DNA of 63,256 nucleotides, the filler included. It is 6 parts of 6 records of this genome, joined end to end, with 100 filler letters (N's around TTAATTAATTAA, not from the genome) between each part and the next. Parts side by side here need not be neighbours in the genome. Positions count along the whole stretch, not along the records: positions 54,030 to 63,256 come from DRR723986_5542; 5 more parts are not named here. The stretch is one strand, 5' to 3'. The translations under genes and the position numbers were made by a program. Below are positions 1 to 63,256 of the stretch, piece after piece. A model generated the notes under the pieces. That model did no database searches. It was not told the origin of the DNA and saw only the letters and a program-made list of their open reading frames with translations. Within the stretch, counting starts at the first letter, position 1. Each line of letters opens with the position of its first letter.

Positions 1-1
1 G

Positions 2-1255
2 ACGGAACCGCATTGCGGCACCGATCTGGGTCTGATCCGCACCAAGGCCGTTGCCAATGATGACGGATCTTATGCGATCACCGGCAACAAGATCTTTATC
101 ACCTGGGGCGATCACGACATGTCGGAAAATGTCGCCCATCTGATCCTTGCACGAGTCGAAGGCGCACAGCCCGGGCCCCGGGGCTTGTCGCTGTTTCTGG
201 CCCCAAAATACATGCTGGATGCAGAGAACAACACGACCGATGAACGCAATACGATCACCATCTCCGGGATCGAAGACAAGATGGGCATCCATGGGTCGCC
301 CACCTGCGCCATCGCGTTTGAGGACACCAAAGCGTGGATTGTCGGGCAAGAGGGCAAAGGTCTGGCGGCGATGTTCGTGATGATGAATGCAGCACGTCTA
401 TCGGTCGGTCAGCAAGGGCTTGGTATTGCCGAAGCCGCAATCCAGGCCGCGACCGCCTATGCGCATGAACGTCTTCAAGGGCGTGCCGAAGGCGAGCATT
501 GGAACCCAGAAGGTCCGGCAGATCCGTTGGTCGCTCATGCAGACGTGCGTCGCCGGTTGCTGACGGCACAGGGCGAAATGGATGCCGCGCGTGCTTTGGC
601 GTATTTCGGCGCTGGGCTGCTGGACGAAGCCCACCGTGCCGCGACACCTGAGGCGCGTGGCGAAGCCAACGTGATGCTGTCTACGCTAACGCCGGTGCTA
701 AAATCCTATCTCTCTGAGTTGGGATCGCGGATGGCCAATGAAGCGGTGCAAATGCACGGCGGACATGGGTTCATCAAAGACTATGGTGTGGAACAGCTGG
801 TGCGCGATGTGCGTATCACCGAAATCTACGAAGGCACCAGCGCGGTTCAGGCGCGGGATCTCGTCACGCGCAAAGTGCGCGGTGATGGCGGTACAGTCAT
901 AAAAGGGTTCGTTGCCGAGATGTTGGCCGAGGCCGACGCACTGGGCGATGATCTGGCGGATGTAAACATCGCTTTGCGTGATGCAGCGGCACGACTGGCA
1001 CGATGCACTGATTGGGTGCTCAGCGCGTCCTCTGGGGATGTTCTGTCAGGCGCGTGTGATTATCTGGAGGTGACGGCCCTGAGCCTGTGCGCTTGGATGT
1101 CCGCGCGCATCGCCCGGACCGCCAGCGCCGGAGCGGGTCAGCAATCGCCGGACTATTACGCGGACCGGTTGGATGCGGCACGTGCGTTTCTTGCGCGGGC
1201 TTTGCCACGGGCGATCAGCCACGAGATGATCATGCAGGCCGGGGAACCGGGGTAG
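2..1255 (+). CDS. acyl-CoA dehydrogenase (DmdC/AidB-like long type), 5'-truncated at window edge
   Basis: Frame is open from position 2: TEPHCGTDLGLIRTKA...GNKIFITWG, IEDKMGIHGSPTC, QMHGGHGFIKDY, IYEGTSAVQARDL. Confidence 0.9.
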   Translation, partial: TEPHCGTDLGLIRTKAVANDDGSYAITGNKIFITWGDHDMSENVAHLILARVEGAQPGPRGLSLFLAPKYMLDAENNTTDERNTITISGIEDKMGIHGSPTCAIAFEDTKAWIVGQEGKGLAAMFVMMNAARLSVGQQGLGIAEAAIQAATAYAHERLQGRAEGEHWNPEGPADPLVAHADVRRRLLTAQGEMDAARALAYFGAGLLDEAHRAATPEARGEANVMLSTLTPVLKSYLSELGSRMANEAVQMHGGHGFIKDYGVEQLVRDVRITEIYEGTSAVQARDLVTRKVRGDGGTVIKGFVAEMLAEADALGDDLADVNIALRDAAARLARCTDWVLSASSGDVLSGACDYLEVTALSLCAWMSARIARTASAGAGQQSPDYYADRLDAARAFLARALPRAISHEMIMQAGEPG

Positions 1256-1302
1256 ATTTTCCGCGCGGACCGCTGCCTCTAAACGGGTCGTCATACACAA
1301 TA

Positions 1303-1331
1303 CTGGGCGCCCTTCGATCTAGGGCGCCCGG
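1303..1331. terminator. GC-rich hairpin after acyl-CoA dehydrogenase
   Basis: GGGCGCCCT-TCGATCT-AGGGCGCCC inverted repeat; weak U-tract. Confidence 0.5.
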
Positions 1332-1414
1332 ACCTCAGAATTTTGCAAGCCTTGCGATGCAGCTTCGTTTCAGGCATCAGCGCGCATACCTCAACAGATC
1401 GTAAGGGCCTGAAC

Positions 1415-1594
1415 ATGGACTATACCAAATCCGGAGCGCCCAAAAAGGGCAGCAACAAACCGCGCCACAAAGAACACAATGCCAAAGGGTCGTCGAAAAA
1501 CCCCTATGGCAAATCAGAAAGCAAAGCCGATTTGCTGGCGCGCATGAAGGCCGCAGCAGAGGCCAACAAAAAACCAACCGTAGACGAAGGGTAG
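1415..1594 (+). CDS. small basic hypothetical protein (59 aa)
   Basis: ATG at 1415 after AAGGG; MDYTKSGAPKKG...KADLLARMKAAA; Lys-rich; fills the intergenic gap. Confidence 0.7.
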   Translation: MDYTKSGAPKKGSNKPRHKEHNAKGSSKNPYGKSESKADLLARMKAAAEANKKPTVDEG

Positions 1595-1598
1595 GCGC

Positions 1599-2849
1599 TT
1601 AGCGTCCCGCAGCAATCGCCAATCCATCGGCAACTGCGGTAAACACCTCGGAAAACTCGTGCTGCGCCTCGGGGAACGTGTCTTTCATCGTATTGGCGAC
1701 AAACGACATCAGGCTTGAACCGCCGACGTAAATGATGCGATCCACACGCGCAGGCGCGCAATCTGCCATCGCCAGCGTTTCAAGAGCACCGGTTTGGATC
1801 GAGTCAGAAAAGCTGCGCAACAAATGATCCAGCATGATCGGATAAAGCTCGGCTGAGAGGCCGCGCTCAACAATGCTCAGATCAATCTCAGCCCGGGTGT
1901 CAGTTCCGGAATTGGCCGCGATCTTGCCCCGCTCAACGGCAAAGGCAATATCGTGGCCCAGTTCGGATTCAAGCACATCGACAAAGCGTTTCAGCTTTTC
2001 CGGCTCTTGCGCCATTTTGTGCATGTCGGCGACAGTTCGACGACTGCTTGCCGTGTAAAGAAACGGAATCTTCTCCCACGTTGCCAAATCGTTGAAGATG
2101 GCGTTGGGCGTGGTCATCGTGCCGGGGCCATGCAAATTGCGCAATTCACTGCCTTTGCCTAGCAATGGCATCACGCGGTCGATGCTGACGGCACGGTCAA
2201 AATCGGTTCCCCCGATCCGCACGCCATGGTTGGCAAGGATATCGACATTGCCGCCCTGCGCTTGGAATAGCGAAAAGTCGGATGTCCCGCCCCCGATGTC
2301 TACGATCAAGCCAAGCGATTTGTTCTGATCAAGGGCCCCGCTGGCGATTGCAGCGGCTTCGGGTTCCGCCATGAACGCCACGTCTTTGAACCCTGCTGCC
2401 AGATAACAGGCGCGCAGATCTTCTTCGGCCTTTGCGTCGCGGGCGGCATCGTTCAGGTGAAAGTGAACCGGTCGCCCGGACAGTGCGCGTTCGAACACCA
2501 AACCTGTTTCAGCTTCGGCCCGTGTTTTCAGCTGTTTCAGGAACCGGGCGATAATGTCGACAAAAGTGACACGTTCGTTCAGGATCTGGCGCTTTTCATG
2601 CATCAAAGACGTGCCAAGAACACGCTTCAAAGCCCGCATATAGCGCCCTTCAAGCCCATCAATCAGCGCGGTGTTCGCGGCCCCACCGATCAGAGTTTTA
2701 CGGGTGTCGAAATCAAAGAAGAAAGCGGTGGGCAGGGTCCGTTCCCCGGCTTCTACCTCGATTAAATGGGGTTTCCCATCGCGCAGCATCCCTGCGGCTG
2801 AGTTGGAGGTTCCGAAGTCAATTCCCAATGCCAGACTTTGTGTCGTCAT
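1599..2849 (-). CDS. Hsp70-family protein (YegD-like)
   Basis: LGIDFGTSNS, VDIGGGTSDFS, IGGTDFD and VGGSS actin/Hsp70 ATPase motifs; no substrate-binding lid. Confidence 0.9.
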   Translation of the reverse strand: MTTQSLALGIDFGTSNSAAGMLRDGKPHLIEVEAGERTLPTAFFFDFDTRKTLIGGAANTALIDGLEGRYMRALKRVLGTSLMHEKRQILNERVTFVDIIARFLKQLKTRAEAETGLVFERALSGRPVHFHLNDAARDAKAEEDLRACYLAAGFKDVAFMAEPEAAAIASGALDQNKSLGLIVDIGGGTSDFSLFQAQGGNVDILANHGVRIGGTDFDRAVSIDRVMPLLGKGSELRNLHGPGTMTTPNAIFNDLATWEKIPFLYTASSRRTVADMHKMAQEPEKLKRFVDVLESELGHDIAFAVERGKIAANSGTDTRAEIDLSIVERGLSAELYPIMLDHLLRSFSDSIQTGALETLAMADCAPARVDRIIYVGGSSLMSFVANTMKDTFPEAQHEFSEVFTAVADGLAIAAGR

Positions 2850-3034
2850 GCCCACGCCCTCGCGATCACCAATCAAAGAAAGCAGCCGGATTAGGTGTTG
2901 GGTCGTGTAAGGTCAAGCCTGTTTGCGAAGCTTTGGCTTGCGGGACACCAAAGAAGGTTCTGAACTGACGTAAGTGATGGGAGTTTGGGAGAGGGGCGCG
3001 CCACACGCGTGTCTGGCGTACCCCTTTGGTTAGG

Positions 3035-4423
3035 TTAAGAGAACAGCCCCAGACGTGCGCCGCTAGAGAGGTCCGTAAACCGTTTCAGATTGGGGAATAG
3101 CCCGTCCAGGGCATCGGGCTGAACGCCAAACCACAAGGACAGATCCGCATACAATTGATCCGTCGATGTTGTCGGGATCAAAACCCCATCACCGACGTCT
3201 TGGGTGTTGTCATTGCCCAAGCCCAAACTTGGATATTCGCCGTAAACGCGGCCCCCTTTGACGGGCGCGCCCATGACGATGGTGTTGCCGCCCCAACCGT
3301 GGTCCGTGCCGTTGCCGTTTGACGTCAACGTGCGGCCGAAATCAGAGCCGGTGAATGTCACGACCTTGTCGTCGAGCCCCATGTCGCCAAGGGCGGTTTG
3401 GAATTCTCCAAGAGCGCGCGACAGAACCCCCAGCATGTGACTCTGATTGTTCAGCAGCTCATCATGGTGGTCCCACCCGATGTAACGAATAAAGAACGTC
3501 TGCTGTTGCAGCCCCAACGCCTCGGATGCTTTGATCGTGCGGGCAACCATGCGCAACTGTTGGCTGAGGTCCGTGGTCGAGAAGTGGCTCGGAACCGAGA
3601 TCCCGCGCGTGGCATCTTGGAACACTTCGTGCTTGGCCTGTGCTTGCCGCGTCAGATCCAGATAGGTTTCCATAAATGGGTCGTCTCTGTGATCCTCGTT
3701 CATCAACTTGGTAAAGCTGTCGAGCAAGACTTCGTTCAGGTCATTGCGCTCTTCTTTGACATACAGACCAACAGATCCATCAGCAGTGATGGAATATGGC
3801 AGGTTCTGGTGTCCGTTTTGTTGGATGTTATGACCCGAAAGCGAGATGTTCATCGGGATGTCGTGAGCGGACAGGCTGGGCTGCAACTCGTCTGCGAAAT
3901 GACCGAACCAGCCATCGTTCTGACGCAGATCAGGGCGTGAGGTCTGCCAGTGCTTGAACTGATCCGCATGACTCAGCAAGCCGAGCGGAAGTTGTGCAGA
4001 ACCGTCGTAAAACTGCGCCTTTTGAATCCGTTCGACCAAGGGGCCAACGTTGGCAACAAAGGCCAGTTTCTTGTCATTGTAGAGCTGTTGCACCTCGGGC
4101 ATGGCACGGTGCAGGCCAAAGCTGCGCCCATCCGCATCTTCGGGGCCGTCCAACGCCAAGAGGTCACGCCGCTTATGCGCAAGATTGCCGCGGGTTTTGG
4201 CGTATTGTTTGTGGAAAACACCCGAATTCGGCACCAACATGTTGTAGCTGTCATTGCCGCCATCCAACATGATAAAGACCAACGCTTTGCGCTGTGGTGT
4301 GATCAAGGTGCCGTTGGCTGCTGCATTGGCGAGCCCTGGCAGGCCAACGCTCATCGCGGTACCGGCGGCAGCCAGACCTGTGGATTGCAAGAATGCGCGA
4401 CGTGAGAAAGGGGAATTGAGCAT
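3035..4423 (-). CDS. DUF1501-family protein with Tat signal peptide
   Basis: SRRAFLQ twin-Arg signal; LVFIMLDGGNDSYN, GWDHH, SDFGRTLTSNGNGTDHGWG. Confidence 0.88.
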   Translation of the reverse strand: MLNSPFSRRAFLQSTGLAAAGTAMSVGLPGLANAAANGTLITPQRKALVFIMLDGGNDSYNMLVPNSGVFHKQYAKTRGNLAHKRRDLLALDGPEDADGRSFGLHRAMPEVQQLYNDKKLAFVANVGPLVERIQKAQFYDGSAQLPLGLLSHADQFKHWQTSRPDLRQNDGWFGHFADELQPSLSAHDIPMNISLSGHNIQQNGHQNLPYSITADGSVGLYVKEERNDLNEVLLDSFTKLMNEDHRDDPFMETYLDLTRQAQAKHEVFQDATRGISVPSHFSTTDLSQQLRMVARTIKASEALGLQQQTFFIRYIGWDHHDELLNNQSHMLGVLSRALGEFQTALGDMGLDDKVVTFTGSDFGRTLTSNGNGTDHGWGGNTIVMGAPVKGGRVYGEYPSLGLGNDNTQDVGDGVLIPTTSTDQLYADLSLWFGVQPDALDGLFPNLKRFTDLSSGARLGLFS

Positions 4424-4426
4424 GGT

Positions 4427-6199
<1,773 letters not shown>

Positions 6200-6275
6200 G
6201 GGGCTGTCGCTTTTGAGTTGCTTGAAAAGAAGGCTTCATCGGGGCGGCAGGTCGGAGGTGGAAAACTAATTAACC

Positions 6276-6289
6276 TGTCATAAATGACA
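6276..6289. promoter_or_regulatory. palindromic operator candidate upstream of the DUF1800 gene
   Basis: TGTCAT-AA-ATGACA inverted repeat in an AT-rich intergenic region. Confidence 0.45.
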
Positions 6290-6322
6290 ATGTAATGTGG
6301 TCATTTCATCCTGCAAGGGGGG

Positions 6323-6356
6323 AACAAACAAACATCCCACTGTTAAGCGGGATGTT
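6323..6356 (-). terminator. rho-independent terminator of the MFS-aldehyde DH-DUF2141 operon
   Basis: Minus strand AACAUCCCGCU-UAAC-AGUGGGAUGUU followed by UGUUUGUU. Confidence 0.65.
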
Positions 6357-6385
6357 GCTGGTTGGCTTGACTGTGAAAATGCGAA

Positions 6386-6817
6386 TTAGGGGGCGTAATT
6401 CATTGCAATTTCGGCAGCGTTTTCACCGGTGTATTCAAGAGCGGCCTCTTCAAAGGTTGGGATCGAAGTCGCCCCAGCACCATTGCTGTAACCCCATCCT
6501 TCGAGCGGTACGGCGCCTTTCATTTCCATTTGCCCGTTATCATTTGCATCGTGGTGCAACATGATTGCATACGTGCCGGGTTCCAGACCTTTGAGGGTGC
6601 CTGTGACCGTGCCTTCGGTCGCTGGGATTTTCACATAGCCCACCATTTTGGCGAACATGTTGCCCTCAAACGCGGTTTTGTCATTGAACGCCAACACGTG
6701 GATTGACCCGCCAGAGGCATCAACGTTGTTGATTGTAACCGGCATGTCGGCAAAGGCCGCTGTGGCGCTGATAAGAGTAGCGATGAGACCGGTGGTTAGA
6801 GCTTTTGCATATACCAT
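6386..6817 (-). CDS. DUF2141-family exported protein
   Basis: Signal peptide (AAFA), GTYAIMLHHDANDNG, PLEGWGYSN, PTFEEAA; ATG at 6817 preferred over TTG at 6823. Confidence 0.85.
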   Translation of the reverse strand: MVYAKALTTGLIATLISATAAFADMPVTINNVDASGGSIHVLAFNDKTAFEGNMFAKMVGYVKIPATEGTVTGTLKGLEPGTYAIMLHHDANDNGQMEMKGAVPLEGWGYSNGAGATSIPTFEEAALEYTGENAAEIAMNYAP

Positions 6818-6851
6818 ATTCAATCTTTCTGAGTTGTAAGAGGAGAGGAGG

Positions 6852-7160
6852 TCAGAAGCCGTAAGGATTTACGCCGACCAGCTGAGAGATATCGAAGTAG
6901 ACGCCAAACAAGCGCCAAGCCAAATCTTGAACCACATAGTAAGTCCCAAGGCTGAACCACATCACGGTGACGGTCCAAAACAGGGGTGGGTTTTCCTGCA
7001 CGTTTACGATCTCGCCGATAAAGGCTTCGCCTGCGACAAAGGACGTATAAGACCACCACAGGAAGAGAGACCCCCAAATCCAGTAGTGGCCAAATAGCGT
7101 TGCAAAAATCAGCGCAATCACAGTAAGCCACGTCACAGGGTGGTTCGTTAAGTGCTTCAT
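6852..7160 (-). CDS. small membrane protein, hypothetical
   Basis: 102 aa with about 3 hydrophobic segments, ENPPLFW motif, RBS AAGGA; operonic spacing. Confidence 0.75.
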   Translation of the reverse strand: MKHLTNHPVTWLTVIALIFATLFGHYWIWGSLFLWWSYTSFVAGEAFIGEIVNVQENPPLFWTVTVMWFSLGTYYVVQDLAWRLFGVYFDISQLVGVNPYGF

Positions 7161-7169
7161 ATTATGTCC

Positions 7170-8603
7170 TTATTTTTTCAACATTGGCGCGATGGCCTTT
7201 TTGAACTTGTCACCAAATGGGGCACGCAAGGGTTTGAACGGTGAATCCATGTTGATCTGCTTGTAGACAGCTTTTTCATGGCTAAAGAGCTTGAAGCCAT
7301 GGTGCCCATGATAAGAACCCATGCCCGACGGGCCGACGCCGCCAAAAGGCAGGCTTTGCTGGGTTGAATGCATAATTGTGTCGTTGATGCAGGCCCCGCC
7401 AGAGGTGGTGTTTTCCAGAACTGTGTTCTGTTCGCTGGTGTCTGCACTGAAAACATACAAAGCCAACGGGCGTGGGCGCGCGTTTACAAAGGCGATGGCC
7501 TCTTCCAGCGTGTCATAGGGAACAACAGGTAGGATCGGACCAAAGATTTCGTCTGTCATCACGTCCAGATCGGGGGATGGATCGACGATAAGTGTGGGGG
7601 CTATGACCTTTTCGTTGATCGCGCTCAGGTCTTCCCCGGCGGGATTCACTTCGATCACTTCTGCGCCGCTGTCGCGGGCTTGAGCAACCAAGGCTTTCAG
7701 GCGGTCAAGTTGGCGATCAGACACGATATGGGTGTAGTCCGGATTGTTTTGTAGCGTTGGATAGGCGGCTGCGATTTTACCCTGCACCGAGTCCACAAAA
7801 TCGCGCAGATTGTTGCGCGGGACCAATGCATAGTCAGGCGCCAGGCACACTTGGCCTGCGTTAAAGAGCTTACCTGATGCGATCCGTGCGGCTGCCGTAT
7901 CCTGATTGGCTTTGTCCGTGACGATGGCTGGGGATTTACCGCCCAATTCCAGCGTGACGGGAACCAGGTTGTCTGCCGCGGCGTGCAGGATGTGTTTCCC
8001 GATCGAGGTAGCACCGGTAAACAGCAAGTGATCGAAAGGCAGTTTAGTAAAGGCAACACCAGCTTCGACACCGCCTGTGACAACCACGGCCTCGTGCGGC
8101 GCAAAGCTTTGCTCGATCAGGGTTTTCATCAGGTCGGACGTCGCTGGCGTGAATTCCGACGGTTTCAGCATGACCGAATTACCGGCTGCAAACGCTTCGC
8201 CCATGGGACCAATCGCCAGATAGATCGGAAAATTCCACGGCGCGACAATGCCGATGACACCAAGGGGTTGATATTCAATCCGTGCTTTGCCGCCAAACAG
8301 ATTAAGGGGGAAATCAACCTTGGCTTTGGTTGGTTTCATCCACTGTGCCAAATGGCTTTTGGCATGTTTGAGCTCAGTTAAAGTACCACCAATATCCGCG
8401 ATCAGGGTTTCGGCCGTGCTGCGATTGCCAAAGTCGGCAGAAACAGCATCGGCGAGCGCGCCTTTGTTGTCGGCGATCAGATCAATCAGGCGATTGATGC
8501 GGTCGATGCGCTGTTCGGCAGTGGGCACTTTTAGGGAATGCGCGCGCTGGGTTTCCAGAAGCGATTGCATATCAGCTGCGATGGTCGGGTCGTGATGAGT
8601 CAT
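7170..8603 (-). CDS. coniferyl-aldehyde-dehydrogenase-like NAD(P)-dependent aldehyde dehydrogenase
   Basis: PWNFP, FTGATSIG, LELGGKSP, NAGQVCLAPDY, DEIFGP, PFGGVGPSGMGSYHG; RBS GGAGA before ATG 8603. Confidence 0.9.
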   Translation of the reverse strand: MTHHDPTIAADMQSLLETQRAHSLKVPTAEQRIDRINRLIDLIADNKGALADAVSADFGNRSTAETLIADIGGTLTELKHAKSHLAQWMKPTKAKVDFPLNLFGGKARIEYQPLGVIGIVAPWNFPIYLAIGPMGEAFAAGNSVMLKPSEFTPATSDLMKTLIEQSFAPHEAVVVTGGVEAGVAFTKLPFDHLLFTGATSIGKHILHAAADNLVPVTLELGGKSPAIVTDKANQDTAAARIASGKLFNAGQVCLAPDYALVPRNNLRDFVDSVQGKIAAAYPTLQNNPDYTHIVSDRQLDRLKALVAQARDSGAEVIEVNPAGEDLSAINEKVIAPTLIVDPSPDLDVMTDEIFGPILPVVPYDTLEEAIAFVNARPRPLALYVFSADTSEQNTVLENTTSGGACINDTIMHSTQQSLPFGGVGPSGMGSYHGHHGFKLFSHEKAVYKQINMDSPFKPLRAPFGDKFKKAIAPMLKK

Positions 8604-8668
8604 CAAATCATCTCCGTTGTGTGTAGGCAGGCGAGGGGGACAGGTGCCCACCCCGCAGGTGTTAAGGA

Positions 8669-10099
8669 TTAGCTCGCGGTGCGGGGCGTGCTTTTCACAA
8701 GGGTTTCGAACTGCTGTTTGTCGATGCGATAAAAGAACAGGGCAACAATCGAGAGCGCGTAAACCACCATCGTCAGCAAGGCATAGTTATAGCCAAGGCC
8801 GCTGATGATTTCGGGGGTCAGGTTTGACTGATCCGGCGCGGTTGGAAATCCGATCAGGCCAAGAAACGCACCAGAAATTGCCAAACCACCCGCAGTCCCC
8901 GCCTTGAGAACAAAGGTGATCGAGGCGGTTATGATGCCTTCGTTTTGGTACCCGGAATGGTGCAGGCCAACTTCGACAACATCAGCGGTCATGGATGTCA
9001 TCAGCGATGTCGTCGCAACGATCAAGCCAACCTGCAGAACGCCGTGGATCAACAAAGCATACAACAGCATCTCTGTTCCATTGGCCGGAAACAAATCAAA
9101 GTGCCGCAATAGATAGGGTCCGACCCCAACGATTGTCGAAAGAATAGACAATTTGATGGCTGTGGATTTCTTATTGTCGCGGTTGGAAACGGCTTTGACC
9201 GAAAACCCAGCAATCAATGCACCGATCAGGTTTGCAAACAAAATGTAGACGATTTGTTCGTTGCTGAGCTCCCAGTAAAAACTCATCAAATATGTCCACA
9301 GCGCGGCGCCGATACCGGCTCCGATTGCAAAAACGGCCGAAGACATAAAGATGGCGCGCAGGCTTGGTAAGCTGGCGGCTGCCAGAAATTGCGTAAAGAA
9401 GCCACCGGCATTTCCGTTTTCAGCATGGGCAATCTCGCGCATGCTGCTTTGATAACGATTAAGCCCCAGTGCAGACATGAGAATCGCAATGCCAATGATG
9501 AAAGCTCCGAACAAGCCAGCTTGTTGGTATCCCGCTTGGTTCAAGATCCCATAGGGCATGATGTCTGTCGGCACCAACCACACAACATACATTGCGATGA
9601 CCATGATCTGTCCCGCGATCCATGTGGCTGACACTTTGTATCCAGCCAGCAGGGTTCGCCCATTGTAGCTCGAGGTCAGTTCGGGAACCATTGCGTTGTG
9701 GGGCACATCATAGAGGGTCATGGCGAACCGCAAGGCGATGGTTGTGCCAAGCAGGAACCAGAACAGTTCGGTCTGGGAGGCCAATGAAGATGGCGGATTC
9801 CAGATGAGCCAGAACAGCGCTGAAACCGGGATAATCGCCAGATAGATAAACGGATGCCGCTTACCCATGCGGGATTTCCAATTGTCAGAGATATACCCAA
9901 CGAGCGGATCCGAAATAGCATCAAAAACAAGAGCAATGGACAGGGCAAGACCAACCAACTCTGCAGGCAATCCAATGACCAGATTGTAATAGATCAGCAG
10001 AAAAAAACTGAGCCCGTTTGAAAATACGCCATTTGCGATTCCACCCAGCCCATAGGCAAGCTGCATGGACCCGGGCGTACCGGAATTCGTGGTTGTCAT
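8669..10099 (-). CDS. MFS transporter, GPH (MelB-like) family
   Basis: FDAISDPLVGYISD...SRMGKRHPF, ADVVE...EG; about 12 TM segments; RBS GGGAGG. Confidence 0.88.
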   Translation of the reverse strand: MTTTNSGTPGSMQLAYGLGGIANGVFSNGLSFFLLIYYNLVIGLPAELVGLALSIALVFDAISDPLVGYISDNWKSRMGKRHPFIYLAIIPVSALFWLIWNPPSSLASQTELFWFLLGTTIALRFAMTLYDVPHNAMVPELTSSYNGRTLLAGYKVSATWIAGQIMVIAMYVVWLVPTDIMPYGILNQAGYQQAGLFGAFIIGIAILMSALGLNRYQSSMREIAHAENGNAGGFFTQFLAAASLPSLRAIFMSSAVFAIGAGIGAALWTYLMSFYWELSNEQIVYILFANLIGALIAGFSVKAVSNRDNKKSTAIKLSILSTIVGVGPYLLRHFDLFPANGTEMLLYALLIHGVLQVGLIVATTSLMTSMTADVVEVGLHHSGYQNEGIITASITFVLKAGTAGGLAISGAFLGLIGFPTAPDQSNLTPEIISGLGYNYALLTMVVYALSIVALFFYRIDKQQFETLVKSTPRTAS

Positions 10100-10153
10100 T
10101 AGTGCCTCCCTTTGCCTGCGACCCACTCCGCGATGGGTTTGATAAGTGCGCAG

Positions 10154-10168
10154 TTAGTGAACGTTCAC
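10154..10168. promoter_or_regulatory. palindromic operator (copy 1) in the divergent MFS/Rieske promoter
   Basis: TTAGTGAACGTTCAC with perfect core GTGAACGTTCAC; related site at 13203. Confidence 0.7.
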
Positions 10169-10281
10169 ATTGACTTGAAGTGAAGCACATTACGCATTAG
10201 TTGTCAAAGATGATTGTTTGTCTAATATGATCAACAATTAGCCAATCGGGCAATGCCGTATGGAATAATGAGGAGATTTTC

Positions 10282-11472
10282 GTGACTTTAGATAACCCTA
10301 TGCCGGATCAAGCCATTCAAATATTACCACCTGAAGCTTACACCTCGCAGGACTGGTTTGACCGGGAAATGAAGGAGTTGTTTGGCAAAACCTGGGGATT
10401 TGCAGGTGTTGTTGGTGATGTTCCCAATCCCGGTGATTACACGACGGCAACTGTTGGGACATTCACGCTACTTGTGATTCGGGGATCTGATGGCGAATTG
10501 CGCGCCTTTCACAATATCTGCCGTCACCGTGGGACAGAATTGGTTGATCGGGGATGCGGAAACACCGGGAAAACCATCGTTTGCCCGTATCACCGTTGGA
10601 CTTTTGGGCTGGATGGCGCGTTACGTGGCGTCCCGGATCAGCGAGAGTTGTTTCCTGACTTCGACAAAAAGGCAAACGGACTGCATCGCGCCTCGATTGG
10701 GGAATTCAAAGGCTTGATTTTCGTTAGCCCTGAACCAGATCTGGATTTCAGCGATTGGCTGAGTACAATTCCTGATGTGGTTTGGCCGCATGATCTGAAC
10801 AATCCAGAGTTGGTGCGGGCGCAAGACGTCATCGTTTATGAGATGGAGTGCAACTGGAAGGTCTTTGTTGAAAACGGCATCGACGGTTATCATCTGGCCT
10901 ATCTGCATGAACACACACTTGGCGGCCCGCGCCCGGAAAAGAACATCTGGGAAGTTCACGGCGACCATCAGGTTTGGTACTCAACTGAACATGAGAATAT
11001 CAAAAGCCGCATCCCGCAATACGTCGCCGAGCAGCTGGAGAAAATGAAGCTCAAGCCGCTGATTCATGTTGGGAAAAATGGCTATGGCGGTGTCTATGAG
11101 ATGTTCCCGACAACCTTGATCGTGACCTCGCCTTACTCTTTTTCGATCTCAGTTATGTATCCAGTCGCACCGGGAAAAACCCGGCTTGAGGTACACAGCT
11201 GGATGCCAAAGGCACGTCTCAAGGCGATGGGGGGACTAAAATACGTTCCCGGCTATGACAAAACCACTGGAACAGTGAAGTCGTCGCATTGGAAAAAACA
11301 CCCCTTAGAAACTGGGGACTTCCAGACCGAAGATGTCTATGTCGTGGAGAAAATGCAGCGTGCACTGATGTCACCCAAGTATTCGGTGGGTCAACTGGCC
11401 AACGGGGCAGGGGCCGAGTCGCCCCTAACGTATTTCCAGCAACGCGTGCGGAACTATATGCCAGACGCCTGA
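10282..11472 (+). CDS. Rieske non-heme iron oxygenase alpha subunit (choline monooxygenase/CntA-like)
   Basis: Rieske motif CRH...CPYH; NWKVFVENGIDGYHLAYLH mononuclear Fe ligands; distal Asp in QTED. Confidence 0.92.
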   Translation: MTLDNPMPDQAIQILPPEAYTSQDWFDREMKELFGKTWGFAGVVGDVPNPGDYTTATVGTFTLLVIRGSDGELRAFHNICRHRGTELVDRGCGNTGKTIVCPYHRWTFGLDGALRGVPDQRELFPDFDKKANGLHRASIGEFKGLIFVSPEPDLDFSDWLSTIPDVVWPHDLNNPELVRAQDVIVYEMECNWKVFVENGIDGYHLAYLHEHTLGGPRPEKNIWEVHGDHQVWYSTEHENIKSRIPQYVAEQLEKMKLKPLIHVGKNGYGGVYEMFPTTLIVTSPYSFSISVMYPVAPGKTRLEVHSWMPKARLKAMGGLKYVPGYDKTTGTVKSSHWKKHPLETGDFQTEDVYVVEKMQRALMSPKYSVGQLANGAGAESPLTYFQQRVRNYMPDA

Positions 11473-11530
11473 TCTGCACTTGGGTATCTATTGAAAAATT
11501 TGACCATCCCGATTGCGGGTTGGTTCAAAC

Positions 11531-11606
11531 AAAAAACGCCCCTCGGTGAAGAGAGACGTAAGTTGAGGGTGTTTTTGCGCGCGGTGGCGGGGAAACACCA
11601 CCGCGC
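11531..11606. terminator. two hairpins between convergent genes
   Basis: AAAAACGCCCCTC...GAGGGTGTTTTT and GCGCGGTGG...CCACCGCGC. Confidence 0.5.
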
Positions 11607-11618
11607 ACTAAAGAGGCG

Positions 11619-13181
11619 TCAGTGAGAGTGAGGTGCCGCCTCTCGTTGTGTGCAGATATCGATAATCTCGCGTTTCTGGATTTTACCTGTTGGCCCTTTG
11701 GGGAGGGTGTCCCAGATCTCGATTTCTTTTGGGATTTTGAAATTTGCGATCCGACCACGACAGAACTCGCGTAACTCTTCGCCGGTTAGATCTGATCCCT
11801 CTGTCAGCGTTACGGTGGCGTGAATCCGATCCCCCCACTTGGGATCAGGCAGGCCAAACACGCTGACCTCATCCACGGCGGAGTGCTCTGCCAGACAGTT
11901 TTCGATCTCGACAGGGAAAATGTTGTATCCGCCTGATTTAATGCGAAATTTGGCGCGATCCATCAAGTAAATGAACCCTTTGGAATCCCGTGTGGCGATG
12001 TCACCTGTGTACAACCAGCCATCGCGCACGGTTTCAGAATATTTGACGTCCTGATTCCAATACCCGGGAATGACATAGGGTGTTTTGATCAACAATTCGC
12101 CGGCCTCGCCATCCGGCAACGTGTTGCCCGCGTCGTCGACAATTTTGACATCAACAAAATACAGCGGGCGTCCGGCACTGGAAAGGCAATCATGCCCCCC
12201 GTTCAGGGCGACATTGTGATCGGTGGCTGTCATCATCATCGACATGCCCATCAATTCGGTCGTGCCGTACATTTGTAAAAATGAACAGCCAAACGCCTGT
12301 ACCGACTCGCGAATGGTTGCGGGGGGGATCGGGGCAGAACCATAACCCAGCTGACGCATGGATGAGACGTCGTACTTCTCGATGAGGCCCGAATTCAGCA
12401 AACTATTCAGCATCGTCGGTACCAAGACGCAGATCGAACATTTCTCAGTTTCAATTAAGCGCAGGGCGCGCTGGGCATCCCACTCGCCGACGATGGCGCA
12501 TTTAGATCCGTGAAAGATATTCCGCATCAAATGCATGATAGGAACCCCTGACGCTGGCATCGCGTGCAGGAAGACATCGTCCGGGGTGGTCCCTTCGGCC
12601 AACGCGATGGCTGCCATGGATTCCATCATCAACTGATGCGGATAAATGGCCCCTTTGGGCAGCCCGGTGGACCCGGTTGTGTAACAGATCATCAACCGCT
12701 CGTGCCGGGTTTGCTTGAACGGAGCGCCCGAGGCGCCCTCGGCAATCATGGTTTCGTAATCACGCTCGAGCGAATGACCGGCCCCAATGCCGATCAGGTG
12801 TGGCTGGCGGTCACTGTGCTGCAAAGCAGCGGTGGCGATTTCAGCCATTTCCGCTTGTACGAACAATTGGTCCACACCGCTGTCATCGATCAGCGCGCCC
12901 AGTTCTGGCGGGGCAAGGCGATAGTTCAGCCCAACCCGAACCGCGCCCACTTTGGCGCAGGCGCCGATGGTTTCAACGACTTCGATGCTGTCCTTAAGGA
13001 TGACGCCAATGCGGTCGCCTGGTTTGATGCCAGAATGGCGCAATTCATGTGCAAGCGCATCTGTCCGCTCATCCAGCGCACGCCAAGACAGGCGGCGGTC
13101 CTTATCCACATAAGCCTCGCGGTCCCCGTGGGTATGGGCATTGCGGTTGATCAATTCACCAAGCGTCAGCATGGATTTCAC
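11619..13181 (-). CDS. acyl-CoA synthetase / AMP-binding enzyme
   Basis: YTTGSTGLPKG, QMYGTTE, GWLYTGD, IKSGGYNI, LPKGPTGKIQK; alternative start ATG 13172. Confidence 0.92.
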   Translation of the reverse strand: MKSMLTLGELINRNAHTHGDREAYVDKDRRLSWRALDERTDALAHELRHSGIKPGDRIGVILKDSIEVVETIGACAKVGAVRVGLNYRLAPPELGALIDDSGVDQLFVQAEMAEIATAALQHSDRQPHLIGIGAGHSLERDYETMIAEGASGAPFKQTRHERLMICYTTGSTGLPKGAIYPHQLMMESMAAIALAEGTTPDDVFLHAMPASGVPIMHLMRNIFHGSKCAIVGEWDAQRALRLIETEKCSICVLVPTMLNSLLNSGLIEKYDVSSMRQLGYGSAPIPPATIRESVQAFGCSFLQMYGTTELMGMSMMMTATDHNVALNGGHDCLSSAGRPLYFVDVKIVDDAGNTLPDGEAGELLIKTPYVIPGYWNQDVKYSETVRDGWLYTGDIATRDSKGFIYLMDRAKFRIKSGGYNIFPVEIENCLAEHSAVDEVSVFGLPDPKWGDRIHATVTLTEGSDLTGEELREFCRGRIANFKIPKEIEIWDTLPKGPTGKIQKREIIDICTQREAAPHSH

Positions 13182-13202
13182 TCTCCTCCATCATAGAACG
13201 AA

Positions 13203-13224
13203 TATTAGTGAACGTTCGCTAATA
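13203..13224. promoter_or_regulatory. palindromic operator (copy 2) upstream of the acyl-CoA synthetase
   Basis: TATTAGTGAACGTTCGCTAATA, 22-bp inverted repeat with one mismatched pair; shares TTAGTGAACGTTC with the 10154 site. Confidence 0.75.
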
Positions 13225-13364
13225 AGTCATCCCTTGGATGCCCGTCTTTTGTCAATCCTCTTTTTAGGTCGATCATTTGGTCCGGTTTAGGTGGGGCTGG
13301 TTCTGACCCGCTGGACCGCTATGGTGGCCGGATACTGACTGATTATCCCAGCCCGAGGTCCAAA

Positions 13365-14246
13365 GTGATCGAAATTCGTGACTTGCAACTGCTGAGCGCT
13401 CTGGCGCGGCATCGCCATTTTGCCAAGGCAGCCGAAGAATGTGGCATCTCACAACCCGCGTTTTCGATGCGCATTCGCAATCTCGAAGATCGCCTGAGTG
13501 TGTCTATCGTACGCCGGGCCAACCGGTTTCAGGGGCTGACCGAAGAGGGCGAGATGATTGTCCGACGGGCTCGTCGCATTCTGGATGATACCAAAGCGTT
13601 AGAGCAAGAACTGTTGGCCACTCGCGGCGAAATCTCTGGCACTCTGATCCTTGGTGTCATCCCAACCGCGCTGGCCTTTACGGGGCGTTTGATAAAGCGA
13701 TTGCATGCAGCGCATCCCAAAATTGTAACGCGCATCGAAACTTTATCCGCCTCAAGCATCCAGCAGAAATTGGACGAGGGGACGATTGATGCCGGCGTGA
13801 CCTATGGCGATAGCATCGGCACCGATTTGCGCATGGTCCAGCCGCTCTACGAAGAGACCTATGTGCTGTTGGTCCCCGACCATATGACGACAGAGACCGG
13901 CCCAATCCCGTGGGCCCGGGTGGCAGACTTTCCGCTGTCTCTCTTGGAGCCTCAAATGCAGAATCGCCGCATTTTGGACCGGATTTTTGCCGATCAGGGG
14001 CTTCATCCGCAGGTGGTTGCTGAAACCAGCGGGTTTACCGCCTCCATGGTTATGGCGCGCGAGGGGCTTGCTGCTGCGGTGGTGCCGCGTGTTTTAGTGC
14101 GTGCGCTTGGCCATTTAGAGGGGACAAAGACCCTGCCATTGGTGGATCCTGTTGTAAGCAAACCGATTTGTTTGGCGACTTTGAACAGAGACCCGGAATT
14201 GCCTACAATAGACGCCTTAAGGCGCGTGGTGACGGCTTTGCGGTGA
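13365..14246 (+). CDS. LysR-family regulator, probably of formate dehydrogenase
   Basis: HFAKAAEECGISQPAFSMRIRNLE HTH; directly upstream of the FDH genes. Confidence 0.9.
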   Translation: MIEIRDLQLLSALARHRHFAKAAEECGISQPAFSMRIRNLEDRLSVSIVRRANRFQGLTEEGEMIVRRARRILDDTKALEQELLATRGEISGTLILGVIPTALAFTGRLIKRLHAAHPKIVTRIETLSASSIQQKLDEGTIDAGVTYGDSIGTDLRMVQPLYEETYVLLVPDHMTTETGPIPWARVADFPLSLLEPQMQNRRILDRIFADQGLHPQVVAETSGFTASMVMAREGLAAAVVPRVLVRALGHLEGTKTLPLVDPVVSKPICLATLNRDPELPTIDALRRVVTALR

Positions 14247-14261
14247 TAAGTTGTCGTTATC
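14245..14261. promoter_or_regulatory. LysR-type T-N11-A box upstream of the FDH operon
   Basis: GATAA-N7-TTATC inverted repeat overlapping the lysR stop codon. Confidence 0.6.
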
Positions 14262-14334
14262 GTGCAATTGCAAATAGCAATTTGACGATATGCAGCGCTG
14301 ATGAGACATGGAGCGTCTCAATTCGGAGGGCACG

Positions 14335-16038
14335 ATGGCACCATTGGATACCAAACCTTCAGGCGCAGACAAAGGCGTTTGGAAGTCAGGCAAAGGCAAG
14401 GGACGGCGCACGCCAAAAGGGCGTCAGTTTACAGATGAGGCGATGGCCGAGATCCACCGTTTGTTGGGCGATCGTCCCCGACGGCGGGATCTTCTGATCG
14501 AATTCCTGCATCTCATTCAGGATGAGCACGGTCATCTGAGCGCGGATCACATCGCTGCTCTGGCCGTTGAGATGCGTGTCGGTCAGGCTGAAATCTATGA
14601 GGTTGCCACCTTCTATGCCCATTTCGACGTGGTGAAAGAGGAAGAGACCCCTCCTCCCGCGTTGACCATCCGGGTTTGCGACTCTCTTTCGTGTGAAATG
14701 GCCGGAGCCCAACAGCTGAAAGCCGCGTTGGAAGATGGACTTGACGCCTCGCAGGTTCGTGTCCTGCGCGCCCCTTGCATGGGCCGCTGCGATACGGCAC
14801 CGGTTCTGGAAATTGGCCACAACCATATCGACAACGCGACCCCCGAAAAAGTGCAGGCCGCCATTGCGGCTGATGACACCCATGCGCATGTGCCCGCGTA
14901 TGAAGGGTTTGCCGCCTTTTGCGACAACGGCGGATACGCCAAATTGAAAGACCTGCGCGCCGATGGCGACTGGGAGCAGGTTCAGGACGATATCCTGTCC
15001 TCGGGTCTGCGTGGTCTGGGTGGCGCTGGTTTCCCATCAGGCAAGAAATGGGGCTTTGTTCGTATGAACGAGGGGCCGCGTTATCTGGCTGTGAACGGGG
15101 ACGAAGGCGAACCCGGCACGTTCAAAGACCGCTACTATCTTGAGCGTACACCGCATGTGTTCCTCGAAGGGATGTTGATCGCCGCTTGGGCGGTTGAGGC
15201 GGAAACTTGCTTTATCTATATGCGGGACGAATACCCTGCCGTGCTGGAGATTTTGCGGACCGAGATTGCCGCGCTTGAAACCGCAGGCATTGTTGAACCG
15301 GGATATATTGATCTGCGTCGGGGTGCCGGCGCATATATCTGCGGTGAAGAATCCGCGATGATCGAATCTATCGAAGGCAAAAAAGGTCTGCCACGTCACC
15401 GTCCGCCCTTTGTGGCGCAGGTGGGTGTCTTCAACCGGCCAACCCTCGTTCACAATGTGGAAACTCTGTACTGGGTCTCTAAGATTTGCCGCGAAGGTGG
15501 CGAGATCTTGAGCTCTGTTGAAAAGAATGGTCGTAAAGGTCTGCGCAGTTACTCTATTTCGGGGCGTGTTACGAACCCGGGTGTGTATCTGCTGGCTGCC
15601 GGTTCGACCATTCTTGACGTGATTGATGCGGCTGGGGGCATGGCTGAGGGTCATACCTTTAAGGCGTATCAACCGGGCGGGCCATCGTCGGGCCTTCTCC
15701 CCTCTAGCATCGATGATGTCCCGCTCGACTTTGACACTTTGCAGCCCTTGGGCACCTTTATCGGGTCCGCTGCGGTTGTTGTTCTGTCGGATCAGGACAC
15801 TGCCCGGGATGCGGCGCTGAACATGCTGCGGTTTTTTGAGGACGAAAGCTGCGGCCAGTGTACGCCGTGTCGAACTGGGTGCGAAAAGGCGGTCAAGCTG
15901 ATGCAGGCCGATAAATGGGATACTGATCTGCTTGAGGATCTGTGTCAGGTGATGGGCGATGCGTCCATTTGTGGTCTGGGGCAGGCGGCGCCAAACCCGA
16001 TCCGCCTGGTCATGAAACACTTTGCTGACGAAATCTGA
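14335..16038 (+). CDS. NAD-dependent formate dehydrogenase flavoprotein subunit (NuoE/NuoF-like fusion)
   Basis: N-terminal 2Fe-2S (VCDSLSC, APCMGRCD); GLRGLGGAGFP, NGDEGEPGTFKD, YICGEES, ESCGQCTPC...C; RBS GGAGG before ATG 14335. Confidence 0.9.
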   Translation: MAPLDTKPSGADKGVWKSGKGKGRRTPKGRQFTDEAMAEIHRLLGDRPRRRDLLIEFLHLIQDEHGHLSADHIAALAVEMRVGQAEIYEVATFYAHFDVVKEEETPPPALTIRVCDSLSCEMAGAQQLKAALEDGLDASQVRVLRAPCMGRCDTAPVLEIGHNHIDNATPEKVQAAIAADDTHAHVPAYEGFAAFCDNGGYAKLKDLRADGDWEQVQDDILSSGLRGLGGAGFPSGKKWGFVRMNEGPRYLAVNGDEGEPGTFKDRYYLERTPHVFLEGMLIAAWAVEAETCFIYMRDEYPAVLEILRTEIAALETAGIVEPGYIDLRRGAGAYICGEESAMIESIEGKKGLPRHRPPFVAQVGVFNRPTLVHNVETLYWVSKICREGGEILSSVEKNGRKGLRSYSISGRVTNPGVYLLAAGSTILDVIDAAGGMAEGHTFKAYQPGGPSSGLLPSSIDDVPLDFDTLQPLGTFIGSAAVVVLSDQDTARDAALNMLRFFEDESCGQCTPCRTGCEKAVKLMQADKWDTDLLEDLCQVMGDASICGLGQAAPNPIRLVMKHFADEI

Positions 16039-16049
16039 GGGAGACAGCC

Positions 16050-16218
16050 ATGCTTGATGCAAGCGAAACGAAAACAGTCACCTTCAGCCTGAATGGCGAA
16101 GATGTCACCGTGTCCGAAGGCACAACAATCTGGGAAGCGGCCAATGGCCGTGGCCTGATCATCCCGCACTTATGCCACAAGCCCCAGCCCGGCTATCGCC
16201 CCGATGGCAACTGCCGCG
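16050..16218 (+). CDS. fdhF: formate dehydrogenase alpha subunit, 3'-truncated by contig end
   Basis: IPHLCHKPQPGYRPDGNCR N-terminal 2Fe-2S region following the beta subunit. Confidence 0.8.
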
Positions 16219-16318
16219 NNNNNNNNNNNNNNNNNNNNNNNNNNNNNNNNNNNNNNNNNNNNTTAATTAATTAANNNNNNNNNNNNNNNNNNNNNNNNNN
16301 NNNNNNNNNNNNNNNNNN
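16219..16318. other. artificial contig spacer
   Basis: N44-TTAATTAATTAA-N44; stops in all six frames. Confidence 0.99.
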
Positions 16319-16319
16319 C

Positions 16320-17615
16320 TACGAACTTGGCTGGGGTGGCTGGTGGTTCTGGGATCCGGTCGAAAATGCCAGCTTCATGCCCTGGCTTGCGGGCACAGCT
16401 CTGCTGCACTCGGCAATCGTCATGGAAAAGCGCGAGGCGCTGAAGGTCTGGACGGTGCTGCTGGCGATCTTCACCTTTTCCCTGTCGCTTCTCGGCACTT
16501 TCCTGGTGCGTTCAGGCGTCCTGACTTCGGTTCATGCCTTTGCCACCGACCCGGCCCGCGGCGTCTTCATTCTCGGCCTTCTGTGCATCTTCATCGGCGG
16601 ATCGCTCAGCCTTTACGCCTGGCGTGCACCGATGTTGAAGCAGGGAGGGCTGTTCGCACCCATCAGCCGGGAAGGCGGTCTGGTGCTGAACAACCTGTTC
16701 CTGACCGCTGCCTGTGCAGCCGTCTTTGTCGGCACGCTCTACCCGCTGGTGCTTGATGCCGTCACTGGCGAGAAGATTTCAGTCGGTGCACCGTTTTTCA
16801 ACCTGACGTTCGGTCCCCTGATGGTGCCGCTGCTCCTCGCAGTGCCTTTCGGTCCGATCCTGTCCTGGAAACGGGCTGATCTTGGGGCGGCCTGCCAGCG
16901 TCTTTATGCGGCTTTCGGTCTCGCCCTGTTGCTGACGCTGATCACTTACTGGGCCTGGGGCATGGACAAGGTGCTGGCGCCGCTTGGTGTTGGGCTGGCG
17001 GTCTGGGTCATGGCGGGTGCAATTTCCGAAATCGTGACCCGTGTCAAATTCTTCGAAATAGGCTTCAAGCGCGGGTTTGCCCGTCTTGTTGGCCTGCCGG
17101 GATCTGCCTGGGGAACGGCCACTGCCCATTTCGGCATCGGCCTTACTGTCCTCGGTATTGTCACGGCTTCCGCGTTTCAGGAAGAACGTGTCCTCACAAT
17201 GCGTCCGGGCGATGTTGTCGAACTCGCCGGGTACCAGATGACCTTCGAAGGCGCCGCACCACGCCGCGGTCCGAACTACACTGAAGAAGTCGGTCACTTC
17301 TCCATCCGTCAGGGCGGAACCCTGGTGGCCGAGCTTGACCCCTCCAAGCGCATTTACACGGCGCGCCAGATGCCAACAACGGAAGCCGGTATCTATACGA
17401 CAGGGTTTTCGCAGGTCTATCTCTCGCTCGGTGAAGGGCGCGGCGATGGCGCTGTCGACGTGCGCGTCTATTTCAAGCCGCTGATCACCCTGATCTGGAT
17501 TGGCTGTGTGATCATGTCCCTCGGTGCGGTGTTTTCCATTGCTGACAGGCGGCTGCGCGTGGGGGCTCCGAAACCGGCCCGCAAACGTCAGCAAAGTGTG
17601 GCAGCGGCGGAGTGA
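16320..17615 (+). CDS. ccmF: cytochrome c maturation heme lyase CcmF, 5'-truncated
   Basis: [18 protein letters not shown] (WWD motif) in frame upstream of the listed ORF; SVHAFA. Confidence 0.95.
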
Positions 17616-17619
17616 CCGG

Positions 17620-18105
17620 ATGATACAGCGTCTATTCCTTGCCCTGCTGCTCTGTGTGAGCCTGCTTGCCGCACCGGCTCTTGCCGTTGCGCCCGACGAA
17701 GTTCTGGACGATCCGGTACTGGAAGGCCGTGCGCGCGCACTGTCAGCTGGACTGCGCTGCATGGTCTGTCAGAACCAGTCCATCGATGACAGCGACGCGC
17801 CGCTGGCCAAGGATCTGCGCGTCCTGGTACGCGAGCGACTGGTCGCCGGCGACAGTGACGAGCAGGTGATCGATTACCTTGTGTCCCGCTATGGCGAATT
17901 CGTACTGCTGAAGCCTCGCTTCGCCTGGCATACCATCGTTCTGTGGGCCGCGGGCCCCGTTGCCCTCATTGCGGGTCTGATTGCGATTGTTGCAGCCCTG
18001 CGCAAGCGTGCTCGCAATCGCGCTGCTGCCAACGATGTCTCCGCTCCCAAGCTGACCGCGGAAGAGGAGCGTAGGCTGCAGGCGCTGCTGGACAAGGCCG
18101 ACTGA
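17620..18105 (+). CDS. ccmH: cytochrome c maturation protein CcmH/CycL
   Basis: Signal peptide, [24 protein letters not shown]. Confidence 0.93.
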
Positions 18106-18244
18106 CACTTCCTGCCGTTCGTTTTCGGTCTCACCAGCTGCATACCGTTCAAGATCTGCGGTCACTGTGTTCACACCAATGCGTGACTTGCATGACGGGC
18201 AGGTGTGCTTACCTGTGGCCGAGTGAACGCATGGAGGCAGAAGA

Positions 18245-19495
18245 ATGGGACAGCACCCGCTGAAACTGGAGTTTGACGGCGCGCACGACGCAAGTCTGGC
18301 GGCCCGGCTGGATCTGCCGTCTGGCAAGATCAGGGCTTTCGCCCTGTTCGCGCACTGCTTTACCTGCTCCAAGGATATCGCTGCCGCCCGCCACGTTGCC
18401 AGTGCGCTCTCACAAGAGGGGATTGCCGTGCTCCGGTTCGATTTCACCGGCCTCGGCGGCAGTGGCGGCGATTTCGCCTCAACCGGATTTTCCTCCAACG
18501 TCGAAGACCTGAAGCGGGCAGCAGATTATCTGCGCCGCAACTATCAGGCTCCACAGCTCCTGATCGGCCATTCGCTCGGCGGGGCCGCGGTTCTGTCCGT
18601 TGCTGCCGACATTCCCGAAGTGCGGGCCGTCGTGACGATCGGCGCCCCCTCCGACGCGGATCATGTGATCCGAAGCTTCAAGGGGGTGGAAGAGACGATC
18701 CGCGAGCAGGGCGAAGGAGAAGTTTCTCTCGAAGGGCGCAACTTTACCATTCGCAAGGAGTTCCTGGACGACCTGGAAGCCCAGTCGGTTCGTGACAAGG
18801 TCGCGGGTCTCGGCAAGGCGCTTCTCGTGATGCATGCCCCGCTCGACGAGGTTGTCGGTATCGACAACGCCACCAGCATTTTCGCTGCCGCAAAGCATCC
18901 CAAGAGCTTCGTGTCGCTCGATACGGCCGACCATCTTCTTTCAAAGAGCCAGGACGCGGCCTATGCGGCACGTGTGATTGCCGGTTGGGTCGGGCGTTAT
19001 CTCGATCCGGTAGCGGAACAGGCCGGCGACGAAGCAAAGGATGGTGTTGAGGTGGTGGAAACCGGCCAGGGCAAGTTTCAGGTCATGGTCACGAGTGGCG
19101 TACACCGGATGATTGCCGACGAACCCAAGGATGTCGGTGGGTTCGACAGCGGCCCGTCGCCCTATGGATATCTGTCCGCCGCACTCGGGGCCTGCACGGT
19201 CATGACGTTGCGCATGTATGCTGAACGCAAGGGGCTGGATATCGAACGGATCGGCACTCGTGTTCTGCACGGCAAGGTGCACGCGGCCGATTGTGAAGAG
19301 TGTTCGGAAAGCGTGAAGTCGCGGAACGGCAAGATCGACCGGTTCGAGCGCTTGATCACGCTGGAAGGCAACCTTGACGAAGCAACGCGAACCCGGCTTC
19401 TGGAGATCGCCGACAAATGTCCTGTCCATCGCACCCTGGAAGCGGGCGCTGCGGTGGTGACGCGGGATGTGTCGCCCGGCAAAGCAGAGGCGTGA
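18245..19495 (+). CDS. bifunctional alpha/beta hydrolase - OsmC family protein
   Basis: FAHCFTCSKD, GHSLGG, KSFVSLDTADHLL; C-terminal OsmC with GACT...KCPVHRTL. Confidence 0.9.
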   Translation: MGQHPLKLEFDGAHDASLAARLDLPSGKIRAFALFAHCFTCSKDIAAARHVASALSQEGIAVLRFDFTGLGGSGGDFASTGFSSNVEDLKRAADYLRRNYQAPQLLIGHSLGGAAVLSVAADIPEVRAVVTIGAPSDADHVIRSFKGVEETIREQGEGEVSLEGRNFTIRKEFLDDLEAQSVRDKVAGLGKALLVMHAPLDEVVGIDNATSIFAAAKHPKSFVSLDTADHLLSKSQDAAYAARVIAGWVGRYLDPVAEQAGDEAKDGVEVVETGQGKFQVMVTSGVHRMIADEPKDVGGFDSGPSPYGYLSAALGACTVMTLRMYAERKGLDIERIGTRVLHGKVHAADCEECSESVKSRNGKIDRFERLITLEGNLDEATRTRLLEIADKCPVHRTLEAGAAVVTRDVSPGKAEA

Positions 19496-19520
19496 TCTGA
19501 CGGGAAGCGGGGAGGCGGCC

Positions 19521-20600
19521 TTAGGCCGCCTGGCCTTCCAGGGTCTGCAGACGGATCTTCATGAAGGACAGCAGACGGCGCGCGTCGCGGTCTGACAGCG
19601 ACTGGTAGTCGTTGGCCCAGTTTTCCGCCGTCGACTGCGGCTGCTTGTTGTGCATCGCCCGGGCCTTGCACAGCGCATTGTAGTCCGCGTTTTCCACTCC
19701 CATGGCACGGCAAAGAACCGCCACACCGGTGGAATCGTAGCGCACCATGACATTGGTGACGTATTTCTGCTCCAGCCCGGCCATTTCCGCCAGCAGGAAG
19801 CAGATGTCGAACAGGTTGTTGGACAGCGACAGCTGCGTGATCGCCTTGCTGAGCGAACGTTGCCCGGCCCGAATTTCCTTCAAGGTCACCTTCGCATTGA
19901 TGCGGGTCGCCTTGCGTTCCAGCTTCGAGCTGGCAACAACCTTGCTGGCCTTGTGGAAGAGATCCTGGATCAGGGTTTCGTTTTCCTTGCGCAGCTGGCG
20001 GATCTTCGCCTGCTGAGCCTCAGGCATCTGGTTGATCAGTTTGTCGTAGTCCGACTCGGTAATGTCCGCGCGCTCCATCATGGCGTCGCGGATTTTCTCG
20101 TCTTTTTCCGCAAGCTTGATCAGCAGGCGAGAGCCCCATTCTGAAAACTCCGCGCCGGAGTTGGCGGCAACAGATTGCTTGACCGGGTTCTCGCCGCGTT
20201 CCAGCAGGACATCGGTGACATTGGCCTCAAGATGCTGGCGTTTCGAGATCGCCAGCAGGTGCCCCTGACCCATGGTCTTGGCCAGCCGCAGGATATCCTC
20301 GGTCTTGAGCGCATTGGAGGACGTCAGCATCGGCCTGGCGATGTCGATCTCTTCTCGGGCAAGCTCATAGGCGACCTTGTTGGACGTGTCGTCTATCGGC
20401 GCCAGCTGTTCGGATATCGCTTTCTTCTGTTCAGGCTCCATGGTGGGAAGCATGCTTTCCAGCACCGTGTTGAACAGGGCGATTTCTTCTGTCTGGTAGC
20501 TGTTCGCGCCACGCACAAAAAGCTCGGTAACGTGTTCCACCAGTTGGTGGCGTTTTTCCGGGGTGCTTTCCTGAGCGAGATTGAGAAGGTCGTTGAGCAT
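19521..20600 (-). CDS. DUF2336-family protein (paralog A)
   Basis: LLNLAQE..PEKR, IARPML, HLLAISKR, VTDVLLERG, VAANSGAEFS. Confidence 0.8.
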   Translation of the reverse strand: MLNDLLNLAQESTPEKRHQLVEHVTELFVRGANSYQTEEIALFNTVLESMLPTMEPEQKKAISEQLAPIDDTSNKVAYELAREEIDIARPMLTSSNALKTEDILRLAKTMGQGHLLAISKRQHLEANVTDVLLERGENPVKQSVAANSGAEFSEWGSRLLIKLAEKDEKIRDAMMERADITESDYDKLINQMPEAQQAKIRQLRKENETLIQDLFHKASKVVASSKLERKATRINAKVTLKEIRAGQRSLSKAITQLSLSNNLFDICFLLAEMAGLEQKYVTNVMVRYDSTGVAVLCRAMGVENADYNALCKARAMHNKQPQSTAENWANDYQSLSDRDARRLLSFMKIRLQTLEGQAA

Positions 20601-20830
20601 CTTTTAGCTGTCCGTTTTTCTTGCAACAGGACTACCGCAGAGACAGTTTACAACTGTCTAAAGCGCAGGATAAAAAAAGGATAAATCTATCGCGCCATCC
20701 GTATTAATTACAGGATAAGGCTGACATTTTGCGCGCTTATGCGTGCCTCAAACGTGTTTACTTTATTTGATAAAGTCTCTGGGAGACCCTGCACGGATTT
20801 GCACTAGGTAACTACTGGTTGAAGAAAGTG

Positions 20831-21493
20831 TCATTTTCCCGGTTCAACTTCCAAAGGCCCGGTGTCCAGAACGACCTTGTCCATTGGCACATCCCAGGGC
20901 ATTGGAAAGATGGAGTTGAGACTGCAGAACGCGAACCCGATCCCGATGGTCAGCGGTTTGGCCGGCAGCGATGCCAGCGTGCGGTCGTAGTAGCCGCCAC
21001 CATTGCCGAGGCGGTAAAAGTGGGCGTCGACGCCAACCAGCGGGGCGATCACGACCTCGGGCACCTGCGATGGGCCTTCTTCGGGAACGGGAATGTTCCA
21101 GAGGCCTCGCACCATCTTGCAGCCTGGCTGCCACGGGCGAAAGACCAGCGGGGTCTGCTTTTCGAGAACGACGGGTAGAAGAACTGTCCTGCCCGAGTTG
21201 CAAAGCTCCTGCATTAGGGGGCGAAGGTCCGGTTCTCCACGGATTGGCCAATAGAGCGAGATCCTCTGATAGTCGACTGCTGCAAGGACGGGGCGAAGTT
21301 GATCGATCAGCGCAGCGGTCTTTGCCGCCCGCTCCGTGCTGGTCAGTCCCTTCCGCTTTTCATAGAGGCGGCTGCGCTCAGATTTGCGGAACCGGCTGAC
21401 ATCGCGAAAGGTTTCCTGATCAACGACAAATCCGCCCACCAGCATGTCGGCGTAGCAGACAGGGTCTCCCGGCAGGTCGTCATCTTCGCTCAT
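20831..21493 (-). CDS. 5-formyltetrahydrofolate cyclo-ligase
   Basis: YWPIRGEPD, PLVGVD..YRLGNGGGYYDRTL, DVPMD. Confidence 0.9.
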   Translation of the reverse strand: MSEDDDLPGDPVCYADMLVGGFVVDQETFRDVSRFRKSERSRLYEKRKGLTSTERAAKTAALIDQLRPVLAAVDYQRISLYWPIRGEPDLRPLMQELCNSGRTVLLPVVLEKQTPLVFRPWQPGCKMVRGLWNIPVPEEGPSQVPEVVIAPLVGVDAHFYRLGNGGGYYDRTLASLPAKPLTIGIGFAFCSLNSIFPMPWDVPMDKVVLDTGPLEVEPGK

Positions 21494-21532
21494 TCAGGAA
21501 AATTCCCTTCGCGTCCCTGTACATTTACCGCG

Positions 21533-22642
21533 TCAGGCGGCCTTTCTTTCCGTTGCGGGCCAGACCAGGGCCTCAAGCAGGAGTGAGCGGGTCAGAAAAC
21601 CTTCGAACACTCCCTCCTGGCATACCGGAACATGATCCAGATTATCGCGAACCATCACATGCAGGGCATCACCAAGCGGCAGGGTGCCGTCGAAAGACGT
21701 CACCGGAGCATGCAGGAGGTCTCGAGCGAGGGGAGGGGCGAAGTTCGATCCGTCACCGAAGCCTTTGCTCAGGACGCGCAGAAGGTCGCGCTGGTTGATG
21801 AGACCGGCAAGATGGCCGTCAGCATTCACGACTGCGACTTTGGATGTTTCGGACTGCTGCAGTTTACTGAGGATTTCCTGTAGAGACGCGTCTGGAGCTA
21901 CATGAAGGTGTTCCAGGGCGATCGCATCTGCACAGGCTACCCCTTCGAAGGGAGGCTGTATCAACTCTGCCTCGACAGCGGCCACAAGCCGGGCAAGATC
22001 GACAGCACCGAGGTTGGTCGACTGGTGAAATTTCGACAGCAGGTCCGACAGATTTTCCTCGGTCAGGCCAAGCCGCCGCATTGGTGGTGGCCCGCTTTGC
22101 GAAAGGCTTGTCCGGAATGGATATTTCCGACCGGAGAAACGATGAAACACCAGGCCGGACGCCACCAGTACACTAGTCATCACGGCTGTATTGAAGACGA
22201 TCATCAGCGCGCCTGTTTCCGTCAGAAGCTCAGGCGACAAGCCAATCAGCAAGGCGACAGCTCCGCCAGGCGGATGCAGAGCCCGGCCGAGCATCATCGC
22301 GGCAAACGCAAGCGCGACAGCCAGAACCGGCGCGGTTTCCAACGGCAGCAAGGCAAGCGCCACCACACCGCACACCGCCGACAAGGTGTTTCCCAGAATT
22401 GCGGACCAAGGCTGTGCAAGCGGGCTGTTTGGTACGGCAAACACCAGTACGGCAGAGGCACCAAGAGGCGCCATCAGAAACAACGGCAGGCCCCCATATG
22501 CATGCATCAACCACACCATCAGCGCGCATGCGCCGATACCGACAGCGCCGCCTACCATGGCCAGAAACGCTTCGGTTGGCTGCGGCCAAGGCAACGCCGG
22601 GGCAAACGCGGTCCTGAAGGTTTGTTTGGGATCTATATGCAT
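21533..22642 (-). CDS. HPP-family membrane protein with C-terminal CBS pair
   Basis: LGASAVLVFAVPNSPLAQPW, LHPPGGA; CBS-like C-terminus. Confidence 0.9.
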   Translation of the reverse strand: MHIDPKQTFRTAFAPALPWPQPTEAFLAMVGGAVGIGACALMVWLMHAYGGLPLFLMAPLGASAVLVFAVPNSPLAQPWSAILGNTLSAVCGVVALALLPLETAPVLAVALAFAAMMLGRALHPPGGAVALLIGLSPELLTETGALMIVFNTAVMTSVLVASGLVFHRFSGRKYPFRTSLSQSGPPPMRRLGLTEENLSDLLSKFHQSTNLGAVDLARLVAAVEAELIQPPFEGVACADAIALEHLHVAPDASLQEILSKLQQSETSKVAVVNADGHLAGLINQRDLLRVLSKGFGDGSNFAPPLARDLLHAPVTSFDGTLPLGDALHVMVRDNLDHVPVCQEGVFEGFLTRSLLLEALVWPATERKAA

Positions 22643-22765
22643 GAAGTCGCCTGAAAAATGTGCAATTGCACAAGTTCTAGGCGAAAAATCTGGAATTGAC
22701 TTGGATTTTGAAACTCAATTTTGGTCCTGTCGCGAAACGGATTTTCGCACTTGGGCCGAGGGCGA

Positions 22766-23764
22766 TCAGGCAGCCTTCTCGTGTTTGGCTGCTTTCAACC
22801 TGATTTTCATGAGCGCCAAAAGCCGGCGGGCATCGGTGTCATCGAGCATGTGGTAGTTCGTTAGCCACTTGCTGCCGGTGCTTTCGGGAAACTTCAGATG
22901 CTTGCATCGTTCCTTGCACACGGCCTGGAATTCCATTGCACCGATGCCGGTGGCCCGGCAGACGGTGGCAATGCCGGTGGAATCGAACCGGACCATGAGA
23001 TTGTGGACATATTTCATGTCGAGGCCGGAGAAGAACGAGAGCAAGGCGACCGCATCGAGAAGATTGTGTTCCTGAGCCAGCTGGTAGACCGCCTTGTTCA
23101 GGGTCGTCTTGCCGAGCCGGATGCCCATCAGCCACGCCTTCGGGCTGATCTTGGATTGCTTTTTCACCAGTTCCGCACCGGCAGCAACTTCACCGTCGTC
23201 ACGGAACAGATCTTCCAGCAGTTCCTCGTTCGACTTGCGCAAGTGCCGGATGCGGTCACCAAGCTGCTTGGGCATGTCCTTCACCAGGCTTTCGAACACC
23301 GGCATGGTGATCTCGGCGCCGAGGTTGGCGGCCAGCGTGTGTTTGACGTCCCTGCTGCCGCGCTTGATCAGGATATTGCTGATATCGTTGCTGACGTGGT
23401 CGCGCTTGGCGAGGGCCAGAAGGTAACCCTGGTCCTTGGTTTCCGCGATCTTGCGCAGATCTTCCTCGCGAAGCGACTTGGAGCGTTCCAGCACTGCCTG
23501 GGCCACTGGCAGGTCGTCGCCGGCCATTGCCGCGGCAAGCTTGGAGGACATTGACGGCACATCGGCAAGACGTTCGGACATCTTGCGCTTGGCGTCGTGA
23601 GCAAGGGAATCGTAGACGCCCTCGAGCATGTTGTTCAGAAGATGCGTCTCTTCGGAGCCGGGGTCGTCTGCGCGGGCAACAAGCAGGCCTGTCACGTGCT
23701 CGGCAAGCTCGTGTTTTTTCTCTGAAGAACTGTCCCTGGCAAGCTTAAGAAGCGAGTCGCTCAT
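22766..23764 (-). CDS. DUF2336-family protein (paralog B)
   Basis: Colinear with 19521-20600 (KYVHNLMVRFDSTGIATVCRA vs KYVTNVMVRYDSTGVAVLCRA). Confidence 0.8.
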   Translation of the reverse strand: MSDSLLKLARDSSSEKKHELAEHVTGLLVARADDPGSEETHLLNNMLEGVYDSLAHDAKRKMSERLADVPSMSSKLAAAMAGDDLPVAQAVLERSKSLREEDLRKIAETKDQGYLLALAKRDHVSNDISNILIKRGSRDVKHTLAANLGAEITMPVFESLVKDMPKQLGDRIRHLRKSNEELLEDLFRDDGEVAAGAELVKKQSKISPKAWLMGIRLGKTTLNKAVYQLAQEHNLLDAVALLSFFSGLDMKYVHNLMVRFDSTGIATVCRATGIGAMEFQAVCKERCKHLKFPESTGSKWLTNYHMLDDTDARRLLALMKIRLKAAKHEKAA

Positions 23765-23893
23765 GTCCGTACCCTATCGGCATAAGTTTCGCCAAATTTC
23801 CTTTATAACCTGTGAAAACCACCAAGTGCTTTGTTGCAATAAGGTGATTTCGGCACTGTTGACCTTCCGGCACCGATGGGTCATTCCACGCGC

Positions 23894-24544
23894 ATGAACG
23901 CAACCTTGATGCCGATCCTCTATTCTTTCCGCCGCTGCCCCTATGCCATCAGGGCAAGGCTCTCGATTGCCGCAAGTGGCGAGCAGGTCGAATTGCGGGA
24001 AATCGTCCTGAGGGACAAGGCACCCGAATTTCTGGAAACTTCTCCCTCGGCAACGGTACCCTGCCTGAAGACCGGTGAAACGGTGATCGATGAAAGCCTC
24101 GACATCATGCTCTGGGCGCTTGACCGGTCCGACCCGGAAAACTGGCTGAAGCCGGAAAAAGGCGATCTCGATGCCATGCTGGAATTGATCGGCGTTTGCG
24201 ATGGCCCGTTCAAAAGCCATCTGGATCGCTACAAGTACGATACGAGATATCCGGACACTGACAGGGAAACAGAGCAAGCCGGTGCTGCGGAGTTCCTTTG
24301 GCATCTGGACAGCCGTCTCGCCGCTACGCCCTGGCTTTTCGGCGGCAAGGCCTCGCTGGCCGACTTTGCGATCCTGCCGTTCGTTCGTCAGTTCGCCAAC
24401 TCGGATCGCAGCTGGTTCGACAGCCAGGAGTGGACGTCGCTGAAAGCCTGGCTGGAAGCCTTCGAAGTGTCTCCCCGGTTTCAATCCGTGATGCCGAAAT
24501 GGAACCGATGGCAGGCGGGCGATACGCCGGTCATCTTCCCCTGA
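23894..24544 (+). CDS. glutathione S-transferase family protein
   Basis: LYSFRRCPYAIRAR, ATVP, DESLDIM, PFVRQF; start could be 23909. Confidence 0.9.
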   Translation: MNATLMPILYSFRRCPYAIRARLSIAASGEQVELREIVLRDKAPEFLETSPSATVPCLKTGETVIDESLDIMLWALDRSDPENWLKPEKGDLDAMLELIGVCDGPFKSHLDRYKYDTRYPDTDRETEQAGAAEFLWHLDSRLAATPWLFGGKASLADFAILPFVRQFANSDRSWFDSQEWTSLKAWLEAFEVSPRFQSVMPKWNRWQAGDTPVIFP

Positions 24545-24860
24545 CAGGCGAATCGAACCCCTCATAACGCGAAGCAGAGAACACTCTGCCTGGGTCGCTG
24601 GCCGGCTGTTTCCTGCTTCCTGCACTCGGTTTTCAGTTCTGTGCATGTTCGGGACGGAAAAAACCGTAGTCACTTGTGCCCCGGTCGTGGCGGTTTTCCT
24701 CACGTTCTCTGTCATTTCTTCCAACCTTACAAAACCGTAATGCCGCCGACAGGCGCCTGTAAGACTGGTTCACCTACTTTCACTTTCGAACCTGGAGCGC
24801 TTTCCCCGCAAGCAGTCCAGGAAATGGTTTTCAAACCTTATCTCGAAAGAGGAAGACAAC

Positions 24861-26396
24861 ATGCAAAACAGTCGCTCAGTTTCTCCCCTGCGCTCCCGTC
24901 GCGCCAAACTGCTGGCAGGCGTCGTCGCGCTCGGCGCAGCCGGACTTCTGACGGCACAGACCATTGTTCCGAGCCAGTTGGCTCTGGCTGATGCTGTCCG
25001 TGTCGATACTGCGGCTCCGCTGGACTTCTCCCACGTCGTCACTGCCGTCAGCCCGGCCGTTGTCAGCGTTCAGGTCAAGCAGGCCGCAGAACCGCGCATG
25101 ATGAACTTCGGTGGCGGCAACGACAATTTCGAAGACTTCTTCAAGGGTCTCCCTGATGGCCATCCGTTCCAGCGCTTCTTCCGTGAGTTCGGCGGCAAGG
25201 GTGGCGGTGACCAGCAACAAAATCAGCGCCGTGCCCCGCGCCAGTATGGCATTTCCCAGGGCTCCGGCTTCTTCATCTCTGATGACGGTTACCTCGTCAC
25301 CAACCATCACGTGATCGAAAACGGGACCGAGTTCACCGTGATCGACCGTGACGGCAAGGAATATGACGCCAAGCTGATCGGCGCCGACAAACGGACGGAT
25401 CTGGCCCTTCTGAAAGTCGAAAGCGACGAAACGTTCACCTATGTCGATTTCGCCAAGGAAGCACCGCAGGTCGGCGAATGGACTGTCGCTATCGGTAACC
25501 CGTTCGGTCTCGGCGGCTCCGTCACGGCGGGTATCGTCTCGGCACGTGGCCGCGACATCGGCGCCGGCCCTTATGACGACTTCATCCAGATCGATGCCCC
25601 GGTCAACCGCGGCAACTCCGGTGGTCCGGCCTTCAACATGCATGGCGAAGTCATCGGTGTGAATGCGGCGATCTTCTCGCCGTCCGGTGGCAACGTCGGT
25701 ATCGCCTTCGCAATTCCGGCTTCGACCGCGCAGGATGTCATCATGGAGCTGAAGGACGACGGCACCGTCGTTCGCGGCTGGTTGGGCGTTCAGATTCAGA
25801 ACGTCACGGATGACATCGCGGAGAGCCTTGGCCTCGAAGAGGCCCGCGGCGCCATCGTCGCGGAAGCGCAGGAAAACAGCCCGGCACAGAAGGCTGGCCT
25901 GCGCTCGGGCGACACCATCCTTGCCGTTGACGGCACTGAAGTGAAGGGCCCGCGCGAGCTGTCCAAGATCATTGCGGCTTACGAGCCCGACAGCCAGGTT
26001 GACATCACGGTCTGGCGTGACGGCCAGAAAGAGGACGTCACCGTAACACTGGGCCGCCTGCAGGATCAGGAACAGGTTGCAGCCGCTCAGCCTGAGGCCG
26101 GTGAAAGCAAGACCAGCCTGGATGATCTCGGCCTGGTCCTGGCGACGAAAGCCGAAGCTGGCCTGGAAGGTGACGGCGTGGTTATTGCCGAAATCGACCC
26201 GGAAAGCCCGGCAGCCGAAAAGCGCCTCAACACCGGTGACGTGATCCTGGAAGTGGCCGGCATGAAGGTCAACAGCCCGTCCGACGTGCTGAAGGCGCTG
26301 GACAAGGCGGAAAAGGATGGCCGCAAGGCGGTTCTCTTCCGGGTTGAAAGCAACAACACGACACGGTTCGTGGCCCTGCCCATGAACCTCGCCTGA
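24861..26396 (+). CDS. degP: DegP/Do-family periplasmic serine protease with two PDZ domains
   Basis: TNHHVI, DLALL and GNSGGP catalytic triad; RGWLGV PDZ; signal peptide. Confidence 0.93.
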   Translation: MQNSRSVSPLRSRRAKLLAGVVALGAAGLLTAQTIVPSQLALADAVRVDTAAPLDFSHVVTAVSPAVVSVQVKQAAEPRMMNFGGGNDNFEDFFKGLPDGHPFQRFFREFGGKGGGDQQQNQRRAPRQYGISQGSGFFISDDGYLVTNHHVIENGTEFTVIDRDGKEYDAKLIGADKRTDLALLKVESDETFTYVDFAKEAPQVGEWTVAIGNPFGLGGSVTAGIVSARGRDIGAGPYDDFIQIDAPVNRGNSGGPAFNMHGEVIGVNAAIFSPSGGNVGIAFAIPASTAQDVIMELKDDGTVVRGWLGVQIQNVTDDIAESLGLEEARGAIVAEAQENSPAQKAGLRSGDTILAVDGTEVKGPRELSKIIAAYEPDSQVDITVWRDGQKEDVTVTLGRLQDQEQVAAAQPEAGESKTSLDDLGLVLATKAEAGLEGDGVVIAEIDPESPAAEKRLNTGDVILEVAGMKVNSPSDVLKALDKAEKDGRKAVLFRVESNNTTRFVALPMNLA

Positions 26397-26484
26397 TCAG
26401 GGGCCGGTTCTGCCCCGAACCGGACCTGTGAGGCAAGACCGGCCTGCCCTCTGCCCCCAAACCCCGACGGGCCGGTCATTGCCA

Positions 26485-26560
26485 AGGGTTTATCTGCTAA
26501 ACCCTGACTGACTGGCGGCGGCGACTCTCACATCCATCGCCGCCGTCAGCCATTTTCTTT
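26485..26560 (+). terminator. hairpins/terminator between degP and the response regulator
   Basis: AGGGTTTA-TCTGC-TAAACCCT, then a ~16-bp stem (26509-26552) followed by TTTTCTTT. Confidence 0.55.
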
Positions 26561-26587
26561 AGGGCCAACTCAAGCTAAAAGGATGAG

Positions 26588-27073
26588 ATGTTGAGGATTC
26601 TTGTCATTGAAGACGACCCGGAAGCTGCAAGCTACCTCGTCAAGGGTTTGAGTGAACTGGGCCACACCGCCGACCAGGCTGCCGATGGGCGGACCGGGCT
26701 GGATATGGCCCTCGACAGGGACTACGACATCCTCATTGTTGACCGCATGCTGCCGAAGATGGATGGCCTTTCGGTCATTCAGGACCTGCGCCGGGAAGGC
26801 AATCACACACCGGTGCTGATCCTCTCGGCGCTCGGTCAGGTCGATGACCGCGTCAAGGGCCTGAAGGCCGGTGGCGACGACTACCTGCCCAAGCCTTACG
26901 CCTTTACCGAACTTCAAGCCCGCATAGAGGCACTGGCACGACGCCCCAAGTCAGCCAGCCAGATTGAGACCACCTATACCGTCGGCGACCTGACGCTGGA
27001 CCGGATGGCGCATTCGTGCCGCCGCGGCGAAACGGAAATCCCGCTGCAGCCGCGTGAATTCCGCCTTCTGGAA
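26588..27073 (+). CDS. OmpR-family response regulator, 3'-truncated
   Basis: RILVIEDD, IVDRMLP, GGDDYLPKPY, LQPREFRLLE. Confidence 0.92.
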
Positions 27074-27173
27074 NNNNNNNNNNNNNNNNNNNNNNNNNNN
27101 NNNNNNNNNNNNNNNNNTTAATTAATTAANNNNNNNNNNNNNNNNNNNNNNNNNNNNNNNNNNNNNNNNNNNN
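27074..27173. other. artificial contig spacer
   Basis: N44-TTAATTAATTAA-N44. Confidence 0.99.
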
Positions 27174-27322
27174 ATGCAGACGCCTTCGTAGTTCTGCACA
27201 CGGCTGCGCGTGCCTTCGGTCACTTTGTAGCCAACGCGGATGGTGTCACCCGCCTTGAAATCCGGAATTTCCTTGCCAAGCGCAGCGACCTGCTCGGCTT
27301 CCAGCTGTGCGATAATGTCCAT
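27174..27322 (-). CDS. rplS: 50S ribosomal protein L19, 3'-truncated
   Basis: [11 protein letters not shown]...[40 protein letters not shown]. Confidence 0.95.
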
Positions 27323-27445
27323 CGCAGCTCTCCATTTCTGATCGTGGTTTGCCCACGAATGTGATGTCCGCCTCAGAGCTCTTGGTCTTCTTCCGGGTCC
27401 GCCTATGCGCCCGCCAGAGATCAGGTCGTCTTTCCTTTGTGGCGT
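27323..27445 (-). ncRNA. candidate structured rplS leader resembling a trmD 3' tail
   Basis: Translates as [11 protein letters not shown] (trmD here ends TRDRRPDLWEA); nested stems and an RBS-proximal hairpin UCGUGG-GCAAA-CCACGA. Confidence 0.45.
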
Positions 27446-27549
27446 CTTGCGGGGCAGGGGCCGCGATGCGGGGCCGAAGAAAGCCCCACCCAATCCGGTC
27501 CTGCCAATAGCAAAACGGCCCCGAGTCGGATTCCGACCGGGACGGGCGG

Positions 27550-27578
27550 GGTATAGGCGGGAAGCGGGCCGGGATCAA
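27550..27578 (-). promoter_or_regulatory. sigma70-like promoter for rplS
   Basis: TTGATC-N17-TATACC. Confidence 0.5.
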
Positions 27579-27672
27579 GGGGCCTGTTCGTGACGGTGTC
27601 GCAAACGGAACAGCCCCGTGCGTTGTGCAAATGCTAGCCCGGACCGACGGAAGGTGAAACGGAGAAAGTGCC

Positions 27673-28980
27673 ATGGCTGAGAGGCAAATTGCCGGTGATC
27701 TGCTGGTGATTGGCGGCGGCACGGCGGGCTTTGGCGCGGCGGTCACTGCGGCGCGTCAAGGGCTGTCGGTACAGCTGGTCGAGGCGGGCGACAGACTTGG
27801 TGGCGTCATGGCCTTTTGCCCGGGTATGCCTTGGGGCGGCGGCTTTCCTTGTGACGTGTCGATCGGGGGCATCTTCGATGAGCTGACCGACAGGCTGGCT
27901 GCGCAAACCCCGCCTGCCGCCGAAAAGCGCTATTCCACCTTGGAAAATTTCGGGGCGGAGGTGATCTATGACCCCGACATGGCGCAGATCGAGATGTTCG
28001 CGATGCTGGAGGAAGCGGGCGTGCATCTGCACCTGAACACACTGGCTGAGGCCCCGGTTATGGACGGCACGCGCATCGCCGCCGTCACCGCGATGGACCG
28101 GCACGGGCCGCTGACCTTCCGTCCCCGAATGGTGGTGGATGCCTCCGGCGATGGCCATATCGCGGCGCAGGCGGGGGTGCCGTTCGATCTGGGTGATGCC
28201 AGTGGCAAGATGATGGGCGTGACGCTGTCCTTTCTTATGGTGAATGCGCCGTGGGATCAGGTCTTTGCCGAGGGTGACCCCTATTTCACCCGCCACGCGG
28301 AACGTGGCGTTGCCGAGGGGCGGCTGCACCCGGACCTGTCGCAGCTTTACATGATGAAGGGGTTTCACCCCGGAACGGTGTTCTGCAACTCGGTCATCAT
28401 CCGCAACGTTGACGGTACGGATCCCGTTTCGGTCGCCCGCGCCACGCAGGAAGGCCGCCGCCGCGTGGCGCAACTGGTGGGGTTCCTGCGCGACGAGGTG
28501 CCGGGGTTCGAAAACGCGTGGATGACCGCGCTTGGCCCCACCGTGGGCGTGCGCGAAACCCGTAAACTGCATGGGATGCACCGGTTGACGGGGGCAGAGG
28601 TTTCCGCCGCCACGAAATTTGCCGACGGGATCGTCGCCTGTTCCAACCCGGTTGATGACGTCATGCGCGGCGAGGGTGGCGCGATGACCCATGACGCGGC
28701 GGTGGAGGATGGGTTCTACACGCTGCCCTTCCGTGCCCTCGTGCCCGAACGCATCGAAAACCTGATGTTCGCGGGCCGCAACGTGTCTGCCGACCCCGTG
28801 GCCTTCGCCTCGATCCGGGGGATGCCGCAATGCATGGCCATGGGACAGGCCACGGGCAACGCGGCGGCGCTGGCTTTGGCGGGCAACGCCCCGGTTCAGG
28901 CGCTGGACCCTGCCCGCGTGGTCGCGGCCATGCAGGCGCAGGGTTTGCGTGGGTTGGCGGGGCGAGGGCTGGTTGACTAG
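27673..28980 (+). CDS. FAD-dependent oxidoreductase (FAD_oxidored family)
   Basis: VIGGGTAG, VDASGDG, GVRETR, LPFRALVP..NLMFAGR..S, SIRGMPQCMAMGQA. Confidence 0.88.
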   Translation: MAERQIAGDLLVIGGGTAGFGAAVTAARQGLSVQLVEAGDRLGGVMAFCPGMPWGGGFPCDVSIGGIFDELTDRLAAQTPPAAEKRYSTLENFGAEVIYDPDMAQIEMFAMLEEAGVHLHLNTLAEAPVMDGTRIAAVTAMDRHGPLTFRPRMVVDASGDGHIAAQAGVPFDLGDASGKMMGVTLSFLMVNAPWDQVFAEGDPYFTRHAERGVAEGRLHPDLSQLYMMKGFHPGTVFCNSVIIRNVDGTDPVSVARATQEGRRRVAQLVGFLRDEVPGFENAWMTALGPTVGVRETRKLHGMHRLTGAEVSAATKFADGIVACSNPVDDVMRGEGGAMTHDAAVEDGFYTLPFRALVPERIENLMFAGRNVSADPVAFASIRGMPQCMAMGQATGNAAALALAGNAPVQALDPARVVAAMQAQGLRGLAGRGLVD

Positions 28981-28983
28981 CCG

Positions 28984-29502
28984 CTATTCATCCAGCCGCT
29001 GCACCAGTTCGTCATAGCTGTAGCTCTGCTCGATATGACCCATGTCCCCGGCCACGAACCGAGGATCGGCGGTCAGGCAACCGATGCCACAGACCTGCCG
29101 GGCGATCATGTCTTCGGTGTCGATATACCAAAGCCGCCCGCCGGGGGTAGCGACCCATCCGTCGATGCCCTCTGCTTCGTCGCCTTCCATGTCGTCGCCG
29201 CTTGGAACCTCGTTGTAGTAGTCCGGGCTATATGCGCCGTGAGTGTGATACGAGGCGGTAATGACAGCGATGTTGGTGGGATCATCGGACAGGCAAGACC
29301 CTTCGTCGCCGCGCGTTGCAGCTGAGGCCACCAGTTGACCGTTGTCGTCCAGCCCGACATAGCCGCAATATTCAACGTTCTCCCGGAACGAGATTGGTTG
29401 AAGCTGCGCAAAGACCTGCCGGATCAGGGCGTCTTCGGCGGCGGATTGGGCCGTGGCGGGGATCGGGGCAAGCAGCAGGCAGGACAGAAGGACAGAACGC
29501 AT
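28984..29502 (-). CDS. secreted DUF4329-family (JAB/MPN-like) protein
   Basis: Signal peptide; EYCG, YHTHG, PSGDD, ATPGGRLW. Confidence 0.75.
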   Translation of the reverse strand: MRSVLLSCLLLAPIPATAQSAAEDALIRQVFAQLQPISFRENVEYCGYVGLDDNGQLVASAATRGDEGSCLSDDPTNIAVITASYHTHGAYSPDYYNEVPSGDDMEGDEAEGIDGWVATPGGRLWYIDTEDMIARQVCGIGCLTADPRFVAGDMGHIEQSYSYDELVQRLDE

Positions 29503-29567
29503 GGGGAAGCCTTTGATCGGAAATCAATGCGGCGAACCTAGGCGCAGAAGGTCCGCCTGCAAAGGGG

Positions 29568-30380
29568 TCAGCTTTTGTCCTTGCGGGCCTGATAGGCCTC
29601 CCACAGATCGGGCCTGCGGTCCCGTGTCAGCGCTTCGGACTGCTCCTTGCGCCATTCCTCGATCCTGCCGTGATGGCCCGACAGCAGAACCTCGGGTATG
29701 TCGCGGCCTTCCCAGAGGGCGGGCTTGGTGTATTGGGGATGTTCCAACAGCCCGTCAGAGAAGCTTTCCTCCTCGGTCGAGGCCTGATTGCCCAGAACAT
29801 TCGGAATAAGCCGCACGGTTGCGTCGATCACGGTCTGTGCCGCAATCTCGCCGCCAGTCAGCACGAAATCCCCGATCGAGATTTCCTCCATCCCGAAATG
29901 GTCGATCACCCGCTGATCCACCCCTTCGAAACGGCCGCATAGCAGGGTCATCCCCTCGGCCTGCGAAAAGCGTTGTGCATCGGCCTGGGTGAACGGTTTG
30001 CCGCGCGGGGACAGGTAAACGCGCGGCCAGCGGGCGGGGTCGTCAGGCGTGCCGTTGGAGGCCATCCGCAAGGCCCGCCCCAACACATCGGGCCGCATCA
30101 CCAGACCCGCGCCGCCGCCTGCGGGCGTGTCATCGACGTTGCGATGCTTGCCCGCCCCGAAGACGCGCAGATCAATCGGCTCCAGCGCCCACAACCCCTG
30201 TTGCAGCGCCTTGCCGGTCAGCGATGCGCCCAGAACGCCGGGAAAGACCTCGGGGAACAGGGTCAGCACCTTGGCTGTCCACGCACCCTTCAGGCGCGGC
30301 GTGGGCGTCATCAGATCGCGCGGCTTAAGACTGGCGCTGATCGACAGGCGACCATGGGATTTGGAGGGTGTGTCAGACAT
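29568..30380 (-). CDS. trmD: tRNA (guanine37-N1)-methyltransferase
   Basis: VLTLFPE, VDDTPAGGGAG, LLCGRFEGVDQR, SIGDFVLTGGE, LLEHPQYTKP, LLSGHH, RRPDLW. Confidence 0.96.
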   Translation of the reverse strand: MSDTPSKSHGRLSISASLKPRDLMTPTPRLKGAWTAKVLTLFPEVFPGVLGASLTGKALQQGLWALEPIDLRVFGAGKHRNVDDTPAGGGAGLVMRPDVLGRALRMASNGTPDDPARWPRVYLSPRGKPFTQADAQRFSQAEGMTLLCGRFEGVDQRVIDHFGMEEISIGDFVLTGGEIAAQTVIDATVRLIPNVLGNQASTEEESFSDGLLEHPQYTKPALWEGRDIPEVLLSGHHGRIEEWRKEQSEALTRDRRPDLWEAYQARKDKS

Positions 30381-30388
30381 GCGCCAAG

Positions 30389-30417
30389 GGGTTACTCGCA
30401 AGCGGGGCCTGATACAA
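30389..30417 (-). promoter_or_regulatory. sigma70-like promoter giving a near-leaderless trmD transcript
   Basis: TTGTAT-N17-TAACCC, 8 nt before the ATG; no Shine-Dalgarno. Confidence 0.4.
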
Positions 30418-30480
30418 TAGAGGCCGCATCGCGACGACACTGTTCTGACCTTGGACGGGGATGCAGTGATTGGCTGATTT

Positions 30481-30514
30481 GAGCCCAACGCGCAAATTGC
30501 TGCGCCGCGCACGA
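30481..30514 (-). repeat. cargo-flanking motif B (copy 1)
   Basis: 25/34 identical to 63111-63144 (opposite strand). Confidence 0.55.
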
Positions 30515-30525
30515 GGGCCCGCAGC

Positions 30526-31491
30526 CTATTCGCGAGCTGCCTCCAGCGGACCAATCAGCTCAATACGATTGGTCCAGACATAGCCATCGAAAGCATCCGG
30601 CACATCACCGAAGCTTTCGGCGTCATCAATACCGCTTGCAAATCCGGAACCATCATAGTCTCCGGCAAGAATGACCTCCGTTCCGACCGCTTCGAGGCGG
30701 CGTGTGAACCGATGCGGCCATCCCCACAGGAACGACGCATAGTTCCGCGGAACAATGACCAGCGTATTGTGGCAGCTCTCCGGCACATAGCCGCTCCAGC
30801 CCAGGGCGAGGTAGCGAAGCAGGCAGGCCTCCAAAGACGCTCGGTCAAAGCCACGAAGTCCGGGTGTTGATGTGATCGCGGCGCGTGTTGGCGGCTCTCC
30901 CCCGTAAACACCGAACACTTGCTCGCGTAGGGCCGTCTGTTCCAACATCGCGGCGAGCGCCAACCCTTCCTCGCGTCGCTGGCTCTTGAAGTTTATGAGG
31001 AACAGTCCCTGCATTTCCTCTTCCAGAACCCTGCTTAGGGTAGGCATTTGCCCGACTGCCTGCCCCCTGAGTGGAAAGGCCCCGGTGCCATCGTCGATCC
31101 AGTATCCAACGTCGAGGGATTGAAGCAGGGCGCTGTCTTGCATGTGCGTGACGCCGGTCCCGTTGGTGCGGCAATCGAGGGTCCAATCATGGAAGACGGC
31201 AAAAACGTTGTCCGTGGTGAGATGAACGTCGATCTCCACTACGTCGGCACCCAGTCGAAATGCCTCTTCCATCGAGGGGATCGTGTTCTCGATGAAGTCA
31301 TGCACTATGGGTTCGACCGGGGATGCGTGGCAGGATTCGATCGAACGGTCGGTCCCGGCGTAAATATGATGAACACCGCGATGGGCGATCAACCGCGTCT
31401 CATGATCCTCCAGACCGAAGACAAGCAGTGAGGTATTCCCCAGCCAAAGCGCCGCTCCGAGGAACAGAAGTGCAATAGAGACCCTTTTCAA
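30526..31491 (-). CDS. glycerophosphodiester phosphodiesterase family protein
   Basis: IAHRG, ENTI, VVEIDVH, VFHD..LDCRT, INFK, WTNRIE; N-terminal TM segment; start uncertain (TTG 31491 chosen). Confidence 0.88.
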   Translation of the reverse strand: MKRVSIALLFLGAALWLGNTSLLVFGLEDHETRLIAHRGVHHIYAGTDRSIESCHASPVEPIVHDFIENTIPSMEEAFRLGADVVEIDVHLTTDNVFAVFHDWTLDCRTNGTGVTHMQDSALLQSLDVGYWIDDGTGAFPLRGQAVGQMPTLSRVLEEEMQGLFLINFKSQRREEGLALAAMLEQTALREQVFGVYGGEPPTRAAITSTPGLRGFDRASLEACLLRYLALGWSGYVPESCHNTLVIVPRNYASFLWGWPHRFTRRLEAVGTEVILAGDYDGSGFASGIDDAESFGDVPDAFDGYVWTNRIELIGPLEAARE

Positions 31492-31566
31492 TGTTTTGCC
31501 AATGAAAGTAACATAAGACGTCCTTCCAGACTCCAACAGCCTTTCAGCCGACAGTCTTGTGAGCTT

Positions 31567-31624
31567 AGCAAAAGCACACATCGTCCGCAAAGTCGCTCTT
31601 GGTGCCATCGTCCGCGAATGACCG
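31567..31624 (-). repeat. cargo-flanking motif A (copy 1)
   Basis: CGGTCATTCGC...TGCGGACGATGTGTGCTTTTGCT; 18/23 identical to 59495-59517. Confidence 0.5.
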
Positions 31625-31744
31625 CCTTTCTGTCCATGGCGAGCATGTTCTCTTACACGAGGAGCCATAGCGCGCAGCGCTTGCTTTTTTCGCAAAAATG
31701 CTGGGATATGGGGCAGTTTTTGAACAATCGGATTTCTGACGCCC

Positions 31745-32488
31745 ATGGTTTCTGGATTCTTGCGCCGCCTGCTTTTGTGCGGGTTCGGTCTTGGTGTTGC
31801 GGGTTGCAGCGCTCAACACGTGCCGCCGAGCGATGGCACCCCGATCATGATCTGGGCCACGGTCTATCGCCTTGTCGATGGCCGCACGGACAGCGACGGC
31901 GTACCGATCCGCAACATGCGCGGTCGTGAAATCGGCCCGTCGGTCGCCCGGGCCGATTGGTGCGCGGGGGCGCTTGCGGGCAGTCTGCGGGTGAATGGCG
32001 AGGTGTACAACTTCGCGGGCGTCAATGGATCACCGCAGGCCAATTGCAGCCACGGCCCGAGTGAGAGGGTGCGCTGGCGAGAATCGCCTCACCCCTATGG
32101 CACCGGCGCCCGCAGCAACCCGCTGCACCCGTTCCGAACCATCGCCTGCGATCTTGGGTGGGTCGGCGGTTCGACGCCGTGGGTGAATGGCGGCTACCCC
32201 GAGTTTGGGCAACGCATCTACATCCCTGCCGCTGACGGTGTGGAACTGCCGGACGGTACGGTGCATGACGGCATCTTTGTGTGCGAGGATACGGGCGGCG
32301 CGGTGACGGGCAACCATATCGACGTTTTCCTGGGTCCGATGTCCGGACCGATGAGCCGCGTGATAACACGCAACCCGTTCGATTTCGTCAGCCACGGTGA
32401 TCATACCGAGGTGCAGGCCTTCCTGCTGCCGATGGAGAACGAGGCCGAGCCGGAACCGTCCTGTCGGGGCCTGTTCTGTCCGCGCTAA
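31745..32488 (+). CDS. lipoprotein with 3D (Asp-Asp-Asp, MltA-like) domain
   Basis: Lipobox VAGC; ATVY, RTIACD, EDTGGAVTGNHIDVF. Confidence 0.8.
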   Translation: MVSGFLRRLLLCGFGLGVAGCSAQHVPPSDGTPIMIWATVYRLVDGRTDSDGVPIRNMRGREIGPSVARADWCAGALAGSLRVNGEVYNFAGVNGSPQANCSHGPSERVRWRESPHPYGTGARSNPLHPFRTIACDLGWVGGSTPWVNGGYPEFGQRIYIPAADGVELPDGTVHDGIFVCEDTGGAVTGNHIDVFLGPMSGPMSRVITRNPFDFVSHGDHTEVQAFLLPMENEAEPEPSCRGLFCPR

Positions 32489-32491
32489 AGG

Positions 32492-33004
32492 CTACTCTTC
32501 GTCGAACAACCCCTCGGGCGGGTCCACCACGATCCGGCCCGAAGTCAGGTCGACCGTGGGCACGATGGCCTGCGTGAACGGCACCAGAACCGTGCCGGAT
32601 TTGCCGCGCTGGCGGATCTCCAGCAGGTCGCCCGCGCCATGGTTCAGAACCGCATGGACCTGCCCCAGATCGGCCCCGCCGGTATCGACAACCGAAAGGC
32701 CGATCAGGTCGGCATGGTAGAATTCATCGTCAGGCAGCGCAGGCAGAGCGTCGCGCGGGGCATAAAGCCTGGTGCCTTTCAGCGCGTCGGCCTCTTCCTT
32801 GGTTTTCACGCCCGACAGGCGCACCGCGAAGCCGCCCTTGACGGGGCGCAGAATGGTCACCGTGAAGTCGCGCGTTGCCTTGTCGTCGGACAGAGGGCCA
32901 TAGTCGCCAAGCGCCGAGGGGTCAGCGCAGAAGCTCTTGACCCGCGCTTCACCCCGGACCCCGAAAGATCCGGTGATCGCGGCTACGCATACTCTGTCAG
33001 ACAT
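32492..33004 (-). CDS. rimM: 16S rRNA processing protein RimM
   Basis: [37 protein letters not shown]. Confidence 0.95.
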
Positions 33005-33191
33005 GATGAACCTCCATCGCGGGAAGATAGGCCTCAACCGGCGGTAATTCCACGTAAATCGCAACCCAGAAAAGAAAGCCGAACAATCCGGCCACAAGGA
33101 TCAGGACCACCCCTACCAGCCGCGCCGGACCGTCGCCCATGATCAGCAGGTAAAGCCCGAGCAGGGCGAAGGCAATTGGCAGCAGGATCAT
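32997..33191 (-). CDS. small two-TM membrane protein (64 aa)
   Basis: ATG 33191 with [21 protein letters not shown]...; stop overlaps the rimM start. Confidence 0.65.
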
Positions 33192-33202
33192 CGGTTGGCC
33201 CC

Positions 33203-33832
33203 TCAGCGGATCAGCAGGTCCAGGGCGGCGCTGCGCTGTTCCCAGCCCATTCGTTCCAGTTCCGGTGTTTCGCCATCTTCTTCCGGCAGGCCTACGCACA
33301 GATAGGCGACCAACGCCCATTCGGCGGGCACATCCAGATCCGCCGTCAGCTGTGCGTCATCTAGGATCGAGACCCATCCAACGCCAAGCCCCCGCGCCCG
33401 CGCGGCAAGCCAGAACAGCATCAACGCGGAAACGACGGAATAGCGCAGCATCTCGGGCATGGTCTTTCGGCCCAGACCCGCGCCTTTGGTGGTGCCCTCA
33501 TCCGAGAAAACCGCCAGCTGAACCGGCGCCTCGCGCATCCCCGACAGTTTCAGCCCGGCGTAGCGTTCGGCAGTGTCGCCGCTATAACCCGCGAGCGCTT
33601 CTGCATTGGCAGCTTCGAAATTGGCCACGGCCAGCGCCCGCTTTTCGGCGCTGTCCACCCGGACCAGCCGCCACGGTTCCGACAGCCCGACCGAGGGGGC
33701 AAGGGAAAAGGCGCCGAGGGCTTCCGCCAACAGCGCCTCGTCCACCGGATCCGACCGGAAGCGGCGCACATCGCGCCGCCACCGCATCAGATCGGTCAGA
33801 TCGTCTTGAAAGCCGCGAGAAAACGCGCGCAT
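33203..33832 (-). CDS. bluB: 5,6-dimethylbenzimidazole synthase
   Basis: WRRDVRRF, APSVGLSEPWR, LKLSGMREAP, GLG..TMPEM..YS, GVGWVSIL. Confidence 0.93.
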   Translation of the reverse strand: MRAFSRGFQDDLTDLMRWRRDVRRFRSDPVDEALLAEALGAFSLAPSVGLSEPWRLVRVDSAEKRALAVANFEAANAEALAGYSGDTAERYAGLKLSGMREAPVQLAVFSDEGTTKGAGLGRKTMPEMLRYSVVSALMLFWLAARARGLGVGWVSILDDAQLTADLDVPAEWALVAYLCVGLPEEDGETPELERMGWEQRSAALDLLIR

Positions 33833-33837
33833 TCCGA

Positions 33838-34206
33838 TTACTCTTCGGAAGCGGCTTCTTCTTCTGCCGGGGCTGCGGCGGCTTCGGCAGCTGCTGCGGC
33901 CTTGGCGGCTTTTTCTTCTGCGCGTTCCGTGGCTTTCTTGCCGGGGACGCCCTTCTTCAGGTTGGCGCGGTCTTTCTTCTCGACAACGCCAGCGGCTTCG
34001 AGGAAGCGGGACACGCGGTCGGTCGGCTGTGCGCCTTCACCCAGCCAGTACTGCACACGCTCCATGTTCATTTGAACGCGGTCTTCGCTGTCCTTGGCCA
34101 GCAGCGGGTTATAGGTGCCCAGTTTCTCGATGTAGCGGCCATCGCGGGGCATGCGGCTGTCGGACGCCACGATGCGGTAGAAGGGGCGCTTTTTGGAACC
34201 GCCGCG
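33838..34206 (-). CDS. rpsP: 30S ribosomal protein S16, 5'-truncated
   Basis: [42 protein letters not shown]. Confidence 0.96.
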
Positions 34207-34207
34207 G

Positions 34208-34307
34208 NNNNNNNNNNNNNNNNNNNNNNNNNNNNNNNNNNNNNNNNNNNNTTAATTAATTAANNNNNNNNNNNNNNNNNNNNNNNNNNNNNNNNNNNNN
34301 NNNNNNN
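34208..34307. other. artificial contig spacer
   Basis: N44-TTAATTAATTAA-N44. Confidence 0.99.
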
Positions 34308-34308
34308 T

Positions 34309-35319
34309 GCCCGCCGCATGAACCGCACGGCCAAGGCCATGGGCATGACGCGGACGCATTTCAAAAACATGAGCGGCCTTACCGAAAGCGGGCATCTGTC
34401 CACTGCCCGCGACATGACCATTCTGGGCCGCCAGCTGTTTTACGATTTCCCGCAGTATTACAACCTGTTTTCCCGCCGCCAAACCGATGCGGGCGTGCGC
34501 ACTGTCTACAATACCAATCGCAAATTGCTGGCCGCCTACAAAGGCGCCGATGGCATCAAAACCGGCTACACCAGCGCCGCGGGGTTTAACCTGGTCGCCT
34601 CGGCCGAGCGCAATGGCGAACGCATCATCGCCACCGTGTTTGGGGGCCGGTCCTCGAACGCGCGCAACGCAAAGGTGGCAGAATTGCTGGATCTCGGCTT
34701 TAAGCGCGCACCGCGCCAAGTTGCCGAGCGCCCACCGCGCAAGCCCGATTATCAAAACCCCGGTGCGCGCAGCCTGCCCATGTTGACCGTGGTGCGCAAA
34801 AGCCTGCGCCCAAAGGCCCGCCCCGGCACCCAGAATGCCCCTACCGACGCGCCCATGCTGGTGGCCGAGATGCAAGACGACATCAAAGAGGCCCTGCGCC
34901 AGGCCGTGGCCAGCCCCACCCAGCCCGCACCCACCCAGCCCGCGCCCGAGCCCCAGCAAATTGCACAGCTGATCGACACATCGCTGACCCCACGCGCCCG
35001 GCCCCAGGATTTGCTGCCAGATCAGCCCACCCCCCCAAACCAACCCGAGGTTGTCAGCCGCGTCTCTACCTCGGGCGGGCGGCATTGGGGTATCAATGTG
35101 GGCAAATACACCAGCCGCCATCTGGCCGAGCGTATTTTGCTGAAAACCGCGCTGCTAGAGGTAGATACGCTAGATGGCAGCCTGCGCCGGGTGGTCAAAC
35201 AAAACAGTGGCTATGCCGCCAATTTTCTGGGGCTCAGCCAAGAAACCGCCGATCTGGCCTGCCGCAGATTGCAGGCGCGCAAATTGTCATGCACCACAAT
35301 CGGGCCACCCCCCGGTTAA
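34309..35319 (+). CDS. D-alanyl-D-alanine carboxypeptidase (S11) with Pro-rich linker and SPOR-like C-terminus, 5'-truncated
   Basis: STARDM, NTNRKLL, DGIKTGYT..AGFNL; WGINVG...ACRRL C-terminus. Confidence 0.88.
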   Translation, partial: ARRMNRTAKAMGMTRTHFKNMSGLTESGHLSTARDMTILGRQLFYDFPQYYNLFSRRQTDAGVRTVYNTNRKLLAAYKGADGIKTGYTSAAGFNLVASAERNGERIIATVFGGRSSNARNAKVAELLDLGFKRAPRQVAERPPRKPDYQNPGARSLPMLTVVRKSLRPKARPGTQNAPTDAPMLVAEMQDDIKEALRQAVASPTQPAPTQPAPEPQQIAQLIDTSLTPRARPQDLLPDQPTPPNQPEVVSRVSTSGGRHWGINVGKYTSRHLAERILLKTALLEVDTLDGSLRRVVKQNSGYAANFLGLSQETADLACRRLQARKLSCTTIGPPPG

Positions 35320-35339
35320 TTTTGCGCAGCACGGGCACA

Positions 35340-35366
35340 AAAAAACCGCGCCTTGCGCGGTTTTTT
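35340..35366. terminator. bidirectional rho-independent terminator
   Basis: AAAAAACCGCGC-CTT-GCGCGGTTTTTT between convergent genes. Confidence 0.85.
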
Positions 35367-35374
35367 ATGGGCCC

Positions 35375-35533
35375 TCACGGTTTTGGGTGGTCGTCCCATT
35401 GGCCCGATAAAATACGCTGCGCATCGCCATCTGGGTCGTCATATTGGTTCGATTTCACCGTCCAGACGAAAAACAACAACCCAGCCCCCCCCAACAGCAG
35501 GGACACCGGAATAAGAATAACCAAAATCTCCAT
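35375..35533 (-). CDS. ccoS: cbb3 oxidase assembly protein CcoS/FixS (52 aa; absent from the ORF track)
   Basis: MEILVILIPVSLLLG...WTVKSNQYDDPDGDAQRIL; immediately after ccoI. Confidence 0.92.
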   Translation of the reverse strand: MEILVILIPVSLLLGGAGLLFFVWTVKSNQYDDPDGDAQRILSGQWDDHPKP

Positions 35534-35536
35534 GGT

Positions 35537-37723
35537 TTACCTCAGGCGCAGGGCGTTCAGTGACACTGTAATCGAGCTTAGCGACATCGCCAATGCGGCA
35601 ATCAACGGCGAACACAGCCCCGCCACGGCCAGCGGCACCGCAACAATATTATAGACAGTGGCCACGGTAAAATTTTCACGAATGCGGCGTGTGGCGGCCT
35701 GGGCGGTTTGCACGGCCTGCGCAATGGGCGCCAGATCGCCCCCCAATAGCACAATATCCGAGGCCACGCGCGCCGCATCCAGCGCAGAGGCCGGCGAGAT
35801 CGAGGCATGCGCGGCGCTGAGCGCGGCGGTATCGTTCAGCCCATCGCCCACCATCAACACCTTGTGGCCCGCCGCAGATAGTGCCTCGATCCGGGCCAGT
35901 TTTTCCGCAGGCAGCGCCTCGGCGTGCCAATCGGGTATACCCAGTTCTGCTGCAAGGGCGGCCACAGCGGGGGCGGCATCGCCCGAAATCATGATCACAT
36001 TGCAACCTTGCTGTTTCAATTCGGCCACCGCTTGGGCCGCCCCGGCGCGCAGGGTATCGGCAAATGTCAGCTGCAAAGGCGCCCCGGTGCCAATTTGCAA
36101 CCAAGCGCTGGTTTGCGCCCCGGCCTGTGCCCCAATCCAGGCCGCACGGCCCAGGCGCACGGTTTGCCCCTGCCACTGGCCCATCGTGCCGTAACCGGGG
36201 CGTTCTTGCAGCGCGCTGATCTGCGCAGGCTCTAGCCCGGCTGCGGCGCCCGCGCGCACGATCGCCTGCGACAGCGGGTGGGCCGACCCTGCCGCCAGCG
36301 CCATGGCCACCGCCATAGCCTGGGGCGGATGGTTGTGCAGGTTTGTCAGCACCGGGGTGCCTTGGGTTAGCGTGCCGGTTTTATCAAACACCACCGTATC
36401 AACCTGCGCCAAACGCTCGAGCGCGGTTGCATCCTTGATCAACATACCGCGCCGAAACAGGCGCCCGCTGGCGGCGGTTGTTACCGCAGGCACCGCAAGC
36501 CCCAGCGCACAGGGGCAGGTGATGATCAAAACCGCGGCGGCAATATTCAGGGCGGTGCGCACATCCCATGTGTAGAAATACCAGCCCACAAAGCTGAGGC
36601 CTGACAAAATATGAACGCCGGGCGCATAAAGTTTTGCCGCCTGATCGGCCAACGACGTATAGCGCGAGCGCCCCGATTCAGCGACGGCCACCAAATCGGC
36701 CATGCGGTGCAACGAGGTATCTTGCCCCACAGCGGTGGCGCGCACTGTTAATACCCCCGTCAGGTTCACCTCGCCCGCCGAAACCGCCTGCCCCGGCCCG
36801 GCAAAAACCGGCACGGTTTCACCCGTCAGCATGGCGCGGTCCAGCTCGGTTTGGCCATCGACAATCACGCCATCCACCGGCAACCGCCCCCCCGGGCGCA
36901 GGCGGATCAGATCCCCCACCGCCAGTTGCGCCACAGGCACCTGGGTTTCTTGCCCATCCACCACCAAAAACGCGCGCGGCACCTCTAGCGCGGCCAGCTC
37001 TTCTGCTGCCGAACGCGCAATGGCGCGGGTGCGATAATCAAGGTAGCGGCCCGCCAGCAAAAAGAAGGTCAGCGCCAGGGCCGCATCAAAATAGGCATGC
37101 GCCCCAGACAGCGATGTTTCCCAAAGCGAGGTGATCACCGCCAGCAAAATAGCCAGCGTGATGGGCACATCCATATTCAGCCGCCCATGGCGCAAGGCCG
37201 CCCATGCGTTGCGGTAAAACGGCTGGCCCGAAAACACGATAACAGGCATCGTGATCAGCGCCGAAATCCAGTGAAACATATCGCGCGTGGCATCAGCTGC
37301 GCCAGACCAAACCGAAACCGACAGCAGCATAACATTCATCGCAGCAAAGCCCGCCACCGCCAGGCGCATCAGCAAATCGCGCCCGGCCTTGTCGGTGGTG
37401 GTGGCGCTTAGCGTGCCGGCATCCAGCTCGTGCGCCTCGTAACCAATGGCGCGCACGGCGCGCACCAGCGCATCGGGCATAACATCGGGGCTGGCCTCGA
37501 TGCTGGCGCGTTTCATGGTTAGGTTCACCCGGGCATTATGCACACCGGGATAGGCGTTTAGCACATCCTCTACCGCGCTGATACAGGCCGCGCAGTGGAT
37601 AGTGGGCAGCGACAGGGCAATGCGCGCATCTAGCACCGTGTCTTGATGGGCCAAAGCCTGCGCAGCAGGGGCCGCCGAACAGGCAGGGCAGGCTGAAATT
37701 CCGGGGCGCATTGGGGCGGTCAT
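35537..37723 (-). CDS. ccoI: Cu-transporting P1B ATPase CcoI/FixI
   Basis: HCAAC metal-binding domain, TGE, CPC, DKTGT, GDGLND. Confidence 0.93.
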   Translation of the reverse strand: MTAPMRPGISACPACSAAPAAQALAHQDTVLDARIALSLPTIHCAACISAVEDVLNAYPGVHNARVNLTMKRASIEASPDVMPDALVRAVRAIGYEAHELDAGTLSATTTDKAGRDLLMRLAVAGFAAMNVMLLSVSVWSGAADATRDMFHWISALITMPVIVFSGQPFYRNAWAALRHGRLNMDVPITLAILLAVITSLWETSLSGAHAYFDAALALTFFLLAGRYLDYRTRAIARSAAEELAALEVPRAFLVVDGQETQVPVAQLAVGDLIRLRPGGRLPVDGVIVDGQTELDRAMLTGETVPVFAGPGQAVSAGEVNLTGVLTVRATAVGQDTSLHRMADLVAVAESGRSRYTSLADQAAKLYAPGVHILSGLSFVGWYFYTWDVRTALNIAAAVLIITCPCALGLAVPAVTTAASGRLFRRGMLIKDATALERLAQVDTVVFDKTGTLTQGTPVLTNLHNHPPQAMAVAMALAAGSAHPLSQAIVRAGAAAGLEPAQISALQERPGYGTMGQWQGQTVRLGRAAWIGAQAGAQTSAWLQIGTGAPLQLTFADTLRAGAAQAVAELKQQGCNVIMISGDAAPAVAALAAELGIPDWHAEALPAEKLARIEALSAAGHKVLMVGDGLNDTAALSAAHASISPASALDAARVASDIVLLGGDLAPIAQAVQTAQAATRRIRENFTVATVYNIVAVPLAVAGLCSPLIAALAMSLSSITVSLNALRLR

Positions 37724-37739
37724 TGCACTGGCCTTTGGC

Positions 37740-38201
37740 TTAGGAATTTACATGCACATCCAGCCGCTGGGCAAAGGGCGCCCCCTCCAGCGATACCGCT
37801 GTCAGATGCACAATCCATTTGCCCTGCGCCAAGCTGACCGGCCCCACATAGGCCCGGCCATTAAAACTTAACTCTGGCGTAAAATCATCGCGGTCCGATG
37901 TGGGCCGCCCCACCAAGGCCTGCAGTTTGCCCACCTGCACCGCCTTGCCGTTGCGATCGATCAGGGTGATCTGCATCAGCCCATCGCGCACCTCGGCATA
38001 GGCGCGCCAGCCCAGGGCCTGCTGCGCCGCGCGGCGCTTGTCAAAGCTTTGGCTGGCAATATAGCCGTTTTTCACCTCGAGGCCGGGAAAGCTGGCTACG
38101 GCGTTATAGGCCATCACCAAGTTCACGGTAATGATCACGCCAAAGGCCGCAACAAAGCCAAACACCACATGCCAGCCTGTTAGTTTGCGCTCTTTCGTCA
38201 T
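37740..38201 (-). CDS. ccoH: CcoH/FixH protein
   Basis: LTGWHV...FGVIITVN..M, FPGLEVKNGYIASQ. Confidence 0.9.
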   Translation of the reverse strand: MTKERKLTGWHVVFGFVAAFGVIITVNLVMAYNAVASFPGLEVKNGYIASQSFDKRRAAQQALGWRAYAEVRDGLMQITLIDRNGKAVQVGKLQALVGRPTSDRDDFTPELSFNGRAYVGPVSLAQGKWIVHLTAVSLEGAPFAQRLDVHVNS

Positions 38202-39637
38202 CAGTTCGCCTTTCCGTTAAAGATGGTATCTTTATACACACGGTCGCCATTCGAGGTGTCTTCTACCCACAGGCGGATATCCCAGCGCTCGCTCTCGGCC
38301 GGGTCGGAACCGGGGGCCGCCACGATGTACACGCGCTGCAACTGGGTGCTATCGGCCGGCACGGTGACTGCACCATAGGGCGTGCCCTCTAGCTGCACGC
38401 GCAGCGCGGGGTGCCCCTTGACCGATATTTGAAACGGCCGGTCGCTGCCGTGTTTGTTGCGCAAACGCACATCATACGTGTTGCGAATAGAGCCATCCGA
38501 CAGCGTAACAAAGGTGGGGTTGCGCACCGGCGCCACTGTTACCTCGATGTCCGAGCGCATGAACAAAGCCACCACCAAGGCCACGCCCACCAAAGACCAA
38601 AGCGTGGTATACAAAATGGTGCGGGGGCGGAACACATGGCGCCAAATGGGTTTGGGCGCCTTGCCCTCGCGTTCGGCGATCTCGTCGGTCAGGGCCATGT
38701 AATCGATCAAACCACGGGGCTTGCCGATTTTGGCCATGATATCATCGCAGGCATCGATACACAGCGCACAGGTGATACATTCCAGCTGCTGGCCATCGCG
38801 AATATCAATGCCCATGGGGCAGACATTCACACAAGCCATACAATCAATACAATCGCCCGCGGGCGCGGTGCTGTTTTCTTGGTCGCGCTGCTTGCCGCGC
38901 GGCTCGCCCCGCCAGCTGCGATAACCCACAACCAGCGTGTCTTCGTCCATCATAGCCGCTTGAATGCGCGGCCATGGGCAGGCATAAATGCAAATCTGTT
39001 CGCGGGCAAAACCACCAAAAGCAAAGGTTGTGGCAGTCAAAATCAGCATGGTGGTATAGGCCACAGGATGCGCCGTGCCTTGCACCAGATCTACCGCCAA
39101 TGTTGGTGCATCGGTGAAATAAAACACCCACGCCCCGCCAGTTGCCAGGCCAATAAGAAACCAAGCCACCCATTTTGTCAGCCGCAGGCGGATTTTGCGC
39201 AAATCCAGCTTCTTTTGGCGATGCAAACGCAGCCGCGCGTTTCGATCGCCTTCAATCCAGCGTTCCACCAGAATGAAAAGATCGGTCCACACAGTTTGCG
39301 GGCAGGCATAGCCGCACCACACACGCCCCAGGGCCGAGGTAAACAAAAACAGCCCCAAGCCCGCCATCACCAAAAGGCCCGCAACGAAGTAAAATTCATG
39401 CGGCCAAATCTCGATCCAGAAAAAGAAAAAGCGGCGGTTGGCCAAATCGACCAGCACCGCCTGATCGGGCAGGTTTGGCCCCCTGTCCCAGCGAATCCAC
39501 GGGGTGATATAGTAAATCCCCAAGGTAAAGATCATCAGCACCCATTTCAGGTTGCGAAATTTACCATGCACGCGCTTTGGGAAAATGGGTTCGCGCGCGG
39601 CGTATAAGCTGGGGGCTTCGGGTTGTGTGTTCGACAC
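38201..39637 (-). CDS. ccoG: cytochrome c oxidase accessory ferredoxin CcoG/FixG
   Basis: GRVWCGYACPQT, CIYACPWPR, CIDCMACVNVCP, CITCALCIDAC. Confidence 0.95.
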   Translation of the reverse strand: MSNTQPEAPSLYAAREPIFPKRVHGKFRNLKWVLMIFTLGIYYITPWIRWDRGPNLPDQAVLVDLANRRFFFFWIEIWPHEFYFVAGLLVMAGLGLFLFTSALGRVWCGYACPQTVWTDLFILVERWIEGDRNARLRLHRQKKLDLRKIRLRLTKWVAWFLIGLATGGAWVFYFTDAPTLAVDLVQGTAHPVAYTTMLILTATTFAFGGFAREQICIYACPWPRIQAAMMDEDTLVVGYRSWRGEPRGKQRDQENSTAPAGDCIDCMACVNVCPMGIDIRDGQQLECITCALCIDACDDIMAKIGKPRGLIDYMALTDEIAEREGKAPKPIWRHVFRPRTILYTTLWSLVGVALVVALFMRSDIEVTVAPVRNPTFVTLSDGSIRNTYDVRLRNKHGSDRPFQISVKGHPALRVQLEGTPYGAVTVPADSTQLQRVYIVAAPGSDPAESERWDIRLWVEDTSNGDRVYKDTIFNGKAN

Positions 39638-39698
39638 GGAATCGCTCCGGGGTTTGCCTGAATTGCCTCCCTTTTTTCAGGCCTTTGCCGGCAGCTCC

Positions 39699-39712
39699 TT
39701 GACCTGTGTCAA
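39699..39712. promoter_or_regulatory. FNR/FnrL box upstream of ccoGHIS
   Basis: TTGAC-CTGT-GTCAA, 62-75 nt upstream of ccoG; matches known FnrL control of ccoGHIS. Confidence 0.8.
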
Positions 39713-39743
39713 ATTCTGCATCTTTGCCACACCTATTGATCGA

Positions 39744-40751
39744 TCAGCTGGCCTGCGCCTGCGGGGCCACAAATTCTGCCAGCACCTGCGCGCATATCTG
39801 ATGCGAGCGGATGCGCGCCGATGGGTCGTGGATGGCGCCGGCCAAAATCAGCTCGTCGGGGCGGTATTGCGCGATCAGCTGGGCAAACTGGCGGCGCAAT
39901 GTCTTGGGGCTGCCCGTGGCCGAAACAGACAGGGCGTGGCGCACCTGCTGCATCACCGCGGGCGGCACCTCGGACAGGTCGTGGCGGGGGCGCGGCAAGG
40001 GCCCGGGGCGGCCGGTGCGCAACCGCGCAAATGCCAGCAATTGCGACGACCGCAGATACTGCGCCTCGTCATCGCTATCTGCCCCAAACGCGCCCATGGC
40101 CATCATGAAATAGGGCTTATCCAGCCATTCCGACGGGCGGAATGTTGCACGATAGGTGCGAATGGCATCGGCCAGATAATCAGGCGCAAAATGCGAGGCA
40201 AAGGCATAAGGCAGGCCCAAATAGGCAGCCAATTGCGCACCATACAGGCTGCTGCCCAATATCCACACTGGCACATGCGTGCCCGTGCCGGGAATGGCGC
40301 GCACTGTGGCGGCCGGATCGGGCGCGCCAAGATACGAGATCAGTTCAACCACGTCTTGGGGAAAGCTATCTTCGGGCGCCATATGGCGGCGCAGCGCGCG
40401 GGCGGTGGCCATATCGGTGCCGGGCGCGCGCCCCAGCCCCAAATCGATGCGCCCGGGGTATAGGGTGGCCAGGGTGCCAAATTGCTCGGCCACCACCAGG
40501 GGCGCGTGATTGGGCAACATCATTCCCCCGGCCCCCACCCGTATATGCCGGGTGGCGGCGGCCACATGGGCAATCACCAGCGGTGTCGCGGCCGAGGCAA
40601 TGCCCGGCATATTGTGATGTTCGGCCAGCCAATAGCGGTGATACCCTGCCGCCTCGGCGGCCTGCGCCAATGCCACCGATGTGGCAAAGGCATCTGCCGC
40701 ACTGCCCCCTTCGGGGATGGGGGAGAGATCAAGAATGGAATAATGCTGCAT
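39744..40751 (-). CDS. LLM-class (luciferase-like) flavin-dependent monooxygenase
   Basis: [40 protein letters not shown]. Confidence 0.9.
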
Positions 40752-40879
40752 GCCATGCGCCCCAGGCCAAAATCGGTTTGGAAAAAGGCTAGCCCATGCA
40801 AGGGCGCGTGCCAATATTTTCGCAAAAGCAGTTTTTCAGTGCTGGCGCTGGAAATTCTAAGCAGCGCGCTAAATAGCAA

Positions 40880-40970
40880 CAAGCAGGCGTAGGGACATAC
40901 GCCTGCTTGCCGAAATTAGTGGCACCGGTTTTCCCAGGAAACGCGCGAACAGGACGGAAAAACCGGTGCC
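40880..40970. terminator. two stem-loops downstream of ccoP
   Basis: CAAGCAGGCGTA-N6-TACGCCTGCTTG (40880-40909) and GGCACCGGTTTT...AAAACCGGTGCC (40921-40970). Confidence 0.55.
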
Positions 40971-41013
40971 GGACCCGGGGGCGATTGCGCGCCCCAAGGT
41001 GTTCTGTAAGGGG

Positions 41014-41886
41014 TTATTCCCCGCCGCCCAGCCCGTGCACATAGGTTGCAACGGCGCGAATTTCGGCCTCGGACAGGCGGGTATTCCAGTTTGGCATCAC
41101 GCCATAGCGTGCGTTGTAAACCGTTTCATAAAGCGCGGCATAATCGCCACCAAACAGCCAGATTGCATCTGTCAGGTTGGGCGCGCCTTGGAAACGATCG
41201 CCGGTGCCGTCTTCCATGTGGCAGGCGGCGCAATTGTCTTGAAACACCACCTCGCCCTCGGCCACCAGGCTGGCATCTTGCGGGGTGTTGCCAGCCGAGA
41301 TCGACATGACATAGTTCACCACCTGCGCGATTTGCTCTTTTTCCAGCAGCTCGTCGCGGCCAAAGGCCGGCATCTGCGAGAAACGGGCATCTTCGTCATC
41401 GGTGTTGCGAATGCCGTGGGTGATGGTGGTGTGAATATCCTCTATCGTGCCACCCCACAGCCAGTCGTCATCCAGCAAGTTGGGATAGCCTTTGGCGCCC
41501 GCAGCCCCCGAACCATGGCACTGTGCGCACCATGTTTTGAACACCGCCGCACCCGCCGATACGGCATAGCCGCGCAATTCGCTGTCATCGGCGATCGAGG
41601 CCAGTTCCACACTGGCCAGCTTGTCGTTCATCGGGGCCAGTTTTTCTTCGAATTCGGCAATATTCTCAGCCACTTGGGCACGGGTTGAAAACCCCAGATA
41701 CCCCGCTGTGGCCGTTTTCAGCCCAGGCCAGGCCGGATAGGCCACAGAATACCAAACGCCCCAGGCGATACAGGCGTAAAACACCCACAACCACCAGCGC
41801 GGCAAAGGATTGTTAAACTCTTGAATGCCGTCCCACTCATGGCCCGTGGTTTCGACATCTTGTTTCTTATGCGGTTGTTTTGCCAT
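41014..41886 (-). CDS. ccoP: cbb3-type cytochrome c oxidase subunit III
   Basis: [16 protein letters not shown], two CxxCH motifs (CAQCH, CAACH). Confidence 0.96.
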
Positions 41887-41889
41887 GGT

Positions 41890-42081
41890 TCACGCCTCCT
41901 CTGGGCGGCCGCCCGTGGGGGCGGGTTTGTCTTCGTGCCGAAACGGAATATCTGCGACATCGCGGTAGGTTTTCGTGCTGCCCGGACGCAGGACAAACAA
42001 GATAACACCAACGAAAAAGGCAAACATCGCAATCAGCATCCAGCTATCGGCGATCTGGCGAAGAAGGGAATATGTGTCCAT
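41890..42081 (-). CDS. ccoQ: cbb3-type oxidase subunit IV
   Basis: MDTYSLLRQIADSW, one TM segment, IPFR. Confidence 0.92.
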   Translation of the reverse strand: MDTYSLLRQIADSWMLIAMFAFFVGVILFVLRPGSTKTYRDVADIPFRHEDKPAPTGGRPEEA

Positions 42082-42095
42082 CTCTTGGCCCCCTC

Positions 42096-42137
42096 TTAGC
42101 GGCTTGCATCAGGCGTGAAGGTCGAGAAATCGACCAG
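42096..42137 (-). CDS. ccoO: cbb3-type oxidase subunit II, last 13 codons only
   Basis: LVDFSTFTPDASR* directly upstream of ccoQ. Confidence 0.8.
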   Translation of the reverse strand: MVDFSTFTPDASR

Positions 42138-42138
42138 C

Positions 42139-42238
42139 NNNNNNNNNNNNNNNNNNNNNNNNNNNNNNNNNNNNNNNNNNNNTTAATTAATTAANNNNNN
42201 NNNNNNNNNNNNNNNNNNNNNNNNNNNNNNNNNNNNNN
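42139..42238. other. artificial contig spacer
   Basis: N44-TTAATTAATTAA-N44. Confidence 0.99.
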
Positions 42239-42304
42239 TAGACGCGCAGCGTTGAGGTCGCTGTGGGGCAACCCGTGGAGGTTCGAGTCCTCTCGACCGC
42301 ACCA
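42239..42304 (+). tRNA. tRNA-Leu(GAG), 5'-truncated
   Basis: Anticodon arm CAGCG-TTGAGGT-CGCTG, long variable arm GGG-GCAA-CCC, T arm GGAGG-TTCGAGT-CCTCT, encoded CCA. Confidence 0.93.
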
Positions 42305-42319
42305 TTCATTTCCGGTGGC

Positions 42320-42613
42320 GCAGCGCGCCTGATGGAAGCGCTCATGCGGATCGCCGAGATCCGCACGCGGGTCCGCAGGGGGGGCGGGGAACAGAAGATC
42401 GAGGCGCATGAACTGGTGCCGGGCGATCTGGTCGTTCTGGCGGCGGGCGACGTCGTGACGGCCGAACTGAGACTTGTCGAAGCATCGAACCTTCAGGCCG
42501 ACGAAAGCGTCCTGACGGGGGGAGTCGGTTCCGGTCGGCAAGGCGGTGAAGCCGGTCGCCGATGACGCCTCTTTGGGCGACCGCGCCAGCATGGCGTTCA
42601 AGGGCACCGCGAT
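42320..42613 (+). pseudogene. internal fragment of a P-type II cation ATPase, frameshifted
   Basis: ELVPGDLVVLAAGD..ADESVLTG, then +1 shift in the G6 run (42517-42522) to ESVPVGK...DRASMAFKGT. Confidence 0.8.
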
Positions 42614-42705
42614 GGCGCCTTCAACGGAAAAACGCCTTACGAAGCGATTCGAGAACGACTATATTTCTGCAATCAGGTGTCTCGCTGATTGGCTGATATT
42701 ACTCA
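42611..42705 (+). mobile_element. 3' remnant of an IS481-like transposase and its right end
   Basis: GAFNGKTPYEAIRERL resembles the IS481/rve C-terminal HxxLxGxTP region. Confidence 0.55.
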
Positions 42706-42721
42706 TCCGATTGCTGTTTTC

Positions 42722-42749
42722 TTGACATATCATGATACATCATGATATG
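42722..42749 (+). promoter_or_regulatory. toxin-antitoxin promoter/operator
   Basis: TTGACA overlapping the perfect inverted repeat CATATCATGAT-AC-ATCATGATATG (two ATCATGAT palindromes). Confidence 0.75.
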
Positions 42750-42775
42750 CAGATTATAGAGATTGGAGGTGTGCC

Positions 42776-43006
42776 ATGGCGACCAAAGCACGCGAAAAAT
42801 TCGCAACTCAGGTAAGTTCGGAGATTCTGTCGGCCGTCCGCGACCTGGCACAGGACGAAGGGCGACAGTTGCAGGCTCTGGTAGATGAGGCGCTGGCCGA
42901 TCTGATCGAGAAGCGCAAGCAGGGCCGGCCGCGCACGCATGTCATGGCAGCCTATCAGGCCAGCCACGACAAGTATGCGCCGCTCTACAAGAATCTTGCT
43001 GAATGA
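42776..43006 (+). CDS. antitoxin (RHH-like N-terminus, Phd-like C-terminal tail)
   Basis: KFATQV...QALVDEALADLIEK; ends YAPLYKNLAE; ATGA overlap with the toxin; RBS GGAGG. Confidence 0.8.
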   Translation: MATKAREKFATQVSSEILSAVRDLAQDEGRQLQALVDEALADLIEKRKQGRPRTHVMAAYQASHDKYAPLYKNLAE

Positions 43007-43380
43007 CGGACTACCTGAGCGTCATTGAGGTTCTCATGATCCACGATGACCAGATAGAACGCTATGGCGGTGGGACAGGAGTGCGTGACCGGGGAGCTTT
43101 GGAAGCAGCCCTGTTTCGCCCTCAGACTGGCTATTACGCCGATCTGATCGAAGAGGCAGCCGCGCTGTGGGAAAGTCTCGCGCAAAACCACCCTTTCATC
43201 GACGGCAACAAACGCACTGCTTTTGCCGTCACCTATACCTTCCTTGCGATCAACGGCACGCGGATCACTGCCGATGCCGATGATACCTATGCCTTTATTA
43301 TCGGCCTCCATGAGACCGGCACATTCTCAATCGATCAACTGGCAATCTGGCTGCGAGCTAACGTCTCGGCTGATCCGTAA
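43003..43380 (+). CDS. doc: Doc/Fic-family toxin
   Basis: IHD..I..YGG..GVRD.G.LE.A..RP, HPFIDGNKRTA. Confidence 0.92.
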   Translation: MTDYLSVIEVLMIHDDQIERYGGGTGVRDRGALEAALFRPQTGYYADLIEEAAALWESLAQNHPFIDGNKRTAFAVTYTFLAINGTRITADADDTYAFIIGLHETGTFSIDQLAIWLRANVSADP

Positions 43381-43605
43381 TCCGCTCCGAACTGACTTGT
43401 CCGCAAGCGTGAGGGAATCATCTTTCAGGGCGACCTCACAGATCCGTTTCAGTTTCGGAGAGGTCGCGCCGGGGATCGCCACGCGATCGGCGCAGGCTTC
43501 GGCGGGAGCAGCTCCATTGTAATAGATGTCCGGGGCGGCAAAAGCGGGTTCGGCGGCAAAGCCGAGAGCGAGCAGGCCGGTGGTGATGCTTCGGGAGGAG
43601 AGCAT
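43327..43605 (-). pseudogene. exported protein, probably 3'-truncated by the islet
   Basis: Signal peptide (AFA), RBS GAAAGG, two Cys; runs 54 nt antisense into doc. Confidence 0.5.
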
Positions 43606-43631
43606 GGAAGTGCCTTTCAGTGGCTATTTTA

Positions 43632-43865
43632 GTGTATATGCACGATATCGGCTAAGCCGCAGCGTGCGGGGAAAGATCCCGTCCGGCCGATGAAAGCCGG
43701 ACGGGGTGAGAGTGAGGCCGACATACGGAGGTGTCTGAAAGGGTGATGCCGAACTTTTAAAAAGTGTATATGCACTATATTGGGTTTTCCAGATACGGAC
43801 TCTAAAGCGTGACCGTAGTAAAACTCGGCGTGATTGGACTTCCTTCTAAAAGGCTGCATATACAC
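43632..43865. promoter_or_regulatory. three copies of a GTGTATATGCAC quasi-palindromic operator (probably MarR)
   Basis: 43632-43643, 43764-43775 and inverted 43854-43865 (11/12), the last over the marR -10 region. Confidence 0.75.
43671..43760 (-). ncRNA. candidate ~90-nt sRNA
   Basis: Starts just after operator copy 2; hairpin GACA-CCUCCGUA-UGUC; 10-bp terminal stem followed by AUCUUUC. Confidence 0.4.
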
Positions 43866-43868
43866 GGT

Positions 43869-44330
43869 ATGATGACCGACAAGATCGACTCCGATGAACT
43901 CCTGTCCGAAGTGACAGGGACTTGCGTGGCGGGCCGCGTGCTGCGTGCAGCACGCCTGATCACCCGTCACTATGACGATGCGCTGCGCCCGACCGGGCTG
44001 ACCATCACCCAGTTTGGTTTGCTGCATGTGATCGGCCGGTACGAGCCGGACTCGATTTCGCGCGTGGCTGAATTGATGAATCTCGACCGGACGTCCCTGT
44101 CCCGGAACCTGAAACCGCTTGAAAACGCGGGCTACGTCCACCGCGGCAATGAAGGGAAGGGCCGCAAGCGCCGCGTCCTGCTCACCACGCTCGGCCTCAA
44201 GAAACTGCAAGAAGCGCGGCCCTACTGGAAAGCTGCGCAAGCAAAGATGGAGGCTGTGCTGGGCGACACACATCTCGGCAATCTGACAGAGGCCTTGCGG
44301 GAAGTCCGACCAGACGTGCTGTCCTCCTGA
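43869..44330 (+). CDS. MarR-family regulator
   Basis: CVAGRVLRAARLITRHYDDALRPTGLTITQF, DRTSLSRNLKPLE, LTTLG; probably leaderless. Confidence 0.9.
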   Translation: MMTDKIDSDELLSEVTGTCVAGRVLRAARLITRHYDDALRPTGLTITQFGLLHVIGRYEPDSISRVAELMNLDRTSLSRNLKPLENAGYVHRGNEGKGRKRRVLLTTLGLKKLQEARPYWKAAQAKMEAVLGDTHLGNLTEALREVRPDVLSS

Positions 44331-44393
44331 TATCTTCACGTCGGGAGAGTGAGGGCCTTGCCGCGGCGCAGCAACAGCGGCAAGACAGGCGCC

Positions 44394-45776
44394 ATGACCG
44401 ATGTGTCCACGCCTCCCAATCCGGCGCCAGAGCCGCCGAATGTCGATCCGGATCTGCTGGACGACCTCATCGACGCCGTCGATGAGAAGGATACGCGCTG
44501 GCTGGCGCGGACACTCCAGCGCATGCACCCAGCCGATGCGGCCGACCTGCTGGAAGCGCTGCATTTCGACACATTCTCGGAGGCCGTGGAGCTGCTGGGC
44601 GGGGAGCTGCCGTCCGACATCCTGATCGAGCTGCGCGATTCCTATCGCGAGGAGGCCGTCGACGTCCTGCCGGACACGGCGGTCGCCAACGCGCTCGACG
44701 AACTCGACTCCGATGACGCCACCGTTATCCTGGAAGACCTCGAGGACGAACGCCGCGAGCGCATCCTCGAAGACCTCGAACCCTTCGACCGGGCCCAGCT
44801 GGAACGCGGCCTGGCCTATGAAGAGGAATCGGCCGGCCGTCTCATGCAGACGGAATTCGTGGCCGTGCCGGAATACTGGACCGTCGGCCATGCCATCGAC
44901 CACGCCCGGGAACTGGGCGAGGAGCTGCCGGAAGTCTTCTACGAGATCTATGTGATCGACCCGGCCTACCGGCTGCAGGGAATCGTACAGCTGGCGACGC
45001 TGATGCGCACGCCGCGCGAGGTACAGCTTTCCGACATCATGACCGATCCCTTGTCGGACATCCGCACTGACATGGACCAGGAAGAAGTTGCTTTCCAGTT
45101 CCAGAAATACTCGCTGGCGTCTGCGCCGGTGAAGGACACTGCGGGGCGCCTCGTCGGGATGATCACGGTCGACGACATGGTCGACGTCATCCAGGAAGAG
45201 GCCGAGGAAGACCTGTTCTCGCTGCTCAACGTCAGCTCCGCTGATGGGGCAGACTCCGTCGTCGATACAGTGCGCGCGCGAGCGCCTTGGCTGGCTGTGA
45301 ACCTGATCACGGCGTTCATCGCTTCCGGCATTATCTCGCTGTTTGAAGGCACGCTGAACCAGGTCGTTCAGCTGGCGATCCTGATGCCCGTTGTCGCGGC
45401 GCTGGGCGGCAATGCCGGCAGCCAGGGTCTCGTGGTGGCCGTGCGCGCCATTGCCGAACGCCAGCTGGAAGGCGATGCCGTCCGCCGGGCCATCCTGCGG
45501 GAAGCGCTGAGCGGGGTGGTAAACGGCCTGCTGTTCGCCGTGGGCGTCGGATTGGTGGCCCTTGTCTGGTTCCACAATGTGGAACTGTCGATTGTATTGG
45601 GGATCGCCATGCTGGCGACGTTCCTGTGGGCGGCCTTCTCGGGCATCCTCGTGCCGCTCGGACTCAAGAAGCTGGGCGCCGACCCGGCGGTAGCCTCCTC
45701 GGTCTTCGTATTGACGCTGACCGATGTGATGGCATTTTTCTCCTTCCTGGGACTGGCGACGCTGGTTCTGCTCTGA
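44394..45776 (+). CDS. mgtE: magnesium transporter MgtE
   Basis: MHPADAADLLE, SAGRLM, CBS pair, RAPWL, MPVVAALGGNAGSQ, DPAVASS...TD. Confidence 0.95.
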   Translation: MTDVSTPPNPAPEPPNVDPDLLDDLIDAVDEKDTRWLARTLQRMHPADAADLLEALHFDTFSEAVELLGGELPSDILIELRDSYREEAVDVLPDTAVANALDELDSDDATVILEDLEDERRERILEDLEPFDRAQLERGLAYEEESAGRLMQTEFVAVPEYWTVGHAIDHARELGEELPEVFYEIYVIDPAYRLQGIVQLATLMRTPREVQLSDIMTDPLSDIRTDMDQEEVAFQFQKYSLASAPVKDTAGRLVGMITVDDMVDVIQEEAEEDLFSLLNVSSADGADSVVDTVRARAPWLAVNLITAFIASGIISLFEGTLNQVVQLAILMPVVAALGGNAGSQGLVVAVRAIAERQLEGDAVRRAILREALSGVVNGLLFAVGVGLVALVWFHNVELSIVLGIAMLATFLWAAFSGILVPLGLKKLGADPAVASSVFVLTLTDVMAFFSFLGLATLVLL

Positions 45777-45814
45777 CGTCCGGCAAAGGCGACGGACTCC
45801 CGCCTCAGGGGAAA

Positions 45815-45830
45815 AGGCGCGCTATTTGCA
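45815..45830 (+). promoter_or_regulatory. sigma54 (-24/-12) promoter of spmX
   Basis: AGGCGC-GCTAT-TTGCA with GG-N10-GC spacing; Caulobacter spmX is sigma54/TacA-dependent. Confidence 0.7.
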
Positions 45831-45893
45831 CGGGTGCGGAATAGAAAAACACCAACTGTTTCAATACGGGAGCCATTTCTCTTGGCCCTGCCA

Positions 45894-47042
45894 ATGCGCA
45901 CGTCTGGAGCCGGGGTCGAGCTTATCAAGAGCTTCGAGGGCTTCCGTGCGCGCGCAACCCGCCTGCCGGATGGCACCTGGATCGTCGGATACGGACACAC
46001 AGCCGGGGCCCGCGAAGGCTTGCGGGTCACCCGCGCGGACGCTGAACTCGTCCTGCGCCACCATGACCTGAAGCCGATTGAAACGCTGATTGGCGAGTCC
46101 GTCCTGACACCGCTGACCCAGAACGAGTTTGATGCTCTGGTCTCCTTTGCGTTCAATATCGGGCCAAAGGCCTTTCTCGAGTCCAACGTGCTGGCGCTGC
46201 TGAACAGCGGCGAGCGCTTGCAGGCCGCCGAAGGCATGTCGGCCTGGCGCAAAGGCCGGGTCGATGGCGAAGTTCGTGTGGTTGATGCGCTGGTGCGCCG
46301 CCGCGCCGCAGAGAAGGCTCTGTTCCTGGAACACCCGTCGGGCCGCATCCCTGTGCCTGGCGCGCTGCTGCGCCCGCAATTTGACCCAGGCGCCGCGCTG
46401 GCCATGTCCCGCGAGCGGGCCGTGGTGATCGAAGCCCGTACCGAGGATGGCCGCACATCTGCTGCGCCGCCGAGACCTGTCTCCGAATCCACAGCGCAAG
46501 CCGCTGCCCGCGCTGTGGGTGAGCGGATGACGAAGCTGCTCGGCGACGAACCTGAGCAAACAGCGCCTCGGGAAGCGACCGACACGAGTGTGCCTACGGC
46601 CGACGAGATCACGCGCGCCGTCTCCGCCCTGGCAGAGCCGGACGGAGTAGGGGAAGACGTCCCAGACGATACCGTCATCGAAGCCCGTCCGGCCCCTGCC
46701 GCGCCGCCGCGCCAGCCGGCAAGGCCCGCGCCGGTTCGCCCTGGGCCCGTGCCGTCAGAAGGCCGCCGGGAAATCCTGCGTCCGCCAGCGCTTCCGCCAT
46801 CACGCAGCAATGGCATCAATGGCGACATCAGCGTCATGCGGTGGCTGCCTTATGCGCTGCTGTCCGGTCTGGGCCTCTGGGGCGTGTTCGAAGGGGTCCG
46901 CCGTACGGCCATGCCGGCCGCCCAGCGCTTTCCGGCTGGTGAAGGCGAGGCCTTTGTCGGGCCGCTTCTGGCCTTTGGCTCGGCCCTCCTGAGCGTGCTG
47001 GCCATCTATTATCTCTATCGCGCAATTACCCGGCAGGATTGA
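45894..47042 (+). CDS. spmX: SpmX polarity factor (GH24 lysozyme domain, Pro-rich linker, 2 TM)
   Basis: LIKSFEGFR...GYGHT, QNEFDALVSFAFNIG, DALVRRRAAEKALFL; located between mgtE and ivd; start could be TTG 45882. Confidence 0.88.
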   Translation: MRTSGAGVELIKSFEGFRARATRLPDGTWIVGYGHTAGAREGLRVTRADAELVLRHHDLKPIETLIGESVLTPLTQNEFDALVSFAFNIGPKAFLESNVLALLNSGERLQAAEGMSAWRKGRVDGEVRVVDALVRRRAAEKALFLEHPSGRIPVPGALLRPQFDPGAALAMSRERAVVIEARTEDGRTSAAPPRPVSESTAQAAARAVGERMTKLLGDEPEQTAPREATDTSVPTADEITRAVSALAEPDGVGEDVPDDTVIEARPAPAAPPRQPARPAPVRPGPVPSEGRREILRPPALPPSRSNGINGDISVMRWLPYALLSGLGLWGVFEGVRRTAMPAAQRFPAGEGEAFVGPLLAFGSALLSVLAIYYLYRAITRQD

Positions 47043-47080
47043 TTGCTGACAGGCCGGGAACGGCCTGCTAATCAACCGCC

Positions 47081-48253
47081 ATGATTGCGAACACATATCC
47101 CACCCTGAACTTCGACCTCGGCGAAACCGCCGACATGATCCGCGAAACCGTGGCAAGTTTTGCCCAGAACGAGATCGCGCCCCGCGCCGCCGAGATCGAC
47201 CGGACGGACACGTTTCCACGTGACCTTTTGCCCAAGATGGGCGAACTCGGCCTGCTTGGCATTACGGTCGAAGAAGAATGGGGCGGCACCGGCCTCGGTT
47301 ATCTCGAACACGTCGTCGCGATGGAGGAAATCTCCCGCGCGTCCGCGTCCGTCGGCCTCTCCTATGGCGCCCATTCGAACCTCTGCGTGAACCAGATCCG
47401 CCGCTGGGCCTCTGACGCCCAGAAGGCGCGCTACCTGCCGAAGCTGATGACCGGCGAGCACCTCGGCTCCCTCGCCATGAGCGAAAGCGGGGCAGGCTCT
47501 GATGTTGTCTCGATGAAACTGCGCGCCGAGAAGAAGGGTGACCGCTATGTGCTGAACGGCACGAAGATGTGGATTACCAATGCGCCGGATGCGGATGTCC
47601 TCGTGGTCTATGCCAAGACGGAGCCCGAGGCCGGATCAAAAGGCATCACCGCCTTCCTGATCGAGCGGGACATGAAAGGCTTTTCCGTCGCGCAGAAGCT
47701 GGACAAGCTGGGCATGCGCGGCTCGGAGACAGGCGAGCTTGTCTTCGAGGATTGCGAAGTGCCGGAAGAAAACATCATGGGGCCACTGAATGGCGGTGTC
47801 CGTGTGCTGATGAGCGGTCTCGACTACGAACGCGCCGTGCTGTCGGCCGGGCCGACCGGAATCATGCAGGCCTGCATGGATGTGGTGATCCCGTACATCC
47901 ATGACCGCAAACAGTTCGGCCAGTCGATCGGCGAGTTCCAGCTGATCCAGGGCAAGGTCGCGGACATGTATGTCCAGATGAATGCGGCCAAGGCGTACGT
48001 CTATGCCGTCGCCAAATCCTGCGACCGGGGCGAGACCACTCGCAAGGATGCCGCCGGCGCGATCCTCTACGCGGCTGAGACGGCCACGAAGCTCGCGCTC
48101 GATGCGATCCAGATCCTCGGCGGGAATGGCTATATCAACGAATACCCGACCGGTCGCCTGCTGCGCGATGCGAAGCTTTACGAGATCGGGGCAGGGACGT
48201 CCGAGATCCGCCGCTGGCTGATCGGACGGGAGCTGTTCGGCGAAACCGCATGA
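47081..48253 (+). CDS. ivd: isovaleryl-CoA dehydrogenase
   Basis: [46 protein letters not shown]. Confidence 0.95.
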
Positions 48254-48798
48254 GCCTGAAGATCCGTCTGGCGACGTCTGACGACGCCGGATGGATCGCC
48301 GGCATTTACGCCCCCTATGTACGCGAGACGGTCATCTCGTTCGAGATGGAGCCACCCTCTGCGGAGGAAATGGCGCAGCGTATTGAATCCACACTCAAGA
48401 CTTACCCCTGGCTCGTCGCGGAAGAAGGCGGCACGCCGCTTGGATATGCCTATGCCTCCCAGCACAGGGCGCGGGCGGCCTATCGCTGGTCCTGCGATGT
48501 CAGCGTCTATGTCGCGCCGCGCGCCCAGCGCAAAGGTGCAGGAATGCAGCTCTATGTCCGTCTACTGGACATGCTGGAGGGGCAGGGCTTCCGGAACGCC
48601 TTTGCCGGGATCGCCCTGCCGAATGACGCCAGCATTGCACTGCATGAGCGTCTCGGTTTTACACATCTCGGGACGTACAGGGATGTCGGCTACAAGCTCG
48701 GCGCCTGGCACGATGTCGGCTGGTGGCAGAAAAACCTGACAGACGCGCCCGGAATACCGCGCGATCCCGTGGCGCTGCCGGATTTCTTGCGGCGTTAG
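48250..48798 (+). CDS. GNAT N-acetyltransferase (phosphinothricin/ArsN1-like)
   Basis: [52 protein letters not shown]. Confidence 0.88.
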
Positions 48799-48811
48799 AG
48801 AGCCGCCCCCG

Positions 48812-50785
<1,974 letters not shown>

Positions 50786-50852
50786 GATCTCCCATCCTCC
50801 CCCGTCAGCCCTGAGGGAATCTGCCCGAATATGCTTAATACTGTATTGAAGA

Positions 50853-52670
50853 TTACAGGTTTGTCAGAACCGCCGATTCCTGCCGGATGGGTGACGCCAG
50901 AGGTGCTTGATCCAGCGCGAGCAGGGCGGCCTGATAGCCGGATTCAACGCTGGCGTCATAATTTTCCCAGTCGCGCAGCTCGGTTTCCGCCAGTTCCGGC
51001 AGGATCAGCACGTCCGTTATGTCCCGTCCGAACTGGGTATCTGCCCGGATCGTCGCCGATCGCATGAGGACCCCGGCGATCGGCGGTGGATTGGAGAATC
51101 CATGCCGCGCGACCCAGCGGAAAAAGCCCGCGGGCTTTTCGAATTCGTCGATCTTCAGCCCCTCTGGCTGGCGCGTCACATCGGAACCGATAACGAAACC
51201 GCGATGCATGTCGCGCATCACATCCACTGGGAAATTATTCAGCACGGCGCCATCGACCAGCAGTTCGTTGCCATCGACAACCGGCGGCAGGATTCCCGGA
51301 AGGGAGATCGTGGCGCGCAACGCATCGCGCAGGAGGCCGGTCCGGTGAATGCGCTGCGTCCCGGTCATCAGATTCGTGGACGTGGCGAAGAAGGGCAGTT
51401 CCAGGTCGCCGATCTCCACGTCTCCGAAATGCTCCTTCAGGCGAGCATTCACGCGCACGCCCTTGACCATGCCGACGACGGGCAGCGTGTAGTCGCCCAG
51501 TGGATTGCTCTCGACGAAGGCCTTGCGGATGCGCATGTCGATCTCGGCATCGTCCCAGCCCATGGCCACACAGGCGGCGATGACCGCGCCCATGGAAGCT
51601 CCGCCGACAAAGTCTATCGGGATGCCCCGGTCGCGCATCGCCCGCACGACGCCGATGTGCGAATAGGCGCGCGCACCGCCGCCGGAGAGGATCAGCCCGA
51701 CCGACACACCCGCCATGACCCGGGCCAGCCGGTCACAGTTTGCGCCTTCCATGCCCTGCCAGTGGAACAGGCGACTCGCGCCCGCCGCTTCCAGCCATTC
51801 GACCGGCTTGCAGGCGCGGCGATTGTCTCCCGGGTGCAGCAGCAGCACGTCGACCAGTTTCAGTTCGCGGGCAGGGGAATCGTCTTCCGGCATCAGTGGA
51901 TTGGACGGCTTGGCATCGGCCCGGCCGACCACCCAGATCCGGTCTGCCTGGCGCACGGAGAGGCGGTACCAGCGTGTATCGCCGATGGTGGAGATCAGGA
52001 TCACCACGTCATGGCGCTGTTCCAGATCGTCAAAGAAGGCGGCGGGCTTGTCCTCGCCCATACGCTCGCCGACGACGATGGCGGTCTTGCCGAGGGCTTC
52101 GACGCTCGCCTTCAGCGCTTTGGCCCGCAATTCGAGATCGATGGTCGGGGAGGTCGCCACCAGCGTGAAGACTTTCGGCGCGGCGCTGACATTGCGCTGT
52201 CCTTCCCGGCCGACCCGGCGCAGGATGATGCGGATCATGTGCTCCAGCAGTTCCGGCTCGGACTTGACGAGCTGGCGCCAGCCCTCGCGCGAGAAGCCGA
52301 CCACCTCGGAATCGCGCAGGGCATAGACCGAACTGGTATGCGGAGCGTCTTCAGCGGCGCCGTCTCCGTCCAGGTCAACGCCGCCCAGGAACAGCGCCAT
52401 CTCGCCCACCGGCTCGCCGGGGCGGATATGGCCGACAAATTCGGTCTGCCCGTTGGGATTCGCCCGGAAAGCGCCAAGCGCGCCCGACAGGACGAAATAG
52501 ATCATGTCGGCCGGTTCGTTGCGCAGGAACAGCGTCCCGCCCGCCGGCACGCAAAACCATGAGGCTTCGCGCCCGGCCGCTTTCATCGCCTTGGCCGGCA
52601 CATCCTTGAGGAAGGCAATCGCCTTCAGGGAGGGCGTAATATCCAGCTTCATATTCCTGAACATGCGCAT
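50853..52670 (-). CDS. cNMP-binding patatin-like phospholipase (NTE-like)
   Basis: N-terminal cNMP domain (GEPVGEMAL); SGGGARA, GASMG, VDGA. Confidence 0.9.
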
Positions 52671-52786
52671 CGCCTGCGGCCTTTCCTAGGGGGCTTTTTC
52701 GCCAGTCTGGTAAAAACCGGTGACACACGCGTGACACCTGACCCAGAGGCAGCTAAGCCTGCCAAAAACTTCTGAAGGGAGGCTGA

Positions 52787-53929
52787 ATGCCCGTCCTGAA
52801 ATCCAGTCTCGACGTGGCAGGCCCGCGCTTTGCCACGAACAAGGCCGCCATGGAACGCCTGCTCGAAGAGTTGCGCGAGCACACCGCCAAAGCCGTGCTT
52901 GGCGGACCTGAAGCCTCGCGCCAGCGCCATGTCGACCGGGGCAAGCTGCTCCCGCGCGATCGGGTCGAACGCCTGCTGGACCCCGGCAGCGCCTTCCTTG
53001 AGGTTGGCGCGCTGGCCGCCCACGGCATGTATGACGATGAAGCGCCCGCCGCCGGGATCATCACGGGCGTGGGCCGGGTCGAAGGCCGGGAATGCCTGAT
53101 CGTCTGCAACGATCCGACCGTGAAGGGCGGCGCCTACTTCCCCGTCACGGTTAAAAAGCATTTGCGCGCCCAGGAAATCGCGCTCGAAAACCATTTGCCC
53201 TGCATCTACCTTGTCGACAGCGGCGGGGCAAACCTGCCCCACCAGTCGGAAGTCTTTCCGGACCGGGAACATTTCGGCCGTATCTTCTACAACCAGGCCC
53301 AGATGAGCGCGAAGGGCATTCCCCAGATCGCCTCCGTCATGGGCAGCTGTACGGCAGGCGGCGCCTATGTGCCGGCCATGTCGGACGAAACGGTCATCGT
53401 GCGCAAGCAGGGCACGATCTTCCTCGGCGGCCCGCCACTGGTGAAGGCCGCGACGGGGGAGGTGATCTCGGCAGAAGATCTCGGCGGCGCCGACGTGCAT
53501 GCCCGCCGCTCCGGCGTGGCAGACCATTATGCCGCCCACGACTCCCACGCCCTTGCTATTGTGCGCTCCATCGTCCGTACGCTGGCGAAGCCGAAGCCCC
53601 AGCCATTCGACCTGACTGAACCGGCCGAGCCGCTCTATGATCCGGCAGAACTGCACGGCCTCGTGCCGCAGGATGTGCGCGAGCCCTATGATGCCCGCGA
53701 AGTCATCGCCCGCCTCGTCGACGGATCGGAATTCCATGAGTTCAAGAAACTCTATGGTGAAACCCTCGTCTGCGGCTTCGCCCGGCTCTACGGCATGCCG
53801 GTGGCGATCCTCGCCAATAACGGCATCCTGTTCTCGGAGAGCGCGCAGAAGGCTGCGCACTTTATCGAACTGGCGGACCAGCGCCGTATCCCGCTCGTCT
53901 TCCTGCAGAACATCACCGGCTTCATGGTC
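52787..53929 (+). CDS. mccB: 3-methylcrotonyl-CoA carboxylase beta subunit, 3'-truncated
   Basis: [42 protein letters not shown]. Confidence 0.93.
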
Positions 53930-54029
53930 NNNNNNNNNNNNNNNNNNNNNNNNNNNNNNNNNNNNNNNNNNNNTTAATTAATTAANNNNNNNNNNNNNNN
54001 NNNNNNNNNNNNNNNNNNNNNNNNNNNNN
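53930..54029. other. artificial contig spacer
   Basis: N44-TTAATTAATTAA-N44. Confidence 0.99.
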
Positions 54030-54030
54030 C

Positions 54031-54549
54031 ACCGATCCCTCCACGGGCGAAACCCTGCCCAATGGCGAGGTTGGCCAGATCGAGGTGCGCGGGCCGAATG
54101 TGTTCAAGGGCTACTGGCAGATGCCCGAGAAAACCGCCGCCGAGCTGCGCACCGACGGCTTCTTCATCACCGGCGATCTCGGCAAGATCGACGAGGACGG
54201 CTACGTCCACATCGTTGGCCGTAACAAGGACCTGATCATATCGGGCGGCTACAACATCTATCCCAAGGAGATCGAGCTGGTGCTGGATGACCAGCCCGGC
54301 GTGCTGGAAAGCGCCGTGGTGGGCGTGCCGCATCCCGATTTCGGGGAGACCGTGGTTGGCGTCATCGTTCCGGCCCCGGGCGAAAGCCCTGACCTGGAGG
54401 CCATTGCCAAAGCCGCCGGAACTTCGCTTGCGCGTTTCAAGCATCCCCGCAAGCTGGTGGTGGTCGATGAACTGCCGCGCAACACCATGGGCAAGGTGCA
54501 AAAGAACGTTTTGCGTGAGATTTTTCACGACATGTTCACGTCCGCCTGA
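54031..54549 (+). CDS. matB: malonyl-CoA synthetase, 5'-truncated
   Basis: GPNVFKGYWQMPEKT, GFFITGDLG, KDLIISGGYNIYPKE, LPRNTMGKVQKN. Confidence 0.85.
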   Translation, partial: TDPSTGETLPNGEVGQIEVRGPNVFKGYWQMPEKTAAELRTDGFFITGDLGKIDEDGYVHIVGRNKDLIISGGYNIYPKEIELVLDDQPGVLESAVVGVPHPDFGETVVGVIVPAPGESPDLEAIAKAAGTSLARFKHPRKLVVVDELPRNTMGKVQKNVLREIFHDMFTSA

Positions 54550-54583
54550 GCAGGGTTGCGCTTAGTTAGTAGCCCTTATTACT

Positions 54584-54597
54584 TTGATTTTTATCAA
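54584..54597. promoter_or_regulatory. perfect FNR-type box with no evident target gene
   Basis: TTGAT-TTTT-ATCAA. Confidence 0.5.
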
Positions 54598-54732
54598 AAC
54601 TTGAGCTGCTGAATCTGGAGAGCGGGCTGAGTTACTCATACTAGATTCGAAGGGATAAACCTGGCCACCATGGCATCCCCCGCCGCGTGATCAGATCCTC
54701 TAGTCATCAACAATCACATCGGACCAGTCAGA

Positions 54733-56319
54733 TCAGGCTAGCCAGCGGCGAACACCCAAACTGTTGGATTTACTTGGTGTGCCGTCATCCTCATCACCAA
54801 GAAATCGAGTGTATGCTTCCATCATGGTGCGTAATGACTTTTTTTCCGGATCCTCATCTTTGGAGACGCTAGAAGTTCGAGATGTGTAGCGGGACGGGCC
54901 ACCAATGAAGACAGGTCGCGTAGGATCGGCGGCCTGAAGCCATTCTCGCGGCTGTAGATCGACGTTTTTCCCGACGATGATCCGGTTCGAGAAGGCATTT
55001 TCGACGATTTCGCGTTTTTCAGCTGCAGTCCCGGAAGTATGAAGCCCTGCAAGGTTTTTCATGAGTTCGAGGAACATTCTACGTTCGTGCAGTATGGCCG
55101 CTGGATCGGGTAGATTTCGGAGTTCTTGCCGCAAGTTGGTGATCGAGAGTTCCAACTCGATCTTCTTGGAATGGTAGAAAGTAGCGTCGATCTCGCCGTC
55201 GATCAGGAGGTCCGCCAACCGGTTCAGACGCGCTTCCTCGGATGACAGGCGCAGCTTTAGGGCCTCCGCTCTGCCCACGACCTCGGCCATGCAATCCTTT
55301 CTCAGCCAAGAGGCCGCAAGCCGACTTGAGCGTGCCGGAGTGATCTCCAGCCTCCTCAGGCAGTCGACAACCTGGGCTTCAATACAATCTTCGCGGATCG
55401 TCTTTGTGGGGCACTCGCGGACCTGGCACCGGTAGTACACATTGCCTTTCTGCCGCTCCGGCGACATCGGTCCACTGCAGAGACCGCAGCGAAAGAGGCC
55501 CTGGTAGACATGGTTGTGGCGGGTGATGACCTTTCCATTCCGGCCCGCCTTGACGTCCTGGGCACGCTTGAACAGCGACGCCGAGATTAGCGGCTGATGA
55601 ACTCCCCTGTAGGACTTTCCTGAACGCATGATCACGATCAGCCCCGTGTAGAACGGATTATTGATGATGGACTCAATTCCACAGAGGCTCAGTGGCCGGT
55701 TCGCGGCGTTCCTGAGACCGCGCCGGTTCATTTCTGCTCTCAGCGATCTCAGGGAGTGTCGCCCACTTGCGTAAAGCTCGAACATCTCTGTGATAAGCGG
55801 CGCTGTCTTTGGGTCCGGCGTCTTTGGCCGGCCCTTACCGTTGTCGAGGTAGCCAATTGGTGCTCTGAACGGATAGAGACCTTGTTTCAGGCGCCCATGA
55901 AGACCCTTGATGGTCTCTTCGCGCAAATTCCTGATGTAGTCCGCTGCGATGACCGCTTGAATGTCAGCCGTCAAACGCCCTCCACGCGAGTTGAAGTCGA
56001 GGTTCTCCGTGGCGATGAACACATCGACACCCATGTCCGGGAGTTCGCTGAACATGGCCCAATCTCTGAGATTGCGGGCCGAGCGATCGATCTTATGGAT
56101 GATCACGCCCCGTGCCGCTCCTCGCTTCAACTGCCCAAGCATCTGATTGAAGATCGGGCGCCCGCCTTTTGCGGCAGTCTGCCTTTCCTCGAACCATTTG
56201 ACGACCGACAGGTTCTGGCGACTCGCAAAGCTTGTTATGGCATCCTTCTGAGCCTCGAGTGATACCCCCTCTCCTTGCTTCTGAGTGGACACTCGGATGT
56301 AGCCAAAGCACGGTTTCAT
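54733..56319 (-). CDS. large serine recombinase (resolvase, recombinase, Zn-ribbon and coiled-coil domains)
   Basis: YIRVST catalytic Ser, KIDRSARN, APIGY, NPFYTG, HQPLIS, CGLC...YYRC....C. Confidence 0.93.
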   Translation of the reverse strand: MKPCFGYIRVSTQKQGEGVSLEAQKDAITSFASRQNLSVVKWFEERQTAAKGGRPIFNQMLGQLKRGAARGVIIHKIDRSARNLRDWAMFSELPDMGVDVFIATENLDFNSRGGRLTADIQAVIAADYIRNLREETIKGLHGRLKQGLYPFRAPIGYLDNGKGRPKTPDPKTAPLITEMFELYASGRHSLRSLRAEMNRRGLRNAANRPLSLCGIESIINNPFYTGLIVIMRSGKSYRGVHQPLISASLFKRAQDVKAGRNGKVITRHNHVYQGLFRCGLCSGPMSPERQKGNVYYRCQVRECPTKTIREDCIEAQVVDCLRRLEITPARSSRLAASWLRKDCMAEVVGRAEALKLRLSSEEARLNRLADLLIDGEIDATFYHSKKIELELSITNLRQELRNLPDPAAILHERRMFLELMKNLAGLHTSGTAAEKREIVENAFSNRIIVGKNVDLQPREWLQAADPTRPVFIGGPSRYTSRTSSVSKDEDPEKKSLRTMMEAYTRFLGDEDDGTPSKSNSLGVRRWLA

Positions 56320-56471
56320 AAATCATTTGATTTAGTCTCTGACTCTATCATATCCGCAGGATTCCGCGACTCTGGTAGCTCCGGCCATGGCCAAGACCCG
56401 TCGGCCAGTAACCTTAAGAACATGCGTTTGCAGAGCGCGAGGTGGCGATCGATGTGGGGATCATTGGTCAT
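56316..56471 (-). CDS. 51-aa ORF translationally coupled to the recombinase
   Basis: MTNDPHIDRHLALCKRMFLRLLADGSWPW...; ATGA overlap; ATG 6 nt after a -10 box (leaderless). Confidence 0.65.
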   Translation of the reverse strand: MTNDPHIDRHLALCKRMFLRLLADGSWPWPELPESRNPADMIESETKSNDL

Positions 56472-56477
56472 TTCGGC

Positions 56478-56510
56478 AGTGTACCGAACCACCTTGGTCA
56501 GCCTAGTCGG
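56478..56510 (-). promoter_or_regulatory. element promoter motif copy 1
   Basis: CCGACTAGGC-N17-TACACT-N6-ATG. Confidence 0.75.
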
Positions 56511-56539
56511 CGCGCCATTCGGGATCTGGATAAAGTAGG

Positions 56540-56567
56540 AAGAAAAGGCGACCCCGAAGGGTCGCCT
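56540..56567 (-). terminator. rho-independent terminator after the DUF932 gene
   Basis: AGGCGACC-CUUCGG-GGUCGCCU followed by UUUCUU. Confidence 0.85.
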
Positions 56568-56581
56568 GAGGTCTGACGGGA

Positions 56582-57340
56582 TCATGCCAGCGCCTGCAAG
56601 GTTGCAGGGCTGAACGCACCCGGCTCTCGACCCGCCTCACAGGTCGCATCAAGCACCTGGTGCAGACGATGCGTGAGCGCCGGGGCTTCCGCGATCCGGC
56701 CTTCAAGCGCATGCGTCACACAGTTGAAGAGCCGCCACGCGGTCTTCACGCCCCAGTCATGGGGCGGGTTCTCCCACCGCTCCATCACCGACGGGATGCG
56801 GGTGACGGTGATGACTCCCGCCCGGTAGAGCTCGAGCACCACGTGGTCGGCCTCGCCTTGCGTGAGCGTCCGGCTGCGGTATCGGGTGATGGTCCGATGC
56901 TGGGCTTCGCGCTGATTGGCCAGAGGCTCGATCAGGTCTCCGACAAGTCCCGGCAGGTCGCGCTTGGCCAGGGTCGTGTGCCGCCGCTTGACCACGTGGT
57001 CCGCAATGAAGGCGAGGTTGTCACAAACGAAGACCCGGGACCCGAAGGATATCCCGATCGGGAAGGTCTTGTCGTGGCTGTTTCTCAGGCCCACCGCGTC
57101 GGTGTAATCCCCGTAGGTGCTTCTGAGCGACAGGACCCCGAAGTAACGCATCCCGTCAGGCGTTACCCCGTGGTGTTCCTCCTCCACGGTATGGCCGTAG
57201 AAGCCGAGCGTGAGCCGGACCACGTCCACCAGGCGGTGGTGCGGGATTGGCACATGAGTCCGGGTGGCGTCCGGGGTCTCCAGGTGCCGAAGGCCGGAAT
57301 AGTCGAGCGGGTCCGCGCCCGCGTGCAGCATGAGCGTCAT
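56582..57340 (-). CDS. DUF932-family protein
   Basis: THVPIPH, GLRNSHDK, GSRVFVCDNLAF, RRHT, TAWRLFNCVT; RBS GGAGA. Confidence 0.8.
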   Translation of the reverse strand: MTLMLHAGADPLDYSGLRHLETPDATRTHVPIPHHRLVDVVRLTLGFYGHTVEEEHHGVTPDGMRYFGVLSLRSTYGDYTDAVGLRNSHDKTFPIGISFGSRVFVCDNLAFIADHVVKRRHTTLAKRDLPGLVGDLIEPLANQREAQHRTITRYRSRTLTQGEADHVVLELYRAGVITVTRIPSVMERWENPPHDWGVKTAWRLFNCVTHALEGRIAEAPALTHRLHQVLDATCEAGREPGAFSPATLQALA

Positions 57341-57385
57341 GGCTTGTCTCCAATGATGTTGGGAAAGGAACAGGGTTCCGACACC

Positions 57386-57418
57386 AGTCTACGGGAGCAT
57401 GCCGCATGGCCTAGTCGG
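57386..57418 (-). promoter_or_regulatory. element promoter motif copy 2
   Basis: CCGACTAGGC-N17-TAGACT, then CTGTTCCTTTCCC. Confidence 0.75.
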
Positions 57419-57435
57419 GGCAATATCGGCTGATG

Positions 57436-58617
57436 CTATGCGGCCAGAGAACGGGCCGGTAATGGCTGCGTCATCGCAGAGAAGGCCTGGGTCTTCTGTC
57501 CCTCAACCATCAACTGCACGAAGGCGCGGTGATTGGGCTGGGAGACAAGATCGGTCACATCTACCGTACCGAGTTGTTGGGCAAAGGTCGGGGCATCCAT
57601 GGCCCCGAGGCGGAACACCATCAGGCTGCCCACATTGCCAAGGACAGCCTCGAACACCTCGCGCTCGGTCTGGACGATATGCTGATGGGCCAAGGTCAGG
57701 CCCAAACCGTATTTACGGGTCTCGGAGAGCATCCCCGTGAAAGCCGCGGTCGTAAAGCAATGGAACTCGTCGACATGGACCATGAAAGGGCGACGCTCTG
57801 CCTGAGGGAGATCATGGCGTGAGAAGCCCGCGTTCATGAGACTTGAGACGAGAAGGCCACCAAGGACATTGGCCGTATCAATGCCAAGGCGCCCCTTGGC
57901 GAGGTTCACGATCAGGATTTGGCCCTCGTCTATGATCCTGCGGAAGCGGAGCGGCTCTTCAGGCTCGCAGATGGCAGTGCGGACGACCGGGTTGGCCAGG
58001 AAAGCTCCAAGCTTGTTGGCAATCGGCGCGACCCCGTCCACGGCTGTTTGGTAGTTCATGTTCGGGAATTCCTGCGTCCAGAAGGCCAGGACCTGCGCAT
58101 CGGTCACACGGGAGATGACCTGCCGCCGAAAGTCCTTCTCGACATAAAGTCGGACGATGTCCCGGATGTCCGCACTTGGCTGTTCAAGGAGCGCAAGGAT
58201 TGCATAGCGAAGGAGGTGCTCCATGCGGGCCCCCCAGGCATCGGCCCATTGCTTCTTTAGGCTCTCGATTAGACCAGACGCTATGAGGGGACGGTAGGAT
58301 GCCGAGACGCGCGTCAGCGGATTGTACCCGTAGGGGCTTCTGGGATCCGCGACATTCCAGTAGTGATGAGGCACGGTGAGACGGGCGGAAAGCTCCGCCG
58401 CAAGATCTCCATGCGGATCAATGAGGCAAAAGCCGATCCCTGCACGTGCATCATGCAGGGCGAGATTGCCCAGAAGCGTGGATTTACCCGTCCCGGTCTG
58501 GCCGATGACATAGAGATGCATCAGGCGATCCGCGAGGCGGATTCCGAAGGGGATATCCCCATAGTGGCGACAACCAAGGCCAAGGGGTGTGATGTGGTCA
58601 GATGACAAGCGCATCAT
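57436..58617 (-). CDS. soluble TrwB/TraD/HerA-like P-loop ATPase
   Basis: HLYVIGQTGTGKSTLL (Walker A), IDPHGDL, VHVDEFH (Walker B), ETRKYGLGLTLAHQ, GNVGS; no TM segments; start 58617 or 58614. Confidence 0.85.
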   Translation of the reverse strand: MMRLSSDHITPLGLGCRHYGDIPFGIRLADRLMHLYVIGQTGTGKSTLLGNLALHDARAGIGFCLIDPHGDLAAELSARLTVPHHYWNVADPRSPYGYNPLTRVSASYRPLIASGLIESLKKQWADAWGARMEHLLRYAILALLEQPSADIRDIVRLYVEKDFRRQVISRVTDAQVLAFWTQEFPNMNYQTAVDGVAPIANKLGAFLANPVVRTAICEPEEPLRFRRIIDEGQILIVNLAKGRLGIDTANVLGGLLVSSLMNAGFSRHDLPQAERRPFMVHVDEFHCFTTAAFTGMLSETRKYGLGLTLAHQHIVQTEREVFEAVLGNVGSLMVFRLGAMDAPTFAQQLGTVDVTDLVSQPNHRAFVQLMVEGQKTQAFSAMTQPLPARSLAA

Positions 58618-58620
58618 GGC

Positions 58621-58654
58621 ATTGTGGGGCGGCACGGCGACAAACCCTAGGCAG
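58621..58654 (-). promoter_or_regulatory. element promoter motif, degenerate copy 4
   Basis: CTGCCTAGGG-N18-CACAAT-N6-ATG(58614). Confidence 0.5.
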
Positions 58655-58696
58655 CCATTCAGACGCCTATCCAATATCCTCTGGCGCGATAGATCA

Positions 58697-58729
58697 CCGA
58701 CTAGGCGAACGCGTTCTCTGAGCTAGACT
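58697..58729 (+). promoter_or_regulatory. element promoter motif copy 3
   Basis: CCGACTAGGC-N17-TAGACT, then CTGTTCCTTCCC. Confidence 0.75.
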
Positions 58730-58817
58730 GGGATCAGAGCTGTTCCTTCCCTTATCGCCTTTCGCCGGGTGCGCCCGAACCCCTTCGGGCGGCCACCCAA
58801 GCGGAAGGAGATGTCCT

Positions 58818-59348
58818 ATGGTGACGATCAAGGGAGAAGAGGTTGGCACGCTCGGCACGATGCCTGTGTGCGAAATCTGTGGCTCGGAACGCGTTGTTCA
58901 CGATGCCTGGGCCTGCTGGAACCGCGACTATGCCATCTGGGAACTCGAGACCGTGTTCGACCAGATGTATTGCCGACAATGCGAGGCTGAAACACGTTTC
59001 ACCTGGAGGCGGGTTGATACCGGTCCATGTATCGCCGTGCGGGACCTCAACGACAGGTTTCGGAAACAGGGTCTCGGCAACGGCAGCGTCATGATCACCG
59101 CCGGACTGCAAGAGTGCGGAGAGGCGTTCATTCGCAAAGCTGTGGATGCAGTCCGCGCCTTTGACGCCTTCACAGAAGCCAATGACCCCTGGGGCGAGCA
59201 TGACTTCGGCGCGATCGAGATCGACGGCGAAAAGGTCTTCTGGAAGATCGACGCCTACGATCCTAGCCTGACAACCGGGTCTGAAAACCCAGCAAACGAG
59301 GCCAAGACTCACCGCGTCCTAACGATCATGCTCGCACGGGAATATTGA
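58818..59348 (+). CDS. DUF3768-family protein with N-terminal Zn ribbon
   Basis: CEIC...CRQC; LNDRFR, FDAFTEANDPWGEHDFG, FWKIDAYD, RVLTIMLAREY; RBS AAGGAG. Confidence 0.85.
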   Translation: MVTIKGEEVGTLGTMPVCEICGSERVVHDAWACWNRDYAIWELETVFDQMYCRQCEAETRFTWRRVDTGPCIAVRDLNDRFRKQGLGNGSVMITAGLQECGEAFIRKAVDAVRAFDAFTEANDPWGEHDFGAIEIDGEKVFWKIDAYDPSLTTGSENPANEAKTHRVLTIMLAREY

Positions 59349-59352
59349 TCAC

Positions 59353-59381
59353 AGCCGCTCCGGAGACGGGGCGGCTCCTTT
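59353..59381 (+). terminator. terminator after the DUF3768 gene
   Basis: AGCCGCUCCG-GAGA-CGGGGCGGCU followed by CCUUU. Confidence 0.7.
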
Positions 59382-59445
59382 GCGCTTCCGGCCCATTCCG
59401 GACCTTCACCCTAAGCTCCCGATGCTGCGGTCGCAGCCCGCTTTC

Positions 59446-59517
59446 CGGACATTCGCTGCAGCAGCGAAATCTCGAGGTCCATGAATGCGAAAAGTGCGGA
59501 CGAGGCGCTCTTTCGCT
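59446..59517 (+). repeat. cargo-flanking motif A (copy 2)
   Basis: CGGACATTCGC...TGCGGACGAGGCGCTCTTTCGCT, similar to 31567-31624 (minus strand). Confidence 0.5.
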
Positions 59518-59602
59518 GCACTCGAACCAATGTCTTCTATGTGCACATTGCGGTTAACTTCACAGTAGTAAGGCATTCTGGTCGAGGGTGTGCCAATGAT
59601 CA

Positions 59603-62026
59603 TTAGACACCTTTAGGCAGGGCGTTTTCAACATCGAACAGGCAAGGCGGGCAGACTGTGGCGCGAGTGGTTTCGCCGATGACCAGAACCTCCACCTCTC
59701 TGCCGGTTTCACCATGGGACGGGTGGATATAGGCCATGGCAAGGTTCTTGCCGGTACGATAGCCCCATGCGGCCGACGTTATTGAACCGATTGGCACGCC
59801 ATCGACGAAAACCCCTTCTCCCGGGTGGGCCGGTCCCGCCTTGCTATGGACATCCAGAACAACACGTTCTCTGCGATTTCCAGCTTTGGCTTGCGCCTGA
59901 AGCCCGTGTTTTCCGGGGAAATCCTTGGTCATGTCGACAAAACGATGCAGTCCTGCTTCGATAGGATTGAACTCGGTGATGAAATCACCCTTCCAGTGGC
60001 CATAGCCTTTTTCCAGACGCATCGAGTCGATCGCGAACATGCCGAAATTCGACAGGTCAAACGCTTCTCCCGCCTTGGTCAGGATTTCGTAGGCGGCAAA
60101 AAGCTGATTGTTGGGAATGTGCAGTTCGAACGCCTGTTCGCCGGAATAGCTGATGGCGATGGCCAGCGCCTCGACGTGACCGACAAAAACACGCTGCGCC
60201 GTCAGCCAGGGGAAGTCAGACTGCGCCCAATTCGTGCGCGGCGATACGGCGGCCAGCAGGTCACGGGTCTTGGGGCCAGCAAGCACCATCATCGTGTGGG
60301 TGTTGGTGCGGCTTTCGATGCGAATGTCTGAGCCAACTGGCAGGTGCTCGGTCAACCAATCCATATCGTGGTATTCAGCGGTCGCCGCTGACCCGTAGAA
60401 GATGCTCCCATCCGGCAGCGGTACAATCGTCGCTTCGCCCGAGATATTTCCTTTCGGTGTCAGGAAATAGCACAGGCTGGTCCTTCCAGTCTTGGCCGAC
60501 ACCTTGGAACAGGTCAGACTGCTGATCCAGTCGAGCGCATCGGTTCCGCTAATGCGATAATGGTTGAACCCTGACAACTCGGCCAATCCAACATTTGCAC
60601 GCAGCGCCTCGATCTCGCCCCCCACGACATCGTGCCAGTTCTGGAATGCGTATCCGTGGGTGGGTTTGAAATCCGCATCCGGCTTGTAGAACTCTGTCCG
60701 CTCCCAGCCATTGACGACGCCAAACTCGGCACCTTTGGATTTCAGCACCGGGTAAAGCGGTGATGCCTTGGCCGGGCGACCGGCCGGGCGGTGTTCATGC
60801 GGCAGGTGCCAGCGAAATTCATGCTGGTAATCCTCGATGGATTTCAGCGCAGTGAACTCGGTATTGGCAAAGCTGGTGATGCGGCGCGGGTCAAGCTGCC
60901 AGCTATCCCATTCAGTTTCGCCGTGCACAATCGTCTGCGCAAGCATCTTGCCATATCCGCCGCCTTCGCCGATGCCCACGCGCAATCCGTTCATCGACCA
61001 GCAATTGCGCAGGCCCGGTTGCTTGCCAACCAGCGGCCCCGCATCCGAGGCATAGGCAATCGGGCCGTTTACCACCGACTTGATGCCGACCTCCTGCAGG
61101 CAGGGCAGACGGTCAAAGATCGGTGCCATCTTCGGCAACAGGCGATCCAGATCATCGGGGCAAAGCGCATTGACGAAATCGGGGTCGATCCCATCCATCC
61201 CGAACGTCTTGCAGTCATGTTCGTAGATGCCAACCAGAAGGCCTCTCTTTTCCTGCCGCATGTAGAATGTGTCACGCGGGCAGCGCACCATGGGCACGCG
61301 GGTGTCACGCTCGACCAGTTCCGGGATGTCTTCGGTGACGAAATACATGTGTTCCATCGCGATGACCGGGTATTCGATGCCCATCAGCGCGCCGACTTCA
61401 TTTGCGCGATAGCCCGCCGCGATCACGATATGCTCGGCGGTGATCGTGCCGCTTTCGGTTGTCACCAGCCACTCGTCATTGGGCAGCTGTTTCAGGGCGA
61501 TCACGGGCGTGTTCCGATGAATCTTCGCCCCCATTTTGCGAGACCGTGCGGCCAATGCCTGACACAGCTGCGCAGGGTCAATGTCTCCGTCCTGTTCATC
61601 CCACATCGCTGCCAGAACCCCGTCGGTGTTCAGCAACGGATTGCGCCGCTTTGCCTCAGAGGCATCAAGCAGATCAAACTCAATCCCCAGCCCTTTGGCC
61701 ACCGACATGATGTGATGCACTTCGTCAACATGAGTGGGGTTGGTCAAAAGCCGCATGCCACCCGTGGCATGGTGATAGTTGATCGGATAGGCTGGGTCAT
61801 CGGCCAGCTCCTTGTAAAGCTTGATGGTGTAGTCACGCAGCAAGAGTAGCAACTGGTTGAACGCCACACTGGGACATTGCGCCGCCGAATGCCAAGTTGT
61901 GCCGCTGGTCAACTCGTTGCGTTCCAGCAGTACCGCATCGGTCCAGCCTTCCTGACAAAGGTGGTAGAGAGCCGACAATCCACCAACGCCACCCCCAACA
62001 ACAACGACACGCGCATGGCTTTGCAT
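59603..62026 (-). CDS. GcvT-family FAD-dependent amine dehydrogenase (dimethylglycine dehydrogenase-like)
   Basis: VVVVGGGVGG, LTSGTTWHSA, NGWER, SYSGEQAFELH, SMRLEKGY. Confidence 0.9.
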   Translation of the reverse strand: MQSHARVVVVGGGVGGLSALYHLCQEGWTDAVLLERNELTSGTTWHSAAQCPSVAFNQLLLLLRDYTIKLYKELADDPAYPINYHHATGGMRLLTNPTHVDEVHHIMSVAKGLGIEFDLLDASEAKRRNPLLNTDGVLAAMWDEQDGDIDPAQLCQALAARSRKMGAKIHRNTPVIALKQLPNDEWLVTTESGTITAEHIVIAAGYRANEVGALMGIEYPVIAMEHMYFVTEDIPELVERDTRVPMVRCPRDTFYMRQEKRGLLVGIYEHDCKTFGMDGIDPDFVNALCPDDLDRLLPKMAPIFDRLPCLQEVGIKSVVNGPIAYASDAGPLVGKQPGLRNCWSMNGLRVGIGEGGGYGKMLAQTIVHGETEWDSWQLDPRRITSFANTEFTALKSIEDYQHEFRWHLPHEHRPAGRPAKASPLYPVLKSKGAEFGVVNGWERTEFYKPDADFKPTHGYAFQNWHDVVGGEIEALRANVGLAELSGFNHYRISGTDALDWISSLTCSKVSAKTGRTSLCYFLTPKGNISGEATIVPLPDGSIFYGSAATAEYHDMDWLTEHLPVGSDIRIESRTNTHTMMVLAGPKTRDLLAAVSPRTNWAQSDFPWLTAQRVFVGHVEALAIAISYSGEQAFELHIPNNQLFAAYEILTKAGEAFDLSNFGMFAIDSMRLEKGYGHWKGDFITEFNPIEAGLHRFVDMTKDFPGKHGLQAQAKAGNRRERVVLDVHSKAGPAHPGEGVFVDGVPIGSITSAAWGYRTGKNLAMAYIHPSHGETGREVEVLVIGETTRATVCPPCLFDVENALPKGV

Positions 62027-62137
62027 GAGCCACCTCCTGAAATTCAGATTTCAGGCACAATTATCCGCCAGAATATATCTTTTGAAAAACTGAATAATTG
62101 AAATACAAAAGTCACAAATGCTGAATTATGAGTCACT

Positions 62138-63073
62138 ATGGATATCAGCCTGAAAGCCCTGCGATACTTCATGGCCGCCGCCGAAAGCGGTAGCCTGACC
62201 GAGGCGTCCAAGAAGATGCACGTGGTGCCATCCGCCATTCTGGCCGCGGTTAACCAAGTGGAAGAGGCCTTCGGGTTGCAGCTGACCGTGCGACAACGGT
62301 CCAAGGGGATTGCGCCAACATCTACTGGCAAAATACTCATGCCGCGCGTCCAGCATCTGCTGGACGAATATGAGGCGCTGATGAGCCAGGGGGCCGAGAT
62401 GCGCACGCAATTGATCGGCACGTTGCGGGTGGGATACTATGCGCCCGTTGCTCCGGCTTTCCTGCCTGCCATCGCGCGAAATCTGCTGGCGGACAACCCG
62501 CGTGTCGATATCAAGTTCATCGAATGTGACACCCGATCAGCCCAGGCCGGTTTATTGTCCGGTGATTTCGACGTCATATTATGTGTTGCCGAAAGCATGG
62601 CCCCGGGTGTGACCTATGAAACCCTGATCGAAGTGCCGGGCTACCTTCTCGTACCCGCGCAGCACAGCTTCGCCTCGCGAACCGATGTCTCCCTGTCTGA
62701 GCTGAACAACGAGCCCATGGTTCTCCTCGATCTGCCTGTGATCAGCGACTACTACAGCCGGGTATTCGAGGCCGCTGACGTCAACCCGCATGTCGCCTGC
62801 ACGGCAACAACGCTCGAAATGGTGCGAAGTCTGGTTGGCATGGGCGTAGGCTCTTCGCTGTTACACATGCGCCCAAATACGCGCGTGACCTACGCAGGTG
62901 AAAAGGTCGTGGAAGTGCCATTGTACCCAGCCCCTGATCTGCTGAAAATTGTTCTTGGATACATGCCGAACAATCCGCGCCGCGTTGTGAAACACTTCAC
63001 CGACAGCCTGCGAGAGTTGTTTTCGAAAGAAGAGGCAAACCGCTTTCTGGTAACATCGCAAGCCAACAGATGA
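62138..63073 (+). CDS. LysR-family regulator, divergent from the dehydrogenase
   Basis: LRYFMAAAESGSLTEASKKMHV..SAI HTH; EMVRSLVG.G.G. Confidence 0.9.
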   Translation: MDISLKALRYFMAAAESGSLTEASKKMHVVPSAILAAVNQVEEAFGLQLTVRQRSKGIAPTSTGKILMPRVQHLLDEYEALMSQGAEMRTQLIGTLRVGYYAPVAPAFLPAIARNLLADNPRVDIKFIECDTRSAQAGLLSGDFDVILCVAESMAPGVTYETLIEVPGYLLVPAQHSFASRTDVSLSELNNEPMVLLDLPVISDYYSRVFEAADVNPHVACTATTLEMVRSLVGMGVGSSLLHMRPNTRVTYAGEKVVEVPLYPAPDLLKIVLGYMPNNPRRVVKHFTDSLRELFSKEEANRFLVTSQANR

Positions 63074-63110
63074 CTATTTCGAAGTCTGCTTTGTGTCGCT
63101 TCTCGCCGGT

Positions 63111-63144
63111 TCATGCGTAGCGCAGGATATGGCGATTTGGGCTC
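63111..63144 (+). repeat. cargo-flanking motif B (copy 2)
   Basis: TCATGCGTAGCGCAGGATATGGCGATTTGGGCTC; 25/34 identical to the reverse complement of 30481-30514. Confidence 0.55.
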
Positions 63145-63256
63145 CTTGCGGACATCGGAATCTGTGCAGCATCTTGTGATATGCTGACCTGGTCAACGTC
63201 GGGTTGTCGTTTTGGGAGGGCATGGCGGATCGGAGGATCAGTCATGGAAACACCAA

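Follow-up and report, generated by a model that had tools for sequence, protein, structure and literature searches.

A five-gene cluster with a large serine recombinase and a soluble coupling-protein-like ATPase, a possible minimal member of an alphaproteobacterial island family

Elements of the Tn4451/Tn4453 family are IMEs of about 6 kb with a large serine recombinase gene at one of their ends, and they need helpers for transfer; Tn4451 also carries a Mob relaxase and an oriT. Other described systems resemble single parts of the locus reported here. The integrases of SPbeta (SprA/YokA) and A118 have the same order of catalytic domain, recombinase domain and zinc ribbon as its recombinase, and the type IV coupling proteins TrwB, VirD4, TraD and DotL belong to the same P-loop superfamily as its ATPase. 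In SCC and SCCmec, according to excerpts of one published account, Ccr recombinases mobilise tandem, att-flanked, recombinase-less cassettes rich in anti-phage systems (PMC11470126).

The window analyzed here is a stretch of 63,256 nucleotides in which several contigs are chained with linkers of the form N44-TTAATTAATTAA-N44. An earlier note had described five intact ORFs on one of these contigs. All five are present and uninterrupted, they are full length compared with their homologues, and the domain assignments of the note are all borne out by Pfam. The features of the cluster and its surroundings are as follows.

54733..56319, minus strand: large serine recombinase, 528 aa (Pfam: Resolvase 2e-28, Recombinase PF07508 2.4e-11, Zn_ribbon_recom PF13408 4.5e-9)
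54869..54906, minus strand: motif of about 40 bp, GTGxCC..CG...CAC-TCTCGAAC, coding for GGPxRxTSRT (nhmmer E=6e-5); candidate recombination site
56316..56465, minus strand: small protein of about 49 aa, delimited from an alignment of 40 homologues; the called ORF has 89 aa (56316-56585)
56546..56567, minus strand: G+C-rich hairpin with a T-run between the DUF932 gene and the small ORF (terminator-like scan)
56582..57340, minus strand: DUF932 protein, 252 aa (Pfam PF06067 1.9e-8, 34.8 bits against a gathering threshold of 23)
57436..58674, minus strand: TrwB/VirD4/HerA-class P-loop ATPase, ORF of 412 aa (Pfam: TrwB_AAD_bind 1.8e-5, DUF87 4.2e-5)
58753..58814, plus strand: long conserved hairpin in the leader of the DUF3768 gene, pairing with its Shine-Dalgarno sequence (MFE folds of leaders)
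58818..59348, plus strand: Zn-ribbon and DUF3768 protein, 176 aa, divergent from the ATPase gene (Pfam PF12599 2e-35, residues 93-175)
59354..59375, plus strand: hairpin directly 3' of the DUF3768 gene, read from the sequence
59383..59476, no strand assigned: dispersed short repeat containing GCTGCG-GT-CGCAGC, with matches in several G001 contigs and in G389; probably outside the element

The cluster is like the Tn4451/Tn4453 elements in its small size (4.7 kb), its terminal large serine recombinase and its likely helper dependence, but has a TrwB/HerA-class ATPase where Tn4451 has a Mob relaxase and oriT. An integrase of its own, as in an IME, is present in the form of the serine recombinase, while a relaxase and an oriT are absent from the window. 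Pfam and homology searches of the cluster gave no match to a relaxase, T4SS or regulator, in agreement with the earlier note. Genes for a relaxase, Rep, T4SS or capsid are absent from this part of the contig, and the regulator, relaxase and long coupling ATPase that relatives carry have no homologue anywhere in the window. Wherever a tRNA gene is in view, relatives of the cluster are located on its 3' side (24 of 24), as are the tRNA-targeting islands with a P4-type tyrosine integrase and AlpA, and 16 of 127 loci carry such an integrase; the present copy, however, is without a tRNA gene, a tyrosine integrase and AlpA. Phage serine integrases differ in that here the candidate site lies in the recombinase's own 3' coding end, with an unrelated partner of about 49 aa and no phage genes. 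The likeness to SCC consists of a large serine recombinase beside what may be tandem repeat-bounded cassettes in seven relatives, not in this copy, and of a weak NCBIfam similarity of the recombinase to CcrB, CcrA and CcrC. Unlike SCC, the family occurs in Alphaproteobacteria, has a target other than rlmH and shows repeats that overlap the recombinase gene.

The recombinase has a resolvase-type N-terminal catalytic domain with the serine nucleophile, and both the C-terminal recombinase domain and the zinc ribbon are present. The 40 homologues aligned all have S11, R9 and Cys278/281/298/303, and their profile matches SPbeta SprA/YokA and the A118 integrase over positions 153-456; the best PHROG match is the integrase family phrog_95 (1.4e-79). 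Assignment to the Ccr families was rejected, as the NCBIfam scores fall far under the equivalog cut-offs (CcrB 89 bits against 900, CcrA 65 against 700, CcrC 44.5 against 900). The small ORF of the earlier note exists and is conserved, but its 89-aa call is too long: conservation across 40 aligned homologues begins at M41. The consensus of the shortened protein is HLxRHLxLCKRxYxRM..G.WPW..DSP..ED.VES, and it finds no match in Pfam, NCBIfam, PHROG, PADLOC or PDB. Its stop overlaps the recombinase start and the two genes are coupled; 76 of 127 loci have it immediately upstream of the recombinase. We regard it as a candidate directionality or accessory factor.

The ATPase belongs to the TrwB/HerA class and has no membrane anchor, as proposed in the earlier note. 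Its TrwB_AAD_bind score is 24.3 bits against a cut-off of 20.5, TraG-D_C stays under its cut-off (3.9e-4), and its profile retrieves TrwB (4.7e-7), HerA (4.8e-4) and DotL (7.7e-4) from PDB. The Walker A motif GQTGTGKS (58-65) and D302 are invariant in homologues. The protein lacks a hydrophobic or transmembrane segment: the maximum Kyte-Doolittle mean over 19 residues is 1.36, with no window reaching 1.6, whereas a 691-aa paralogue in relatives has 22 such windows. Since homologues mostly span 384-400 aa, translation probably starts at Met20/21. The resulting protein of about 385 aa differs from type IV coupling proteins in having no N-terminal membrane anchor and no cognate relaxase or T4SS. 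As the soluble ATPase occurs together with the separate anchored paralogue in 31 loci, it is not the coupling protein of the element in the usual sense. At least 5832 homologues score E<=1e-20 among 8000 candidates; the 120 listed are 66-100% identical and are spread over several alphaproteobacterial orders, with a few in other MAGs. The ATPase also matches PADLOC mad8 (2.8e-15), but a MADS defence system was rejected, as the other four proteins have no PADLOC match.

The DUF932 gene is present in 15 of 127 loci, and its homologues are 60-87% identical in 11 loci. Its AF2 model (pLDDT 69.6) gave no convincing fold match, and among the papers that mention DUF932, taken by title and start of abstract, none is focused on function; DUF3768 is not mentioned in the literature searched. 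The DUF3768 domain is assigned at 121.1 bits against a gathering threshold of 25. The N-terminal CxxC...CxxC part of the protein matches phrog_32296, and C18, C21, C52, C55 and a DP..EHD block are invariant in 40 homologues. The AF2 model (pLDDT 86.9) retrieved nothing with Foldseek at E<=0.001. In a fold search the C-terminal domain bears a weak resemblance to RelE, the best match (Z 4.5, rmsd 4.0, 73 residues), and about 14 of the best 50 matches are RelE/ParE-type toxins, counted by name, all with Z <5. The leader of the gene folds with an MFE of -28 to -44 kcal/mol, and at least four of five Shine-Dalgarno bases are paired in 36 of 36 evaluable leaders, against 63% when the 5' flank is shuffled. 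Both stems vary in sequence between loci while maintaining complementarity, and no Rfam family matched the hairpin. Of the terminators attributed to the genes in the earlier note, the hairpins after DUF932 and DUF3768 are present, but terminator-like sites do not exceed the shuffled background (6 observed against 4.2 +/- 1.9).

The search for co-localised homologues showed that many Alphaproteobacteria have the genes as a unit. Among 127 non-redundant ATPase loci, 82 have the recombinase, 82 DUF3768 and 76 the small ORF; the constant core of the family consists of these three and the soluble ATPase, with DUF932 as an extra here. The exact gene order is found in six loci (L003, L004, L005, L065, L067, L070), all of which have a regulator module beyond DUF3768, at the place of the dehydrogenase here. 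Relatives usually carry an XRE regulator with a 158-aa partner (F7, 73 of 127 loci); the 691-aa ATPase is found in 31 and Replic_Relax in 27. The idea of a free-standing new class of small elements was not upheld, as in most relatives the unit is the core of islands of about 10-20 kb with the XRE regulator, Replic_Relax, the anchored 691-aa ATPase, AlpA, often a P4-type tyrosine integrase, and defence cargo, which is variable and adjoins the module in many loci. Replic_Relax and the coupling-type ATPase make these relatives look like mobilisable islands. Where tRNA genes were scanned for, the tyrosine integrase adjoins one, and it may be the real integrase of the 16 islands that carry it. Short forms without regulator, relaxase and long ATPase also occur between different housekeeping genes (L028, L033, L129), and one copy (L036) is decayed, with a split recombinase and a degraded DUF3768 gene.

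Several comparisons bear on the recombinase end, which, judging from the alignments, probably marks the end of the element. Of the 78 loci with a full-length recombinase match, 24 have a tRNA gene downstream within the DNA retrieved, and in every case it faces the recombinase 3' end. The recombinase stop is at -21 (L071), +48 (L036) and +151 bp (L028) from the tRNA 3' end, with no tyrosine integrase between. Two loci of 88% identity (L030, L032) diverge about 10 nt past the recombinase stop, where one has a truncated Glu_synthase ORF and the other mrpA. The motif occupies the same gene position in relatives, 60-180 nt before the recombinase stop, and has a single copy in the window. Seven loci (L003, L017, L031, L045, L075, L112, L124) have additional copies downstream of the recombinase, always on the same strand. 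Three kilobase-sized intervals between copies hold a complete Gabija system (L075; GajA 2.9e-202, GajB 4.4e-126), a ubiquitin-like operon of Multi_ubiq, ThiF/DUF6791 and DUF6527 (L045), and a DUF4145 gene (L112). The L045 insert separates recombinase from ATPase and has a diverged duplicate of the recombinase tail after the distal copy, and small inserts in L075 and L017 have 76 bp in common just before the distal copy. In group-B relatives the motif is placed between recombinase and ATPase, within the gene set, and therefore cannot be an outer boundary there.

On the left, the linker at 53930-54029 directly adjoins the element's contig, so DNA left of 54030 is not contiguous with the element; the contig begins within a malonyl-CoA synthase gene, with about 700 bp between its start and the recombinase. 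In organism C, a 94%-identical copy of the cluster ceases to resemble the window at 54845, with dense mismatches at 54884-54939; it departs from our copy at the motif, and its left flank differs from there. On the right, relatives (by blastn) and organism C cease to resemble the window at 59348-59399, the X19 contig stops at 59376, and metagenome contigs break at 59383, 59421/22 and 59458/60, inside the right-flank repeat region. A dehydrogenase-LysR pair follows. The earlier note had taken this pair as possible cargo, with the boundary beyond it, which the closest genome found (G389) contradicts: there the pair (86% nucleotide identity) is chromosomal and none of the five genes lies within 19 kb. 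For this copy, the DNA searched, Logan contigs and G389 among it, yielded neither an empty site nor a circle junction nor a flanking repeat. The two intergenic ends are linked only by a 16-nt inverted repeat of 88% identity, which could be chance.

We tentatively favor, at somewhat short of even confidence, the reading of the cluster as a minimal representative of a large alphaproteobacterial family of integrative islands, working as follows. The recombinase would cut and rejoin DNA at the site overlapping the 3' end of its own gene (54869-54906), and thereby move the unit, or DNA joined to it, into and out of the chromosome, with the small protein setting the direction or level of recombination. 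The anchor-less, hexameric-type ATPase would not dock at a secretion channel but may translocate, resolve or hand over the double-stranded DNA of the excised form, and DUF3768 would be made only once the hairpin sequestering its Shine-Dalgarno sequence opens. As this copy lacks a relaxase, an anchored coupling protein, a regulator and a tyrosine integrase, any cell-to-cell transfer would need these in trans, with a full-size relative or a conjugative element as the supplier.

That all six same-order relatives have a regulator pair beyond DUF3768 suggests that this copy may be a deletion product. It could then be an immobile remnant of a mobilisable island that was once larger: regulator, relaxase, long coupling ATPase and outer att site would be gone by erosion, while the core genes persist without moving, a reading that we consider possible but unlikely. 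The frequency of F7 and the long ATPase among the loci, the absence of any att-like repeat or second motif copy at the right end, and the decay of L036 agree with erosion, and the 94% copy and a 96%-identical dehydrogenase in organism C, on Logan contigs with abutting ends, are compatible with vertical inheritance of the locus. However, the five ORFs are intact with invariant catalytic residues, short forms recur independently in three loci, and the left flank in organism C differs from the motif onward. A conventional ICE with its transfer genes beyond the contig or the window is highly improbable: the cluster does lie close to the contig start (700 bp from the recombinase) and to the end of the window (3.9 kb beyond the DUF3768 gene), but on the left there is the 3' end of a malonyl-CoA synthase gene (1.2e-80), the right-hand pair is chromosomal in G389 with no element gene nearby, and the recurrent-family count over 127 loci yields no further family beyond Replic_Relax, the 691-aa ATPase, F18, F20, F23 and the like.

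Another arrangement would be one in which the recombinase, like Ccr, inserts and releases tandem, mostly anti-phage cassettes at the site in its own 3' end and does not chiefly move its own element; the ATPase, DUF932 and DUF3768 would be accessory functions in DNA handling, defence or anti-defence, and our copy an empty platform. The direct repeats in seven loci, the genes enclosed by them, the split and duplicated tail in L045, the common 76 bp, the variable defence cargo and the mad8 match are consistent with it, as is the Ccr precedent of tandem defence cassettes with flanking att sites in the excerpts of PMC11470126. Nevertheless, the repeats are confined to seven loci and could stem from repeated island integration at a single tRNA site, and there is a single motif copy and no cassette here. 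We rate this arrangement as rather unlikely. A related formulation seems to us doubtful, if possible: an alphaproteobacterial cassette platform with its site in the recombinase 3' coding end, where recombinase-less cassettes (Gabija, ubiquitin-like) stack in tandem, each bringing a replacement enzyme tail, with the ATPase pump, the 49-aa partner, DUF3768 and DUF932 as handling machinery and an empty minimal platform here.

Taken by itself, this copy is a more modest finding, one intact minimal copy that may be mobile. The family, with its large serine recombinase and its soluble ATPase resembling a DNA pump, is widespread and apparently undescribed. If the island-family reading is true, it would provide the first functional frame for a gene set very common in marine and soil Alphaproteobacteria, drawing in an ATPase with thousands of homologues and two Pfam families of unknown function. 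Proteobacteria would have an analogue of SCC in a large serine recombinase whose site overlaps its own gene and which has stacked defence cassettes next to it, and the family would be a practical bait for finding defence systems. A soluble coupling-protein-like ATPase beside a recombinase would also raise the question of how an excised circle is handled without a membrane-anchored coupling protein.

Checks of ORFs and Pfam domains upheld all five genes that the earlier note had reported, in coordinates as well as in domain assignment.

Genes of the window copy
54733-56319 (-): large serine recombinase, 528 aa
56316-56465 (-): small ORF with a product of ~49 aa; its stop overlaps the recombinase start
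56582-57340 (-): DUF932 protein
57436-58674 (-): ATPase, 412 aa, with TrwB_AAD_bind, DUF87 and TraG-D_C matches, all weak
58818-59348 (+): DUF3768 protein with an N-terminal four-cysteine ribbon, transcribed divergently

The small product is given this length because conservation in an alignment of 40 homologues begins only at M41, so that an 89-aa call is too long. The true ATPase start is probably Met20/21, since its homologues are mostly 384-400 aa. The window comprises at least six contigs, separated by linkers of the form N44-TTAATTAATTAA-N44 at 16219-16318, 27074-27173, 34208-34307, 42139-42238 and 53930-54029. The position of the last linker means that the contig of the element starts at 54030, within the 3' end of the malonyl-CoA synthase gene (matB). 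Genes cut at linkers, for example that of the carboxyl transferase, which stops at 53929, mark contig ends and not truncations, and gene neighbourhood across linkers has no meaning. To the right of the element lie genes for an 807-aa DAO+GCV_T dehydrogenase and a LysR regulator. There are no tRNA genes within the window, G+C composition shows no clear step at either element end, and a promoter scan returned 0 sites. A 20-nt inverted repeat, 80% complementary (57409-57428 and 58687-58706), brackets the ATPase gene just beyond its stop and start; among relatives, this gene shifts position relative to the other blocks.

The cluster recurs strongly as a unit. Among 8000 scored candidates, 5832 ATPase homologues were found at E<=1e-20, with 66-100% identity across the 120 homologues listed. 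We fetched 62 genome and 76 metagenome loci around relatives, together with two plasmid regions. Nine duplicates (L034, L050, L066, L087, L097, L117, L118, L123, L126) and three loci that were distant or fragmentary (L002, L063, L064) were left out, giving a set of 127 loci, window included, in all of which the ATPase match reaches 45% identity or more. Recombinase and DUF3768 genes are each present in at least 82 of the 127 loci, the small ORF in at least 76 and DUF932 in at least 15; these counts are lower bounds because many loci are short contigs. Six loci (L003, L004, L005, L065, L067, L070) have the exact gene order of the window. A single permuted gene circle behind the different arrangements was rejected, as the block orders require at least three different circles. 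One copy (L001) resides on a 136-kb repABC-type plasmid of Sulfitobacter mediterraneus (NZ_CP081110.1, 97127-101181), where the module consists of the small ORF, recombinase, a hypothetical gene, DUF3768 and ATPase, followed by transposase genes at the place of DUF932.

Clustering of ORFs over the loci, with Pfam scans of representative members, brought out more conserved genes. An XRE-type HTH protein is encoded in 71 of the 127 loci and its 158-aa partner, of no known family, in 73; a Replic_Relax (PF13814) protein occurs in 27, a 691-aa ATPase of DUF87/TrwB type that has hydrophobic segments at its N terminus in 31, AlpA in 15 and a P4-type tyrosine integrase in 16, besides three small protein families (F18, F20, F23). 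The full island, exemplified by L031, L076 and L070, reads AlpA, Replic_Relax, long ATPase, F18, F20, 158-aa protein, HTH, DUF3768, soluble ATPase, (DUF932), small ORF, recombinase, cargo, tyrosine integrase, tRNA. Anti-phage genes are frequent in the cargo (Thoeris-type TIR, caspase, SIR2+HerA, nSTAND, type I restriction). Rather than a self-standing new class of small element, as had been suggested, the cluster forms the core of a family of larger islands that look mobilisable. No homologues of the extra conserved genes were found anywhere in the window, and its copy is therefore a stripped-down form; the transfer genes noted as missing are indeed absent, with neither a Replic_Relax nor a long-ATPase homologue there.

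The recombinase family profile matches SPbeta SprA/YokA and the A118 integrase over the recombinase and zinc-ribbon region, and its catalytic serine and four cysteines are invariant. The ATPase profile matches TrwB (4.7e-7), HerA (4.8e-4) and DotL (7.7e-4); Walker A is invariant and no membrane segment was found. This soluble ATPase is unlikely to be a coupling protein proper, because the relatives with the anchored 691-aa protein carry that paralogue in addition. A MADS system was rejected: the ATPase matches PADLOC mad8 (2.8e-15), yet no other MADS component is present. Sequence profiles of DUF932 and the 49-aa protein found no relatives among solved structures in the PDB, and that of DUF3768 a single chance-level match (E 0.039). 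Fold searches with the mediocre predicted model of DUF932 (pLDDT 69.6) gave partial matches only, none convincing (best Z 7.1). The DUF3768 model (pLDDT 86.9) combines a ribbon-type beta domain with an alpha/beta domain that weakly resembles RelE/ParE-type toxins (best Z 4.5), and AcrVIA2 appears among its matches at E 0.21; both the toxin-type and the AcrVIA2 matches are leads only.

Upstream of DUF3768 lies a long hairpin (58753-58814 in the window), the outer stem of which pairs with the Shine-Dalgarno sequence. Leaders were aligned in 40 rows, four of which were set aside because the anchors missed the stem or the Shine-Dalgarno sequence. In all 36 evaluable leaders at least four of the five Shine-Dalgarno bases are paired in the minimum free energy fold (-28 to -44 kcal/mol); the control is a loose one, as shuffling of the 14-nt 5' flank leaves the pairing in place in 63%. 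Both stems vary in sequence between loci while complementarity is kept. The leaders were folded singly because RNAalifold, on an alignment shifted by one column, displayed the inner stem alone. Rfam has no family for the leader, with one chance-level match (E 0.41). The conserved pairing suggests that DUF3768 is under tight translational control.

Of 78 loci with a full-length recombinase match, 24 show a tRNA gene (Phe, Leu, Lys, Asn, Arg, His, Gln, Pro or Cys) in the DNA fetched downstream; it always lies on the other strand, its 3' end facing that of the recombinase. The distance is -21 bp in L071, +48 bp in L036 and +151 bp in L028, and no tyrosine integrase intervenes in these three; in the remaining loci cargo, often with a tyrosine integrase, lies between recombinase and tRNA. 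Two elements, L030 and L032, are 88% identical and lose similarity ~10 nt past the recombinase stop, where a truncated Glu_synthase ORF follows in one and mrpA in the other. The recombinase end is therefore the element end in at least some members. Direct repeats of tRNA or junction sequence (20 nt, at most three mismatches) were not found in L028, L036, L071, L019 or L030, and a search of 301 genomes for the empty site of the short element L028 matched the tRNA-side flank only. Beside a tRNA-Phe gene, ~3.3 kb downstream of an intact copy, L053:14448-15092 holds fragments of a second, degenerate soluble ATPase gene, possibly left by a previous island in the same place.

A conserved motif of ~40 bp, GTGxCC..CG...CAC-TCTCGAAC, was recovered by k-mer counts and an nhmmer model 60-180 nt ahead of the recombinase stop, and is a candidate recombination site. 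In the window it occupies 54869-54906 (E=6e-5). In general, a variable inverted repeat precedes the motif. Seven loci (L003, L017, L031, L045, L075, L112, L124) have extra copies downstream, always on the same strand, and three intervals between copies are kilobase-sized. They contain a complete Gabija system (L075:4583-8557; PADLOC GajA 2.9e-202, GajB 4.4e-126), a Multi_ubiq + ThiF/DUF6791 + DUF6527 operon (L045:7331-9850) and a DUF4145 gene (L112:1527-3499), all of them cassette-like defence inserts that bring no recombinase gene. The L045 insert splits recombinase from ATPase, which are adjacent in sister loci, and a diverged duplicate of the recombinase tail comes after its distal motif copy. 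Small inserts of L075 and L017 have 76 bp in common right before the distal copy. The arrangement looks like site-specific insertion at the motif. Its closest precedent is offered by SCC elements, in which, according to PMC11470126, serine recombinases of the Ccr type move defence cassettes that stand in tandem and are flanked by att sites. Alternatively, islands that integrated one after another at a single tRNA site could have left the motif repeats behind; the motif is somewhat like the 3' end of tRNA-Phe in L003, L048 and L049, and the tRNA genes themselves gave no score with the motif model.

Similarity of the window copy to its relatives ends on the right at 59348-59399 and on the left within the variable recombinase tail. 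The stretch is present in 19 of the 23 public-run rows listed (Logan contigs, 13 studies). A 7773-bp contig of organism C, an isolate with a 94%-identical copy, matches 54845-59376 with 257 differences and then continues leftwards for 3237 unlike bases; it departs from the window at the motif, with mismatches dense at 54884-54939. Three metagenomes contain the matB-recombinase junction of the window, and the same three have a dehydrogenase contig that matches the window, with 2 differences, only from 59383 on, although the contig itself reaches ~4 kb further. The break at 59383 may be an assembly effect, because 59383-59476 is a short dispersed repeat with the palindrome GCTGCG-GT-CGCAGC. The repeat matches several contigs of the Rhodobacterales genome G001, and also genome G389, and stands in several contexts among metagenome contigs. 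Contig breaks at 59383-59460 coincide with it and therefore define no element end. No joint across the element is listed among the Logan contigs, where rare circles would not show, and no terminal repeats of the window copy are convincing.

Plasmid relatives of matB did not provide an empty site, as the neighbours there differ. A search of 401 genomes of the order of G001, itself the genome of one of the relatives, yielded one close relative, G389, and 61 further genomes nothing closer. G389 matches 59512-63155 at 86% nucleotide identity, and the two dehydrogenases are 91% identical in amino acids. Its dehydrogenase-LysR pair stands in 19 kb that contain none of the five element genes, so the pair, previously considered possible cargo, is chromosomal. 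At the corresponding place of the element G389 carries a small tyrosine recombinase (a 210-aa Phage_integrase-family ORF) and an AraC-type gene; the pair and matB are on separate contigs (L158 = G389:C1, L168 = G389:C2). The site beside the dehydrogenase 3' end is variable between relatives. Downstream of matB, G389 has an unrelated convergent 726-aa gene and a LysR gene, the layout of the window with different genes.

Our searches, covering open-access papers with limited terms, found no description of this island family. No paper in the literature searched mentions DUF3768, and none of the 13 naming DUF932 is about its function, by title and the start of the abstract. In the excerpts of PMC11104534, mention of Replic_Relax is confined to a table row on a gammaproteobacterial element. 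Preprint 10.1101/2025.10.07.681051 presents small serine recombinases as markers of defence systems; these belong to another recombinase class than the large one of the window.

Short forms without the extra genes also lie between housekeeping genes in L028, L033 and L129. That the cluster is the edge of a conventional ICE is highly improbable. An immobile remnant is a stronger contender, though still unlikely: one relative, L036, is a copy in decay and the window copy is reduced, and its five ORFs are nevertheless complete. Somewhat more doubtful is a cassette platform, whose recombinase would mainly handle tandem defence cassettes; the kilobase-sized inserts of three loci would fit it. The interpretation in the earlier note is partly supported by the comparisons, and the window copy itself may be mobile. 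We lean, tentatively, towards the window copy being a minimal integrative member of the island family, which would be moved by its serine recombinase via a site within the 3' end of the recombinase gene itself.

Follow-up and report, generated by a model that had tools for sequence, protein, structure and literature searches.

Candidate controller-type promoters at the transcription units of a small serine-recombinase integrative element

C proteins such as C.PvuII, C.AhdI, C.EcoRV and C.BclI are small Xre-type HTH regulators that serve restriction-modification systems, where their operator stands at one or two promoters. As set out in the part of PMC2632904 available to us, these operators lie upstream of or over the -35 position of weak promoters, the regulator gene has an operator of its own, and leaderless transcripts are found in the regulon. 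C-protein-like regulators are also found on alphaproteobacterial ICEs, where dimers bind operators at weak promoters and leaderless mRNAs again occur (PMC8789080 and PMC2632904, both in part). On the large symbiosis element ICEMlSymR7A and related alphaproteobacterial ICEs, QseC and QseC2 gate excision and transfer; according to the available sections of PMC8789080, dimers bind dyad operators, qseC is leaderless and the QseC2 operators read ATCC-N7-GGAT.

Here we describe four promoters of comparable layout in a ~4.8-kb integrative element, found in a 63,256-nt stretch of alphaproteobacterial DNA that was analysed as a whole (the window), and compare them with those of 80 related loci. Like the C proteins, the family regulator of these loci is a small Xre-type HTH protein, the operators take the position at a weak promoter that the available part of PMC2632904 describes, and both a regulator gene with its own operator and leaderless transcripts, the latter predicted, have parallels in the family. 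In contrast to C-protein systems, the family contains no restriction-modification genes, carries its operator at four to about eight promoters per element, and combines a leadered regulator mRNA, unlike that of many C genes, with ATPase and recombinase operons predicted to be leaderless; the regulator gene that those systems possess is missing from the window copy. The operator pattern ATATC-N9-GATAT-N3-GCC-N2-CTAG is not among the C-protein motifs in the available part of PMC2632904. QseC and QseC2, which are C-protein-like and also sit on alphaproteobacterial mobile elements, share with the family the ATC-N9-GAT geometry contained in ATCC-N7-GGAT (PMC8789080, in part). They differ from it in that the family regulator has a different partner, a ~161-aa protein without a Pfam family, that no quorum-sensing genes were seen in the annotated loci, that the elements are serine-recombinase islands of 5–10 kb, and that a box stands at every unit instead of at one divergent promoter pair.

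Our preferred reading, to which we give a probability of about one half, is that these promoters depend on a regulator, in the manner of C proteins and QseC, and that the copy in the window is a derivative without the regulator gene, either controlled in trans or orphaned. The four promoters would drive all transcription units of the element, each combining a housekeeping-type -10 with no usable -35 and, in place of the latter, a composite operator from about -62 to -30, made up of an ATATC-N9-GATAT dyad centred near -53 and GCC-N2-CTAG at -40 to -32. Host RNA polymerase would fire these promoters only with a small dimeric Xre/C-protein-like regulator of the element family on the operator. The small ORF and recombinase (excision), the ATPase (transfer) and the DUF3768 and DUF932 genes would then come on at the same time, and DUF3768 would further be gated by an RNA hairpin in which its ribosome-binding site is concealed. 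Because the regulator gene is missing, through loss or because it never was there, while near-perfect operators are kept, the window copy would be either under the control of a sibling element's regulator or an orphan. A preliminary description of this DNA had spoken of an undescribed system, which overstates the case because control by C proteins and QseC/QseC2 is known. The element family itself we could not find in the literature searched, where neither the gene set (DUF3768, ATPase, 51-aa ORF, large serine recombinase, HTH and 161-aa protein) nor a published mention of DUF3768 turned up.

Gene content and extent of the element

The element and its genes are as follows.

54565..59397, no strand: integrative element, ~4.8 kb, approximate, with putative ends, flanked by convergent host genes
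54733..56319, minus strand: large serine recombinase, 528 aa (Pfam Resolvase, Recombinase and Zn_ribbon_recom)
56316..56471, minus strand: predicted leaderless 51-aa ORF, its stop overlapping the recombinase start
56546..56567, minus strand: terminator-like hairpin between DUF932 and P_small
56582..57340, minus strand: DUF932 protein, 252 aa (Pfam PF06067, E = 1.9e-8)
57436..58614, minus strand: soluble coupling-protein-like ATPase (Pfam TrwB_AAD_bind, DUF87 and TraG-D_C)
58818..59348, plus strand: DUF3768 protein, 176 aa (Pfam PF12599, E = 2e-35), with an N-terminal CxxC...CxxC module

These profile results agree with the earlier gene calls for the recombinase, DUF932, the coupling-protein-like ATPase and DUF3768. 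The recombinase also matches the NCBIfam families XisF and CcrB, below the cut-offs of those families. The 51-aa ORF matches no Pfam or NCBIfam family and has homologues in ~50 related loci, with the motif H-x3-H-L-x-L-C ... G-x-W-P-W ... and an acidic tail; its product is a candidate directionality factor. DUF932 is an optional gene of the family, present in 6 of the 80 loci. The ATPase has >5,800 relatives and is encoded by at least 562 stretches among species-representative genomes; its length of 392 aa assumes the second ATG, the start having been set by the rule of -10, N6 and ATG seen in the relatives. Among 401 sampled genomes from one family, a search with the DNA found none that is near-identical (best identity 69%) and matched the DUF3768 region in 44.

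Sequences matching the element were found in 19 sequencing runs from 13 studies. In contigs of other organisms the match breaks off at 59383–59397 (X3), 59389–59396 (X17) and 59383/59412 (X4) on the right and at 54569 (X17) on the left, and an 8-nt direct repeat, TTGCGCTT, read by eye, lies at 54557–54564 and 59380–59387. Longer forms of the window element were seen in runs X3 and X17. An inverted repeat at 54614–54629 and 59434–59449 had been considered as the arms of attB, a reading dropped because the contig breakpoints place the right end near 59389–59397. The idea that the element is sized to fit gene-transfer-agent heads was likewise abandoned because the usual family member, with its regulator module, is larger.

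Like the IMEs treated in the available part of PMC5704250, the window element is small and has its own recombinase, a coupling-protein-like ATPase and no mating pore (no such family by Pfam). A relaxase and oriT, and sometimes a coupling protein, are typical of IMEs, whereas no relaxase family was detected here by Pfam, NCBIfam or PHROGs and no oriT is defined. DUF3768 was rejected as a candidate activator: its structural model (pLDDT 87.8) gave no significant fold match in the PDB (best AcrVIA2, E = 0.13), its sequence matched no solved structure, and an Atlas search returned DUF3768 clusters only, so that the modelling lends no support to DNA binding by this protein.

Promoter motifs in the window and in related elements

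The preliminary description rested on an identical 10-mer 17 nt ahead of a -10 box at three units, and this arrangement is borne out. Exact copies of CCGACTAGGC lie at 56501–56510 (minus), 57409–57418 (minus) and 58697–58706 (plus), each fronting a transcription unit and each exactly 17 nt from a -10 of TACACT, TAGACT or TAGACT. Three copies compare with 0.09 expected in the window, a number reached by 0 of 100 shuffles, and CTAGGC-N17-TANACT has three matches against 0.00 expected; with up to two mismatches allowed, the 10-mer shows no excess (60 vs 54.6 expected). The spacers, which had been called completely different, agree pairwise at only 4–6 of 17 positions. Also as reported, a degenerate fourth copy, CTGCCTAGGG-N18-CACAAT, stands ahead of the ATPase gene at 58655–58621 (minus), and copies 2 and 3 share CTGTTCCTT(T)CCC, at 57373–57361 (minus) and 58740–58751 (plus). 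The ATG said to follow the -10 by 6 nt does so at copy 1 (small ORF); at copy 4 (ATPase) this is true of the second ATG, the first being only 3 nt away. The promoters are laid out as follows.

56471..56533, minus strand: P_small, with TATC at 56532–56529, AAT at 56519–56517, the 10-mer at 56510–56501 and -10 TACACT at 56483–56478; predicted +1 at the A of the 51-aa ORF's ATG (56471)
57379..57441, minus strand: P_duf932, with GATAT at 57427–57423, the 10-mer at 57418–57409 and -10 TAGACT at 57391–57386; predicted +1 near 57379, the promoter overlapping the 3' end of the ATPase gene
58614..58655, minus strand: P_atp, with the degenerate box CTGCCTAGGG at 58655–58646 and -10 CACAAT at 58626–58621; predicted +1 at the A of the second ATG (58614)
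58674..58736, plus strand: P_duf3768, with ATATC at 58674–58678, GATAG at 58688–58692, the 10-mer at 58697–58706 and -10 TAGACT at 58724–58729; predicted +1 at A 58736

With these start sites the small-ORF/recombinase and ATPase units are predicted to be leaderless.

When 77 unique promoters from the relatives, belonging to five gene classes, were aligned on CTAG, they gave the pattern aTATC-N9-GATaT-N3-GCC-N2-CTAG-N19/20-(T/C)AnnnT-N6-+1, with counts per 77 of T-26 48, A-25 57, T-24 62, C-23 42, A-12 57, T-11 54, G-5 55 and C-3 51. The ATATC-N9-GATAT dyad is centred 18 nt upstream of CTAG, in these promoters as in P_duf3768 and P_small of the window, and GATAT is offset from CTAG by 13 nt; a dyad upstream of a promoter without a good -35 is the arrangement of C-protein/QseC-type control. 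The 10-mer is not the conserved unit but the promoter-proximal end of a longer composite operator, in the form peculiar to a single element. The motif had been expected in homologous elements, which is true of its geometry and not of its letters: the exact CCGACTAGGC occurs in none of the 80 related loci, while box and -10 recur with the same geometry before orthologous genes in many of them, the order DUF3768 / ATPase / [DUF932] / small ORF / recombinase being kept in ~45 of the 80. Among 37 unique regions upstream of the small ORF, the -10 with an ATG 6 nt downstream has its T in 28, its A in 29 and its final T in 31; CTA stands exactly 19 nt upstream of this -10 in 20, which is also the number of these regions in which the P_small geometry recurs. 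Orthologues of P_atp, GCnGCCTAGG-N20-CA(C/G)AAT-N6-ATG, are present in L001, which is a full-length relative carried by Aliiruegeria lutimaris DSM 25294, in L002 and in L004; L004 also has an orthologous P_duf932 box at an equal distance to the gene, and at DUF3768 the relatives show -10, N6 and AGATCGTTC. The larger relative L081 has eight box-type promoters among ten scored sites.

The box varies from element to element. Over positions -13 to -1, boxes are 58.5% identical within an element vs 36.3% among orthologous boxes of other elements, a within-element likeness reached by 0 of 5000 permutations. A single palindromic dimer site shared by the divergent promoters was considered and rejected because the distance between the two CTAG boxes varies from 39 to 54 nt between elements.

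The 10-mer had been proposed to replace TTGACA. CTAGGC matches that consensus at one of six positions at 17-nt spacing and TAGGCN at three of six at 16-nt spacing, no TTGACA-like -35 of a housekeeping sigma-70 promoter stands 16–18 nt before the -10, and a consensus scan of 54400–59700 (5.3 kb) found no sigma-70-type promoter where 1.9 were expected. The -10 of the 10-mer promoters, TAnACT, is housekeeping-like and fits a TATAAT-like -10. Taken with the 3/6 match at 16 nt and the retention of boxes by an HTH-less element, it could point to ordinary host sigma-70 promoters with a poor -35 that are alike through descent, gene conversion or a general host protein, with no dedicated factor. We find this improbable: the trinucleotide conserved across many genera is CTA(G/T), not TTG; the box has stayed identical while the spacers diverged to so low an identity; and across the window's 58 kb of host DNA the relaxed pattern of box and -10 is no commoner than chance would have it (10 matches in the whole window vs 6.3 expected, the three element copies included).

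The preliminary description had taken the code to be private to the element, and in the host DNA scanned the motif is indeed not common. Besides the window, five host genomes of relatives (G001–G005) were scanned with a strict extended-box pattern, a scan that a transient helper would escape; in G001, G002 and G005, whose elements have the best-defined boxes, all matches fall within the element or next to it, while little is gained from G003 and G004. Metagenomic matches to CCGACTAGGC-N17-TANACT were considered as possible twin elements and set aside as chance, because none of the 90 single matches encodes an element protein.

A host or element-associated alternative sigma factor reading the CTAG box as its -35 could account for the fixed distance of 19–20 nt that separates, in each unit, the -10 from the conserved block upstream of it. 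ECF sigma factors, however, have a CGT-type -10 and the one here is of the housekeeping type, the host DNA scanned shows no regulon, and no sigma-like gene was found in the window element (Pfam) or, in those relatives that were tested, among the additional proteins, which makes such a factor very improbable in our view. Switching by CTAG methylation seems more far-fetched still. It draws on the rarity of CTAG in the window (30 vs ~225 predicted by base composition), one third of these sites lying inside the element, where the earlier count of ten sites in 54641–59266 is correct; but elements whose hosts belong to several different orders all conserve the motif, Pfam identifies no methyltransferase gene in the window element, and CTAT, CTGG or CGTG replaces CTAG in relatives with the geometry unchanged.

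Candidate regulators of the promoters

An Xre-type protein of ~115 aa (Pfam HTH_3) is encoded in 42 of the 80 loci and in 30 of the 37 that hold all four core genes, always on the DUF3768 side and just beyond DUF3768. For two further, apparently HTH-less loci the gene lies just outside the stretch examined, and in three genomes of apparently HTH-less loci the query used found no regulator homologue. The closest solved relative of this protein is the controller protein C.BclI (E = 4.5e-4). In the relatives its gene stands behind a box of its own (18 unique P_hth promoters), as expected of an autoregulated gene, and several P_hth carry an extra palindrome around CTAG, e.g. CCTCC-N6-GGAGG. The P_hth -10 lies about 28–49 nt before the start codon, so that the regulator mRNA is not leaderless; this counts against the C-protein reading, many C genes being leaderless.

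Activation, rather than repression, is suggested by two features, the absent -35 and the position near -53. The proximal half of the operator, GCC-N2-CTAG, is not a dyad, and for that reason a dimeric HTH protein is not its obvious binder. The recognition helix of the regulator is nearly constant (HQSxVSDLE), and the element-specific box positions (-7, -6, -2, -1) show no visible tracking with it by eye.

No activator gene had been evident at this locus, and we likewise find no regulator homologue, adjacent or elsewhere, in the 63-kb window. P_small nevertheless scores 13/14 as an operator. The same score is found in L024, in whose genome no regulator homologue was found and whose recombinase match is truncated. 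Operators of 13/14 without a regulator, in the window and in L024, fit recent loss, supply in trans or a binder other than the HTH protein. The operator score was also tried as a predictor of regulator presence and does not discriminate.

The preliminary description had the whole element switched on together by a trans-acting factor. What stands is the co-ordinated set of promoters of one mobile element; of the agents it named, a SetCD/AcaCD-type helper activator, an alternative sigma factor and CTAG methylation, we found no sign, and more than half of the loci encode their own regulator. The likeliest trans-acting factor is a sibling element's regulator and not an unrelated helper, because most relatives encode their own behind the same box. 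A stronger form of this, in which the element lives as a satellite of its own family, without a regulator gene but with four near-perfect operators, and has its genes on only when a full-length sibling with the C-protein-like regulator enters the same cell or is induced there, we hold to be possible, if rather unlikely; were it true, it would reveal a parasite-of-parasite hierarchy of small integrative elements working through an element-specific promoter code.

SetCD and AcaCD of SXT/R391 and IncC are FlhDC-family activators supplied by a helper, with one box at the -35 position of each island unit. The window element resembles such islands in having one box at that position in front of many units, where activators of this type bind, and an unrelated conjugative element, plasmid or phage could supply a box-binding activator in the same manner. 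In its favour, no regulator gene belongs to the window element itself, the transfer of which is probably helper-dependent, because its coupling-protein-like ATPase is accompanied by no mating-pore or relaxase family. Against this, no SetCD/AcaCD-type gene or helper-borne box was found: in G001, G002 and G005 no box lies at the promoters of a co-resident helper, the strict-pattern matches never falling on another replicon or island, although a helper present only for a time would go unnoticed. Most relatives carry an Xre-type regulator of their own behind the same box, and boxes differ between elements. We therefore regard an unrelated helper as unlikely.

A binder might also be sought in the large serine recombinase, with or without the 51-aa protein, which would occupy the boxes as lone att-like half-sites and autoregulate the element. 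Large serine recombinases recognise half-sites with two domains, which the bipartite, non-palindromic box (GATAT, with CTAG 13 nt on) recalls, and if the sites they bind change over time, the co-variation of boxes within an element would be accounted for. In L023 the stop codon of the recombinase gene is overlapped by a 17/19 copy of the box; L081 has box copies at the recombinase 3' end. The sequences at the inferred ends of the window element are nonetheless unlike the box beyond ACTAG (compared by eye, the ends being uncertain), what lies downstream of the recombinase differs from locus to locus, and we know of no large serine recombinase that activates a promoter. This reading is improbable, in our judgement.

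On the preferred reading of regulator-dependent, C-protein/QseC-like promoters, the operator, the housekeeping-type -10, two operons predicted to be leaderless and a hairpin over a ribosome-binding site seem jointly to gate the element in its entirety. This provides concrete regulatory rules, open to test, for small integrative elements of a family that is widespread among Alphaproteobacteria. Should the binder prove to be the C-protein-like regulator, switches of the controller type would no longer be confined to one or two promoters but would govern the regulon of an entire element, and the regulator-less window copy would be a natural case of cross-control between sibling elements. The motif can also be used to find such elements and to delimit their transcription units.

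The DUF3768 leader RNA

Between the predicted start site of P_duf3768 and the DUF3768 gene lies a leader with no Rfam family.

58736..58817, plus strand: DUF3768 5' leader, 82 nt, from the predicted +1 to the DUF3768 start

The conserved 5' end of the leader includes CTGTTCCTTCCC (58740–58751) and is followed by a hairpin at 58754–58812 that pairs the Shine-Dalgarno sequence GGAAGGAG (58803–58810). From the folding and covariation of related sequences, this conserved hairpin is one that hides the ribosome-binding site of DUF3768. The leader folds with an MFE of -41.8 kcal/mol (z = -3.44), and across 24 sequences 93.9% of cells pair, with compensatory change at 10 of 14 pairs, a result equalled by 0 of 500 shuffles.

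The element and its repeated promoter block

In contigs of other organisms, matching to the window ends at 54569 and at 59383-59397, so that the element would be ~4.8 kb in size; we infer its ends, which are flanked by convergent host genes, from these breakpoints. Of the two arms of a 16-nt inverted repeat (54614-54629 and 59434-59449, 88% complementary), one lies inside the inferred end of the element and one beyond it. The genes and promoter features are as follows:

54733-56319, minus strand: large serine recombinase
56316-56471, minus strand: 51-aa ORF, overlapping the recombinase start
56501-56510, minus strand: exact copy of CCGACTAGGC
56567-56546, minus strand: terminator-like hairpin between DUF932 and the next promoter
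56582-57340, minus strand: DUF932
57409-57418, minus strand: exact copy of CCGACTAGGC
57436-58614, minus strand: soluble coupling-protein-like ATPase
58655-58621, minus strand: degenerate fourth copy, CTGCCTAGGG-N18-CACAAT
58697-58706, plus strand: exact copy of CCGACTAGGC
58818-59348, plus strand: DUF3768, divergently transcribed

The three exact copies of CCGACTAGGC compare with 0.09 expected, a count reached by 0 of 100 shuffles, and are followed after 17 nt by TACACT, TAGACT and TAGACT, respectively; CTAGGC-N17-TANACT occurs three times in the window against 0.00 expected. The fixed 17-nt distance claimed in the preliminary description is thereby borne out, as is its view that this is no simple duplication: the spacers have only 4-6 of 17 bases in common, and the copies are therefore not one duplicated block. 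The degenerate copy, the common CTGTTCCTT(T)CCC, the ATG 6 nt past the -10 and the ten CTAG sites within 54641-59266 were all found as described, the whole window holding 30 CTAG against ~225 expected. When two mismatches were allowed, CCGACTAGGC showed no excess in the window (60 against 54.6 expected).

A composite site in related elements

More than 5,800 relatives of the ATPase were found, and at least 562 species-representative genome stretches encode one; 80 loci were kept, from Rhodobacterales, Sphingomonadales, Hyphomicrobiales, Caulobacterales and others. The gene order DUF3768 (divergent), ATPase, small ORF, recombinase is seen in ~45 of the 80, and DUF932 in only six. We could not find this element family described in the literature searched, which does not name DUF3768; among the publications naming DUF932, the listings show no functional study. 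The motif had been expected to recur in homologous elements, and it does so as a grammar, whereas the exact 10-mer is present in 0 of the 80 loci.

Among 37 unique regions upstream of small-ORF genes, anchored on the ATG, the -10 stands at a constant distance (T in 28, A in 29 and T in 31 of 37) and is followed 6 nt later by the ATG. The spacing from CTA to the -10 is exactly 19 nt in 20 of 37 regions and 20 nt in two further ones; P_small, the small-ORF promoter of the window, has this geometry. Given the usual 7-nt distance from -10 to start, the transcript would begin with the A of that ATG, which would make it leaderless. Relatives' ATPase genes follow CTAG-N20-(C/G/T)A(C/G)AAT-N6-ATG, with a transcript also predicted to be leaderless, and by the rule of -10, N6 and ATG the window's ATPase start is the second ATG, at 58614. 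In relatives' DUF3768 genes the box and -10 are followed, after N6, by a conserved AGATCGTTC(T/C)TTCC start.

Aligning 77 unique promoters from five gene classes on CTAG resolves a composite site with a distal dyad half (T-26 in 48, A-25 in 57, T-24 in 62 and C-23 in 42 of 77), an inner half ([G/C]-13, then A-12 in 57 and T-11 in 54) and a proximal block (G-5 in 55, C-4 in 45 and C-3 in 51) that runs into CTAG. The consensus is aTATC-N9-GATaT-N3-GCC-N2-CTAG; its ATC-N9-GAT dyad is centred ~53 nt before the predicted start, and the proximal GCC-N2-CTAG is not a dyad. The window's three good promoters agree with it (P_small at 13 of 14 positions; the DUF3768 promoter with ATATC-N9-GATAG). CCGACTAGGC is the proximal third of this longer site, and what the family conserves is the grammar rather than the 10-mer itself. 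We give a probability of roughly 0.85 to the reading that the window promoters are co-regulated through a dedicated, family-conserved operator.

One sub-lineage (L044 and L056; P_small and the divergent region) has a CGTG-type sequence in place of CTAG, with GCCGACGTGGC in L044 against GCCGACTAGGC in the window; there the ATATC-N9-GATAT dyad is not evident.

Boxes of different promoters within one element are 58.5% identical over -13 to -1 (28 pairs, 11 loci), against 36.3% for orthologous boxes of other elements (496 pairs), a likeness reached by 0 of 5000 permutations; the excess is located at -7, -6, -2 and -1, with the spacer at background level. One locus carries GATATGGTGACCGCTAGGC three times (L019) and another CATAAnTTGnCTGCTAG four times (L023); the likeness is uneven, the boxes of L004 sharing little past GAT...C..CTAG. 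A larger relative, L081, has eight box-type promoters among ten scored sites. Plain host recognition of the promoters would be a rival to a dedicated operator. The relaxed box pattern has ten matches in the window (6.3 expected), three of them the element's own; a consensus scan for sigma-70-type promoters over 54400-59700 found none against 1.9 expected, and when five host genomes were scanned for the pattern, the extended-box matches of G001, G002 and G005 lay only in or beside the element, G003 and G004 contributing little. In these scans the motif is thus not common at ordinary host promoters, in line with the preliminary description.

A candidate regulator absent from the window copy

An HTH_3 protein of ~115 aa is encoded beyond DUF3768, in the same orientation, in 42 of 80 loci and in 30 of the 37 that have all four core genes. 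Four of the seven exceptions have nearly no flank, and in L017 (in L082) and L030 the gene lies just beyond the fetched stretch; the same query found no homologue in the genome of L044, nor was a regulator homologue found in the L044/L056 sub-lineage genomes. The HTH gene has its own box in 18 unique cases, several of these promoters carrying an extra palindrome around CTAG, with 28-49 nt between the -10 and the start codon. Among proteins of solved structure, the controller protein C.BclI is the best relative of the HTH protein (E = 4.5e-4). It is always followed by an overlapping gene for a conserved ~161-aa protein (L023:1078-1563, minus strand; L081:15203-15700, plus strand; and homologues) that may act as the regulator's partner and belongs to none of the Pfam, NCBIfam and PHROGs families.

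Passages of PMC8789080 describe QseC and QseC2 of ICEMlSymR7A as C-protein-like, binding as dimers to dual operators at overlapping promoters, with a leaderless qseC mRNA, QseC2 operators containing ATCC-N7-GGAT, and several families of QseC-like genes on alphaproteobacterial ICEs. C proteins are treated in parts of PMC2632904 as dimeric binders, many of them made from leaderless RNA and many unlinked to restriction-modification genes. The QseC2 motif ATCC-N7-GGAT is a special case of the family's ATC-N9-GAT geometry. The operator's binder has close to an even chance of being the C-protein-like HTH protein; weak points of this reading are the proximal GCC-N2-CTAG, which is not a dyad, the element-specific box positions, which do not visibly track the recognition helix, and the intact operators of a window copy that has no HTH gene. 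That it activates rather than represses is a tentative proposal, made because the -35 is missing and the dyad lies at -53, and for no other reason.

No homologue of the HTH or ~161-aa protein was found anywhere in the 63-kb window, whose masked stretches lie elsewhere. Since its nearest relatives, L001-L004, all have the HTH gene (the fetched stretch of L003 lacking only the 161-aa partner), the window copy seems to be a recent derivative lacking the regulator, and it retains near-perfect operators. One sequencing run, X3, has identical DNA including the left flank up to 59397, then a different continuation before the right flank resumes from 59383, with a 15-nt stretch on both sides of the extra segment; X17 likewise diverges after 59396/59397, the two continuations are similar to each other, and contigs of three runs in all, X3 and X17 included, break at 59383-59397. 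The window copy may have arisen by deletion, with loss of the regulator module; alternatively, a tandem insert may be present in the others.

The element is probably switched as a unit and, for the window copy, in trans, as first proposed. The proposed agents fare less well: an unrelated helper activator, an alternative sigma factor reading the promoters and CTAG methylation are each less likely than the family's own controller-type regulator. Control of this kind is already known, and the element would represent a variant of it.

Other candidate binders and a proposed second control layer

A confident structure model of DUF3768 (pLDDT 87.8) lacks an HTH and resembles no PDB entry significantly, and the protein's invariant block NDPxxEHDFG is more suggestive of an active site than of DNA recognition. 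The 51-aa protein, net acidic save for one basic helix and translationally coupled to the recombinase, is a candidate directionality factor; members of its family (~50 homologues, 43-55 aa) share a G-x-W-P-W that looks invariant and an acidic tail, DS..SED.VES, and their stop overlaps the recombinase start or precedes it by a few dozen nt. The recombinase itself could possibly bind the boxes and autoregulate the element: a 17/19 box copy lies over its stop codon in L023 (6849, minus strand), and L081 has copies at its 3' end (6994 and 6243, plus strand). These boxes face antisense into the gene, with good -10 hexamers in L081 (TAAACT, TAGACT) and no clear -10 in L023, and might drive transcription antisense to the recombinase mRNA; the window showed nothing equivalent.

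The predicted 82-nt DUF3768 leader (58736-58817, plus strand) folds at -41.8 kcal/mol (z = -3.44), with the Shine-Dalgarno sequence GGAAGGAG paired within a conserved hairpin. Across 24 aligned sequences 93.9% of cells pair, with compensatory change at 10 of 14 pairs, which 0 of 500 shuffles reach, and slid controls are at most 59% paired. Several genomes of the sampled family share the leader DNA at 75-87% identity, and no Rfam family matches it. The DUF932 leader has no significant structure. The hairpin would be a second control layer for DUF3768.

CTGTTCCTT stands at the 5' ends of the DUF932 (57361-57373, minus strand) and DUF3768 (58740-58751, plus strand) transcripts. Transcripts with leaders, these two and one cargo unit (L081:10074, minus strand), begin with GATC-n-GTTC(C/T)TT just past the predicted +1, a shared motif that might serve either as a site in the DNA or as a signal in the RNA.
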